Shown: one piece after another, positions 1 through 64,000 of the stretch
Layout: each line of letters opens with the position of its first letter
Numbering within the stretch: position 1 is the stretch's first letter
Assembly: GCA_030390025.1 (NCBI GenBank)
Contig: CM059431.1
Span: 140,990,001 to 141,054,000 of the forward strand
Length of the DNA: 64,000 bases
Reading direction: 5' to 3'
Source of the DNA: Squalus acanthias
Taxonomy: Eukaryota
The notes under the pieces: generated by a model
Seen by the model: only the letters and a program-made list of their open reading frames with translations
Databases searched by the model: none
What the model was told of the DNA's origin: nothing
Translations under genes and position numbers: made by a program

Positions 1-1453
1 AGAATCAGAGACAGCTGCCGTGGGGGGAGAGAGAGAAAAAAAGGAAAAAGGCACGGACCAAAAGAGTGGATAAAATGTATACATATATGGTAGGGGCCGG
101 GGTTATGATCTGAAATTGTTGAACTCGATATTGAGTCCGGAAGGCTGTAAAGTGCCTAAACGGAAGATGAGGTGCTGTTCCTGGAGCTTACGCTGCGCTT
201 CCGTGGAACAATGCAAGAGGCCGAGGACGGTGAGGTCTGAGTGAGCGTGGAGGGGTGAATTAAAATGACAAGCGACCGGAAGCTCGGGGTCAACCTTCCG
301 GACTGAACGGAGGTGTTCCGCAAAGCGGTCACCCAATCTGCGCTTGGTCTCCCCAATGTAGAGGAGACCACATCGTGAGCAGCGAATACAGTATACTAAA
401 TTGCAAGAAGTACAAGTAAATCGCTGTTTCACCTGGAAGGGGTGTTTGGGGCCCTGGAGAGTGGGAAGGGGGGATGTATAAGGGCAGGTGTTGCATCTCC
501 TGCGCTTGCACGGGAAGGTGCCGGGTGAAGGGGAAGGGGTGCTGGGGGTGATAGAGGAGTGGACTAGGGTGTCTCGGAGGGAGCGGTCCCTACGGAATGC
601 TGAAAGGGGAGGTGAGGGGAAGATACGTTTGGTGGTGGGATCACGTTGGAGGTGGCGGAAATGGCGGAGGATGATCCGTTGAATGTGGAGGCTGGTGGGG
701 TGGAAGGTGAGGACAAGGGGAACTCTATCGTGGTTCCGGGAGGGAGGGGCCGGGGTGAGGGCAGAAGTGCGGGAGATGGAACGGGCACGGTCGAGGGCCG
801 TGTTGACCACGGTAGAGGGGAATCCTCGGTTGAGGAAAAAGGAAGCACTGGTATGGAAGGTGGCATCGTCGGAGCAGATGCGGCGGAGACGGAGAAACTG
901 GGAGAAGGGAATAGAGTCCTTACAGGAGGCGGGGTGGGAGGAAGTGTAGTCCAGGTAGCTGTGGGAGTCAGTGGGCTTGTAGTGAATGTTGGTCAATAAC
1001 CTATCCCCAGAGATGGAGACGGAGAAGTCGAGGAAGGGGAGGGAAGAGTCGGAGATGGACCATGTGAAGGTGAGGGAAGGGTGGAAATTGGATGGAAAGT
1101 GAATGAAATTGTCTAGTTCAGGGCGAGAGCAGGAAACGGCACCGATACAGTCGTCAATGTACCGGAAAAAGAGGTGAGGGAGGGGACCCGAGTAGGACTG
1201 GAACAAAGAGTGTTCCACATATCCCACGAAAAGGCAGGCATAGCTAGGACCCATGCGGGTACCCATAGCAACACCTTTGATTTGGAGGAAATGAGTGGAG
1301 TCAAAGGAGAAGTTGTTCAATGTGAGAACAAGTTCAGCCAGGCGGAGGAGGGTGGCGGTGGATGGGGACTGGTTGCGCCTCTGTTCAAGGAAGAAGCGGA
1401 GCGCCCTCAGGCCATCCTGGTGGGGGATGGAGGTGTAGAGGGATTGTACGTCC
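1..1453 (-). mobile_element. Penelope-like retroelement, 5'-truncated (C-terminal RT + GIY-YIG endonuclease); left arm of an inverted repeat
   Basis: ORF 103..1320(-) has RT motifs GVAMGTRMGPSYA and FRYIDD, then CKRRRCNTC and NLVYCIRCSRCGLLYIGET..R..EH (GIY-YIG). The minus-strand frame continues to DVQSLYTSIPHQDG near 1453. Confidence 0.92.
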
Positions 1454-2970
1454 CTATGCCTGCCTTTTCGTGGGATATGTGGAACACTCTTTGTTCCAGT
1501 CCTACTCGGGTCCCCTCCCTCACCTCTTTTTAAGGTACATTGACGACTGTATCGGTGCCGTTTCCTGCTCTCGCCCTGAACTAGACAATTTCATTCACTT
1601 TGCCTCCAATTTCCACCCTTCCCTCTTCTTCATATGGTCCATCTCCGACTCTTCCCTCCCCTTCCTCGACTTCTCCGTCTCCATCTCTGGGGATAGGTTA
1701 TTGACCAACATTCACTACAAGCCCACTGACTCCCACAGCTACCTGGACTACACTTCCTCCCACCCCGCCTCCTGTAAGGACTCTATTCCCTTCTCCCAGT
1801 TTCTCCGTCTCCGCCGCATCTGCTCCGACGATGCCACCTTCCATACCAGTGCTTCATTTTTCCTCAACCGAGGATTCCCCTCTACCGTGGTCAACACGGC
1901 CCTCGACCGTGCCCGTTCCATCTCCCGCACTTCTGCCCTCACCCCGGCCCCTCCCTCCCGGAACCACGATAGAGTTCCCCTTGTCCTCACCTTCCACCCC
2001 ACCAGCCTCCACATTCAACGGATCATCCTCCGCCATTTCCGCCACCTCCAACGTGATCCCACCACCAAACGTATCTTCCCCTTACCTCCCCTTTCAGCAT
2101 TCCGTAGGGACCGCTCCCTCCGAGACACCCTAGTCCACTCCTCTATCACCCCCAGCACCCCTTCCCCTTCACCCGGCACCTTCCCGTGCAAGCGCTGGAG
2201 ATGCAACACCTGCCCTTATACATCCCCCCTTCCCACTCTCCAGGGCCCCAAACACCCCTTCCAGGTGAAACAGCGATTTACTTGTACTTCTTGCAATTTA
2301 GTATACTGTATTCGCTGCTCACGATGTGGTCTCCTCTACATTGGGGAGACCAAGCGCAGATTGGGTGACCGCTTTGCGGAACACCTCCGTTCAGTCCGGA
2401 AGGTTGACCCCGAGCTTCCGGTCGCTGGTCATTTTAATTCACCCCTCCACGCTCACTCAGACCTCACCGTCCTCGGCCTCTTGCATTGTTCCACGGAAGC
2501 GCAGCGTAAGCTCCAGGAACAGCACCTCATCTTCCGTTTAGGCACTTTACAGCCTTCCGGACTCAATATCGAGTTCAACAATTTCAGATCATAACCCCGG
2601 CCCCTACCATATATGTATACATTTTATCCACTCTTTTGGTCCGTGCCTTTTTCCTTTTTTTCTCTCTCTCCCCCCACGGCAGCTGTCTCTGATTCTGCCA
2701 GCATTTCACACATTACCTTTTGTTTCTCAACCTGTCTCATTACCATCTCGTCTTGCCTTGAGCATCTCTCAATGTCTCTACTCACTAAAGACCATCCCTT
2801 TTGTTCTTTTATTCCTCCCCCCAGCCTCCCCCTTGCATTTTTATCTGTTTATTTCTTGCTCTCTCAGTTCCGACGAAGGGTTTCGACCTGAAACGTTAAT
2901 TCTCTTTCTCTCTCCACGGATGTTGCCTGGCCTGCTGAGTTTTTCCAGCGTTTTCTGTTGTTATTTCTGA
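1454..2970 (+). mobile_element. Penelope-like retroelement, 5'-truncated, with 3' terminal region; right arm of the inverted repeat
   Basis: From YACLFVG onward, ORF 1362..2594(+) is nearly identical to 103..1320(-). The 3' tail (2860-2970) matches tails at 5085-5190, 33530-33630 and 43003-43140. Confidence 0.92.
2866..2901 (+). ncRNA. Minimal type I hammerhead ribozyme motif, core-mutated
   Basis: AGTT-CCGACGA-agggtttcgacct-GAAA-CGTT-AATT. CUGANGA is changed to CCGACGA; palindromic AACGTT forms helix III. Confidence 0.6.
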
Positions 2971-3039
2971 TATATGTTTCTCTCTCGGATATTACAGCAA
3001 TCACTGAAAGTAGTTCAGGAAATATGTAAACCGGTTTCC

Positions 3040-4770
3040 CCCCGCGATTTCCCTCCCTGTGCGGGTCGGGTGCGGCCGGGGTCGGTGGCGGGTCGGTTGC
3101 GGCCGGGGTCGGTTGCGGGTCGGGTGCGGCCGGGGTCGATGGCGGGTTGGTTGTGGCCGGGGTCTGTGGCGGGTCGGGTGCGGCCGTGGTCGGTGGCGGG
3201 TCGCGGCCTCGCTCTGGAGAATTGGAGGAAGCGGGTTTGATGAAGCCATTTGATGACGCACACATTTAGTTTGACATTTGTGCTGTCAGTGATATAAAAT
3301 ATTGAGGTGCTGCAAACACTGACAACCTCTGCACAGAGGAGTTCGCCTGCACCCAGGCTCTCCCATAATTCCCACCATATGCTTATGGAGGGAGCCACAG
3401 CACGCGGGGAGGTTCTCTTCACTTCCAATTGTTGGAAGAGACAAACGCAGCCTCGTTGCACATTCCAGAGCTGGGCTAAAGCAGGAATGTCGTCAGGAGG
3501 ACCAGGCTGCAGTGGTGCAAACCTTTCAATTATCTCAGTAGATCACGAAACGTTACTGCAAAACCACACTCAACCTCATCCTGCTGTGCCACTCATCACA
3601 TCCCCTTCACACTGCCTTCCCTACCCTACACCTGCAGATTTTTACTCACACCAAATTAACTGGCACCTCCACCAATCCCTCTCTATCTATATAATCACAT
3701 CCCCATCACACTAACCATCCCTCACACTCACCCGCATCCTAATTCAATCATACCAACTACCAACACACAATTGTAGGAAATTGTGTGTTTTAGCCAATGT
3801 TCATGTGAAGTTTCTGTTAATGTGCTGTCAAACATTGAAATCTTTATTTTAAACACTTTCCGTTCTTCTACAGAGTTGTGTTCACCTTTGGATGTGGCTT
3901 AGTGAGTTGCAGTGAATGGTGAGACATAACGGTACCCCCCCCGCAATGCTGATGAGTGCGACAGGAATGGTTTGGGCATTGTAGGGATGCTTTATCTTGT
4001 TGCTGTGGGCTGGTGGCAACCTGGCGCATGATGTGGCATCCAGGGCGTGCAGCGTCAAGTGTATAAAATCTGGCCATGGTGAGGCCATCTCTGGCGTCCC
4101 GGTCAGCAATGTCAAGGGGTGTTGATGCCCTCTATGCTGTGCAGCATCAGGAGTTGCGGAACAGGTTGGTGGTGTTGTTGGTGCTGCTGGTGTGCCTGGT
4201 ACTGCTGGTGTTAGGGCTGATGGTGGTGGGACTCTGAGGCCTAAGTGAGGCATTATAAACCATACCCATGCTGATGTAATAGATGGCAGTTGAACTTGAG
4301 ATGACAGAAGCAATCTGCCAATGGTGAGAGTGTTTGCTCCAATGAGGGGTCACTGGATAGAGAGTTTGCTCCAAACACTTGCAACCTGCATAAAGCACAA
4401 TCTGTCATCCAAATGCAGTAAGCAAGTGCTTCTGTGCTTGGAAGGTGAACAGCTGTGAGATGGGATCTTTTATAGCACATTTCCAGCTGTCAAGTAATGA
4501 GATGATTCCACGGTCATTCAACTCCCGCCCAGCTTATCTGACGTGAGCCCCGAGCAGCGTGGACCACGTGGGCGACCTGATAAACTCTGTAGTTGATATA
4601 AAATAGTTGTCAATATTCTGTTAACAAAGGTCATAATGAACTGAATTGCCTCCCGCGCCGCTGCATGTCGGATCTGCTCAGCGCTGACAGACCCGACATT
4701 TGGGAAAGGCGGGTTGCGGGGGTTTGACAGCGGGGTCTGGATCCGCTGGGAAAAATTTCAGTTTCCACCC
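3040..4770 (+). mobile_element. Degenerate PIF/Harbinger-like DNA transposon remnant with Myb/SANT-like coding fragment
   Basis: APRLSHNSHHMLMEGATARGEVLFTSN (ORF 3307..3714) is paralogous to 23830..24180. Both copies start CCGCGATTTCCC. The right boundary is uncertain. Confidence 0.5.
3061..3203. repeat. GC-rich 27-bp minisatellite, about 5.3 copies
   Basis: Unit GCGGGTCGGGTGCGGCCGGGGTCGGTG begins at 3061, 3088, 3115, 3142, 3169 and 3196. Confidence 0.95.
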
Positions 4771-5084
4771 GTCTGTGTGACGCCTTTAAATGTCCCTCAG
4801 TCCGGTCTCATTCCCTGATGATCAGAATTACCCTCCTGGAATTCAGTGACCTGCTCCGTCATGTTTGGAGACATTTGTCTCAATTCTGCTGCTCCTTAAA
4901 TCCCGGATTTTATGGGAAAGGGGCGATTTTCCCACAATTAATGCTAAAGCGGTTATTCTCTGTACGTTATACTCTGTGCATTATAATAATCTGTATAGTA
5001 TCTCTGTGTGAGTTATAATGTGGAAAGCAAACTGCTGCTGTAAAATCCGTCCCCCAGGATTTTATATAACAAGGAGAACCTATG

Positions 5085-6400
5085 CTGAAATAAAAAAAGA
5101 AAATGCTGGAAATAACAGCAGGTCAGGCAGCATCTATAGAGAGAGAAACAGTGCTAATGTTTCAGGTCGAGGACCCTTCGACAGAACTGGAAAAATTTAC
5201 AGATGTAACAGATTTTTAAGCAAGTGTCGGGGCAGGGAAAGGTGGGGTTGGGGAGCGGAGGAAAGAACAAAAGGGAAGGTCTGTGATAGGGTGGAAGACA
5301 GGAGAGTTTAAAAGTCAAAAGGGATGATGGTGCAAGCAAAAGGAGATGGTAATGGGACAAGTTATGCAGCAAAAGATGAATCTAGATGATGTGTGAATGT
5401 CAATGGCAGAATCATCAACAGCCATCATGCGAGAGCAAAAAAGGGAAAAGGAAAAACAGTTATGAGAAAAATAACATAGGGGCCGAGTTTATCGTGTGAA
5501 GTTGTTGAACTCGATGCTGAGTCCAGAAGGCTGTAAAGTGCCTAATTGAAAGACGAGGCACTGTTCCTCGATCTAATGTTGTACTTCGTTAGAAGAGTTT
5601 TAGAGTCCGAGAACGGAGAGATCAGAGTGAGAGTGGAGCAGAGTATTAAAGTGATAGGCGACCAGAATCACGAGGTCACAATTCCGGACTGAGTGGAGGT
5701 ATTCCGCAAAGCGATCACCCAATCTGCATGTGGTCTCCGCAATGTAGAGGAGACCGCATCGTGAGCAGCGAATACCGTATACTAAATTGCAAGAAGTACA
5801 AGTAAAGCGCTGTTTTCCCTGGAAGGAATGTTTGGAATCCTGGCCAATGTGATGGGAAGAGGTAATAGGGCAGGTGTTGCATCTCATGCGCTTGCATGGG
5901 AAGGTGCCATGGGAAGGGGAAGGGGTGTAGGGGGTGATTGAGGAGTGGACCAGGCTGTCATGCAGGGAGTGGTCCCTTTGGAATGCTGAAAGGGGAGGTG
6001 AGGGGAAGATGTGTTTGGTAGTGGGATCACGCTGAACGTGGCGGAAATGGCGGAGGATGATCCGTTGAATGCGGTGGCTGGTGGGGTGAAAGGTGTGGAC
6101 AAGGGGAACCCTATCGTGGTTCCGGGAGGATGGGGAAGGGGTGAGAGCAGAAGTGCGGGAAATAGAATGGACAGGGTCAAGAGCCATGTCAACTACGGTA
6201 GAGGGGAATCCTCGTTTGAGGGAAAAGGAAGACATGTCGGAAGCACTAGTATGGAACGTGGCATCGTCAGAGCAGATGCGGCAGAGACGGAAAAAAATGG
6301 GAAAATGGACCAGCATCCTTACAGGAATCAGGGTGGAAGGAAGTGTATTCCAGGTAGCTGTAGGAGTCAGAGGGCTTATAGTAAATGTTTGTCAATAGCA
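5085..6400 (-). mobile_element. Degenerate Penelope-like element, 3' portion
   Basis: ORF 5600..6316(-) is homologous to the GIY-YIG region (CKRMRCNTC, LVYGIRCSRCGLLYIAET) and has the shared 3' tail. Confidence 0.88.
5152..5188 (-). ncRNA. Degenerate minimal hammerhead motif
   Basis: Reverse complement AGTT-CTGTCGA-agggtcctcgacct-GAAA-CATT, with substitutions in the core and in helix III. Confidence 0.45.
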
Positions 6401-7279
6401 GCAATAGAGTTTATTCTGTCCCGTTGCAAGTTTTAAAAGTCCCTGTACTCCTAGTTTATAGGGGAGGGGAGTCTCACACTTTATTCCCCATTACAATGGC
6501 ACTTCATTTATTTCAGGTGGAACTGGCCCGACAGTTTTGGGGGACTTTTCGGAAGTTCCCTCCCCGAGTGGGGCCTCACACACAGGGGGCAGATTATGGG
6601 GAATTACCGGATCACTGCCCCCGGTTTAACCAGGAGCCGCCCGCTGTGTGCGAGGCCCCACCGCTAGCCGGTGTGTGTCTGTACTCCAGGGCTAATACCC
6701 CTCCGGCAGATTTAAGATCCTGAATATCAATGTTTACTACATGTTCACGACTTTGTATAGTTGTAAACATTTACAGCTGAAAGAATTCCAGGTTCCCCAA
6801 TATTCCCAATCCAGGAAACTAACCCCTCGACAGGACAAACCCTGTACGGTATTGGAGTAAATATCGAACTGTTAGTGATTTCAACTCGGGTTTCTCTCCT
6901 GTTTACAGTTGAAATGGTGGATGTGGAAAATATTTTAAATTAATTTTATCCTTACTGCCGGATTATATTTTATGTTTATCTTCCGCTGTCCAGCCTTATT
7001 AAATATGATTTACTGTAATTAAATTATCAGACTCTCAGTGACCTGTATTTGCTGATCTGATAAAGACTGTAAAATCCTGACTTGTTCAATTGGATTCCTT
7101 TTAGATTCTCCAGTCCTTAGGGAATTACTAACCGACCCTCTTATTATTGGTCATAGTTGTGTTCAATCTGCTTCTCTCAGGTTTAACTGAATTGTTTGTT
7201 CACCTTCATTACGGATCAACAACACAATCCGTGACTGTTCTACAATTCACCCAACAGTTAGAGACAAATAAAGAGTTAC

Positions 7280-9014
7280 CTCAACACCCGGCATTTGTGC
7301 AGTACGGATCCCAGGCGCAAGAATCCTTCACACTGAATGTAGCAGTTCTCCAGATCGAGGTATTTTACTGTATCACAGAGTGCAATGACATGACACAGGA
7401 CCGCACAGTCAATCGGGGTCAATCTCAATCCACGAAATGTAAGAGATTTCACAGATCCCACTGTTTTCCGAGCCAGTGCTTTATTCTGAGACTCAAACAG
7501 GTAGTGGAATGTGTTCAGGAGGTTCCTTTTACCAGTTTCACTCTCTGTGTTTTCAATCTGTCCTTCAACCTTCTCCTTCAACCAATCAATCACTCGGCAA
7601 ATGGTTTTATAAAGAAATGGACCCAGAAACTCCTCCAGGGGCCGAGCTGCCTGTGGGGAGGAGAGACCAGCAACAAAACGGAGAAATATCTCAAATCGCC
7701 CATCTTCCTTGCTGTGGGATTCTGTGAGGAGTTTCTGGATGTCCCCGGGATCTGGAGTCAGGAATTGTGCGAGTGCGGCTACAAACTCTTGGATGGTGAT
7801 GTGCGGGAATGTGTACACCACATTCTGGACAGAATCATCTCTCTCCAAAAGTTCCTTCATGAACCCAGACAGGAACTGGGAAGGTTGCAGATTGTATTTG
7901 TTCAAATCTCCATTCCTAAATACAATCTTCTTCTCGGAGACTCCTGTGAAGGCCATCTCACCAAGTTTCAGTAACACATGGGGACTTTCAATCGCTCGGC
8001 CATGGTTTTTCAGAATGTTGTAAATATAGTAGGAATATAGTTGGGTGATCGTCTTGGGAACTCGCTGCTGATTCCTGTCTCTTTCTGTAAAGAAGGGACC
8101 CAGTGAGAGCCCGAGGATCCAGCAGTAGGAAGGGTTGTAGCACATGGTGTACAGCATCTCGTTCTCCTCCACGTGTTTGAAAACAGCTGCTGCCACCGTC
8201 TGATCTTCAAAAAACTTGTTGAAATATTCCTTCCGTTCTTCACCAACAAATCCCAGGATTTCAGCCCAGACACTGATCTCAGCCTTTTCCAATAAATGTA
8301 ATGCAGTGGGGCGGCTGGTCACGAGCACTGAACATCCTGGGAGCAGCTTGTGCTGTATTAAACTGTACATAATGTCAGACACTTCACACCAGCATTCGGG
8401 ATCTGTGCACATGGACTGAGGTTCTGTATTACTCCGATTGTCAGCAAAATCGATGCTGTCCTTGAATTCATCCAATCCATCGAATATAAACAACAATCGC
8501 TTCGGGTTCTTCCAGAGCTCTCCCAGAATTTTCCCAAAGTAAGGATACTGATCCAGTATCAGATTCCTCAGGTTTATTCTACAGTTAATAGCGTTCAAAT
8601 CGCGGAATTTAAAGCTGAAAACAAATTGAAAGTGTGGGTATATTTTCCCAGTGGCCCAGTCATGAATAATCTTTTGTACCATTGTTGTTTTTCCAATCCC
8701 CGCAACTCCGCTCACTGCTGCTGATCTCCCAGATTTGGATTTTCTCCGGGAAAAACTGCTCTGGAAGAATTGGTCAGTTCGGATTTTTTCCAGCTCTCTC
8801 CGGGGATGTTTCTCTCTCCACTCTTCATGGACTCGGCCTCTTGCCAGCAGTTCATGTTCTACAAGTGTCCAATCTCGAACAGCAGAAATGACCGTTAGCT
8901 CAGCGTATCGATCAACCAGCTGGAAAATCTTAACCTTATCCTGTATTAGGATGGTGTTCACTCTCAATGTTTCAGTTTGTTCCCGCAGTATTTCCTTGTG
9001 TTTCTGTTGAACAT
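7280..9014 (-). CDS. NLR gene, large NACHT exon (NACHT, winged helix, HD2, start of LRR region)
   Basis: Walker A GVAGIGKT, Walker B LLFIFDGLDE, sensor-1 VLVTSR, CYNPSYCW, FPHITIQEFVAA. Acceptor ctgaag|ATGTTC at 9014, donor TTGAG|gtaact at 7280. 1735 bp, open, phase 1 to phase 2. Confidence 0.95.
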
Positions 9015-9419
9015 CTTCAGTTAGAACAGACAGAAAGTGGTTTCAATTTTAGTTATATTGTCAACGAAATCTCCGATGTACTGCTCTGCTTTTCAGTAAA
9101 ATGTAACAGGAAATATTTTTAAATTTTAATCGTATACAGTAAGAAAACCAAAACAGTTCATCTGAATCTTGGTTGACAGGAAATTGCTGAGAGAAGTTTC
9201 AAATCTACAAGGGACACTAATATTTACTTAACATGCCGAGCTGGGTGAAGGTGAAATGTTCCCTCTGATGGTGAATACTACCTGCCGCACAATGTACTGC
9301 AGACATCTCATTACAAATCCACAGGTGATTCTGGTTATATGGCTGTAGTGGTTATAATGGATGAATGATTGAACCTCCCACCCAGCAGAGCTGAGCTTTT
9401 GTAAAAATAGCAAATCGGG

Positions 9420-10365
9420 AATTGGGCAGCACTGAGAGAGAGACAAGCTCACAATGTACTGATTGGGCAGCAGTGAGAGAGGGACAGGCTCACAATGTAC
9501 TGATTGGGCAGCACTGAGCGATGGACAGGTTCACAATGTACTGATTAGGCAGCAATGAGAATGTGACAGGCTCACAATGTACTGATTGGGCAGCACTGAG
9601 AGAGGGACAGGCTCACAATGTACTGATTGGACAGCAGTGAGAGAGGAACAGGCTCACAATGTACTGATTGGGCAGCACTGAGCGATGCACAGGTTCACAA
9701 TGTACTGATTGGGCAGCAATGAGAATGTGACAGGCTCACAATGTACTGATTGGGCAGCACTGAGAGAGGGACAGGCTCACAATGTACTGATTGGGCAGCA
9801 CTGAGCGAGGGACAGGCTCAAAATGTACTGATAGGGCAGCACTGAGAGAGGGACAGGCTCACAATGTAGTGATTGGGCAGCACTGAGAGAGGGTTAGGCT
9901 CACAATGTACTGATTGGGCAGCACTGAGGGAGGCGCAGGCTCACAATGTACTGATTGGGCAGCACTGAGAGAGGGACAGATTCACAATGTACTGACTGGG
10001 CAGCACTGAGAGGGGGACAGGCTCACAATGTACTGATTGGACAGCACTGAGAGAGGGACAGCCTCACAATGTACTGATTGAGCAGCACTGAGAGAGGGAC
10101 AGGCTCACAATGTACTGATTGGGCAGCACTGAGAGGGGGACAGGCTCACATTGTACTGATTGGGCTGCACTGAGAGAGGGAAACGCTCACAATGTACTGA
10201 TTGGGCAGCACTGAGAGAGGGACAGGCTCACAATATACTAATTGGGCAGCACTGAGAGAGGGACAGACTCACAATGTACTGATTGGGCAGCACTGAGAGG
10301 GGGACAGGCTCACAATATACTGATTGGGCAGCACTGAGAGAGGGACAGGCTGACAATGTACTGAT
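9420..10365. repeat. 41-bp minisatellite, about 23 copies, intronic
   Basis: Unit GATTGGGCAGCACTGAGAGAGGGACAGGCTCACAATGTACT repeated head-to-tail with no unique spacers. Confidence 0.97.
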
Positions 10366-10477
10366 GTTCCCCAAATATTTGATCAGTTCTTGGGTGAGCT
10401 CTTGCGAATTTCTATACATTTCCAGTTAACATTTCACAGGGAGATGTTAATATTATTGTGAAGGTAAAAAGGGGATT

Positions 10478-11580
10478 AACATCAACAACTTGAATTGATA
10501 TAGCCCTTTAAATTTGTACAAACGTCCCAAGAGGCTTAGCAGGAGCGTATTCAGATAACATGAAACACCGAGCCAAATAAAGAGATATTAGAACTGGAAC
10601 CAAAAGCGTGGCAAAAGCTAGAATTTTAAGAGTGAAAAAGCGATAAGTCGAGGTGGATAGCTTTGGAGAGGGAATTCCAGAGTTCAGGGTCGAGGCTGCT
10701 GAGAACACAGCCGCCAATAGTGGAGAGGTGAAAATCAGAGATGCACACATTTCAAAATTCAGGATTGCGGTCATCTCGAAGGGTTGTAGATCTGGAGCAG
10801 ATTGCAGAGATAGGGATGGCGAGGTCATGGAGGGATTGAAAACAAGGATGATAATTTCAAAATCAAGGCTTTTCCAGACAGGGAGCTGAAATTGGTCAGT
10901 GAGCCTATGGGTGATGGGTGAACGGAACTTGGTGTGAGTTCCGATTGGCACAGCAGAGTTTTGGATAAGCTCAAATTTACAGAGGATGGAACGTGGTTAG
11001 TTGACAAGCCTTAGAGTGTTGGAATAATTGAGACTGGAGATAACAAAGGCATAGATGAGGATTTCAGCATTAGGTAGGCTGAGGCAGGGGCACAGACAGC
11101 GAATGTTACTGCTTTGGAAGTAAGTGGTTTTGTTGATGGAGAGGGAACGGGAGCGAAAGGTCAGCTCAGGATCTAATAGGATGCTTTGGTTGCAAACAGT
11201 CTGGTTCAGACTCACACAGTTGGCAAGGAGAGGGTTGGAATCCATGGCTGGGGAATGGAGTTTGTGGTCGCGACCAACGATAATGGCTTTGGTCTGCCCA
11301 ATATTTAACAGGAGGAAGTGTTTGCTCAGCCAATACTGGATATCGGACAAGCTGCGTGACGCATCAGAGACAGTGGAGGGACTGAGAGAGATGGTGGTGC
11401 GGTAGACCTGAGTCTCTTCAGTGGAATGTGACATTGTATTTACGGATGATGTCGCCAAGGGGCAGAATGTAAATCATAAATAGGAGGGGGCCAAGGATAT
11501 ATCATTGAGGGATACCAGAGGTAACATTGAGGGAGCGGCTAGAGAACAATGTGCAGGATATTCGATTCTCTTGCTGCAAT
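10478..11580 (-). mobile_element. L2-type LINE 3' fragment, degenerate
   Basis: SDIQYWLSKHFLLLNIGQTKAII...AEILIYAFVISSLNYSN (ORF 10997..11458) resembles the L2 RT C-terminus. The tail ends ...CTTGGGACGTTTG...CAAGTTGTTGATG. Confidence 0.75.
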
Positions 11581-11584
11581 TGGA

Positions 11585-11850
11585 TGAATCATAGTCATAG
11601 AGTCATAACGGCAAAGTAGGAGGCCATTCGGCCATTGAGTCCGTGCCAGCTCTCTGCAGAGCAATCGAGTCAGTCCCATTCCCCCGCTCTATACCCGTAG
11701 CCCTGCAAGTTTATTTCCCTCAAGTGCCTATCCAGTCTTCCTTTCAAAACATTGAGTGTCTCCGCTTCCACCAATTCCGTCGGCAGCGAGCTCCAGGTCC
11801 TCATCACTCGCTACGTAAAAAGGTTTTTACTCACAACCCCCCTGTATCTC
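11585..11850 (-). mobile_element. CR1 LINE 3' tail fragment
   Basis: Reverse complement of the GGCCGAATGGCCT..(CTATGA)n tail seen in the other CR1 copies. Confidence 0.7.
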
Positions 11851-11869
11851 TTACTGTTTACATGATGGT

Positions 11870-13750
11870 AGAAGATTTGTAGGTTCCCTTTTATGTTAAC
11901 CGCCATTCTACTCTCATATTCTCTCTTTGCCAATCTTATTTTCATCTTCACTTCCCCTCACAACTTATTGTATTTTGTCTGGTTCTCCCTTGAAGAATTC
12001 ACCTGACATGCGCCATATACCCTCTTCTTTGTTTCATCATCTTCTCTTTCTCCCTCGTCAGCCAAGGAGCCCTTGCTTTGGTTACTTTACCCTTCCATCT
12101 TCTTGGAATGTACCTAGCCTGTACTTTGAACATCCCCTCCTTAAAGATCACCCATTGCTCCGTTACAGTTTTTCCTGTCAGTCTTTGATTCCATTTTACT
12201 CTGGCTAGATCCTTTCACATCCCATTGAAGTTGGTTATATTCCAGTTCAGAAGTTCCACTCCAGAATGTTCCTTGCTCCTCTCCATTGCTAATCTAAAAC
12301 ATATGATACGATGATCACTCGTACCCAAGTTTTATCCCACAGACACTTGGTCGACCTGGACCACCTCATTCCCCAGCACCAGATCCAGCAATGCCTCCTT
12401 CCTAGTTGGGCCAAGAACATACTGGTCAAGGAAATTCTCCTGAACACAATTCAGAAATTCCTCCCCCTCCTTTCCCTTTACCCTAGCATTATCCCAATCG
12501 ATATTTGGATAATTAAATTCCCCCAATATCACCACTCTATAGCTCTTCTACCTATCTGCTCCTCTACCTCTCTCACTATTTGAAGGAGTATAGAATACCC
12601 ACAATAGCGTGATCATAGCCTTTTTGCTCCTCAACTCTAACCAAATGGATTCTGTCCTTGACCCCTCAAGAACATCCTCCGTTTCCAAACTACAATGTCT
12701 TCCTTAATCAGCACTGCCACCCCACTTCCATTTTCTCCTTCACTACCTTTTCTGAACATCTTGTATCCTTGAATATTAAGTGCCCAGTCCTCACCGTTTG
12801 TATGCCACGTTTCCGTCATTGCCACAACATCATATTGCCACACGGCTAATTGTGCTTGTAGCTCACCAAACTTATTCAGCACACTTTGTGCGTTTATGTA
12901 CATACATTCTAAACACACTTTTGACTTTTACGTATTCATTTTAAGTCTGCTCCTATCTAATATGTTGCTACTTCCGCCTCTAGTAATACTTTCTTCTCTA
13001 GTACTATGCAACATACTCATTCTTTCAAGCACATTATCCCTCTTATATACACCTATATGCTGGTGCTGGTGCACATGAAGTTTAACCCGTCCGGCTTGTA
13101 CAGGTCACACCTTCCGCAGAAACGGTCCCAATGCCTCATGAATCTAAATCCCTCCTTCCTGCAACATCTCTCCAGCCATGCATTTATCAGTTCTACCCTC
13201 CAATTCCTGTACTCACTAGCGTACGGCACCGTGATTAATCTGGAGATTACTACATTTGAGGTCCTGCTTTTTAATCTCTCTCCTAGCTCCCTAAACTCTG
13301 CCTTCAGGACCTCATCCCTCTTTCTCCCTATGTCTAAGGTACCAATATGGACAACGACATCTGGCTGTTCACCCTCCCTCCTCAGTGTGTTCTGCAGCCG
13401 CTCAATGACAGCCTTGATGCTGGCACCAGGGAGGCAACATACCATCCTGGAGTAACGTCTACGGCCGCAGAAACTCCTGTCTGCTCGCCTAACTATCGAA
13501 ACTCCTACCACTGTTGCTCTTCCGCACTTTTTTCCACCCCGTGCAGCTGAACCACCAGTGATGCATTGGATCTGACTCTGGCTGGACTCGACAGAGGAAC
13601 CATCGCCCTCACCAGTACTCAGATCAGAATAGCGGTTGGGGAGCAAGATGCACTCTGGGGACTCCTGCATTACCTGCTTGGTTCCCCTATTCTGTCTGGC
13701 GGTCAAAAAATACCCTATCTGCCTGCTTGAATTATGAGCGGGTTGCAAGG
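11870..13750 (-). mobile_element. CR1 LINE, degenerate (ORF1 esterase + APE endonuclease); its 5' part continues at 19051-19250
   Basis: VVGVSIVRR..MVCCLPGA..VVHIGT..DGL (13053..13796), CMYINAQS..AMTETW (12637..12918), VILGEFNYPNIDW..LLDLVL (12332..12535). Confidence 0.85.
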
Positions 13751-13754
13751 AGTC

Positions 13755-14050
13755 ATCAAGGCGATTTAGACAAGTTGAGTGAGTTGGAAAATACATTGCA
13801 GATGGAGTATAACGTGGATAAATTTGAAGTTATCCACTTTGGTAGGAAAAACAGAAAGGCAGAGTAATATTTAAATGGTGATAGATTGTGAAATGTTGAT
13901 TTACAGAGGGACCTGGATGTCCTTGTACACCAGTCACTGAAAGCAAACATGCAGGTGCAGCAAGCAGTTAGGAACACAAATGGTATGATGGCCTTCATTG
14001 CAAAAGGATTTGTGTAGAGGAGCAATGATGTCTTACTACAGTTATACAGG
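13755..14050 (+). mobile_element. CR1 RT 3' fragment, left half (right half at 18479-19050)
   Basis: ...GATGTCTTACTACAGTTATACAGG joins TACAGGGCCTTGGTGAGACCACAC at 18479 to restore the usual LQLYRALVRPHLEY segment. Confidence 0.8.
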
Positions 14051-14191
14051 CCGGTGTCGGGAGCGGAGAGAGCGACGGTACAGTGATTATTTAAACTCGC
14101 TTTCCCGGGCTTTTTTTGCAGAGGCCGATGTCGGGAGTGGAGAGAGCGACGGTACAGTGAGTATTTAAACTCACTTTCGCGGGCTTTTTTT
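14048..14191 (+). repeat. Two-copy 74-bp-period direct repeat at the CR1 5' end
   Basis: AGGCCG(G/A)TGTCGGGAG(C/T)GGAGAGAGCGACGGTACAGTGA..TATTTAAACTC at 14048 and 14122. Confidence 0.9.
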
Positions 14192-17100
14192 CTGAGTCTT
14201 ACCAATCTCGCAGACCAGCAGTGGCGTTCCAGAGCCACGTCATGATTCAAAAAGTGACGTGGGCAAGAGGAAGCAGCTGATTGGGTGAGTACGGCCAGAT
14301 GAGTATGTATACTACTCTATAGTTTGACAGTTAAGTTTAATAGTTTATAAAGTTTAGAAGGTCTTAATTTTGTGGTTATAGTTTCTAAGGTCTCTGTTCT
14401 GTAGCGGGGAGTGCTAGTAAACAAGGGCCCTTGATTATATCATTTAATTGTAGTGTAATTTGTGGTATGAATTTGATTTAATTTAATTCAAATTAATTAA
14501 AGGGTAAGTCATGGCAGCACAGCTCGGCCCCGTGGCATGCTCCTCCTGCATTATGTGGGAAATCAGGGACACTTCCTGTGTCCCTGACGGCCATGTGTGC
14601 AGGAAGTGTATCCAGCTGCAGCTACTGGCAGACCGCATTGCTGAGGACGTCGTGGATATCACGTTTAATGAGTTGGTCACAGCGCAGGTAATGGCTGCAC
14701 AGGCAGGAAGGGAATGGGTGACCGCCAGGCAGTGTAGTAAGCGCAGGCAGGTAATGCAGGTTTCCCCTGTGGCCATCCCCCTCTCAAACAGATATACCGC
14801 TTTGGATATTGTTGGGAGAGATGGCTTATCGGCAGCAGCAACCAACTTCTTTGCACCATGGGTGGTTGTACTGCACAGGACGGGGGGAAAAAAGCGGGAG
14901 AGCTATAGTGATAGGGACTTCTATTGTAAGGGGAATAGATAGGCATTTCTGCGACCGCAAACGAGACTCCAGGATGGTATGTTGCCTCCCTGGTGCAAGG
15001 GTCAAGGATGTCTTGGAGCGACTGCAGGGCATTCTGGAGGGGGAGGGTGAACAGCCTGTTGTCGTGGTGCATATTGGTACCCACGATATAGTTAAAAAAC
15101 GGGATGAGGTCCTAAACGCTGAATATAGGGAGTTAGGAGGTAAATTAAAAAATAGGACCTCAAAGGCAGTAATCTCAGGATTGCTACCAGTGCCACGTAC
15201 TAGTCAGAGTAGAAATAGAAGGATATTTCAAATTAATATGTGGCTAGAAGAATGGTGCAATGTGGAGGAATTCAAATTCCTGGGACATTGGAAACGGTTC
15301 TGTGGGAGGTGGGACCAATACAATGTGGACGGTTTGCACCTGGGCAGGACCGGGACCGACGTCCCAGGGGGCGTGTCTGCTGGTGCAGTTGGGGAGGGTT
15401 TAAACTAAAATGGCAGGGGGTTGGGAACCTGTGCAGGGAGACAGAGGAAAGGGAAGCAAGGTTTAGAAGCAAAAGACAGGAAGGAGCAAAGCAAAAGTGG
15501 AAGTCAGAGAAATCAAGGGTGTAAATCAAACATGGCCACAGTAAACAATAATTCTAAAAAGTTCTAAGAGTGTTAAAAAAACAAACCTGAGGGCTTTCTC
15601 TCTTAATGTGAGGAGCATTCGTAACAATGTTGATGAATTAGCTGCGCAAATAGATGTAAACGGATATGATATAATTGGGATTACAGAGACATGGCTCCAG
15701 GGTGACCAAGGCTGGGAATTCAACATCCAGGGGTATTCAATATTCAGGGAGGACAGGCAAAAAGGAAAAGGAGGTGGGGTAGCATTGCTGGTTAAAAAGG
15801 AGATTAACACAATACTACGGAAGGATATTAGCTCTGATGATGTGGAATCTGTATGGGTAGAGCTGAGAAATACCAAGGGGCAGAAAACGTTAGTGGGAGT
15901 TGTATACAGACACCCGAACAGTAATGCTGAGGTTGGGGATGGCATTAAACGGTAAATAAGGAAGCGTGCAATAAGGGCACAGCAGTTATCATGGGTGACT
16001 TTAATCTACATATAGATTGGGCTAACCAAATTAGTAACAATACTGTGGAAGAGGAATTCCTCGAGTGTATACGGGATGTTTTCCTGGACCAATATGTTGA
16101 GGAACCAACTAGAGATCAGGCCAACTTAGACTGGGTATTATGCAATGAGAAAGGATTAATTAGCAATCTTTCTGTGCGAGGCCCCTTGGGGAGGAGCGAT
16201 CATAATATGATAGAATTCTTCATTAAGATGGAGAGTGAAGTAGTAGTTGACTCAGAGACTAGGGTACTGAATTTAAATAAAGGAAAATACGATGGTATGA
16301 GGCGCGAGTTGCTAGGATGGATTGGGGAATGTTACCTAAAGGGTTGATGGTTGATAGGCAATGGCAAACATTTAAGGATTGCATGGATGAACTGCAGAAT
16401 TTGTTCATCCCTATTGGCATAAAAATAAAACAAAAATGGTAACTCAACCGTGGCTAACAAGAGAAATTAGGGATAGCATAAGATCCAAGGAGAGGACATA
16501 TAAATTGGCCAGAAAATGCAGCAAACCTGAGGTTTGGGAGCAGTTTAGGATTCAGCAAAGGAGGACAAAGGGATTAATTAAGAGGGGGAAAATAGAGTAT
16601 GAGAGTGAGCTTGCAGGGAACATAAAAACTGACTGTAAAAGCTTCTATAGATTGTGAAGAGAAAAAGATTGGTGAAGGCAAGCGTAGGTCCCTTGCAGTC
16701 AGAATCAGGGGAATTTATAATGTGAAACAAAGAAATGGCAGGCCAATTAAATACATACTTTGGTTCTGTCTTCACAACTGAGGACACAAATAAACTCCCA
16801 GAGATGTCGGGGAACATAGGGTCTAATGAGAGGGAGGAACTGAATGAAATCAGTATTTGTAGGGAAGTGGTGTTAGGGAAATTGACGGGATTGAAGGCCA
16901 ATAAATCCCCAGGCCCTGTTAATCTACATCCTAGGGTACTTAAGGAAGTGGCCCGAGAAATAATAGATGCATTGCTGGTCATCTTCCAAAATTCTATAGA
17001 CTCTGGAACAGTTCCCATGGATTTAAGGGTAGCTAATGTACCCCTCTATTTAAAAAAGGTGGTAGAGAGAAAACGGGGAATTATAGACCGGTAACCCTGA

Positions 17101-18478
17101 CATCGTTAGTGGGGCAAATGCTAGAGGCCATTATAAAAGATGTAATGGCAGAGCACTTAGATAACAGTGACAGTATCGGACAAAGTCAACATGGATTTAC
17201 AAAAGGTAAATCATACTTGACTAATCTACTGGAATTTTTTGAGGCTGTAACTGGTAGAATAGATAAGGGAGAACCAGTGGATGTGGTGTATTTGGACTTT
17301 CAGAAGGCTTTCGATAAGGTCCCGCATAAGAGATTAGTGTGCAAAAGTTAAAGCACATGGGATTGGGGGTAAGGTACTGACTTGGATAGAAAACTGTTTT
17401 GCAGACAGGATGCAAAGAGTTGGAAGTGACGGGTCTTTTTCCGAGTGGCAGGCAGTGACTAGTGGGGTGCCGCAGGGATCGGTGCTAGGAGCCCAGTTAT
17501 TCACAAAATATATTAATGATCGAGACGAGGGAACTAGATGTAATATCTCCAAGTTTGCAGACGACACAAAGCTGGGTGGGCGTGTGTGCTGTGAGGAGCA
17601 TGCAGATAAACTCCAGTATGATTTGCACAGGTTGGGTGATTGGTCAAATGCATTGCAGTTGCAGTATAATGTGGATAAATGCGAGGTTATCCACTTTGGT
17701 GGCAAAAACAGGAAAGCAGATTATTATCTGAACGGCAATAGATTGGGAAAAGTGGATGTGCAACAAGACCTGGGTGTCGTTGTGCACCAGTCGCTAAAGG
17801 TAAGCATGCAGGTGCAACAGGCGGTTAAGAAGGCAAATTATATGTTCTCCTTCATAGCGAGAGGATTCGAGTACAGGAGCAAGGATGTCTTGCTGCAGTT
17901 GTACAGGGCCTTGGTGAGACCACACCTTTAGTATTGTGTGCAGTTTTGGTCTCCTTATCTGAGGAAGGATGTTCTTGCCATGGAGGGAGTGCAGCGGAGA
18001 TTCACCAGACTGATACCTGGGATGGCAGGAATGACGTATGAAGAGAGATTGGGTCGATTAGGCTTATATTCGCTAGAGTTTAGAAGAATGAGAGGGGATC
18101 TCATTGAAACTTTTAAAATTCTAACAGGACTAGACAGACTAGATGCAGGAAGGCTGTTCCCGAACCAAGGGTCACAGTCTAAGGATAAGGGGTAAGCCAT
18201 TTAGGACTGAGATGAGGAGGAATTTCTTCGCCCAGAGAGTGGTGAACCTGTGGAATTCTCTACCACAGAAGGCAGTTGAGGCCAATTCATTAAATATATT
18301 CAAGAAGGAGTTAGATATATTTCTTAAGGCTATGGGGATCAAAGGATATGGGGAGAAAGCAGGGACAGGGTACTGAATTTGGTTGATCAGCCATGATCAT
18401 ATTGAATGGCGGAGCAGGCTCGAGGGATCGAATGGCCTACTCCTGCTCCTCTCTTCTATGTTTCTATGTTTCTATGTT
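14051..18478 (+). mobile_element. Apparently full-length CR1 LINE with disrupted ORFs
   Basis: 5' tandem 74-bp duplication. ORF1 zinc finger (CSSC..CRKC at 14511) and SGNH-like esterase (14809..15408). APE (15608..16347) and RT (YLDFQKAFDKVPH, KFADDT) fragments with stops and frameshifts. (TTCTATGT)n tail at 18454-18478. Confidence 0.92.
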
Positions 18479-19050
18479 TACAGGGCCTTGGTGAGACCAC
18501 ACTTGGAGTACTGCGTGCAATTTTGATCTCATTATCTAAGAAAGGATGTACTTACCATAGAGGGAGTGCAGCGTAGGTTCACCAGACTGATTCCTGGGAT
18601 GGCAGGCCTGTCGTATGAGAAGAGATTGGATCCATTTGGCCTGTATTCACTTCAGTTTCGAAGAATGAGAGGGGATCTCTTTGAAACGTATAAAATTCGC
18701 ACAGTGCTGGACAGACTGGATGCAGGGAAGATGTTTCCCATGGCTGGAGCGTCTCGAACGAGGGGTCACAGTCTCTGGATATGGGGCAGGACATTACGGA
18801 CTGGGATGAGGAGAAATTTCTTCACTCAGATTCTTTGGAATTCTCTACCACAGAAGGCTGTGGAGCCAAGTCACTAAATATATTAGGAAGGAGATAGATA
18901 GATTTCTACCCACAAAAGGCATCAGGGGGTATGGGAAGTGAGCGGGAGTTTGGTATTGAGATAGAGGATCAGAGAAGATCATATTGAATGGCGGAGCAGG
19001 CTCGAAGGGCCGAATGTCCTACTCCTGCTCCTATTTTTCAATGTTTCTAT
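18479..19050 (+). mobile_element. CR1 RT 3' end, right half of the element split at 14050
   Basis: QRRFTRLIPGMAGLSYE..FRRMRGDL (ORF 18566..18877) followed by a CR1 tail. Confidence 0.85.
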
Positions 19051-19250
19051 GCACACACTTAAGCTGCGGGGTGACAACCTCCAGAAATCTGCTATCCACG
19101 TAGCTCTGAGCCTCGCAGATGCACCGCAGTGACTCCAGCTGCCGCTCAAGCTCTGAAACACGGATCTGGAGCTGACGTAGCTGGTGACACTTCCTGCACA
19201 TGTGGCCGTCCAGGCTACGTGAAGCGTCCTGGACTTTCCACCTGCCATGC
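19051..19250 (-). mobile_element. CR1 ORF1 5' part (zinc finger/coiled coil) of the 11870-13750 element
   Basis: The minus strand reads HVCRKCHQLRQLQIRVSELERQLESLR, similar to HVCRKCIQLQ at 14592. Confidence 0.7.
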
Positions 19251-19329
19251 GTCTATTATAAAGACTAGGAATGGAATGGAATTAAGAAAGATGATTAACG
19301 GAATCAGGAATTTAAGATGAGGAATGATC

Positions 19330-19920
19330 AAGAGGATTTGGCTATAAGAGTAAAGACGTCATACTGCAATTATATACGGCCCTGGTGAGAACAGACCTGG
19401 AGTATTGTGTACAGTTTTTGTCTCCTCACCTAACGAAGGATATACTTGCCATAGAGGGAGTGGGGATTGTCCTATGAGGAGAGATTAAGTAGACCAAGCC
19501 TATATTCTCTAGCGTTTAGAAGAATGAGAGGTGATCTCATTGAAACATAAAAACATTCTTACAGAGCTTGACCGGGCAGATGCAGGGAGGATGTTTCCCC
19601 TGGCTGGGGAGTCTAGAACCAGTGGGGTCACAGTCTCAGAATAAGGGTCGGAAATTTAGAACTGAGATGAGGAGTAATTTCTTCTCTCAGAGGGTGGTGA
19701 ATCTTTGGAATTCTCTACCCTGGAAGGCTGTGGATGGTCAGTCGTTGAGTACATTCAAGACAGAGATCGAAAGATGTTTGGTTATTAAGGGATTCAAGGG
19801 ATATGGGGATAGTTCAGGAAAATGTAGATGAGGTAGAAGATCAGCCAAGATCTTATTGAATGGCGGAACTCGCTCGAAGGACCAAATGGCCTACTCCTGC
19901 TCCTATTTATTATGTTCTTA
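19330..19920 (+). mobile_element. CR1 3' fragment
   Basis: FRTEMRSNFFSQRVVNLWNSLP followed by a CR1 tail. Confidence 0.85.
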
Positions 19921-20059
19921 GATCGTGCCCGTTAATGCCCTAGAGGATCTGGTAGTGGCAGTGGACAAGTGGAGGGACATGCTCTGTCCCCCAGTGGGCA
20001 AGAAACCCTCCAGTCATCAATACCATCGACAGTGAGAAGAGGTGGCCGAAGTCAAGGAA

Positions 20060-20430
20060 TCAGAGAATTATAATTGTTTACAGCATAGAAGTAGGCCATT
20101 CGGCTCATCGTGCCTGTGCCGGTCGATACAAAGCTAGCAAGCGTAATCCCACTTTCCCGCTCTTAGTCCGTAGCCTTGCAGTTCATGGCACCTCAAGTGC
20201 ACATCCAAGTCCTTTTTAAATGCAATGAGGGTTTCTGCCTCTACTACCCTCTCAGGCAGTGAGTTCTAGACCCCCAGCACCATCTGGGAGAAAAAAGTAC
20301 TCAATTCCCCTCTAATCCTTCTACCAATTACTATAAATCTCTGCCCCCTGGTTATTGACCTCTCTTCTAGCGAAACAGGTGCTTCATATCCACACTATCT
20401 AAGCTCCACATAATGTTATACACCTCCCTG
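20060..20430 (-). mobile_element. CR1-type 3' tail fragment
   Basis: Homologous to tails at 36295-36700, 41690-42180 and 49100-49415. Confidence 0.75.
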
Positions 20431-21249
20431 TTATTTTTAGCAGAGCTGGAGGCTTAGCTCCCAGGATATGGCTGCGGTTCCGTAATGACCCCATTGGAGT
20501 TGTCAAGGTAAGAACGCCGCTCTCCTACTCTCTGCTCACAACTCCCCCATCGGCAGCCTCACTACTCACTACACTCATAATACTACCCTACCCACTTCGT
20601 TACAGCCCCCTACAAACGCTGCACGACACTTCACTATATATCCTTCCCCTCAAAGTCACACACCCCAAATCTAACATCTCACACGCTGCATACCAGCTTT
20701 TCTACCATGACATGCGCATTTTCAAACACCTCACAAGAATTTTACGAAAACATTCCCTTCTTTCTTGCAGAAGTTGAAGTGGACTTGAGACAGGAAGCTG
20801 TCACCAGAAGAGGCCGAGCCTGTCGGCACACACTCTCCCACCGCAGAGAATATGTACTGGCTATCACCGGCAGGGACAGAGCCATATCCGTGGCGACTGG
20901 CATCACTGGAGGAAACGTTGCAGATTTTCTCACATTTTTTCCTATTTTTCGCTTCTTACATCTATTTCACCCTGACACTGTGTACGACAAACTCCAGATG
21001 CTTTCACCAGAAACGTCTCTCTCTCTCTCTCTATCTCTCTCTGCTCCAACTTTAAAATAAAAGATAACAATTGGCTGTCTCTTTCAGTTCAAACGCTGAA
21101 GTTGTGGACATCCTTCTGCCAGTAGAGGAACAAGAGGACAGTCTTCCTGGGGATGCAACATTAGTCGAGCTAACCATCGCAAGCAGCAGCTCAGATGCTG
21201 GCACCACCTGTACTTTAGAGGCTAGTCTAGATAAGGGGTCCTCACATGG

Positions 21250-22910
21250 TGATTGTCAAGAAGAGCTAAACACGATTAAAATCACTAAGGAGATGGTAAT
21301 CGGTAAGATAATGGGACTTAAGGCGGATAAATCCCCTGGACCTGATGGCTTACATCCTAGGGTCTTGAGAGAAGTTGCGGTAGGGATTGTGGATGCATTG
21401 GTGGTAATTTTCCAAAACTCCCTGGATTCGGGAAAGGTCCCAGCAGATTGGAAAACTGCTAATGTAACACACTTATTTAAAAAGGGAGGTAGACAAAAGG
21501 CTGGAAACTATAGACCAGTTAGCCTAACATCTGTGGTTGGTAAAATGTTGGAGTCCATTATTAAGGAAGCTGTAACAGGACATTTGGATGAGCATAACTT
21601 AATCGGATAGAGTCAGCATGGTTTTATGAAGGGGAAATCATGCTTGACAAATTTGCTCGAATTCTTTGAGGACGTAACAAACAAGGTGGATAAAGGTGAA
21701 TCAGTGGATGTGGTGTATTTGGACTTCCAAAAGGCATTTCACAAGGTACCACACAAAAGATTACTGCACAAGATAAAAAATCACGGGATTGGGGGTAATA
21801 TACTGGCATGGGTGGAAGATTGGTTATCTAACAGAAAACAGAGAGTTGGGATAAATGGTTAATATTCGGGTTGGCAATCAGTAACTAGTGGTGTTCCGCA
21901 GGGGTCAGTGCTGGGACCCCAACTCTTTACAATCTATATTAACGATTTGGAGGAGGGGACCAAGTGCAATGTATCCAAGTTTGCAGACGATATAAAGATC
22001 GGAGGGAAAGTAATGAGTGAGGAGGACATAAAAAACCTGCAAAAGGACATTGACAGGCTAAGTGAGTGGGCAGAAATTTGGCAGATGGAATATAATGTTG
22101 GAAAGTGTGAGGTTATGCACTTTGGCAGAAAAAAATCAAAGAGCAAGTTATTATCTAAATGGCAAGAAACTGCAAAGTGCTACAGTACAAAGGGATCTGG
22201 GGGTCCTGGTGCATGAAACACAGAAGGTTAGTATGCAGGTACAGCAGGTGATCAGGAAGGCCAATGGAATCTTGGCTTTTATTGCAAGGGGGATGGAGTA
22301 TAAAAGCAGGGAAGTCTTGCTTCAGCTATACAGGGTACTGGTGAGGACACACCTGGAATACTGCTTACAGTTTTGGTTTCCATATTTAAGAAAATATATA
22401 CTTGCTCAAGAGGCAGTTCAGAGAAGGTTCACTCGGTTGATTCCGGAGATGAGGGGGTTGACTTATGAGGAAAGGTTGAGTAGGTTAGGCCTCTACTCAC
22501 TGGAATACAGAAGAATGAGAGGCGATCTTATCGAAACATATAAGATTGTGAGAGGGCTTGATCGGGTGGATGCGGGGAGGATGTTTCCACTGATGGGTGA
22601 GACTAGAACTAGGGGGCATAATCTTAGAATAAGGGGCTGCCGTTTCAAAACTGAGATGAGGAGAAACTTCTTCACTCAGAGGGTAGTAAATCTATGGAAT
22701 TTGCTACCTCAGAGAGCTGTGGAAGCTGCGACATTAAATAAATTTAAAACGGAGATAGACAGTTTCCTAGCTGATACGGGAATTAAGGGTTATGGGGAGC
22801 AGGCAGGGAAGTGGACGTGAGTCTAGGTTCGGATCAGCCATGATCCTATTGAATGGCGGAGCAGGCCCGAAGGGTCGTATGGCCTACTCCTGCTGCTAAT
22901 TCTTATGTAA
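21250..22910 (+). mobile_element. CR1 LINE, 5'-truncated RT region
   Basis: KSPGPDGLHPRVL, NYRPVSLTS, YLDFQKAFHKVPH, KFADD, QRVVNLWN; a few stops and a frameshift. Confidence 0.92.
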
Positions 22911-23582
22911 AAAAAAGATGGGGATGGAGGATTTGGCACATGCACCCTGGAGGGCGAGATCGCATTCTAGCTTTGCTGCAGTGGACTCAGATACTGACTT
23001 CGAGGGGCGCGCCTACCGAAGAAGACATATACAGGAAACGCTCGGAGCACTGGGCAGCCTGCCAGTGAGCTTATGCACAATGCTGCAGAGTATAGAGGTG
23101 TCCAGCCCCAACTTGTGTCACGGCTTTGCGCAGCCATGCAGCCCACTCTGTGCAATATGGGCTGAGTGATCAGCACCATCAGCACACCAGAGGCACCCAC
23201 CATGATGGAGCTTCTGCTGGCATCTTTCATGGCATCTCTCATTGCTGCTAGGAGTGCTGAGGCACAGTCTCAGGAGGATGGCCTTGGCTCCAAGGGAGAA
23301 GCACCTGCTGTCCTCTCTCAGGAGGACAGCATGTCTGCTCCACCAGCAGCCAGTCCACCAGTCCTCCTGTTAGTGCCACACAGCCACCTGGGCCCACGTC
23401 AAGATGCCACAGTCTGCAGCCGGCCATTCTAGGCACAGATCTGCTCGAGGTCACCCATCACAGCCATCTGAAATGTCCACAATGGTCATTCAGCAGCGTT
23501 CCTGTTCATAAGCTGCAGCCATTGGGGAAATACCTCATAGGAGCTGCAGGATAGGGAAACGAGCACACAATACAGACAGAAA

Positions 23583-24180
23583 GGCCGCGATTTCCCCTCC
23601 CGAGGCGGGCTACGTGCGACCGAGCTTGGTGACGGACGGCGACCCCGTTGCCTGCTCCATCCCGCAGTGTGAGAAGAATTTTCCGTTGATAGGGCTTGTT
23701 AAGTCCCGCCCTACGAAGTTCCTGGCCAATTAAACGGAAGCAGGTCTGATGACGTCAATTGGTGATGTGTCATCTGCCGGTTTCTTTTAAGGGGTCATGT
23801 CCAAATTGATTTTGGCAGTTATACTGTAAGTGTTCTTCAGCATTGAGGTGCTGCAAACACTGACAACCTCTGCACAGAGGTGCACCGCTGCACCCAGGCT
23901 CTCCGATAATTCCCTCCATATGCTTATGGTGGAAGTCACAGCACGCAGGGATGTTCTCTTCACTTCCAATTGGCGGAAGACATCTCCCCAGGAGACCAAT
24001 GCAGCCTGGTTGCACATTGCACAGGAGGACACAGACAGGGAGGTCATCAGCAGAACCAGGCTGCAGTGGCGCAAATCTTTCAATGATCACAGTAGATCAC
24101 GAAATGTTACTGCAACGCCACACTCAACCTCATCCTGCTGTGTCACTCATCACATCCCCATCACTGTAAGTTCTCCATGA
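23583..24180 (+). mobile_element. Harbinger-like remnant encoding a Myb/SANT-like DNA-binding domain
   Basis: APRLSDNSLHMLMVEVTARRDVLF..ETNAAWLHIAQE..RTRLQWRKSFND fits the Myb/SANT pattern of PIF/Harbinger ORF1 proteins. Paralogous to 3040-3610. Confidence 0.6.
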
Positions 24181-24925
24181 TACCTTTCAATAGCGCTGGT
24201 GTGGGCTCCTTCCTGCCGGTTTGCGACAGGTGTTGCTGGGCGGGTTCAGCACGTGGTGTGAGATGATGCGGCGTTCCAAAAGCGGGAGACGATCCACTGG
24301 AAGCGCAGGCCCCTCATTTAAATAACATATACTCTCTGAAATTAGCTGACGTGCACTCCCGACATCAAAGCGAGCCCGATCCGCACTTCAGGCTGGAAAT
24401 GTGCGTACACTTCCTGTCAACCATATTGGCCGCAGGAGGCCGATAAGCAGCAGAAAAACGGGCAGTGCGCGACCGAATATCTAAACCACTGGCTAAGCGC
24501 TACACTCACTGGTACATCATCCATTGAGTCATCCAGAGAAGCCCGAATAAATTCATTTTCTCTGCTGATTAATCGCTTTATTATACCGAATGACCACTGG
24601 GAGTTTGATATTTTATCCCGGTCTGTGACGTGCACTGGCAGCAAAGGCCACTCACATGAACAGCTGGATAAATTACTGGAGTAATGACAACAACTGGAAG
24701 TTTACAGATAATCCCAAGTCTGGTGTGAATTGTAAATTCATCCCACACATTTCAATGACACATTTCAGTATCAATTACAAGTGATAATGAAGTTGAATTC
24801 TGTTTGCCCAGCACTTGAACTTTTCACCCCCAGATTTTGGAAATCTCTAAACCAATGGTCAGAGTTAAAGCGTCTGATAATCAGAACCGAAATAATCTGT
24901 TCGAAATCTTCACCCCATCACCTAC

Positions 24926-24991
24926 CTTTCAGCTGACTGGGAAATTCGGATAACCATTCTGTGGCTTTCATGTCATTAAACTGAAAGAAAC
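24926..24991 (-). CDS. NLR gene, 66-bp linker exon (GFFQFNDMKATEWLSEFPSQLK)
   Basis: Acceptor ttaaacag|GT, donor AAAG|gtaggt, phase 1-1, open. It bridges the CARD-like exon to the NACHT exon in frame. Not in the ORF track. Confidence 0.78.
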
Positions 24992-25095
24992 CTGTTTAAA
25001 TAAATTAGTTTTCATGAAAGCAAATCTGTGCACTACTTTAGTAAAATATGTAATTTTAGATGTGAAGTTAAATTCAGTGAGTGATTTAACCGTAC

Positions 25096-25267
25096 CAAGT
25101 TCCTGTATTTCTTTCAGTAGTTTGTCCAACTTTGGTACCCCATGGCGCATTTTCACAAAGGATTCCCACATCACCCTTCGGGCCCCAGAGCCTTCCTCCA
25201 TCACCAGATTTAGGAGAAGTTTGGAAGTGTCCACCCGGTTTCCCTTCTCCGCGAGCTCAGTGACTTT
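25096..25267 (-). CDS. NLR gene, exon for the second half of the CARD-like domain
   Basis: ctttacag|AAA ... CTTG|gtacgg; 172 bp, phase 0-1; KVTELAEKGNRVDTSKLLLNLVMEEGSGARRVMWESFVKMRHGVPKLDKLLKEIQEL. Confidence 0.85.
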
Positions 25268-25549
25268 CTGTAAAGAATATTAATGAATATATTGATGAGC
25301 GGATTGAAGGGACTGCAGTGAATATGAACTGGAGCAGATTGTCCTCTGATTGCGCTTGGACGAGAGGACAGCCTGGTTGGAGCATGAAGAGGAAAACTAG
25401 TTGACATTGGTTTCCCGCTGTTAACAGAGCCTGCCTGCTTTCGGTCCCGTACACTGTCACAATATTCCCCATTCCACACCTGTCTCTGGCACAATTCTGC
25501 GCTGTTTTATTTTAAAAATATATAACTAAATTCGGAACAAAGTGTAGAA

Positions 25550-28500
25550 TCACTACCAGGGGAAGGCACTAGCAGCCAGGTTCATGGCACCATGGCTGGC
25601 TCTGCTGCACAGCAGGGCGGGAAAAAGAGTGGTAGGGCTATAGTGATAGGGGACTCAATTGTAAGGGGAATAGACAGGAGTTTCTGTGGCCGCAACCGAG
25701 ATTCCAGGATGGTATGTTGCCTCCCTGGTGCAAGGGTCAAGGATGTCTCGGAGCGGCTGCAGAACATTCTGAAGAGGGAGGGTGAACAGCCAGTTGTCGT
25801 GGTGCATGTAGGTACCAACGATATAGGTAAAAAGCGGGAAGAGGTCCTACAAGCAGAATTTAGGGAGCTAGGAGCTAAATTAAAAAGTAGGACCTCTAAG
25901 GTAGTAATCTCTGGATTGCTACCAGGGCCACGTGCTAATCAGAATAGAGAGAACAGGATAGTGAGATTGAATACGTGGCTTGAGCAGTGGTACAGGAGGG
26001 AGGGATTCAAATTCCTGAGGCATTGGAACCAGTTCTGGGGGAAGTGGGACCTGTACAAAAGGGACGGTCTGCACTTGGGCAGGACTGGAACCGATGTCCT
26101 CGGGGTAATATTTGCTAAAGCAGTTCGGGAGGATTTAAACTAATATGGCAGGGGAATGGGAACCTATGTAGCGAAACAGGGGGAAGTAATATGCAGTCAG
26201 AAACAAATGTTAGAAGGGTGAGAAACAATAGGGGAAGGCCGAGTAAACAAAGGCAAGAAACACAAAGGGCCATACTAAATCATAAGTCTAAAAGGACAAA
26301 GGATGTTAATAAAACTAGCCTAAAGGCTCTGTGTCTTAATGCAAGGAGTATCCGTAATAAGGTGGATGAATTGACTGTGCAAATTGATGTTAACGGATAT
26401 GATGTGATTGGGATTACAGAGACGTGGCTCCAGAACAATCAAGGCTGGGAACTGAACATCCAGGGGTATTCAACATTCAGAAAGGATAGAATAAAAGGAA
26501 AAGGGGGTGGGGTAGCATTGCTGGTTAAAGAGGAGATTAATGCAATAGCTAGGAAGGACATCAGCTTGGAGGATGTGGAATCAATATGGGTTGAGCTGCA
26601 GAACACCAAAGGGCAGAAAACGTTAGTGGGAGTTGTGTACAGACCTCCAAACAGCAGTAGTGAGGTGGGGGAGGGTATGAAACAGGAAATCAGAGGTGCG
26701 TGCAAAAAAGGCACGGCAGTTATCATGGGTGACTTTAATATGCATATAGATTGGGCTACTCAAACTGGAAGCAATACGGTGGAGGAGGATTTCCTGGAGT
26801 GTTTAAGGGATGGTTTCCTAAACCAATATGTTGAGGAACCAACTCGAGGGGAGGCCATCCTGGACTGGGTGTTGTGTAATGAGGAGGGACTAATCAGCAA
26901 TCTTGTGGTACGAGGCCCCCTGGGGAAGAGTGACCATAGTATGGTATAGTTCTACATTAGGATGGAGAAGGAAACAGTTAAGTCAGAGACCATGGTCCAG
27001 AACTTAAATAAGGGCAACTTTGAGGGTATGAGGCGTGAATTGGCGAGGTTAAATTGGCAAGCGATATTTAAGGGGCTATCAGTGGAAGGGCAATGGCAGA
27101 CATTTCGAGATCGCATGGATGAACTACAACAATTGTACATCCCGGTCTGGCGTAAAAATAAAAAAGGGAAGGTGGCTCAACCATGGCTAACAAGGGAAAT
27201 CAGGGATAGTATTAAAAGCAAGGAAGTTGCATACAAATTGGCCAGAAGTAGCAGCAAACCCGGGGACTGGGAGAACTTCAAAATTCAGCAGAGGAGGACG
27301 AAGGGTTTGATTAGGGCAGGGAAAATAAAATATGAAAGGAAGCTTGCAGAGAACATTAAAATGGACTGCAAAAGCTTCTATAAATATGTAAAAAGAAAGA
27401 GGTTAGTAAAAACAAACGTAGGTCCCCTGCAGTCGGAAAAAGGGGAAGTCGTAATGGGGAACAAGGAAATGGCTGATCAATTGAACAAGTACTTTGGTTC
27501 GGTGTTTACTGTGGAGGACACACACAACCTGCCGGAAATAAAAGGGGTCAGAGGATCTGGTAAGAGGGAGGAGCTGAGGGAAATCCTTATTAGTCGGGAA
27601 AAGGTATTGGGGAAATTGATGGGACTGAAGGCTGAAAAATCCCCGGGGCCTGATGGTCTGCATCCCAGAGTACTTAAGGAGGTGGCCTTGGAAATAGTGG
27701 ATGCATTGATGATCATTTTCCAACATTCCTTAGACTCTGGATCAGTTCCGATGGAGTGGAGGGTGGCCAATGTAACCCCTCTTTTTAAAAAAGGAGGGAG
27801 GGAGAAAGCAGGGAATTATAGACCGGTCAGCCTGACATCGGTCGTGGGTAAAATGATGGAAGCAATTATTAAAGATGTCATAACAGACCATTTGGAAAGT
27901 GGCGACATGATAGGTCCAAGTCAGCATGGATTTGTGAAAGGGAAATCATGCTTGACAAATCTTCTGGAATTTTTTGAGGATGTTTCCAATAGGGTGGACA
28001 GGGGGGAACCAGTAGATGTGGTGTATTTGGACTTTCAGAAGGCCTTCGACAAGGTCCCACACAAGAGATTGGTGAGCAAAGTTAAAGCACATGGGATTGG
28101 GGGTAATGTGTTGACGTGGATTGAGAACTGGTTGGCACACAGGAAACAAAGAGTAGGAGTAAATGGGTACTTTTCAGAATGGCAGGCAGTGACCAGCGGG
28201 GTACCGCAGGGTTCGGTGCTGGGACCCCAGCTGTTTACATTAAATATTAATGATTTGGACGAAGGGATTAAATGTAATATCTCCAAATTTGCGGATGACA
28301 CTAAATTGGGAGGCAGTGTGAACAATGAGGAGGATGCTAGGAGGCTACAGAGTGACTTGGACAGGTTGGGTGAATGCGCAAATGTATGGCAGATGAAGTA
28401 CAATGTGGATAAATGTGAGGTTATCCACTTTGGTGGTAAAAATAGAGAGGCGGACTATTACCTGAATGGTGGCAGATTAGGGAAAGGGGACGTGCAACGA

Positions 28501-29226
28501 GACCTGGGCGTCATGGTACATCAGTCACTGAAGGTGGGAATGCAAGTGCAGCAGGCAGTCAAGAAAGCAAACGGAATGATGGCCTTCATAGCAAGGGGAT
28601 TTGAGTACAGGAGTAGGGAGGTGATGCTACAGTTGTACAGGGCCTTGGTGAGGCCACACCTGGAGTATTGTGCGCAGTTTTGGTCTCCTAACTTAAGGAA
28701 GGACATTCTTGCTATTGAGGGAGTGCAGCGAAGGTTCACTAGATTGATTCCTGGGATGGCCGGACTGACATATCAAGAAAGATTGGGTCAACTGAACTTG
28801 TATCCTCTGGAGTTCAGAAGAATGAGGGGGGATCTTATAGAGACATTTAAAATCCTGACTGGTTTAGACAAATTAGATGCAGGCAGAATGTTCCCAATGG
28901 TAGGGAAAACTAGAACCAGGGGTCACAGTCTAAGGATTAAGGGGAAGCCATTTAGGACTGAGCTGAGGAGGAACTTCTTCACCCAGAGAGTGGTGAATCT
29001 ATGGAATTCTCTTCCACAGAAGGTTGTTGAGGCCAGTTCGCTAAATATATTCAAAAGGGAGTTAGATATAACACTCACAACTAAGGGGATCAAGGGGTAT
29101 GGCGAGAAAGCAGGAATGGGGTACTGAGGTAGCATGTTCAGCCATGAACGCATTGAATGGCGGTGCAGGCTCGAAGGACCGAATGGTCTACTCCTGTACC
29201 TATTTTCTATGTTTCTATGTTTCTAT
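25550..29226 (+). mobile_element. Young CR1 LINE: ORF1 esterase (5'-truncated) and ORF2 APE-RT with a single nonsense codon
   Basis: ORF 25592..26143 (IVIGDSIVRG, VVHVGTND, DGLH). ORFs 26191..26949 and 26962..29127 are in the same frame, separated by one TAG. (TTCTATGT)n tail. Confidence 0.96.
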
Positions 29227-30319
29227 CACCGACCATCTTTAGCAATTTGAACACAGATACTTTTCTTGTTGCTGCTGAGTTCACCCTGAACCTGACTCAT
29301 CAACGGAAAGGAAAATCCGCCCGGTGTAAAATGGGCGCTGATTCGCTATGAGCCCATTTCACAATACTGGCGAGGATCAATATCACCCCATATTCGCCAA
29401 GTTTATTGAATTCGATACTTTTGATTCCGTTCAAAAGCATGAATACAGTAATTAATTTAATGGAAGTGCATATTAGTTACCGATTGATTAATCCGTTGAC
29501 ACTAACTTCGCCAGTCTGTTTTCAATGGGTCAATGATGCTGTTCAGCAGAATATTGCGAAACAGGTTCTAAATATTCGCAGACAAGAATTTTACACTTTC
29601 TCAGAAAGTGCCGATACTCTGAGGTCCATGAAATTTCAATAATTAGTGCCGGGATGCACAGAAGCGGTGGGATAAATCGCTTTTCCACGGGAATATGTGA
29701 GGCCATTTTACCTAGCAGGCCTGCTCCTGATAAGATCATGTACACCCATCCCTCCAGGGGCTGTACTTCATGTATTTAATCTCCACACCTCAATCACCTC
29801 GCATTAATTTGAACACTGCTGTCTGACTCCATCAAATGCTGTCAAGAGAAGTGCATTGACATCTCCACTAATTAATGTGGTTGGATTATTTCTACTTATA
29901 TCTTCTGATGTAGCAACATTGTGTTTCCTTCAGTATTTCATTTGTTTCATTCTATTTTTATTTCAATAACCCTCATTTCGAAAAAACTTGGCACCCATTT
30001 ATTGTGATATATGTGGGAAACGTTATTAATGTTGTTGATGGACGGTTTGCTAAACATTGGCCCCGATTTTTTTTGTAACGTAATAAATTCAGCTCTGTGA
30101 CTCTGTTTTATAACCAAGGGCCCTCGGTCCTGGTATTATCTGTGCTGCCCTGCTCTGACCCCACTCTGTTATATTGGTGCATTCTGATGTTAGGGGGCCA
30201 ATACCTGGTCAATCCGGTTGTGACCTCAGCAATGGTCTATACAACGATTAGGTAACATTTCCATGTAGGATTGGATTAAGCTAATGCGGTATGGGGAGGG
30301 GAACCAGTAGGAAGCATCA

Positions 30320-32610
30320 GAGAGGATAACCAAGCTTTCTATAGAATTGAGAGAGACAAACGGCATTAGAATAAGTAAAAGTCCAGAAGAAGGTCGGATC
30401 AGACGTGGGTGAAATGCAAACCAAACTTAGGCGGGTTTGGAGTTCATGTGCATAAATGCACGGAGCGTGATCAATAAAGTTGGTGAGCTGCAGGCACACG
30501 TTGCCACTTGGGTTATGAAATAATGGCAATAACGAAGACCTGTCTCAACCAAGAGCAGGAATGAAAACTTAACAATGTATTCAGGGGGAATAGGAAGATA
30601 AAGTTGCGGGTGGGGTGGAGGAGTGACAGTAGACTGGTGGGAAATGTTTAATGGCCAAGGAATGGCAGGAATTCCTGAAATGTTTGCAGGAAATCTTTCT
30701 TGATTAGTTCCTTTCCAGCTCAATGAGGAAGGAAAAATTGCCGGATCTTTTTCTGGGAAATGAAATGATGAAAATAGAGCGTGTTTCAGTTGGAGTGCAT
30801 TTGGGGAACAGCGATCATAATATCATTAGGTTTCGAGTAGGAATAGAAAGGGACAATGAACAATCTAAGGTGAAGATGCTCAACTAAAGGAGGGCTTAAT
30901 TCAGTGAGCTGTAAAGGGATCAGTTGGATTGGAAACAGAGATTGGCATATAAAGCAGTAAATGAGTAATGGGAGGCATTCGAAGAGGAGATAGCTCATGT
31001 ACAGACCAGGCAGGTTCCTATGAGGAAGGAAAGGAAGGGCATCCAAAGCTAGAGATCCCGGGTTGAGTAAAGATATACGGATTAAAATTAAACAGACAAT
31101 GAGGGTTATGATCAATTTCAGATTCACTATACAATAATGAATCAAGAATAATATAGAATTGCAGAGGACAACTGAAAAGGGAAATAAGAGGGGAAAAGAG
31201 AACAGATGTGAAAATATCATCGGGTTACATAAAAGGGAACAGTCCAGTCATTTATAAATATATAAATAGTAAAAGAATGATCAAAGGAAGGGAGAATCGG
31301 TTAAGGAACAAAAATTAGATCGTCTTGTGGAGGCAGAGGGCATGGCTGAGGCACTATATTAATACTTTATATCTGCCTTCACAAAATAAGAGGAAGCGGT
31401 CAATGTCACAGTAAAGGAGGAGCCAGTAGAGAAATTTGATAGGATGAAAATAGGTAAAGTGGAGGTAATTAAAATGGTGGCAGCATTCAAAGTAGAAAAG
31501 TCACGCAGACCGGATGGGATGCATCCTTGGTTGCTAAGGGTAGCAAAGTTGGAGATAGCGGACACTCTAGGCCCAATCTTTAAATCTTCCTTAGACACGT
31601 GAGCGATGCCAGAGAACTGGAGGCTTGCCAATGTTTCACCCCTCTTTAAAAAAAGGGGAGAGGAATAAACCCGGCAACTACAGGCCAGTCAGCCTAATGT
31701 CAGTGGTAGGAAAACTTATAGAGATAACAATCCAAGACAAAAATTTTACTTGGAAAAATATGGGTTGATAAATTACAGGCACCACGGATATGATAAAGGC
31801 AAATCGTGTCTAACAAACTTGACTGATTTCTTTAATGAAGTAACTGGGAATGTTGATGGCAATAGTGCGGTTGATGTTGTGTATGTGGGACTTTCAAAAG
31901 GCGTTTGATCAAATGCCACATAAGAGACGTGTTTGCAAAATTGAAGCCCTCAGAGTTAAATTGATCATGTCATTATTGTAGCAAAATAGCTGAGGGCCCG
32001 AAAGCAGGGAGTAGAGGTGAATAGTTGTTTTTCGCACGGGAAGGAACTGAGCAGTGGAGTTGAACAGGTGTCGGTATTAGGACCACTGCTGTTTCAATCT
32101 ATATTAATAAACTGTATGTCGGTGTACGAGGCATAATTTCAATGCTTGCTGATGATACGAATCTCGGAAGGTAGTAAACAGTGAGAATGATAGTAGCAAA
32201 CTTCAGGAGGGCATAGGCAACTGGTGAAATGGCCCGATACATGGCAGATGAAATTTAATGCAGAGAAGTGCGATGTGACACAATTTGGAAGGAAGCATAA
32301 GGAAAGGCAAAATAAACTAAATGTTAAAATTTTAAAGGGGATTCCGGAACAGGGAGACCTGGAGGTTTACGAACAGAGATCTTGAAGGTGGCAGAACAAG
32401 TTGAGAAAGCTGTTAAAAAATCATACGGATTTTTTGGCTTTATAAATAGAGACATACACATGGAAGGAAGTTATGCTAAACATTGCTAAAACATTGGTTA
32501 GGACTCAGTATGGTGTCTAATTCTGTGGACCACACATTAGGAAGTATGTCCAGGTTTGGATAGGGTGCAGAGGAGATTTACAAGAATAGTACCAGGGATG
32601 AGCAACTATT
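30320..32610 (+). mobile_element. Old, heavily degenerate CR1 LINE
   Basis: Recognisable nucleotide motifs: AATGCACGGAGCGTG, AACTACAGGCCAGTCAGCCTAA, GACTTTCAAAAGGCGTTTGAT, GCTGATGATAC. Confidence 0.8.
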
Positions 32611-33337
32611 CCGGTCTGTTTGACTCCCCTAATCTAGGTGAATAAATAGAGTCACTTTCAGTAATTATTTGATATCCCGTGCTGAGAGCTCGCCTGGATT
32701 GGTTCGTATTCATAGACTCGAAGGATATCCCCCTAGTAAGTATTGACGTATAATTTGCTGGAACATCTTGAGGATATTAATAAAACTAAGAAGTTTGATT
32801 TATCTTCGCTATCTGAATCAATATAAGTTGGATTAATCTATTCGCTCACCCAACACTCCCTACAGGTGTTTTGGGTTGTTTCTGCTTTTTGGGTCAAATA
32901 AATGTTCACCAGTTTAGCATTTTCTTAAATATCTCTCATTTACCGCGCAGATTTTGTTGTCATCTCACAGTTCCTCGATTTACTTTAAGTAGTTTGTAGG
33001 TCAGTAAACTCATGACCTTCCCTCCAACTCCTGTCTGTTGCTTCTCCCCTCTCTTTTTCCCAGTGCGACTAAAATTCTTGGTTCCCTTTGATTTCTTTCC
33101 ATGAGGAGTTATATCATAGCCGTTACTCTGTCCTTTCCTTGTACAGAGACTGACGGATCCGATGGGTATTTTCGTTTTTTTGTGTTGTTTCAGATTCACA
33201 TTATTTTCAGTTTTATCCATTTCTTTCTTATTTGGCCTTTACCTGTTTTGTGACATTCTGGGATTCTAAGATCTCACATCGTGTCAGTTCTGTGATGTTT
33301 AAATAAACCAAACTCATTCTGTGTCCCTCCAACTCAC

Positions 33338-33504
33338 CCGATGTTCTTGCCCACTGAAAAGCCTCTCGTATGTTAACAAAGAGCTGAGTCCGTCCACCCC
33401 TCCTTCAATCGCCTGTTCCAGTCTGTCCCGGTAGAATTTCGTCAGCTGGAACAGCTGGTAATCGTTGCTCTCTGTCAAGAATTCAGTGATTGCAGAGTTC
33501 GGAT
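33338..33504 (-). CDS. NLR gene, exon for the first half of the CARD-like domain
   Basis: ttttcacag|AT ... CATCGG|gtgagt; 167 bp, phase 1-0; DPNSAITEFLTESNDYQLFQLTKFYRDRLEQAIEGGVDGLSSLLTYERLFSGQEHR. Confidence 0.87.
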
Positions 33505-33524
33505 CTGTGAAAACAAAGAGAAAA

Positions 33525-36293
33525 ATAAAATAAAAGCAGAAAATGCTGGAAATGTTCAGCAGGTCAGGCAGCATCTGCAGAGAGAGAAACAGAGGTAACG
33601 TTTCAGGTCGATGACACTTCATCAGAACTTGAAAAGTTTAGATATGTAACAGGTTTTAGGCAAGTAGAGAGGCAGGGAAAGGGGGAGGAGGGGAACGCAT
33701 AACAGGGAATGTCTGTGATAGGATGGAAGGGAGGAGAGATTAAAAGACAAAAGGGGAGATGGTGCATGGCAAATGCAGATAGTAATGGGACAAATTAAGA
33801 AACAAAAGCTGACTCTAGATGAGGTGTAAATGGCAAATCATCAACAGCTGCCACGTGAGAGACAAAAAAAACAAAGGAATTTTTAAAAAAGTGGCCAAGG
33901 TTAAAAGCTGAAATTGTTGAACTCGATGTGGATTCCAGAAGGCTTAAAGTGCCTCATCGAAAGATGAGGTGCTGTGCCTCGAGCATACGTCGAGCTTCGT
34001 TTGAACAGTGTAAGAGGTCGTGGACGGAGAGATCAGAGTGGGATTGGAGCGGTGAATTAAAGTGACCGGCGACCAGAAGCTCGGGGTCAAGCTTACGGAC
34101 TGAACAGAGGTGTTCCCCAAAGTGTTCATCCAATCAACGTTTGGTCTCCCCAATGTAGAGGAGACGGCATCGTGAGCATCGAATACAGGATACTAAATTG
34201 CAAGAAGTAAAAGTAAATCGCTGTTTCTCCTAGAAGGAGTGTTTGGGCCCTGAACAGTGGGAAGGGAGCAGTTAAAAGGGCAGGTGCTGCATCTCCTGCG
34301 CTTGCACGGGAAGGTGCTGTGGGAAGGGGAAGGGGTATTGGTGTGATAGAGGAGTGTACCAGGGTGTCGCGGAGAGAGCGGTCCCTTCAAAATACTGTAA
34401 GGGGAGGGGAGGGGATGATGTGTTTCGTGGTGGGATCACGCTGGAGGTGGTGGAAACGGTGGAGGATTGTCCGTTCAATGTGAAGGTTGGTGGGGTGCAA
34501 TGTGAGGACAAGGGGAACCTTATCGTGGTCCTGGGAGGGAGGGGAAGGGGTGAGATCAGAAGTGAAGGAAATAGAACGGACACGGTCAACGGCATTGTCA
34601 ACCACGGTAGAGGGGAATCCAAGGTTGAGGAAAAAGGAAGACATGTCGGAAGCACTAGTATGGAAGGTGGCATCGTCAGAGCAGATGTGGCATAGATGGA
34701 GAAACTGGGAGAATGCGATAGAGTCCTTCCAGGAAGCGGGCTGGCAATAATTGTAGTCCAGGTAGCTGTAGCAGTCAGTGGGCTTATAGAGAATGTTTGC
34801 CAATAGGCTATCCCCAGAAATAGAGTCACAGAAGTCGAGGAAGGGAAGGGAATAGTCGGAAATGGACCATGTGAAGGTGAGGGAAGTGTGGAAATTGGAA
34901 GCAAAGTGGTGAATTTTTTTAGTACAGGGTGAGAGTAGGAATCAGCACCGATGCAGTCATCAATGTACCGAAAAAAGAGGTGCGGGAGGGGATCTGAGTA
35001 GGACTGGAACAAAGAATATTCCAAAAATCCCACGAAAGGGCAGGCATAGCTAGGGCCCATGCGGGTTCCCATAGGAACACCATTAATTTGGAGGAAGTGA
35101 GCGGAGTGAAAGGAGAAGTTGTTTAATGTGAGAACAAGTTCAGCTAGGCGGAGGAGGGTGGTGGTGGATGGGGGCTGGTTGGGCCTCTATTCAAGGAGGA
35201 AGCGGAGCGCCTTCAGGCCATCCTGGTGCGGGATGGAGGTGTTGAGGGATTGGACGTCCACAGTGAAAAGGAGACGTTTGGTGCAAGGGAACTGGAAACT
35301 GTTAAAGTGGCGGAGGGCGTCGGAAGAGTCAGGGATGTAGGTGGGAAGAGACTGGACAAGGGGAGAAAATATTGTGTCGAGATAGGAAGAGATATGTTCT
35401 GTGGGGCAAGGACAGGCTGAAATGATGGGTCTACCAAAGCAATCCTGTCTTTGTATCTTGAGAAGGAGGTAGAAGCGGGCTGTACGTTGTTGGGGGACTA
35501 TGAGGTGGACAGCCATGGAGGGAAGATCGCCAGAGGAGATGATGTTAGTGACCAACTTGGAAACAATGGCTTGATGTTTGGTAGTGGGGTCATGGTCCAG
35601 GCGGAGGTAGGAGGAGGTGTCGGAGAGTTGGTTTTCAGCCACCGCTAGTTAGAGGTCGGTTCACCAAACAACAACAGCGCCACCCTTGTCAGCAGGTTTA
35701 ATGAAAATGTTGGGGTTGGATCTGAGAGAATGGAGTGCTGCAAGTTCAGAGGGAGGTAGCTTAGAGTGAGTGAGAGGAGCAGAGAAATTGAGCTTGGTGA
35801 AGTCATGCCGGCAGTTAGCAATGAGAAGCTCCAGAGAGTGTAAAAGGCCAGAGGGAGCGATCCAGCTGGAATGAGAATTCTGAAAATGGGTAAAGGGCCC
35901 GCTGTGCGGGGGAAGACTCCTGGCTAAAGAAGCGAGCACGGAGATGAAGGCGACGAAAAAAGAGCTTAGCATCGTGACGAGCTCGAAATTCATTGAGGTG
36001 GGGGCGTAAGGGGATGAAGCTCAGGCCTTTGCTGAGGACTGATCGTTCGGGGTGAGAGAGGGGAAGGTCACAGGCGATAGTGAAAACACAGCAGGGAATG
36101 AGATTGGAAGAAGGTTTCCTGTCAGAGGAAAGTGAAGGAGAAGAGGTTTCTGGAGGGGCGTTGATGTCCAAGAGTTGTTGAAGCTTGCGATCCTTGACAC
36201 CTGAAAGGAAGAAAAAACGTTTTTGTTTAAGCGCCGGTTGAGGAGAAGGATGAAATGGAATTGTGGACCAGGACAGTTGTGAGATAGAGTGAG
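33525..36293 (-). mobile_element. Near full-length degenerate Penelope-like element (5' part at 37778-38217)
   Basis: IKPADKGGAVVVW, GRPIIS, VDVQSLNTSIP, MGTRMGPSYA, FRYIDD and GIY-YIG remnants over several frames, plus the shared 3' tail. Confidence 0.92.
33593..33629 (-). ncRNA. Minimal type I hammerhead motif with intact core
   Basis: Reverse complement AGTT-CTGATGA-agtgtcatcgacct-GAAA-CGTT-ACCT. One mismatch each in helices I and II. Confidence 0.65.
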
Positions 36294-37777
36294 TCATAGA
36301 ATGACAGTAACACAGAAAATTTACGGCACCGAATGAGGCCGTTCACCCGATCGTGACCACACCGGCCCTCAAAGAGCTACCCACCCTAATCCCACCTTCC
36401 AGCACTCGGTCCGTAGCCCTGTAGGTTACGGCTCTTCATGTGCACATCCAAGTAATTTTTAAATGTGATGAGGGTTTCTGCCTCTACCACCCTTTCGGGC
36501 AGTGAGTTCCAGATCCCCACCATTCAATGGGTGCATTTTTTCCCTCATCTCCCCTCTAGTCCTTCTACGAACTACTTTCATCTATGCCCCCTGGTTCTTG
36601 AACCCCGTCCTAAGGGAAATAGGTCCTCCCTATCCACTCTATCTAGTCCCCTCATAATTATATACATCTCAATTAAATCTCCCCTCAGCCTCCTCTGTTG
36701 CAAGGAAAATAACCCCAGCCTACCAGACTTTCCTCATCGCTAAAGGTTTCCAGACTTGTCAACCTCCTCGTAAATCAAATCTGCACCATCTCCAGTGCAA
36801 TCAGATCCTTCCTGTACTGTGGTGACGAAAACTGCACGCAGTACTCAAGCTGTGGCCGAATTAATGTTTTATATAGTTTTAGCATAACTTCCCTGCACTT
36901 ATATTCTATGCCTCGGCTAATAAATGAAAGCATTCCGTATGCCTTTTTAACGACATTATCGACCTGTCCTGCTTCTTTAATGATCTGTGGACATACACTC
37001 CAAGGTTCCTCTGTTCCTCCACACCTCTCAGTATCCTCCCATTAATTGTGTATTCCCTTGCCTTGTTGCCCCTCCCCAAATGCATTACCTCACACTTTTC
37101 TGAATTAAATTGCATTTGCCACTTTTATGCCCAACTAACCAGTTCATCGATATCTTCCTGCAGACTAAAGCTTTCCTCCTCACTGTCAACCACACGGCCA
37201 ATGTTTGTATAATCTGCACATTTCTTTATCATGCCCCATACATTTAAGTCTAAATCATTAATTTATACTACAAAAAGTAAGAGGCCAAATACTGAGCCCT
37301 GTGGAACCCCACTGGAAACAGTCTTAGAGTCGCAAAAACTCCCCTCAACCATTACCCTTTGCGTCCTGCCACTGAGCCAATGTTGGATCCAATTTGCCAC
37401 TCTCCCTTGGATCACATGGGCCTTTACTCTTTTGATCATACTGTCAAAAGCTTTGCTAAAGTCCATGTAGTCTACATCAAATGCACGGCCCTCACTGACC
37501 CTCCGTGTTAGCTCCTTAAAACATTCAATCAAGTTAGTCAGACACGATGTCCCTCAACAAAACTATGCTGACTGTCCTTGATCAATCTGTGTCCTTCTAA
37601 ATGAAGTTTTATACTGTCCATCAGAATTGATTACAGTAATTTGCCCACCACCGAGATTAAACTAACTGGCCTGTAATTGCTTGGTTTATCCCTTCCACTC
37701 TTTTTAAACAAAAGTACACCGTTAGCAGTTCTCCAACCGTCTGGCACCACTCCTGTAGCCAGAGAGGATTGGAAAAT
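36294..37777 (-). mobile_element. CR1 LINE 3' part inserted into the Penelope element
   Basis: NYRPVSLISVVGKLL, YMDFSKAFD, GVPQGSV, QFNSEKCEVMHLG. The Penelope flanks GATAGAGTGA|GTCGGTGCTGC rejoin across it. Confidence 0.88.
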
Positions 37778-38217
37778 GTCGGTGCTGCAGCAGAGAGAGG
37801 TGGAGAGTGTGCATGTGGCGGTGCATGGCATTGAGCTTGGATCTCAGGATGCGGCGACAGCAGTGGTTCGAGGAACGCTGAATGTCTCGGAGATATCTGG
37901 GTGGATCCAAAAGGTGAAGGGTGGAATTTTAGTTGAAATCGACGTGGACTAAGTCGGAGTCGGAGACAATTGCTGAGGAAAGAAATATGGCTGTGAAAGC
38001 AAGATTTGGTAGATACCTGATCAAACACATGAAGGGAAACAGAAATAATTGAAGATGAACAAGGTAAAAGAGACAAACAAAAATCCCATCGGAGAGAAGA
38101 GCAGAACTTCTTCAAGTTGGGCATTCCTAGAAGAGTTGTGGCAATAAATTAAACACTAATACAAAAGCAAAATACTGTGGATGTTGAAAGTCTGAATAAA
38201 AAAGAAAATGCTGAGTA
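37778..38217 (-). mobile_element. Penelope-like element 5' part with partial terminal repeat
   Basis: MPNLKKFCSSLR..HSHISFLSNCLRL and RILRSKLNAMHRHMH. 38160-38217 matches the tail extension at 43003-43062. Confidence 0.75.
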
Positions 38218-38652
38218 TCGTAGCATAGTGATTATGCTACTGGACGAGTAAACCAGAGGCCTGGACTAATGATCTGGAATGGAACATGAGTTCAAATCCC
38301 ATCACGGCAGCTGGGGAATTTAAATTCAGTTAATTACATTTAAAATAAAAGATCAGGAATACAAAGCTAGTATCCGTATTGGTGACCATGAATCTACTGG
38401 ATTGTCGTAAAAAGCCATCTGCTTCACTAATGTCCTTTAGGGAAGGAAATCAGCTGCCCTTACTTGGTCTGGCCTATATGTGGCTCTAGACTCACAGCAA
38501 TGTAGTTGACTCTTAACTGCTCTCTGAAATGGTCTAGCAAGTCACTCAGTAGTATAAGGCGGCTCACCACCACCTTCTCAAGGGCAATTAGGGATGTGCA
38601 AAAATGCTGGCTTTGCTAGCGATGCCCATATCCCATGAACGAATAAATAAAA
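38218..38652 (+). mobile_element. tRNA-derived SINE with LINE-related 3' tail (HE1-like, from recall)
   Basis: A-box-like TAGCATAGTGA (38221), B box GTTCAAATC (38290). The 3' CACCTTCTCAAGGGCAATTAGGGATG..AGCGATGCCCATATCCC and A-rich end resemble the LINE tail at 41010-41085. Confidence 0.75.
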
Positions 38653-40169
38653 ATATCCACTTTCTACCAAGGCTGCTAAGTTTCCTGTTATACCAAACGG
38701 CTCACACCTCCTGTGAGCCACATTATCAAGCAGCTTCTGAAAACCCATATACACCGCACGTGCAACATTCCATCAAACCAATTGTCACTTCTTAAAAACA
38801 TTGTGTAAATTTCTCAAACAAGACTTGTCTACAGCTAATCCGTTCCATCCTCCCCTCATCATCCCCTTAACGTTAACCTTTCAGCCTCAAATTACGATTC
38901 GAGGAGTCTGCCCAGAACAGCTGTAGACTTATTGGTTTGTTACCAGATTTATCCTGTCTCCTGCATTCTTGAACAGAGGCGTTACTTGGGCTGATTCAGT
39001 GCTCAAGCATATTGTTTATATCTAAAGAAGATTGAATAATTGTGGTCAGAGTCTCTCCTATCTCCTCTATAACTTCCTTTAACAGCATGGTGTGCGTTAT
39101 AACTGGTTTGAGTGACTTATCCACCATGGCTATTTTTTCAGATCAAAATCCTTCTCTACAGCTAACTCCAATTGTGGTCCCACATCCTCCTCCAGTACAC
39201 CGACATTCTCACTACCAGGATGAACGTTTTGAAACGAAAGAATCTGTATTATATCTCCTCAAATCTTCATCCTCTCCCTTCATCCCGAGTCAAACATTAT
39301 TTTTTTATAAACCATTACTTTTTATTTTATCTGCTTGCTTTGTTGCATATTCTATTTTAACCCCCGCCCTATCTCCCTTTTCAACTTCCTACATGTTTTA
39401 CATTTCTCATGATTTCATGGAATATTGAGTGCTCTGGTCCTATTTTGGGACAGATACAAACCCGTTAGTAATACAGCCACCCACAAGCATTTTTTCTCTC
39501 TAGTGAAAATGCTCTAGTAAGGAAAATGTCGCTCCGAGTCCTTCACACATGGTTACTAGGCCCGATCACTCGTGCTTTAAACTTTCACGTTTGTTTCGAA
39601 TGATTTTTGCTTTCACAAAAGAAACATACAAGCGATGTTTTTTTTTTAAATGCGCACTTTCTCTTACTTTATTTTAAAGCAAATATAGGGACTTTAAAGC
39701 CCACCACTTCAAAATCTTCCACTTTTTCCTGCAAAATGTTTTCACTATTTTATAAGCCTTCTGTTTCAGCTCCAACAATATTATTAATTCCGCTCTCTAG
39801 TCTCAGATCCGGATAGTTCACACCCTCCATTAATATTAACTGCTAGCCTCTCACTGCTCCATTCACCTTTTCTGTAAAATCATTGTTGTTGGTCAGTTCA
39901 GATCGCGCCCGTCCCTTCCCTTCTCCCCGAACTCACACTAGTGCCCCAAGAACGTGAACCCTTCCCTCCTGCTCCAGCCCTGCCGCCGCACATTGACCAG
40001 CCTCATATTTCACTCATTAAACGGCCCAGTGCAAAACAATACGGGGAGCGTGATGCCTTGTTTTTCAATCTATTGACTGACTTTAAATTCCCTCAATATA
40101 GCCTCAAACCATGGGTGCATCCGAGACCCAACTATCTCCCGCTGCTTCAACAACGACCTTTAATCCATC

Positions 40170-41090
40170 ATAAGCTCAGACGTGGCGTTGCTCGCTGATG
40201 ATTACACTGTGTTCGGCTCCATTCGCAATTCCTCAGATAATAAAGCAGTCCATGCCCGCATGCAGCAAGACCTGGTTAACATTGGGATTTGGGCTGATAT
40301 GTGGCAAATAATATTTCCGCCACACAAGTGTCAGGCAATGACCATCTCCAACAAGACAGAGCATAACGACCTCTCGTTGACAGATAATGGCATTACCATC
40401 GCAAAGTCCACCACATTAAAATCCTGGGGGGTTACAGTTAACCAGAAATAGAACTGGCCCAGCCACATAAGTGCCCTGTCCACTGGAGCAGGTTAGGGCC
40501 TGGTTAATGTTGTGCGAGTGGCTCACCTCCAGATTCCCCAAAGCCTCTCCACCACCTAGAAGGCAAAAGTCAGGTGTGTGATGGAATACTCTCTATCTGC
40601 CTGGATGAGTACAGTTGCAACAACACTTAAGAAGCTTGACATCAAACAAGACAAATCAGTCTGCTTGATCGACACGGCATCCATTGGGTCAAATAATCAC
40701 TCCCTCCACCATTGACGTACCGTGGCTACAATGTGTTGTCTACAGGATGCACTGCAGCAACTCGCCATGACGTCTTCGAAAGCGCCTCCCAAACCCACGA
40801 TAACCACCACCTAGAAGGACAAGGGTAGCTGATGCATGGGAGCACCACCACCTGCAAGTTCCCCTTCAAACCACAGACCATCCTAACTGTGAAATACATC
40901 GCCCCTCCTTCATTGTCACTATGACAAAACCTTGGAACACCCTACCTAACAGCACTGAGGGATCACCTTCACCACGTGGTCTGCAGTGCTTCAGGAAGGT
41001 GATCCAACATCACCTATTCAAGGGCCAGTAGGGATTGACAATAAATTCTGGCCCAGCCAGCGACACACACGTCCCGAAAATGATTTAGAA
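40170..41090 (+). mobile_element. CR1-clade LINE 3' fragment of a different family (probable SINE partner)
   Basis: LADDYTVF..MQQDL..WADMWQIIFPPHKCQAM (ORF 40182..40451); its tail is shared with the SINE. Confidence 0.75.
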
Positions 41091-41576
41091 AACCTATTTT
41101 TCTTCTTGGTTTTAATCGTGAATACTTTCTGCTCTCCTTGTCTTTCAAGAATAGGTCTCATCCGTTCCAATATATTCTTCCCTTTGACACCTGAAGTAGC
41201 CTATTCCGCTATATATAGAATCAGACACCATATCGTTCTCCTATTCCTGTGGGAAACTACTCTCAAACGCCAGCCCCCAACGCTCGGGGTGGCCTTCTGC
41301 TCCTTGGTATCACATTGCTGCTCAAAAAGACCCGCCTCTGAGTTATTCTCTCTATCCACATTACAGTCCCCAATACCAGGCATCTATTGAACAGTTCCAG
41401 TACTCAGGGCCTCCCTCCACCTGTGACTGCGATGCCCCTCAGATGATCACTCACTTCTCTCTTTCTACTCTGTCCCTGTCCTGTTCCCTCTTCCTGTGAG
41501 AGCTGCAGGTTCATGCACGAGATCTGGAACATTTGTCGGGACAGACATTATATTTTAAAGTATTTTGTGATCCTAC

Positions 41577-41672
41577 CTGTGTCCATTCTCATTCTTGTTG
41601 AAGATGTTGGATCCTCTTCTCTGTTTGGACCTTCAGCCATGGTGGTGACTGGAGTTGCCAGATTCTGATCGT
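41577..41672 (-). CDS. NLR gene, exon containing the probable start codon (ATG at 41640; MAEGPNREEDPTSSTRMRMDT)
   Basis: Strong Kozak context CACCATGG. Donor ACAG|gtagga is phase 1, matching the exon at 33504. Acceptor ttattacag|AC at 41672. The whole 96-bp exon is open in the same frame. Not in the ORF track. Confidence 0.78.
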
Positions 41673-41689
41673 CTGTAATAAATATAATA

Positions 41690-42180
41690 TTAATCATAGA
41701 TTCATAGACGTTTACGGCACAGTAAGAAGGTCATTCGACCCATCGTGTCCATGCCGGCAGAAAAAGAGCTATCCATTCTAATCCCAAATTCCAGCACTTG
41801 GTCCATAGCCTTGCAGGTTACGGCACTTCAGTGGCATAAAAAAGTATATTTTAAATGCAATGAGGATTTTAGCCTTTTCCACCCTTTCAGGCAGTGAGCT
41901 CCAGACCCCCTCCACCCTCTGGGTGCAAACATTTCACCTCAAATCCGCTATAATCCTTCGAGCAAATACTTTAAATATAAGCCCCTTGGTTTTTGACCTC
42001 TCTGCTGAGGAAATAGGTCATTCCTACCCTCTCTATCTCGGCCCCAATTAATTTATACTCCTCAATTACATCTCCCCTCAGCCTCCTCTATTCCAAAGAA
42101 AACAACCACAGACTATCCAACCTTTCCTGATAGCTAAAATTCCCCAGTCCTGGCAACATCCTCATAAATCTCCTCTGTGA
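41690..42180 (-). mobile_element. CR1-type 3' fragment
   Basis: Similar to 36295-36790. Confidence 0.8.
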
Positions 42181-43002
42181 CAGGAGATTATCATTGGATC
42201 CATACAAAAGATCTGTAATTGAAGGATGAGAGGGTAATATTAAAATGAGAAGGAGAACGTTGCCTTGTTAAAAATAATATAAAGTCCCTCCTCCCCCATC
42301 AGTACAACAGCTGTTAGCTCTGGGATCGAGCAATTCCCGAGTATTACGATCAACTCTCCACATCAGGTTTGACACAGACAGCTGCCCAGTGAAATCCACT
42401 GAGTCCCGCTGATCTCCACAACCGAGTTCCAGACGGGATCCCGTCGGCCGAGACTCCGCACTGGGAGCGCCCATTGGTGAGATTTACTCACACAGTGCAG
42501 TCCAAAACCAGCCTTATTCCTGAGATAGAGAATATTCTGCAGGGAAATATGGAGCCGGGTGATCATTGATGGATTAAATAATCCTTTACTAGCTTTTACG
42601 CAGTCTGACGCTGTTGTATTATTATTATTCACAAATTTCTGTTGAATGTTTTCCATTTGTTAAGTTTAATTATTCTGCTAATTTATTAATATAATATTGA
42701 TCAACATTCACAATGTGGATGTGATTCCTCTGGTCTCTATGGGCAGTGACATTGTCCGTGTGTTCATGGAAATGTGTCCTGGTTGGTGTTTCTATTTGAA
42801 TATATTGACCTTATCTCTCATGGTGTCAGCACCTGACGAATTCGCACTGTAGGAAGTGAGGACATTTACTGCTGTTCCACTAATATTAACACTAATGTAG
42901 AATGTTATGAATCATTTAACTTTAATCAGTGAGGTGATGCACAGCATTCATGTTTGGAATATATTTAGGGGCCTTACAATCTCAGAAAACACCATACATA
43001 TA

Positions 43003-43250
43003 TGCAAAAGCCAAATACTGCGGATGCTGGAAATCTGAAATACAAACAGAAAATGCTGGAAATACTCAGCAGTTCAGGTAGCATCTGTGGCGAGAGGAAC
43101 AGAGCTTCAGGTTTCAGGTCGATGACCTTTCGTCAGATCTGGAAAACGTTAGAGATGTAACAGATTTTTAGCAAGCGCAGGGGCAGGGAAAGGGGGGAGG
43201 GGAGGAAAAAAATGAAGTTCTGTGATAAGATGGAAGGAAGGAGAGATTAA
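43003..43250 (-). mobile_element. Solo Penelope terminal-repeat fragment
   Basis: Matches 33530-33745 and 5095-5310; absent from the 63.6-64 kb paralog. Confidence 0.85.
43105..43140 (-). ncRNA. Hammerhead motif with intact core and helix II but degenerate helix III and cleavage site
   Basis: Reverse complement AGAT-CTGACGA-a-AGGTC-atc-GACCT-GAAA-CCTGAAG. Confidence 0.5.
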
Positions 43251-43569
43251 CGTGCGTCCAATCAAACTCTCAGTCAGCGTCCTTTCCTTTCCCCACTGTG
43301 GAAATCTGAAAGCGATTCAGTCTCGGATCAGTAACTTCTCCAAACATTAGTTAACGTTATTCTCCGGCATTAATTTATAACCAAGTTTGAGAACTTCTAC
43401 AATTCAGTTTTCTGCTGTTTCACTCGCGCTAACACTGGTATAAAAAAAACACAACAGCAACTACAGTACAGTAGGGAAACAAACTGAATACAGTGTACTG
43501 AGTACTGAATGCAACTGAGAGGAGAACTGAAAAATGAAATAACCGTGCAAGGAAAATGCATGAGAAAAG

Positions 43570-45250
43570 ATTAGCGGTATCATTGGCTAAGGGCCAGAAA
43601 GCGGAGTAGTGGTAAAGGGGAGTTTTTCATACTGGAAGGAAAGATACATTGGTGTCCCCCAGGGTCGGTATCAGGACCACTGCAGTTTATGATCTATATT
43701 AATGAACTGGACTTGAGTGTACGGGGCATAATTTCAAAGCTTGCTGATGATAGGAATCTCGGAAAGGTGATGAGAATAGTAGCAGACTTCAGGAGGTCAT
43801 AGGCTGACTGGTGAAATGGGAAGGCACATGGCAGATGTAATTGAATAGAGAGAAGTGAGAAGTGATGCAGTTTGGAAAGAAAAATTAGGAGAGGCAATAC
43901 AAAATGAATTGGTTGGACAAGTTGATCAGGCGTACGGGATCCTTGCCATTATAAATAGAGGCATAGGAATATAAGAACAGGAGGAAGTCTTTCAGCCCCT
44001 CGAGCATGTTCCGCTACTCAATTATATCGTGGCCAATCTGTATTTTAAACCAATTTACCCACCTTGGTCCCTTAACCCTTAATACCCTTGCCTAACAAAA
44101 CAAAATAAATCTTAGTTTGAAAATTGTCAATTGACCCCCTGCCTCCACAGCTTTTTAGACTGAGAGTTTATATTTTTCGTATACTTTGTGTGAAGGAGTG
44201 TTTTCTGCAATAGCTCCTTACCGGCCCAGCTCTTTTTAAGTCTATGCCCCCTTAGTCTGGACTCACCCACCAGCTGAAATAGGTTTCTGTTCCACTAATG
44301 TAATCCTTTCAAATTCGGTATAATTCTGGCGAATCAGTGTTGGACCACTTCAAGGTCAATGTATACTTCCTGAGGTGTGGAGCCCAGAACTGAACACAGT
44401 TCTCTAAATGGAGTCTAACCAGAGCGCTGTACAGTTCTAAAACAAGTTCCACCTCTTTTTATTCCAGCTTTCTTGAGATAAAGACCAACATTCTAGTAGC
44501 ATTTTAAATAGTATTTTTCACATGTCCACTAGCTTTTCGCGATTTCCGTACCTGGAATCCCGAATCTCTCTGCTCTTCCACAGTTTCTAACTTCTCACCA
44601 TTTAGAAAATACACTGATCTATCGTTCTAAGTTCAACATTGAATGACCTCACACTTCCCCACATTGAACTTTATCTGCTATAGCTTTTCCCATAGAGTGC
44701 AAAGCAGAAGGAGTTATGCTGAACCTTTTTAAATGACAGGTTAGGCCTCAGCTGGAGAAATGTGTTCAATTCCGGGCACCGCACTTTGGCAAGGACGTCA
44801 AGGCTTTGGAGATTTACTAGAATGGTAGCAGGGATGAGGGATTTCAGTTACGTGGAGAGAACAAAGTAGATGGGATTATTCTCCTTGGAGAAGTGAAGTT
44901 TAAGGATAGTTTTAATAGACGCGTTCAAAATCATGAACGTTTTTTGATGTGCAAATAAGGAGAAATTGTTTCCACTGGCGGAAGGGTCAGTAGCGAGAGG
45001 TCACATATTTAAGGTAATTGGTAAATGAGCCAGAGGTGCGATGAGTAGATTTTTTTTCACAGCCATTGAGTTATTATGATTGGGAAGGCACTGCCAGAAA
45101 GGGTGTTGGAAACAGATACAGTAGTAACTTTTAAAAGGGCTATGGGGAAAGAGCAGACGAGTGGGATTAATTGGATTGTTGTTTCAAAGAGCCGGCACAG
45201 CCACGATGTTACAAATCGGCTCCTTATATGCTGTATGCTTCTATGATTTT
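43570..45250 (+). mobile_element. Degenerate CR1 3' region containing an antisense CR1 fragment (about 43968-44690)
   Basis: GGTGTCCCCCAGGG, TTGCTGATGATA. The flanks AATAGAGGCATAG|...|CATAGAGTGCAAAG rejoin. Confidence 0.75.
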
Positions 45251-45539
45251 ATCATATCGACCTCTAGCTCTTTGTTCCTAAGGCGTGTCATATCCGAGAA
45301 AAACATTTGAATAATATTTACAGCAGCAGAGCTTTAGCCTATGAGATTGCATTTGGGAGTTGTGGTCTACTAAATTACATAACTGCCAGTAAGGTAATTT
45401 CTGAAAATAAACAATATTTTCTGAGCTGAACCATTATTTATACGTCAAATGATCAATATATTTGAGCTACTATGTTATTAAACGCCGATTTCGCTACATT
45501 AAAACACTATAATTGTGCTCAGTATTTTCCGGTCCTTAC

Positions 45540-45551
45540 CTTGTGCTGCGG
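45540..45551 (-). pseudogene. Truncated copy of the 60-bp micro-exon (only the 3' end and donor remain)
   Basis: TCGCTACATT..ACTATAATTGTGCTCAGTAT..CCTTACCTTGTGCTGCGG matches 55284-55345, then switches abruptly to LINE-like sequence. Confidence 0.7.
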
Positions 45552-48500
45552 CTCGCAACAGAGTGTAAAGCTGCGAGCTTGGAGAGTGAGGGAGTGAATC
45601 TTAAAGTTTATTTTTTGTTTAAATTCTACTCTTGTGCGCTTGCAATTAGCATTTAAGTTAAATTTAAATTTACTGTTTCAAGTTTTAAGTTTCTTCCAGG
45701 CTTGGGCAGGGCTAAGCAAGCTCTGTGCTGGAGAGCAGGTGAGAGTAATTAATTTATTAACTTGTCTAATCTGGTTCTGTAACTGCCAGACAGCTCACTT
45801 ATTAAATTTCAAAAATCTAAATAAGGGAGGCGAGAGTGCAGCTTGTCACAGAGTGCAGCTCGGAACTGAGTGTAAAGCTGCAAGTTTCTGAGTGAGGGAA
45901 TTCGGGGAGGGAGGTGTTCCTTTCTTTTTCTACCTTTGTCAGCTTCCAGGAGAGCAGGAGTTAAAAAGCTGCACAAGTGGGGATAGAGAACTAGTAGGAG
46001 TTCGGCTCTGTGACAGCCCCCAACCACATTTGGAGAAAATTATAAGGTGACATCACAGGGAAAAGGGTAAGTGATTGGTTGGTGAGTATTTTGCTCACTT
46101 CCCTTATCTTTTAAATCGCAGGAAATTTATTAGTAATTGTAAGGTTTCATTAGTACTAGTTTACTAGCAGTAATAAATCTTATTAGGTGTATAATTACTC
46201 TTATACACTAATCTCTTTGTAACAAAAGCTAAAATACTGCTTGCTTTCCAAATTGCTTGCTGTACCTGCATGTTAAATTTCTGCGATACATGTGCAAGTG
46301 CACCCAGGTCCCTCTGAATGCAAACATTTCCCATTCACTCGCCATTCAAAAATATTCTGCGTTTTTGTTTTTCCTAGTAAAGTGGATAACTTCACACTTC
46401 CACACATTGTATTAAATTTCCATGTTCTTGCCCACTCAGCCAACCTGTCTATATTTATCTGCAGCCTCTTTGTGTCGTCCACACAGCTTACTTTTCCACC
46501 TAACTTTGTATCATCAACAAACTTGGATACGTTACACTCAGTCCCTCATCTAAGTCATAAATATAGATTATAAGTTGCTGAGACCCAAGCACTGATCCTT
46601 GCGGTACCCCGCTAGTTACAGCCTGCCAACCCGAAACATCCTGTTTATTCCTGCTCTCTGTTTTCTGTCCATTAACCAATCCTCAATCTTTACTAATGTA
46701 TTACCCCGAATCCCATGCGTCCTAATTTTGTGTAATAACCTCTTGAGTGGCACCTTTCAATCTAAACAGAGGAAACTACATGGGTATGAGGGACAAGTTG
46801 GCCATGGTAGATTGGGAGACTAAACTAAAAGGTATGAAGGTGGTCATACAGTGGCTAACATTCAAGGAAATAATGCATAATTTGCAGCAAACATATATTC
46901 CTCTAGGGCATAAAAACCCAAAAGGAAAAATCATCCAAACATGGCTAACAAAAGAAATTAAAGCTAGTATTAACTCAAAGGAGGAAGCTTATAAAGTTGC
47001 CGAAAAAGCGGTCAGCCTGAGGATTGGGATATTTTTAGAAATCAGCAAAGGGGAACCAAGAAATTGATAAAGAAAGAGAAAATGAAATATGAGCACAAAC
47101 TAGCGAAAAATATAAAAACTGATTGTAAAAGCTTCTATAGGTATGTGAAAAGGGAAAGATTGGCTAAGGTAAATGTAAGTCCTTTACAGTCAGAGACGGG
47201 AGAATTTATAACGGGGAATGAGGAAATGGCCGAGATTTTAAATAAATACTTTGTTTCTGCCTTCACGGAGGAAGACACAAAAAACCTCCCAGAAATACGA
47301 GAAAACCAAGGGTGTGAAGAGAATGAGGAACTTAAAGAAATTATTATTAGTAAAAAAACAGTACTAGCAAAATTAATGGGCTAAAAGTCGACAAATCCCA
47401 AGCACCGGATGACCTGCATCCTAGGGTTTTGAAAGAGGTGGCCATTGGAATAGTGGACGCATTGGTTGTCATCTTCCAAAATTCTATAGATTCTGGAAGG
47501 TTTATGCAGATTGGAGGATAGCAAATGTAACACCGCTATTTAAGAAAGGAGGGAGAGAGAAAACTGGGAACTACAGACCTGTTAGCCTCACATCAGTAGT
47601 TGGGAAAATGCTGGAATCTATTACAAAGGATGCAATAACTGGGCACTTAGAAACCAATAGTAAGATTGGGCAGAGTCAACATGGATTTATGAAAGGGAAA
47701 TCCTGTTTGTCAAACCTATTGGACCTCTTTGAGGATGTAGCTAGTGGAGTAGACAAAGGGGAACCGGTAGATGTGGTATATCTTGATTTTCAGAAGGCCT
47801 TCGATAAGGTCCCACACAAGAGGTTGGTGAACAAAAGTAGGGCACATGGAATTGGGGGTAATACATTAGCATGGATTGATAATTGGTTAACAGACAGCAA
47901 ACAAAGAGTAGGGATAAACGGGTCTTTCTCAGGATGGCAGGCTGTGACTAGTAGGGTACTGCAAGCATCGGTGCTTGGGCCCCAGCTATTCACAATCTAT
48001 ATCAATGATTTGGATGAGGGGACTAAATGTAACATTTCCAAATTTGCTGATGATACAAAGCTAGGTGGCAGTGTCAGTTGCGAAGTGGATGTGAAGACGT
48101 TTCAAGGGGATCTCGACAGACTCATTGAGTGGAGGAGAACATGGCAGATGGAATATCATGTGGATAAATGTGAAGTTATCCACTTTGTTTGAAAAAACAG
48201 AAAGGCAGAGTATTTCCTAAATGGTGAAAGATTGGGGAATGCAGAAGCTCAAAGGGACCTGGGTGTCCTTGTACATGCGTCACTGAAAATGAATGTGCAG
48301 GGGCAGCAAGCCATTAGGAAGGCAAATGGTATGCTGGCCTTCATTACAAGAGGATTTGAGAACAGGAGTAAAGAAGTCCTTCTCCAAATATTTCTGGCCT
48401 TGGTGAGACCACACCTGGATAACTGTGTACAATTTTGGTCTCCTTACTTAAGCAAGGATATACTTGCCATAGAGGAGTGCAACGAAGGTTCACGGGATTG

Positions 48501-49790
48501 ATTCCTGGTATGGCGGACTGTCGTATGAGAAGAGATTGAAATTAGGCCTGTATTCTCTTGAATTCAGAAGAATGGGAGGGGATCTCATTGAAGCATACAA
48601 AATGATTACAGGGCTTGATAGGATGGATGCTGGGAGAATGTTTCCCTTCGCTGGGGTGTCTAGAACCAGCGGCCACAGCCTCAAGATAAAGTGTAGCCAT
48701 TCAGGACTGAGATGAGAAGAAATGTATTCACACAGAGGGTAGTGAATCTTTGGAATTCTCTACCCCAGAGGGCTGTGGAGGCTCCGTCATTGGGTATATT
48801 AAAAACTGAAGTCGATAGATTTCTGACTAGTAAGGGCAGCAAGGGATATGGCGATAGGGCCGGTGAATGGAATTGAGGCAGAAGATCAGCCATGATCTCA
48901 TTGAATGGCGGAGCATGCTCGAAGGGCTGAATGGCCTACTCCTGCTCCTATTTCTTATATTCTTAGGTTCTTATCGAATGCTTTCTGAAAATCTGAATAC
49001 ACTACACCCACTGCTTCCCCCTTGTCTATCCTACTAATTACATCTTAAAAAAACTCTAACAGATTTGTCAAACACGATTTCCATTACATAAAGCCCCTTC
49101 CCCCTTTACCTTAGCAGAAGGATCAATAACCAGCGGGCATAGATTTAAAGTAATTGGTAAAAGGTTTAGAGGGGAAAATTATTTACCATGATGGTGTTGG
49201 GAGTCTGGAACTCACTGCCTGAAAGGTTGGTCGAGGCAGAAACCCTCACCAGTTTCAAAAGTGCTTGGATGTACACTTGAAGTGCCGTAACCTACAGGGC
49301 TACGGAGCAAGAGCTGGAAAGTGGGATTAGGCTGGATAGCTCTTTGTCGGCCGGCGTGGACACGATGGGCCGAATGCCCTCCTTCCGTGCTGTAACGTTC
49401 TATGATTCTATGAATACCATGTTGACTCGGAATAATCAGATTACGATTTTCTAAGTGCCCTTTTACCACGTCCCTAATAATAGATTCTATCATTTTGCCT
49501 ACTAGTGATATCAGACTAAATGGCCTGTAGTTTCCCGTTTTTTCTCATCCTCTTTTCTTAAACAGCGGGGTTATGTTTGCTATCTTCAAGTACTTGGGGA
49601 CTGTTCTAGAATATAGAGCATTCTGGGAGATTAATGCCAGTGCATCCATTATCTCTGCAGCTACCGCTTTTAAAATCTGAGGATGCAAGTTTTCTCCAGT
49701 ACTAATATCTCCAGTACTATGTCATTACTTATACTGATTTATTTATGTTCCTCATTTTCTCTAGATCCTTGGTTCCCCATTATTTCTGGA
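45552..49790. mobile_element. Nested CR1 cluster: 5' UTR-like piece (45552-46230), minus-strand CR1 (46235-46755 + 48975-49790) split by a plus-strand CR1 (46756-48974) and a CR1 tail (49100-49415)
   Basis: RT ORF 47608..48192 (YLDFQKAFDKVPH, KFADDT). The host flanks GTGGCACCTT|..|TTATCGAATGC rejoin. Confidence 0.85.
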
Positions 49791-50327
49791 CTCATCAATA
49801 GCGCCATCAAGGAACATTCACTCATGAATAAACTTTTCAACCAGGCTCGGTTCGGGTGGTGCATGAAATCCTCGGATCCAGAAAGTTGAATGCTAGAGAA
49901 GTGGTGCCAGTATCTCCCCTCGACAACAAGGCACCATTTGACTTTTGTTTGGCACCAAGGAGTCCGAGCATCCTGAGGTCACTGTGGGTCAAAGGGTAAA
50001 GCTCCCGTGGCTGGAAACTTTGGATTTCGGTGCTGGTCATGCTAACTATTTTATGTTGAAAATTCTCGATCTTTAACTGTTTGTTTATATTCGTATCTTA
50101 AACGGGAAATATATTTTAACGTGGGAGTTTCCATTTTGAGGTTTTATTCTGTTAAATTGCTCGTCTTCCGGTCAATTTATTTTTAGGAAAAAAATCCATT
50201 CTTACCAGATCCAACATGGATATTATAGCATTTCAGTACAATTGAACTACTACACAGATACACGGCGACGAGTCCATTCCGGTACATTAAAGAACTATAT
50301 TGGTGCTCAATTTATTCTGGTCCGTAC

Positions 50328-50387
50328 CTTCTGCTGCTGCTCCTGATTCCGCTCCCTGAGAGTCCGGGTAACTTAACGTTGTTTGTT
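50328..50387 (-). CDS. Candidate 60-bp micro-exon (EQTTLSYPDSQGAESGAAAE)
   Basis: ttaacctgcag|AA ... GAAG|gtacgg; phase 1-1, open; paralogous to 55334-55393. Confidence 0.55.
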
Positions 50388-51189
50388 CTGCAGGTTAATA
50401 AAGACACCCTGTGTAAAGAACAACTGCACATCACAGTCATAAACATCACATTCAGCCTGATCAGTACAATCCCTCCCTGTACTTTTCTCTGGTGCCGGAC
50501 TGGATCTGATTCACACCCGGTTTCATTCACATTGAATTGTTCTGATGAATTACTGATCTTTTAAACAAAGCCATTAAATATAACTGCGGCAACAGTTTCT
50601 AAATTTCCCCCAGTTCTTTCATCTGTGTTTCAAAAGACCCAAAGTGAAACCGGGTTCTGTAGCCGGAATCTGATCGGTGTCTTTTTTCTGATTTCGTTGC
50701 TCAGCACAAAATGTCTTCCCACCTCTTCCATTCCTAATGTTTTTTCACCCCTCCAATCCCCACCTGCTGCTATCCTAATTCACTGCTTTGCCTTCCTTAC
50801 CTCCTGCACGTATCCTGATTCAGACCATGCATCCGTTCACCCTCATGCAGTATATCTGATTCTGCCTGTCATTCCGTTCCCACCTCTTCCATGCCTGATT
50901 ACCGTCCCTGTTTCCCTCTCCATCCTCTTGTATGTCTGATTTCCCATCTATCAGAAATATACATCGAAACTGTTTGAAGTACACTGAATACGAGCATAAT
51001 CACACAGTCCATCTGATATTATCTGTACCGAATGCAGTTACCGACTGAAAAAAATATTCCTAAATTCCAGGCCAGCAGCCGCCCAATATTTCTCGTCAAT
51101 ATCCGCTCCTTTTTTCTCTCAGATGTTCATATTGAAAATGGCCCATTGTTTTTCACTCGACTCGCTTGTTGTGATCTGCCATCTCTCGC

Positions 51190-51420
51190 TGCCCCACATA
51201 GGTCCTGGTTGACCTTTTGAACCGCTGCATTCCTTGTGGTGATGATGCTCCTAGAATTGTGCTCGGAAGGCAATTGCAGGATCTTGACCCAACAACGATG
51301 AAGGAATCATGATCTGTGCCCAAGTCAGGCTGGACGGTGAACTTCAGTGGATATTGAAGCACCGGTATCTGAGGACGTTGCTGCTCTTAGCCTTACCAGT
51401 GGTAGGGAGAGCAGGTCTAA
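51190..51420 (-). mobile_element. 3' fragment of the LINE family at 40170-41090
   Basis: The reverse complement resembles 40860-41010. Confidence 0.5.
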
Positions 51421-52995
51421 GCGGTGATGTCAATTTAGGCTTTGTGAATTGCTGTGGATAGTACGTACTGTTGCTGGACAGGGTGGATACTAAGGACTTA
51501 TAACCAAGCACAATATTTGGTCTAAGAAGACGCCGAGCTTTATGAGTGCAGTTGTGGGTGTGTCCGTTTAAGACAAGTGTGGATGGGGAGGTGTCACAGT
51601 ATTGCTTAAAGAAACAGTTACAGCTGTGAGGAGGGATGATATAAGAACATAAGAACATAAGGACATAAGAAGTAAGAGCAGGAGTAGGCCTTACAGCCCC
51701 TAGAGCCTGCTCCACCATTCAATAAGATCATGGCTGATCATCGACATCAACTCCAATTCCCCGCCTGATCTCCATATCCCTTGATTCCCCGAGAGTCCAA
51801 AAATGTAACTATCTCTGCCTTGAATATATGCAAAGACTCAGCATTCACAGCCGTGTGGGGCAGATAATTCCAAAGATTCAAAACCCTCTGAGTGATGACA
51901 TTCCTCCTCATCTGAGTCTTAAATGACCTTCCCCTTATCCTGAGACAATGTCCCCAAGTTCTAGACACTCCAGTCAGGGGAAACAACCTCTCAGCATCTA
52001 CCATGTCAATCCCCTTCAGGACCGTCTATGTTTTAATGTGATCAGCTCTCATTCTTCTAAACTCCAGAGAGTATAGGCCAATTCTACTCAGTCTCTCATC
52101 ATAGGACAGCCCTCGCATCCCAAGAATCAATCTAGTGAACCTTTGCTGCACCGCCTCCAAGGCAAGTATATCCTTCCTTAGATAAGGAGACCAGAACAGT
52201 GCACAGTACACCAGGTGTGGTCTCACCAAGACCCTGTACAATTGTAGCAAGACTTCCTTACTCTTATACCTCAGCCACCTTGTAATAAATGCCAACATGC
52301 CATTTGCTTTCCTTATTGCTTCCTATACCTGCCTGCTAGCTGTCTTTGTTTCTTGCACGAGGACACACAAATCTCTCTGAACACCGACGTATGAAAGTTT
52401 CTCACCATTTAAAAATATTCTGTTTTTCTATTCTTTCTACCAAAGTGAATAAACTCACATTTCCCTACATTATATTCCATCTGCCACCCCACTGCCCACT
52501 CACTTAGTCTATCTTTATCCCTTTGCAGGCACGTTGTTTCCTCCTCAGAGCTTACTGTCCCACATATCTTTGTATCATCAGCAAACTTGGATACATTACA
52601 TTCGGTCCCTTCATCTAGGTCATTAATATAGATTGTAAATATCTGAGGCCCCAACACTGCTCCTTGCGGCACCCCACTAGTTACAACCTTAAAAAGATCA
52701 GTTTATCCCAACTTTCTGTTTTCTGTCCGTTAACCAATCCACTATCCAGTCCACTAAATTATCCCAAACCCATGAGCCCTAATCTTGTGTAATAATCTAT
52801 TGTGTGGCACCTTATCGAATGCCTTTTGGAAATGCTAATATACTACATCCTCTGGCTCCCCTTTATCTACCCTGATAGTTACATCCAAAACACTGTAATC
52901 AATTTGTCAATCATGATTTCCCTTTCATAAAACCATGTAGACTCTTCCTAATTATGTTATGACACCAGGTTATAGTCCAAAAGCTTTATTTGAAA

Positions 52996-53032
52996 TCACA
53001 AGCTTTCGGAGCGCTGCTCCTTCGTCAGGTGA
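52996..53032 (-). ncRNA. Minimal type I hammerhead ribozyme motif, canonical core
   Basis: Exact reverse complement of 53235-53271. Confidence 0.85.
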
Positions 53033-53234
53033 AGTGCAGAAATAAAATGGGCACAGCATATATAGACAGAGAACAATGGCTGTGCAGAGAACAATGCCAG
53101 ACGACTACAGTTAATCTTTCTAACTGCCCTTTATCAGGGCTGTTAGAAAGATTAACTGCAGTCGTCTGGCATTGTTCTCTGCATAGACATTGTTCTCTGT
53201 CTATATATGCTGTGGCCAATTCTATTTCTTCACT

Positions 53235-53271
53235 TCACCTGACGAAGGAGCAGCGCTCCGAAAGCTTGTGA
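53235..53271 (+). ncRNA. Minimal type I hammerhead ribozyme motif, canonical core
   Basis: TCAC-CTGACGA-a-GGAGC-agc-GCTCC-GAAA-GCTT-GTGA: helix I TCAC/GTGA, helix II GGAGC/GCTCC, palindromic AAGCTT helix III, predicted cut after CUU. Confidence 0.85.
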
Positions 53272-53709
53272 TTTCAAATAAAGCTGTTGGACTATAACCT
53301 GGTGTTGTGCGACTTCTCACTTTTATCCACCCCAGTCCAACACCGGCATCTCCGTATCATAATTATCTTATGATTTTCTAAGTGACTTGATACCGCTTCC
53401 TTAACAATGGATTCCAGCATTTTCCCGACGACTGATATCAGGCTGACTGGCCTGTATTTCCCTGTTCTTTTCTCCCTCCTTTCTTGAATAGCAGTGTTAC
53501 ATTTGCGACCTTTCAATCTGCTGGGACCTCTCCAGAATCTAGGGAATTTTTGAAGATCAAAACCAATGCATCCACTATCTCTACAGCCACCTCTTTTAGA
53601 ACCCTAGGATGTTGGCCGTCAGATCCAAGGGATTTGTCGGCTTTTAGTCAGATAAATTTCTCAAGTACTTTCCTCTACTTATATTAATTACATTAAGTTC
53701 CTCACCATA

Positions 53710-55240
53710 TGTTCATATGTCAGATGGATCCTCAAATGAGGCCGTATGCTTTGAACTAAAGATTTAAAAGGGCAATCACACTGCAGGGAATATAATATAG
53801 ACCCCCAAATAGTCAGAGGGAGTTAGAAGAGCAAATATGTTGTCACATTTCTGAGAAGTGCAAAAGCAATAGGACAGTAATAGGAGGGGATTTCAACTAA
53901 ATCTGATAGAATTAGTGTAAAAGATAGAGAGGGTGCAGAATTCTTCAAATAAATTCAGGCTTACTTTTTTAGCCAGTACGTAGCATGGCCAACAAGACAG
54001 GGGTGGTTCTGAACTTAGTTTTAGGGAATGTTGCTCTGCAGGTGAAAGGGACATCAGTAGGTAAAATGTTGGTGGTTATGATTATAATTTAGTTAGCTTT
54101 AGCCTAGTTATGGAAAAGGACGGTGATATACCATGAGTAAAGGTTTACAATTGGCGAAAGGCCATTTTTATAAGCTGTGATATGGTTTAGGAGAACAGCT
54201 GTGAACAGCTACTTGAAGGTAAATCAGTGTCAGAGCATTGGGGGGCATTCAAGGAGGAAATAGTGAGGGTTCCGAGCAAATATGTACCGACAAAGAAAAA
54301 GGTTGGGACTCCCAAATCTAGAGCTCCCTGAATGTCAAGGGACATACAGGGTAGGATAAGGCAATAAAGGGAAGCTTTTGTCAAATACCGAGAGCTTAAT
54401 ACTGCAGAAATATAGAGGAGTATAGAAAGTACCGGGGGTAAATTAAAAAGGAAATTAGGAAAGCAAAGAGAGATCATGAAAAAATATTGGCAATTAAAAT
54501 TAAGGAAAACCCAAAGATATTTTATAAATACATTAAGAACAAGAGAATAACTAAGGCAAGATTAGGCCCTATTAGAGACCCGATAGGTAAGTTGTGTGTG
54601 CAGGCTGAAGACTTGGGTATGGTTGTTCATTTGCGTCAGTCTTCACAAAAGAGAGCAACGATGCAGAAATGTATTTAAGGAGCAGGAGTGTGAAATATTA
54701 AATAAGATAAACATAGTGAGAAAGGTGTTTAGGATATTTGAAAGTTGATGAATATCCAGGCCTGGATGAAATGGATCACAGGGTATCAACAGAAGCAAGA
54801 GAGGAAATAGCGGAGGCTCTGACCATCATTTTCCAATCCTCTCTGGCTAAAGATGTGGTGCCGGAGGACTGGAGGCTGCTAACGTTGTATCGTTGGTTAA
54901 AAGGGGAGAAAAGGATAGACCGAGCAATTGCAGGCCAGTCAGCCTAACCGCGGTGAATGGGCGAATAATTGGTAAAAATTCTGTGGGACAGTATTAATCG
55001 TCATCTAGAAAGGCACGGATTAATCAAGGACAGTTAACATGAATTTGTTAAGGGAAGGTCGTGCCTGTCTAACTTGATTGTTTTTTTTGAGGAGGCAACA
55101 AGGAGGGTCGGTGAAGTTAGCGTGTTTGAAGTAGTCTACATGGATTTTAGCAAGGCTTTCGAGAAGGTCTAACATGGCAGGTTTGTGAGAAAAGTAAAAT
55201 CCCATGGGATCGAAGGGAAAGTGGCAAGTATTGAATCTCA
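53710..55240 (+). mobile_element. Old degenerate CR1 (APE to RT)
   Basis: TATAGACCCCCAAATAGT, GGGGATTTCAACT, IKENPKIFYKYIKNKR, ATGGATTTTAGCAAGGCTTT. Confidence 0.8.
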
Positions 55241-55333
55241 ACTATTCAATAGCTTTGAACTACTACACAAACAAACGGCAATCTCGCTACATTTAAAGAC
55301 TATAATTGTGCTCAGTATATTCCGGATCCTTAC

Positions 55334-55393
55334 CTTGTGCTGCGGTCCCTGATTCTGGTTCCAGAGAGTCCGGGTAAGTTAGCGCTGTGAGTT
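55334..55393 (-). CDS. Candidate 60-bp micro-exon (ELTALTYPDSLEPESGTAAQ)
   Basis: ttaacctgcag|AA ... CAAG|gtaagg; phase 1-1, open. Confidence 0.58.
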
Positions 55394-56889
55394 CTGCAGG
55401 TTAATGAACATACCCTGGGTAAAGATCAGTTACATCTTACAGTCATAAACACCACCTTCAGCCTGATCAGTACAATCCCTCCCCACCCTGTTCACTGGTG
55501 CAGGACCCGATCAGAATCACACATGGTCGCATTCAGTTTAAATTGTTCTGATAAATTACTGATCTTTTATCAAAAGTGATTAATCCTCTGTGTGGGAACA
55601 ATGACTACATTTCCCCACAGCTCTTCCATCTGCGGTTCAGAGGACCCCGCAGTGAAACCGTGTTCTGTAGCGGGAATCAGTTTCAGATCCTCAGTTAGAT
55701 TTCATTGTTCACCATAACATTTCTTTATCATCGGACAAAGATTGCAAGTGACAAAGTTCGGTAATAATATTCTCCAGAAAATAGTCTCTAGTTAATGAAT
55801 AACAGTCTGGGCCTTGATGATGGAGTTCAGACCCATGAGTATCAAGCTCCGGGTTTCAGTAGGTGGAACTGAATCAGCCAATGTCTACGGCAAACAAGTG
55901 AAAATCTGCTTCATCGGCTTGTTAACTATTAATGGTCGTGATGTAATTTCACATTTTGTTTTAGTATTCTTTTAGCAGTCTGACAGCGGATTACATTTAT
56001 TATGAGACTGGGAACCTCTGAACATTAATTCACTTGCTAACCAGCACTTGTATTTAATATAAATATTAAAAGTTCAGGCTACCTCTTGGGACTGCTCCGT
56101 GTCTCAATCCCATTCCTGCTTCTCTGTGCTGCCTCTCCCCGTCTGTTTACAGCTCCCGCTGCTCGGTGTCTGAAATTCCCCCCTTTTACCTGTCTGTTCC
56201 CCCACCGATTATATGCCTGACCTTTAATGTTTGTTTCCCAAACCCACCGATTCCATTTCTGTATTTCTCCCTATTTCATTCCATCAGCTCTATGTCTGAT
56301 TCTGTCGTAACTTCCCTTCCCCAGATCCACTGTCCATCTCACCTACTCCGTGCCTCAGTTTCTCTCTGCATCTTTAACCGGCTTCAACTCTACAACCTTC
56401 CTCCAGCTCTAACTACCTCCAACTAACTCTTCATTTCTTCCCCCACCTGATGTAATACTAATTTTAACCTCGTCCTTCCTTTCCTCCCGCACCGTTACCG
56501 ACCTTCCCACATCCTTTCGCTCCTTTGCTCTATTTCTGACTCTCCCTCTCCTTTCCTTTCCACCTGCCCCATGTCGGATTACCTTCCCTGCATCATTTCC
56601 CATCCTGCTGCATGTCTGATTCTCCATCCACCACAAATAATAAATCAAATCTATTAGAAGTACTTCCGAGTCATACTCAGTCTACGCATAATCCAAAAAT
56701 CCATCCCATGATATCTTCACCGAATGTTGGTACAAGTTCGAGAAATGCTGCTTATTAGAATGAACCAGCATTAACCAGCTGGCTAATGTTTTCACCAATA
56801 TTCTTTTCTGGTTGCCTGCACATCTCCCTGATAAAAATTCCACTTGTGGTATTTTCTCTATTTTGTCGATTCATTAGGTTCGATCTCAT

Positions 56890-58080
56890 TCTAAATTTCA
56901 GTACAGCCCTTGTTCTTGTTTCTCCGATCAGACGAAATGGTTTCTCTCTATCAACCCTATCGAATCTTTTTCACATTTTAAGCACCTCGGTCAGATCATC
57001 CCTCAATCTTCTAAACTCAAGCGAATACAAACCGACTTTATGCAAACTGTCAATCTGACTACATGCCATTGATCCCCACTCTTTATCCTAACTCTATAAC
57101 AATTTCTACCCCAAGTTAAAAGATTTTCGACATTTCAAGCGCTCTCATTTTCTCAATTACTTCGGTGTGTAACCAGATCAACTGTCTTCTGCAAGACCAC
57201 ATAGATAACATCCATAGGCACTCGGTTGCCTACCTTATAAGTGATCTCAAAATATTGAACTAGATTAGTTAGACATGAATGACCTTGAATAAAACCATGC
57301 TGGTTCTCTGATCAGCTCATTTTGCTCAAATGCTCAGTCACTCGATCCTTAATGACCGATTCTAGTAGCTTCCCCTCAACCGACGTTAAACTAACATGCA
57401 TGTAGTTCCCTAAATTTCTATCTCACCCATCTTAAATAGTGTAGTGACGATAGCAATTTCCAGTCTAACGGCACAATTCCCGAATCAAGAAAGCTTTGAA
57501 GGATTGTAACTAACGCTTCTGCAATTTCCACCCTACTTCTTTTAATAACTTTGGCTGGAAATCATCAGGTCCTCGAGATGTATCTATCCAAACTTCCAAT
57601 ATTTTCTCCATCAACATTTTTACAATTATGTACACAGCAAATTCCTCTCCTTGACTTATTTTTATTCTGCCTTCTCTCACGGGCATTTTGTCCTTTTCAT
57701 CTACTGTGAAAACTGACACAAAGTATTCGTTAAATAAATCTGCTGTTACCTTGTTAGATATTACCGTAGAATCCATGTCTGTCTTTAATGGGCCACATCT
57801 CCCTCAGCCACTCTCTTAATATTAATATATTTAGACGAATTTTCACTATTTGCTTTTATATCACTTCCAACGTGTTTACGTATTCCCTTTTCGCGGCTCT
57901 CAATACTTTCTTTGTATCCTTTGTTGTTTTCTGTGTTTCCCCCAGTCCTCTGGATTACCGCTTTTCTTGACACAAGTGTGAGTCACTTCCTTTAGCTTTA
58001 TACTGCATCTCACCACACATGCAGACCATGGTTGTTTGAATGTACAAGTGAAATTTTACCTCCTTAGGGATATGTTTTCG
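56890..58080 (-). mobile_element. Old degenerate CR1 fragments
   Basis: ADLFNEYFVSVFT..GPDDFQPKLLKEV (ORF 57510..57776). Confidence 0.75.
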
Positions 58081-58636
58081 ATGACCAGCAATGTCCTATC
58101 CACAAAATTAAAGACAGACGGAATCAGGCCAATTGCCGCCACACCAGCCACCCCACACTGATCAGCAGAGTGACGGATGGACTCATCAATAGCGGGACCG
58201 TAACTCGCCTCGACAACAAGTCTGCATTTGGCTCGGTTTGGCCACAATGAATCCCAGCATCCTAAGGTCAATGTTGTTCAAAGAGGAAATTTTCCGTGGC
58301 TGGATATATTGGATTTCAGTGATGGTCCGGGGCTGTATTTTATGTTCAAAAGTCTTGATCTCTAACTGTTTATTCAAAATCGTGTCATAAACTAGAAATC
58401 TATTTCAATAATATTTGCAACAGCAGAATGTTAATTTCTGAGGTTACTTTTGGAAGTTTTATTCTGTTAAATGTCGCTGCTGCAATTTCTAAAAAATAAA
58501 ACAATGATTTCTTACCTGACCCAATGTTGATATCTCAACTTTTCACTGATTGAACTACTCCACCAGTAAATGGCACTGGGTCAGTTCTGCTACAATAAAA
58601 CACTACAATGGTGCTCAGTATATATCGGGTCCTTAC

Positions 58637-58696
58637 CTTGTGCTGCGGTCCCTTATTCTGGTTCCAGAGAGTCCGGGTAAGTCAACATTGTGGGTT
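58637..58696 (-). pseudogene. Inactivated copy of the 60-bp micro-exon
   Basis: Donor CAAG|gtaagg is kept, but the acceptor ctgcag has become ctgtct and codon TCA has become TAA (..PDSLEPE*). Confidence 0.65.
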
Positions 58697-59649
58697 AGAC
58701 AGTTTAATGAACACACCCTGGGTAAAGATCAGTTACACAGCACAGTCCTAAGCCCGACCTTCAGCCTGATCAGTACAATCCCTCACCGACCTGTTCTCTG
58801 GTACAGGGCTCGATCTGAATCACACACAGTCTCATTCTGTTTGAATTGTTCTGATGAATTACTGATCTTTTACCCAAAGTAATTGATCATTTCTTTGGTA
58901 AAAATGATTTCATTTCCCCCATCTCTTCCATCTGCGGTTCAGAAGACCCCGCAGGGAAACCGCGTTCTGTATCCCGATTCATATCCGTGACCTCAATTCG
59001 ATTATATTGCTCACCATAAAACCTGTTTATTATCGGACTATGAAAGGGCACAGATAGATAGGGACAAAGATCGCTGTTAGTTTCCTGGAATCAAATACCA
59101 TAGGGAAGGGCACAGTGAGCTCTTTGTGTTAACACAACACACTTCTTTGGAATTATCTTAAGTTAGGATTTTATCTGTTTCTTTGTCCCGATTCAAATTC
59201 TGTGGGAATTAACTACATTCGGATCACAGCTCTATTGATCTCAGTGTTAGACGAAATATAATGTTAATCTGAGTTGGATACCCTAGATTTCTACAATTCC
59301 CGTCGCAGGAATAGTACAGGTTATTTTGCAGTGATGGTCAATTATTAACAATAGAGCAAGAATGATAAATTCCGGGAGATAGTCTCCAATTAATGCATAA
59401 CAGTCTCGGCCTTGAGCATCAGGCTGCGGCTTTCAATTACTGGAGCTGAATCAGTAAATGTGTGCGGTAAACAAGTGAATGTTCAGCATCGTTGGCTGGT
59501 TAACCTTCAAACACACACTGTTAATTTCCTCTTTCTATTTGATGTTTGATACCGGATCCAATTCATTGTGGGCCTGGCAAACTCTGAAAATTAAATTAAT
59601 TGGCCACTCGGTGCGTGTTAGGTCAACTGCTAAAAACAGATTCTGTCTA

Positions 59650-61915
59650 TTCATTAAAATGGAAAGTGAAGATTTCCAAACCGAAACTAGGGTCCTAAAT
59701 CTAAACAAAGGAAACTACGATGGTAGGAGGAGTGAGTTGGCTATGACAGATTGGGGAGCTTCATTATAAGGCATGACGGTGGATAGGCAATGGCTAGCAT
59801 TTAAGGAACGAATGCATGAATTTCAACAGTTATACGATCCTTTCTGGCGCAAAAACACAAAAGGAAAAGGGGCCCAACCTTGGATAACAAAAGAAATGAA
59901 GGATAGTATTAGATCCAAAGAGGAGTCATATAATTTTTGCCAGAAAAAGTTGCAAGCCTGAGGATTGGGAGCACTTTAGAGATCAGCAAGAATGAACAGG
60001 AGATTGATTAAGAGCGGGAAAATAGGGTAGGAGTTTAAACTTGCAAGGAACATGAAAGGGGATAAAAAGCTTCTACAAGTATGTAAAAAGAAAAAAGATT
60101 AGTGAAGACAAATGTAGTCCCCTTACAGTCAGAAATGGGAGAATGTATAATGGGGAACAAGGAAATGTTGGAGCAATTAAACAACTACTTTGGTTCTGTC
60201 TGCACGGAAGAGAGCACAAATAACTTCTCAGAAATGCTAGGAGACCAAGTGTCTAGTGAGAAGAATGAATTAAAGAAAATTAGTATTAGTAAAAAACTAG
60301 TGCTGGAGAAATTAATGGGACTGAAGCTGATAAATCCCCCGGGCCTGATAATCTGCATCCCAGAGTACTAAAAGAGGTAGCCATGGAAATAGTGGATGCA
60401 TTGGATGTCATCTTCCAAAATTCTATAGATTATGGAACAGTTCCTGCAGATTGGAGGTTGGTAAATGTAACCCCACTATTTCAAAAAGGAGGGAGAGAGA
60501 AAACAGGAAACTACAGACCGGTTAGCCTAACATCAGTAGTAGGGAAAATGCTAGAGTCTATTACAAAGGATGTGATGAAAGAGCACTTGGAAAATATCAA
60601 AGGGATTAGACAAAGTCAACATGGATTTATGAAAGGGAAGTCGTGTTTGAAAAACCTACTTGAGTTTTTTGAGGATGTAACTGTTACAATAGATAAGGGA
60701 GAACCAGTGGATGCGGTGTTTTTGGATTTTCAGAAGGCCTTTGATAAAGTCCCACATAAGAGGTTAGTGTGCAAAATTAAAGCACATGGGATTGGGGGTA
60801 ATATACGGGCATGGATTGAAAATTGGTTAACAGACAGGAAACAGAGAGTAGGAATAAATGGGTCTATTTCGGGGTGGCAGGCAGTGACTAGTGGGGTACT
60901 AGAGGGATCAGTGCTTCAGCACCAGCTATTCACAATATATATCAATGATTTGGATGAGGGAACCAAATGTAATATTGCCAGGTTTGCTGACGACACGAAA
61001 CTAGGTGTGATTGTGAGTTGTGAGGAGGATGCAAAGAGGCTTCAAGGTGATTTAGACAAGTTGAGTGTGTAGGCAAATACATGGCAGATGCAGTATAACT
61101 TGGATAAATATGAAGTTATCCACTTCGGTAGGAAAAACAGAAAGGTAGAGTATTATTCAAATGGTGATAGATTGGAAAATGCTAATGTACAAAGTGACGT
61201 GAATGTCCTTGTACATCAGTCGCTGAAAGCAAACATGCATGTGCAGCAAGCAATTAGGAAGGCAAATGGTATGTTGGCCTTCATTTCAAGAGGATTTGAG
61301 TACAGGAGCAAGGATGTCTTCCTATAGTTGTACAGCGCCTTGGTGAGACACAACCTGGAGTACTGTGTGCAGTTTTGGTCTCCTTACCTAAGAAAGGTAT
61401 GCTTGCAGAGAGGGAGTGCAGCGAAGGTTCACCAGACTGATCCCTGGGATGGCAGGACTGTCGTATGAGGAGAGATTGGTTCGGCTAGGCTTGTATTCAC
61501 TAGAGTTTAGAAGAAGGAGAGGGGCTCTCATTGATACGTATAAAATTCTGACAGGGCAAGACTGACTGGATGCAGGGAGGATGTTTCCCCTGGCTGTGAT
61601 ATCTAGAACGAGGGTTCACGATCTCAGGATACGGGGTAGGACATTTAGGACTGAGATGAGGAGACATTTCTTCACTCAGAGGGTAGTGAACCTGTGGAAT
61701 TCTCTACCACAGAAGGCTGTGGAGGCCAAGTCACTGAAAATATTTAAGAAGGAGATAGATAGATTTCTAGGCACAAAAGGCATCAAGGGGTATGGGGAGA
61801 GAGCGGGAATATGATATTGAGAGAGTGGATCAGCCATGATCATCTTGAATGGCGGGGCAGGCTCGAAAGGCCGAATGTCCTACTCCTGCTCCTATTTGTC
61901 AATGTTTCTATGATT
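59650..61915 (+). mobile_element. CR1 LINE, 5'-truncated, disrupted RT
   Basis: ORF 60383..61072 (NYRPVSLTS, FLDFQKAFDKVPH, RFADDT) and a CR1 tail at about 61900. Confidence 0.92.
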
Positions 61916-62934
61916 CTATCTACCCTGTCCCATCCGGCCATAATTGTAAATATATCTATCATATCGCTCCATAATATGTTTTGTTCTAATGAAAAAAAGG
62001 CCTCATTCCAAGTATTTGTTTGTAGTTGTTTTTCAGCTACCTGACAGTTTCCTGGTGAATCTGTTTTGTACAATGTCGAGAGGCTCAATATCATTCCTAA
62101 AGCATATAGCGCGATACTGCACACAGTACTCTAATGCTACAGGCATATCTGATGTTCTTCAATGCAAAGTTAATAATTAAAGGAGTTTTCCGGGTCACGG
62201 GGGTCACAAGGCAAAATATAATTTTTAACGAATTACTTCATTATCAGTGGCGGTATTTTTTTCTGAAGAAGTGAAAGGAGTGCGGCAAACTCATTCAATT
62301 ATTTCCAGGAGGATTGGATCTCCGGCGTTCTGAATGTTATTTAATACTGGTGTCATTAGTCTATCGCCCTCCAAAGTATATGTGGATACGGTGTCAAGAT
62401 GTAATTAGAGTGGGATGAGGCTCTCGTGCAGTATAAACACAGCATAGACCACTTGGGCCAAATGGACTGTTTCTCTGCTGCAGTTTCGATGTAATTCTAA
62501 TCTGCCCTGAACAAAGTCACGAACTACAGCCTCTGTGACTGTGACCATGGTATGTAAACCTGCCTTGTCCATCATTCACCTTTCCACAGCATTCGATATG
62601 GTCTCATCTGGCATCCTTTTCCATGTCATGGCCTCCATTGTCCATCCCATAAAACTGCTCCTCGTGCGCTTACTGTACTAGCTCCCAGATCGCAGATAGC
62701 AAATCTCCAGCAATGGGTTAACTATCGGCCTTCTATCTCTCTCGTAGGTCAATATTGAAACGACGATTATGTGTCCGGTGCATAGCAATCGATTACTGTA
62801 GCACTAGAGGCAGTTTTGATAGTTTCCATGTCAGAGCCAGAGTCAGAGTCAGAGCCAGAGCAATGGGCGGTGGATTCAAAGCTCTGTACTGAGATCGCCT
62901 CATCATGCACCTCCATTGACTAGGTGAGGCTGCA

Positions 62935-63562
62935 TCATAGAATCATAGTATGATACAGCACAGAAAGAGATAATTCGGCCCATCGTGCCTGTGCCGGCTC
63001 TTTGGAAAAGCTATCCAGTTATTACGACTGCCCCTCTCTTTCCACATAGCCCTGTAAATGTTTTGCCGTAAAGTATTAATCCAATTCTCGTTTGAATGTT
63101 GCTAGTGCAATTACTTCCACCACCCTTTCAATGCATTCCAGATCACAACAACTCGCTGTGTAACAGAATGTTTCCTCATGTTGTATCTCATTATTTTGCT
63201 ACTAACTTTATATCTGCGTCGTCTGTTTACCGACACTTCTGCCACAGGAAACAGTTTCTCTGCATTTACTCATCAAAAACATTCATGAATTTGAACACCT
63301 AAATGAAAACTCCTCTTAACTATCTCTGCTCTAAAGAGAACAAACCAGCTTCGCCAGTCTCTCCCAATAACTGAGGTCCCTCCTCCATGGTACAATTCTC
63401 TCAAATCTGTTCTGCATCGTCTCCAAGGCCTTGATATCCTTCCTAAAGTGCGGTGACCGGATGGAATACAATTCTCCAGCTGAGGCCGAACCAGTCTTCT
63501 TTAACGGATTAACTTAACTTCCTTGCTTGTATTCTCTATTCCTCTAGTAATAAATCCAAGGG
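62935..63562 (-). mobile_element. CR1-type 3' fragment
   Basis: CATAGAATCATAG tail and similarity to 36295-36920. Confidence 0.75.
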
Positions 63563-63564
63563 CA

Positions 63565-64000
63565 TCTCTTATGGTGTTAGCACCTGACTAATGAGCACTG
63601 TAGGAGGCGAGGACATTTAGCACTGTTCCAATAATATTAAACTAATGTGCAATGTTATCGGTCGTGTAACTTTAAGTAGATTGGTAACGCACAACATTTT
63701 TGTTTTGAATATCTTTAGGGGTTTTACAATATCTGAAAACGTCTTAAATACATAACTGGATTGATCTGACTGCTGCTTTACAATTATAATTCTTCACTTG
63801 TGTGCGTGTCCGGCTGTGTGTGGGCCCTCGCACCTTCATCCAATCAACCTCTCAGTCAGCGTCCTTTCCTTTCCCCACTGTGGAAATGTAAAAGCGATTT
63901 AGTCTCAGATTACTCATTTCTCCCACTATAGTTGAAGTTATCCTCCGGCATTAAATTTATAACCCAGTTTGTGACCTTGTAAAATTCAGTTTTCTGCTGT
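63565..64000 (+). repeat. Duplicated non-coding segment, paralog of 42815-43418; runs off the window
   Basis: Similarity read directly between the two segments. Confidence 0.9.

What the first reader, a model, noticed from the sequence alone, without database searches (positions are those of the whole stretch)
52949..53373. Mobile ~400-bp fold-back element carrying two identical, oppositely oriented hammerhead ribozymes
Seen: a ~170-bp-arm palindrome (loop TTATC at 53131-53135) with a 55-bp unpaired tail. It interrupts a CR1 and is bracketed by a 14-bp direct repeat with one mismatch (TAATTATGTTATGA / TAATTATCTTATGA). Each arm holds TCAC-CTGACGA-A-GGAGC-AGC-GCTCC-GAAA-GCTT-GTGA. The two 37-nt motifs are identical, while the rest of the arms carry scattered mismatches. 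Established: minimal type I hammerheads with a palindromic helix III occur in Penelope-like terminal repeats and in non-autonomous retrozymes, and are thought to cleave as dimers. Inference: this is a non-coding RNA element that yields a long hairpin and one hammerhead whichever strand is transcribed, a viroid-like ambisense layout. It would be mobilised in trans by a Penelope family different from the one elsewhere in the window, since its helices differ.
Basis: partly seen in the sequence, partly recalled or inferred. Interest (0 to 1): 0.85.

Follow-up and report, generated by a model that had tools for sequence, protein, structure and literature searches.

The report
Truncated inverted Penelope insertion with hammerheads
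The 400-base palindrome is real, but it is the usual head-to-head, heavily shortened insertion scar of a Penelope-like retrotransposon that litters this genome, each arm carrying that family's standard small hammerhead motif, so it is ordinary rather than a new ribozyme element.

Summary
Observation confirmed; interpretation only partly. Window 52963-53359 is a palindrome of about 170-bp arms with a 5-nt loop. An identical hammerhead-like motif sits in each arm, a 14-bp target duplication flanks it, and it interrupts a LINE reverse-transcriptase gene.

The arms are the last 170-224 nt of the 3' UTR of an autonomous Penelope-like element (PLE) encoding RT plus GIY-YIG. In this 3.7-Gb genome the exact motif occurs 23,226 times. 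There are 7,708 head-to-head pairs within 300 nt, against 273 tandem pairs.

The same family makes palindromes with arms from about 85 to 1,290 bp, and also plain 5'-truncated copies. One end carries the known 35-nt PLE "tail". The window's own inversion junction exists only three times: this locus and two segmental duplicates. Arms within a copy are nearly identical while copies differ, so the palindrome is remade at each insertion and not inherited.

As RNA the element folds into one hairpin that buries the hammerhead. Inverted 5'-truncated copies, tails and opposite-strand min-hammerhead pairs are already published for PLEs. Low interest.

The parts
52949..52962 (.). Left copy of the 14-bp target-site duplication (TAATTATGTTATGA), AT-rich
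   Evidence: Read. Uninterrupted paralogues of the flanking LINE show the two flanks overlapping by about 11-14 nt.
52963..53130 (-). Left arm: PLE 3'-UTR end in antisense orientation on the + strand. It has no tail and is truncated a further 20 nt at its outer end compared with most copies.
   Evidence: It maps to positions 471-646 of a 700-nt native reference taken from L031.
52996..53032 (-). Minimal type-I hammerhead motif of the left arm. The predicted cut lies between 53000 and 52999 on the minus-strand RNA (inference from hammerhead numbering).
   Evidence: Exact 27-nt core match; sequence read.
53131..53135 (.). Inversion junction, or loop (TTATC). This junction is unique to this locus and its two segmental duplicates.
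   Evidence: The junction pattern has 3 hits in the genome.
53136..53324 (+). Right arm: PLE 3'-UTR end in sense orientation, up to the inner (no-tail) reverse-transcription start position.
   Evidence: It maps to reference positions 477-665.
53235..53271 (+). Minimal type-I hammerhead motif of the right arm: UCAC / CUGACGA / A / GGAGC-AGC-GCUCC / GAAA / GCUU / GUGA. The predicted cut is after 53267 (inference).
   Evidence: The isolated 52-nt segment has helix I plus helix II at -10.8 kcal/mol, against an MFE of -11.6.
53325..53359 (+). 35-nt PLE 'tail' extension, present on one side only
   Evidence: In 15 of the 16 other independent palindromic copies aligned, the no-tail arm ends at reference 660-671 and the tail arm at 677-700. 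The exception is the partial L027 (no-tail arm to reference 562); the two segmental duplicates share the window's end at 646. The tail concept is described in PMC8557442 and PMC11167929.
53360..53373 (.). Right copy of the target-site duplication (TAATTATCTTATGA, one mismatch)
52026..52948 (-). Downstream part (in LINE sense) of the interrupted LINE reverse-transcriptase gene
   Evidence: ORFs; RVT_1 46.7 bits for 52409-52702.
53374..53603 (-). Upstream part (in LINE sense) of the interrupted LINE RT gene
   Evidence: ORF. Weak RVT_1 match to profile positions 3-33 (16.2 bits, below cut-off). Contiguous with the other flank in paralogues.

Best explanation
The feature is one old insertion of a Penelope-like element (PLE) of the endonuclease-bearing type. 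It was extremely 5'-truncated and laid down in the head-to-head ('inverted 5'-truncated copy') form that is typical of PLE integration. Only the last ~170 nt (left arm) and ~224 nt (right arm) of the element's 3' UTR were copied. This region carries the family's minimal hammerhead and, on one side, the 35-nt tail.

Likely mechanism:
- The PLE GIY-YIG endonuclease made staggered nicks 14 bp apart in an AT-rich site inside a LINE. (The TSD is shown; the enzyme is inferred.)
- Reverse transcription started at the element's internal start sites, about 57 and 92 nt downstream of the hammerhead cut site, and ran towards the RNA 5' end. This happened on both sides of the target, or on one side followed by a switch onto the nascent cDNA. 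(Inferred from outer ends that coincide with the two alternative ends seen in all copies, and from the published in-vitro behaviour of an Anolis PLE.)
- The two short products were joined at their inner ends, giving the unique TTATC junction.

The two hammerheads are therefore passengers duplicated by the insertion mechanism. In a transcript of the whole palindrome each would be locked in a ~170-bp duplex. The locus was later copied twice by segmental duplication on the same chromosome.
For: 1. Longer copies of the same sequence run upstream into an ORF. That ORF has RVT_1 (31.4 bits against a cut-off of 29.6). Its C-terminal region aligns at 30% identity, E 7e-25, with relative P0016 across the part where Pfam finds GIY-YIG in P0016. 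The nearest database proteins, at 93% identity, are RT-domain proteins of sharks.

2. Of 20 loci chosen only for matching the right arm, 11 carry an inverted partner, by my classification of the tables. Five are near-symmetric palindromes with arms of about 121, 260, 495, 667 and 1,290 bp. Five have unequal arms around a longer unique middle (L037, L045, L046, L048, and L049 near its 5' end). One (L047) carries a separate ~90-bp-arm palindrome beside a single copy. The other 9 are plain 5'-truncated single copies of 268-1,200 nt.

3. Genome-wide counts. The exact motif gives 23,226 hits (reversed-pattern control 0). There are 7,708 head-to-head core pairs within 300 nt (control 4), against 273 same-strand pairs. 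Of the 50 places listed, the gaps run from 5 to 255 nt: 35 are 32 nt or less and 15 are 64-255 nt. The window's gap is 210 nt.

4. 17 other loci carry a palindrome of similar size. At least 13 of the 17 have their own 10-14-bp AT-rich TSD, by my reading of the alignment. Their inner arm ends differ, lying 83-131 nt upstream of the hammerhead, and either arm can be the longer one.

5. The tail is one-sided in all 17. This matches the published PLE signature (PMC8557442 passages; PMC11167929 main text).

6. The window's junction has 3 hits only, all with the same LINE flanks.

7. Within-copy arm divergence is 2.4% against 6.3% between copies. For example, the arms of L029 differ at 1 of 176 positions, while L029 differs from the others at 10-20 positions.

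8. The motif meets every sequence feature of the metazoan PLE min-hammerhead of Cervera & de la Pena 2014 (PMC4209133, parts 1-2 read). That paper also reports dual motifs about 100-700 bp apart on opposite strands.
Against: - No Rfam hammerhead model matches, even on the isolated 64-nt motif at E<=10. The hammerhead call therefore rests on the published descriptor and not on a covariance model, and no cleavage data exist.
- Pfam does not find GIY-YIG directly in this family's ORF; the assignment goes through a 30%-identical relative.
- I did not recover a full-length copy, so the position of the hammerhead relative to the ORF start and the pLTR boundaries is not shown.
- One inversion junction in an older subfamily recurs exactly 45 times. 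That could also mean that some fold-backs are copied as units.
- Low arm divergence could partly reflect arm-to-arm gene conversion after insertion.
- Public short-read contigs did not span the locus, so the assembly of this particular copy is supported only by its two paralogues.
Confidence: 0.9

Rival explanations
1. One reading: the ~400-bp fold-back is a dedicated non-autonomous mobile element. It would be transcribed from either strand, with each transcript ending in a sense hammerhead plus the reverse-transcription entry module, and it would be copied as a unit in trans by a PLE.
For: Whole palindromes of similar size lie at 17 other loci, at least 13 with their own TSDs. One centre junction of an older subfamily (GTTAATCTTTCTGACTG-TY-TCTCTGCYGAGG) occurs 45 times exactly, in both orientations relative to the tail. 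Either strand would indeed carry a sense 3' module.
Against: The window's junction is confined to one locus and its duplicates. Inner ends differ among copies, and gaps range from 5 to 255 nt in an unselected listing. Arms are near-identical within copies despite 6% or more between copies, with no shared arm asymmetries beyond CpG sites. A unit copied through both arms would not be re-homogenised in this way. Both outer ends coincide with the two alternative ends seen in single-arm copies, not with a transcript 5' end. The recurrent junction lies at a native inverted repeat of the 3' UTR (TCTTTCTGACTG / CAGTYAGAAAGA), which is a plausible template-switch hot spot. The hammerhead is sequestered in the hairpin.
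Confidence: 0.05
2. Two independent PLE fragments landed side by side by chance, or a single-arm insertion was later duplicated in inverted orientation by a replication or repair accident unrelated to PLE integration.
For: PLE ends are extremely abundant (23,226 motifs). Palindromes can also arise by fork switching.
Against: One 14-bp TSD brackets the whole unit, and paralogues show a single empty site. Head-to-head pairs outnumber tandem pairs 7,708 to 273 within 300 nt, which chance juxtaposition does not predict. The one-sided 35-nt tail is systematic.
Confidence: 0.03
3. Assembly artefact: a collapsed or chimeric join of two repeat copies.
For: PLE inverted structures are known to trouble assemblies (PMC8557442 passage). 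No public contig spanned the locus.
Against: The same structure with the same flanks is assembled three times on the chromosome at 96-98% identity with private differences. Thousands of analogous structures exist.
Confidence: 0.02

Closest known systems
Inverted 5'-truncated insertion structure of endonuclease-bearing Penelope-like elements (Evgen'ev & Arkhipova 2005, recalled; Craig et al. 2021, PMC8557442, passages read)
   Same: High 5' truncation. An inverted truncated copy abuts the main copy and forms inverted repeats. A 30-40-bp tail sits at one end only. The hammerhead lies in the terminal repeat region. The TSD is present in an AT-rich target.
   Different: Here both copies are truncated to the 3' UTR, so nothing but the fold-back remains. 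The left arm of this copy starts 20 nt further in than usual.
Minimal hammerhead ribozymes of metazoan PLEs (Cervera & de la Pena 2014, PMC4209133, parts 1-2 read)
   Same: [quoted passage not shown] That paper already notes dual motifs about 100-700 bp apart on opposite strands and ascribes them to truncated PLEs.
   Different: Helix II is 5 bp with a 3-nt loop, shorter than the 7-8 bp of the Schistosoma families. No activity data exist for this family.
Internal initiation and both-strand extension by the Anolis PLE 'PAc' in vitro (Frangieh et al. 2024, PMC11167929, main text read)
   Same: There are two alternative outer ends about 35 nt apart (tail or no tail), lying about 57 and 92 nt downstream of the hammerhead cut site. 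This is comparable to the PAc start sites about 85-92 nt downstream of its cut site. The target is AT-rich.
   Different: That work is biochemical and on another species' element. Dual priming in vivo is my inference, not shown there or here.
Non-LTR retrozymes (tandem hammerhead repeats giving circular RNAs; Li, Clavereau & Pollet 2026 preprint, 10.64898/2026.07.22.740005, abstract and passages read)
   Same: A PLE-derived non-coding sequence with a type-I hammerhead.
   Different: Retrozymes are head-to-tail tandems whose paired hammerheads excise a unit. This locus is head-to-head with one sense hammerhead per strand, and tandem pairs are rare here (273 against 7,708).

Membership tests
Metazoan PLE minimal hammerhead (min-HHR) | Conserved core boxes CUGANGA ... 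GAAA in type-I order, with H17 not G | tested here: met
   CUGACGA at 53239-53245 and GAAA at 53260-53263. U17 is at 53267, followed by G1.1. The motif is mirrored exactly in the left arm.
Metazoan PLE minimal hammerhead (min-HHR) | [quoted passage not shown] | tested here: met
   A at 53246. Helix II is GGAGC(53247-51)/GCUCC(53255-59). Genome variants keep the pairing while the loops change. One variant (GGAGU...ACUCC) is compensatory, by my reading of the list, and GGGGC/GCUCC occurs.
Metazoan PLE minimal hammerhead (min-HHR) | Short helix I (4-5 bp), and a palindromic 15.2-16.2 with no or minimal loop 3 (active only as a dimer) | tested here: met
   UCAC/GUGA gives 4 bp. A15.1-G-C-U16.1 is the palindrome AGCU. 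The monomer fold keeps helices I and II.
Metazoan PLE minimal hammerhead (min-HHR) | Self-cleavage | not testable with these tools
   No assay was possible. Published PLE min-HHRs cleave poorly in vitro (PMC4209133), and the PAc hammerhead needs protein (PMC11167929).
Rfam hammerhead families (RF00163, RF00008, RF02275-7) | Score at or above the gathering threshold of a hammerhead covariance model | tested here: not met
   No hammerhead hit at gathering threshold on the window. None at E<=10 on 52800-53500 or on the isolated motif 53222-53285. This is expected for a motif without a helix III hairpin.
Endonuclease-bearing Penelope-like element insertion | The sequence belongs to an element encoding RT with a C-terminal GIY-YIG endonuclease | tested here: met
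   The arms continue into an ORF in L031, L035, L046 and L048. RVT_1 scores 31.4 bits. The C-terminus aligns with the GIY-YIG region of P0016. A direct Pfam GIY-YIG hit is absent.
Endonuclease-bearing Penelope-like element insertion | 5' truncation with an adjacent inverted 5'-truncated copy, and variable inversion points among copies | tested here: met
Endonuclease-bearing Penelope-like element insertion | A 30-40-bp tail extension at one end only | tested here: met
   A 35-nt difference between arm outer ends in 15 of the 16 other independent copies aligned. The window and its two duplicates lack a further 20 nt.
Non-LTR retrozyme | Head-to-tail tandem units, each with a sense hammerhead, able to excise a unit-length RNA | tested here: not met
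   The two motifs are on opposite strands. Each transcript has only one sense hammerhead.
Foldback or MITE-type DNA transposon | Terminal inverted repeats recognised by a transposase, with a fixed-length TSD | tested here: not met
   The arms are retroelement 3' UTR with asymmetric ends. TSDs vary from about 10 to 14 bp.

The most novel reading that the evidence does not exclude
Some fold-back PLE ends may be self-propagating ambisense parasites of the PLE machinery. The best candidates are the older class whose centre junction recurs 45 times exactly, in both orientations relative to the tail. Whichever strand is transcribed, the RNA ends in a sense hammerhead plus the reverse-transcription entry module. 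The second arm would be regenerated from the first at each round, which would also explain birth-identical arms. A related by-product reading: the roughly 7,700 head-to-head pairs form a large reservoir of hairpin-RNA loci that could feed small-RNA silencing of the PLE.
Probability: 0.07. Interest if true: 0.65.

Novelty: new member of a known kind. Interest (0 to 1): 0.2.

Why it matters
For this locus, little: it is a dead, non-coding insertion scar inside a dead LINE.

Its value is as a clean, very abundant example. There are about 23,000 intact motifs and about 7,700 head-to-head pairs in one vertebrate genome. These could be mined to infer how PLEs integrate. Relevant features are the two alternative outer ends, the one-sided tail, the birth-identical arms, the inversion hot spots immediately 5' of the hammerhead, and the hot spot at a native 3'-UTR inverted repeat.

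It also shows that paired, opposite-strand hammerhead motifs in animal genomes should not be read as viroid-like designs. And it shows that Rfam models miss this class.

Tried and rejected
- Rfam scans gave no hammerhead family. The only hits were spurious miRNA or hairpin matches to the long stem and a weak group-II fragment.
- The direct Pfam search of the 303-aa C-terminal ORF found no GIY-YIG. I had to go through relative P0016.
- Self-BLAST filters missed the long palindromes, because a full palindrome gives one self-overlapping HSP. This was fixed.
- In one search the first 48 nt of my L031 reference appeared 'inverted' in six loci. One search showed this was an artefact of taking the reference across L031's own inversion point. 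Those loci simply continue into the RT gene.
I took the unbiased view from pattern listings instead.
- L051 was fetched as a candidate full-length element, since two same-strand motifs lie 2,965 nt apart. It turned out to be two separate short palindromic insertions, so the full-length structure and pLTR limits remain unseen.
- The RNA dimer cofold was dominated by intermolecular helix II pairing and says nothing about a dimeric hammerhead.
- Sequencing runs gave only short repeat-derived contigs at huge summed depth. No piece spans the stretch, so there is no verdict on this locus or on its expression. Many contigs join the two cores with about 200-225 nt skipped, and others run on past 53136 with the native 3'-UTR sequence. 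Both agree with other copies being shorter or longer.
- The search of earlier findings returned nothing for this genome.
- Hypothesis considered and dropped: that the arms come from two different source subfamilies. Apart from hammerhead loop 2, the arms of each copy match.
Full report
**1.

Window 52963-53359 is a near-perfect palindrome.
- The repeat finder gives arms 52962-53052/53215-53305 at 96% complementarity and 53045-53130/53136-53221 at 93%, around a 5-nt loop at 53131-53135.
- A global alignment of the two arms gives 160 matches, 10 mismatches and 1 gap column over 171 columns.
- The 27-nt core CTGACGAAGGAGCAGCGCTCCGAAAGC is exact on both strands, with 0 expected in shuffles.
- The 14-bp direct repeat (52949-52962 and 53360-53373, one mismatch) is there.
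- Folded as RNA, the element is one long hairpin of -293.7 kcal/mol, z = -32.7.

The flanks are a LINE reverse-transcriptase gene on the minus strand. RVT_1 scores 46.7 bits for 52409-52702. A weak match to the start of the profile covers 53374-53603. Uninterrupted copies of that LINE elsewhere show the two flanks adjacent, overlapping by about 11-14 nt. Examples are window 21315-22267, L039 and L045. So the direct repeat is a genuine target-site duplication. I did not test whether the LINE is CR1 rather than L2.

At 6.4% arm divergence, a given 37-nt stretch escapes change with P of about 0.085.

**2. What the arms are**

A search of the window's own 3.7-Gb assembly with the element gave 2,043 first-look candidates, of which 40 were scored. 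They fall into three classes.
- Two copies at 97% identity include the LINE flanks. They lie on the same chromosome and are segmental duplicates.
- 17 loci hold a palindrome of similar size at 84-92% identity.
- About 20 loci match only the right arm plus tail, at 92-96% identity.

I fetched the third class with 4-kb flanks. In these loci the same sequence continues upstream into coding sequence.
- L031 is a 2.6-kb palindrome whose arms encode 285-303-aa ORFs.
- L035, L046 and L048 continue further upstream. In L046 this upstream part is an ORF with RVT_1 at 31.4 bits against a cut-off of 29.6.
- The C-terminal ORF got no direct Pfam GIY-YIG hit. It does align at 30% identity, E 7e-25, with relative P0016, across the region where Pfam finds GIY-YIG in P0016 (25.3 bits against a cut-off of 22.6).
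- The nearest database proteins, at 93% identity, are uncharacterised RT-domain proteins of sharks.

So the arms are the last 170-224 nt of the roughly 475-nt 3' UTR of an autonomous RT plus GIY-YIG Penelope-like element.

**3. Variable inversion points**

Among the 20 right-arm loci, 11 carry an inverted partner, by my classification.
- Five are near-symmetric palindromes, with arms of about 121 (L050), 260 (L032), 495 (L033), 667 (L040) and 1,290 bp (L031).
- Five have unequal arms around a longer unique middle: L037, L045, L046, L048, and L049 near its 5' end.
- One (L047) carries a separate ~90-bp-arm palindrome beside a single copy.

The other 9 are plain 5'-truncated copies of 268-1,200 nt.

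For a view unbiased by my query I used pattern counts.
- The exact hammerhead motif occurs 23,226 times (reversed-pattern control 0).
- Head-to-head core pairs within 300 nt occur at 7,708 places (control 4).
- Same-strand pairs within 300 nt number only 273 (controls 27 and 98).
- The 10-nt core used also matches related PLE families.
- In the 50 places listed (the first 14.5 Mb of contig 1), 35 gaps are 5-32 nt and 15 are 64-255 nt. Only one lies within 15 nt of the window's 210.

In the 17 look-alike palindromes the inner ends lie 83-131 nt upstream of the hammerhead, and either arm can be the longer one. At least 13 of the 17 have their own 10-14-bp AT-rich TSD, by my reading of the alignment.

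**4. Not a unit that spreads**

The window's own junction, searched as a 29-nt pattern with up to 2 mismatches, occurs three times only. These are this locus and its two duplicates.

Within copies the arms differ at 0-9 of about 175 positions (mean 2.4%). Arms of different copies differ by 6.3% on average. The partner arm is the nearest arm for 20 of 34 arms. Asymmetries shared between copies are essentially CpG sites with random direction.

A fold-back copied through both arms would pass on arm differences. Instead the arms look newly identical at each insertion. One caveat is that arm-to-arm gene conversion could contribute to this.

Both outer ends are fixed. One lies at the tail end. The other lies 35 nt further in, in 15 of the 16 other independent copies aligned. 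The window's left arm lacks a further 20 nt.

**5. A recurrent junction**

In an older subfamily one centre (GTTAATCTTTCTGACTG-TY-TCTCTGCYGAGG) occurs 45 times exactly, or 48 times with a shorter pattern. It appears in both orientations relative to the tail.

The native 3' UTR has an inverted repeat here, TCTTTCTGACTG ... CAGTYAGAAAGA. I read this as a template-switch hot spot, but the step is inferred.

**6. The hammerhead**

The motif reads UCAC-CUGACGA-A-GGAGC-AGC-GCUCC-GAAA-GCUU-GUGA. It meets each sequence feature listed for metazoan PLE min-hammerheads by Cervera & de la Pena 2014 (PMC4209133, parts 1-2 read):
- both core boxes;
- the G10.1-C11.1 pair;
- a 4-bp helix I;
- a palindromic 15.2-16.2 without loop 3, implying dimer dependence.

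The cut after 53267 follows from standard numbering and is an inference. Rfam finds nothing. Activity is untested.

That paper reports low in-vitro activity for such motifs. It also notes dual motifs about 100-700 bp apart on opposite strands, ascribed to truncated PLEs. In the fold-back transcript the motif is fully paired with its antisense copy.

**7. Comparison with what is known**

Craig et al. 2021 (PMC8557442, passages read) describe three PLE insertion features: high 5' truncation, an inverted 5'-truncated copy forming inverted repeats, and a 30-40-bp tail often at one end only.

Frangieh et al. 2024 (PMC11167929, main text read) report the following for an Anolis PLE in vitro.
- It cleaves AT-rich DNA.
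- It extends both strands.
- It starts reverse transcription at two internal sites whose spacing equals the tail.
- Its hammerhead is not needed for insertion.

The window's element fits all of this. My mechanism is priming on both target strands, or a switch onto the nascent cDNA, followed by joining at the inner ends. This is inference built on those data.

The 2026 preprint on animal retrozymes (10.64898/2026.07.22.740005, abstract and passages read) concerns tandem forms, not inverted ones. A full-text search for hammerhead, Penelope, inverted and shark listed no paper on this family.

**8. Verdict**

This is an ordinary, old, non-coding PLE insertion scar. The PLE and hammerhead attribution is right. 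The claim of a purpose-built ambisense mobile ribozyme element is not supported.

Noticed in passing
G000 contig C1, first 14.5 Mb (places listed); also L051: Of the 50 head-to-head hammerhead pairs listed, 35 have only 5-32 nt between the two cores. The inversion therefore sits right at the 5' edge of helix I, with variable 0-3-nt fillers. This marks a strong hot spot, or a discrete RNA 5' end, just upstream of the hammerhead. I have no tested explanation.
   Followed up: partly
L005, L006, L008, L009, L011, L020 (alignment): Loop 2 of the hammerhead (AGC / AGCC / AGCA / AGCG) differs between the two arms of the same copy in 6 of 17 palindromes. The rest of the arms differ at only about 2%. 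The site appears hypervariable, possibly through error at the hairpin tip during reverse transcription.
   Followed up: no
window 43112-43136(-) and 33601-33625(-): A second hammerhead-like motif (CUGAYGA-A-GKGUC-AUC-GACCU-GAAAC) sits in a different repeat. That repeat continues ...GATGCTGCCTGACCTGCTGAG...TTTCCAGCATTTTCTG. The same repeat occurs in 118-nt tandem at G000:C2:111018991-111019236, a retrozyme-like layout.
   Followed up: partly
G000:C3:139350704-139350866 and G000:C1:187092274-187092343: Micro-tandem arrays built from the hammerhead itself. One has 51-nt units running from the core to 13 nt past the cut site. Another has 20-nt units. Their origin is unexamined.
   Followed up: no
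window 52300-54000 versus G000:C7:145.105 Mb (L002) and C7:140.329 Mb (L003, inverted): The LINE plus palindrome is present three times on the same chromosome, at 96-98% identity over at least the 1.3 kb of flanks compared. These are segmental duplications younger than the PLE insertion. Their extent was not mapped.
   Followed up: partly
L031 reference positions about 405-500; 45 genomic places: The PLE 3' UTR has a native inverted repeat about 100 nt upstream of the hammerhead. In an older subfamily the palindromic insertions turn round exactly there, giving an identical junction at 45 dispersed loci.
   Followed up: partly
window 13798-61269: At least seven further diverged copies (65-78% identity) of the same LINE family that hosts the insertion lie within this 64-kb window.
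   Followed up: no
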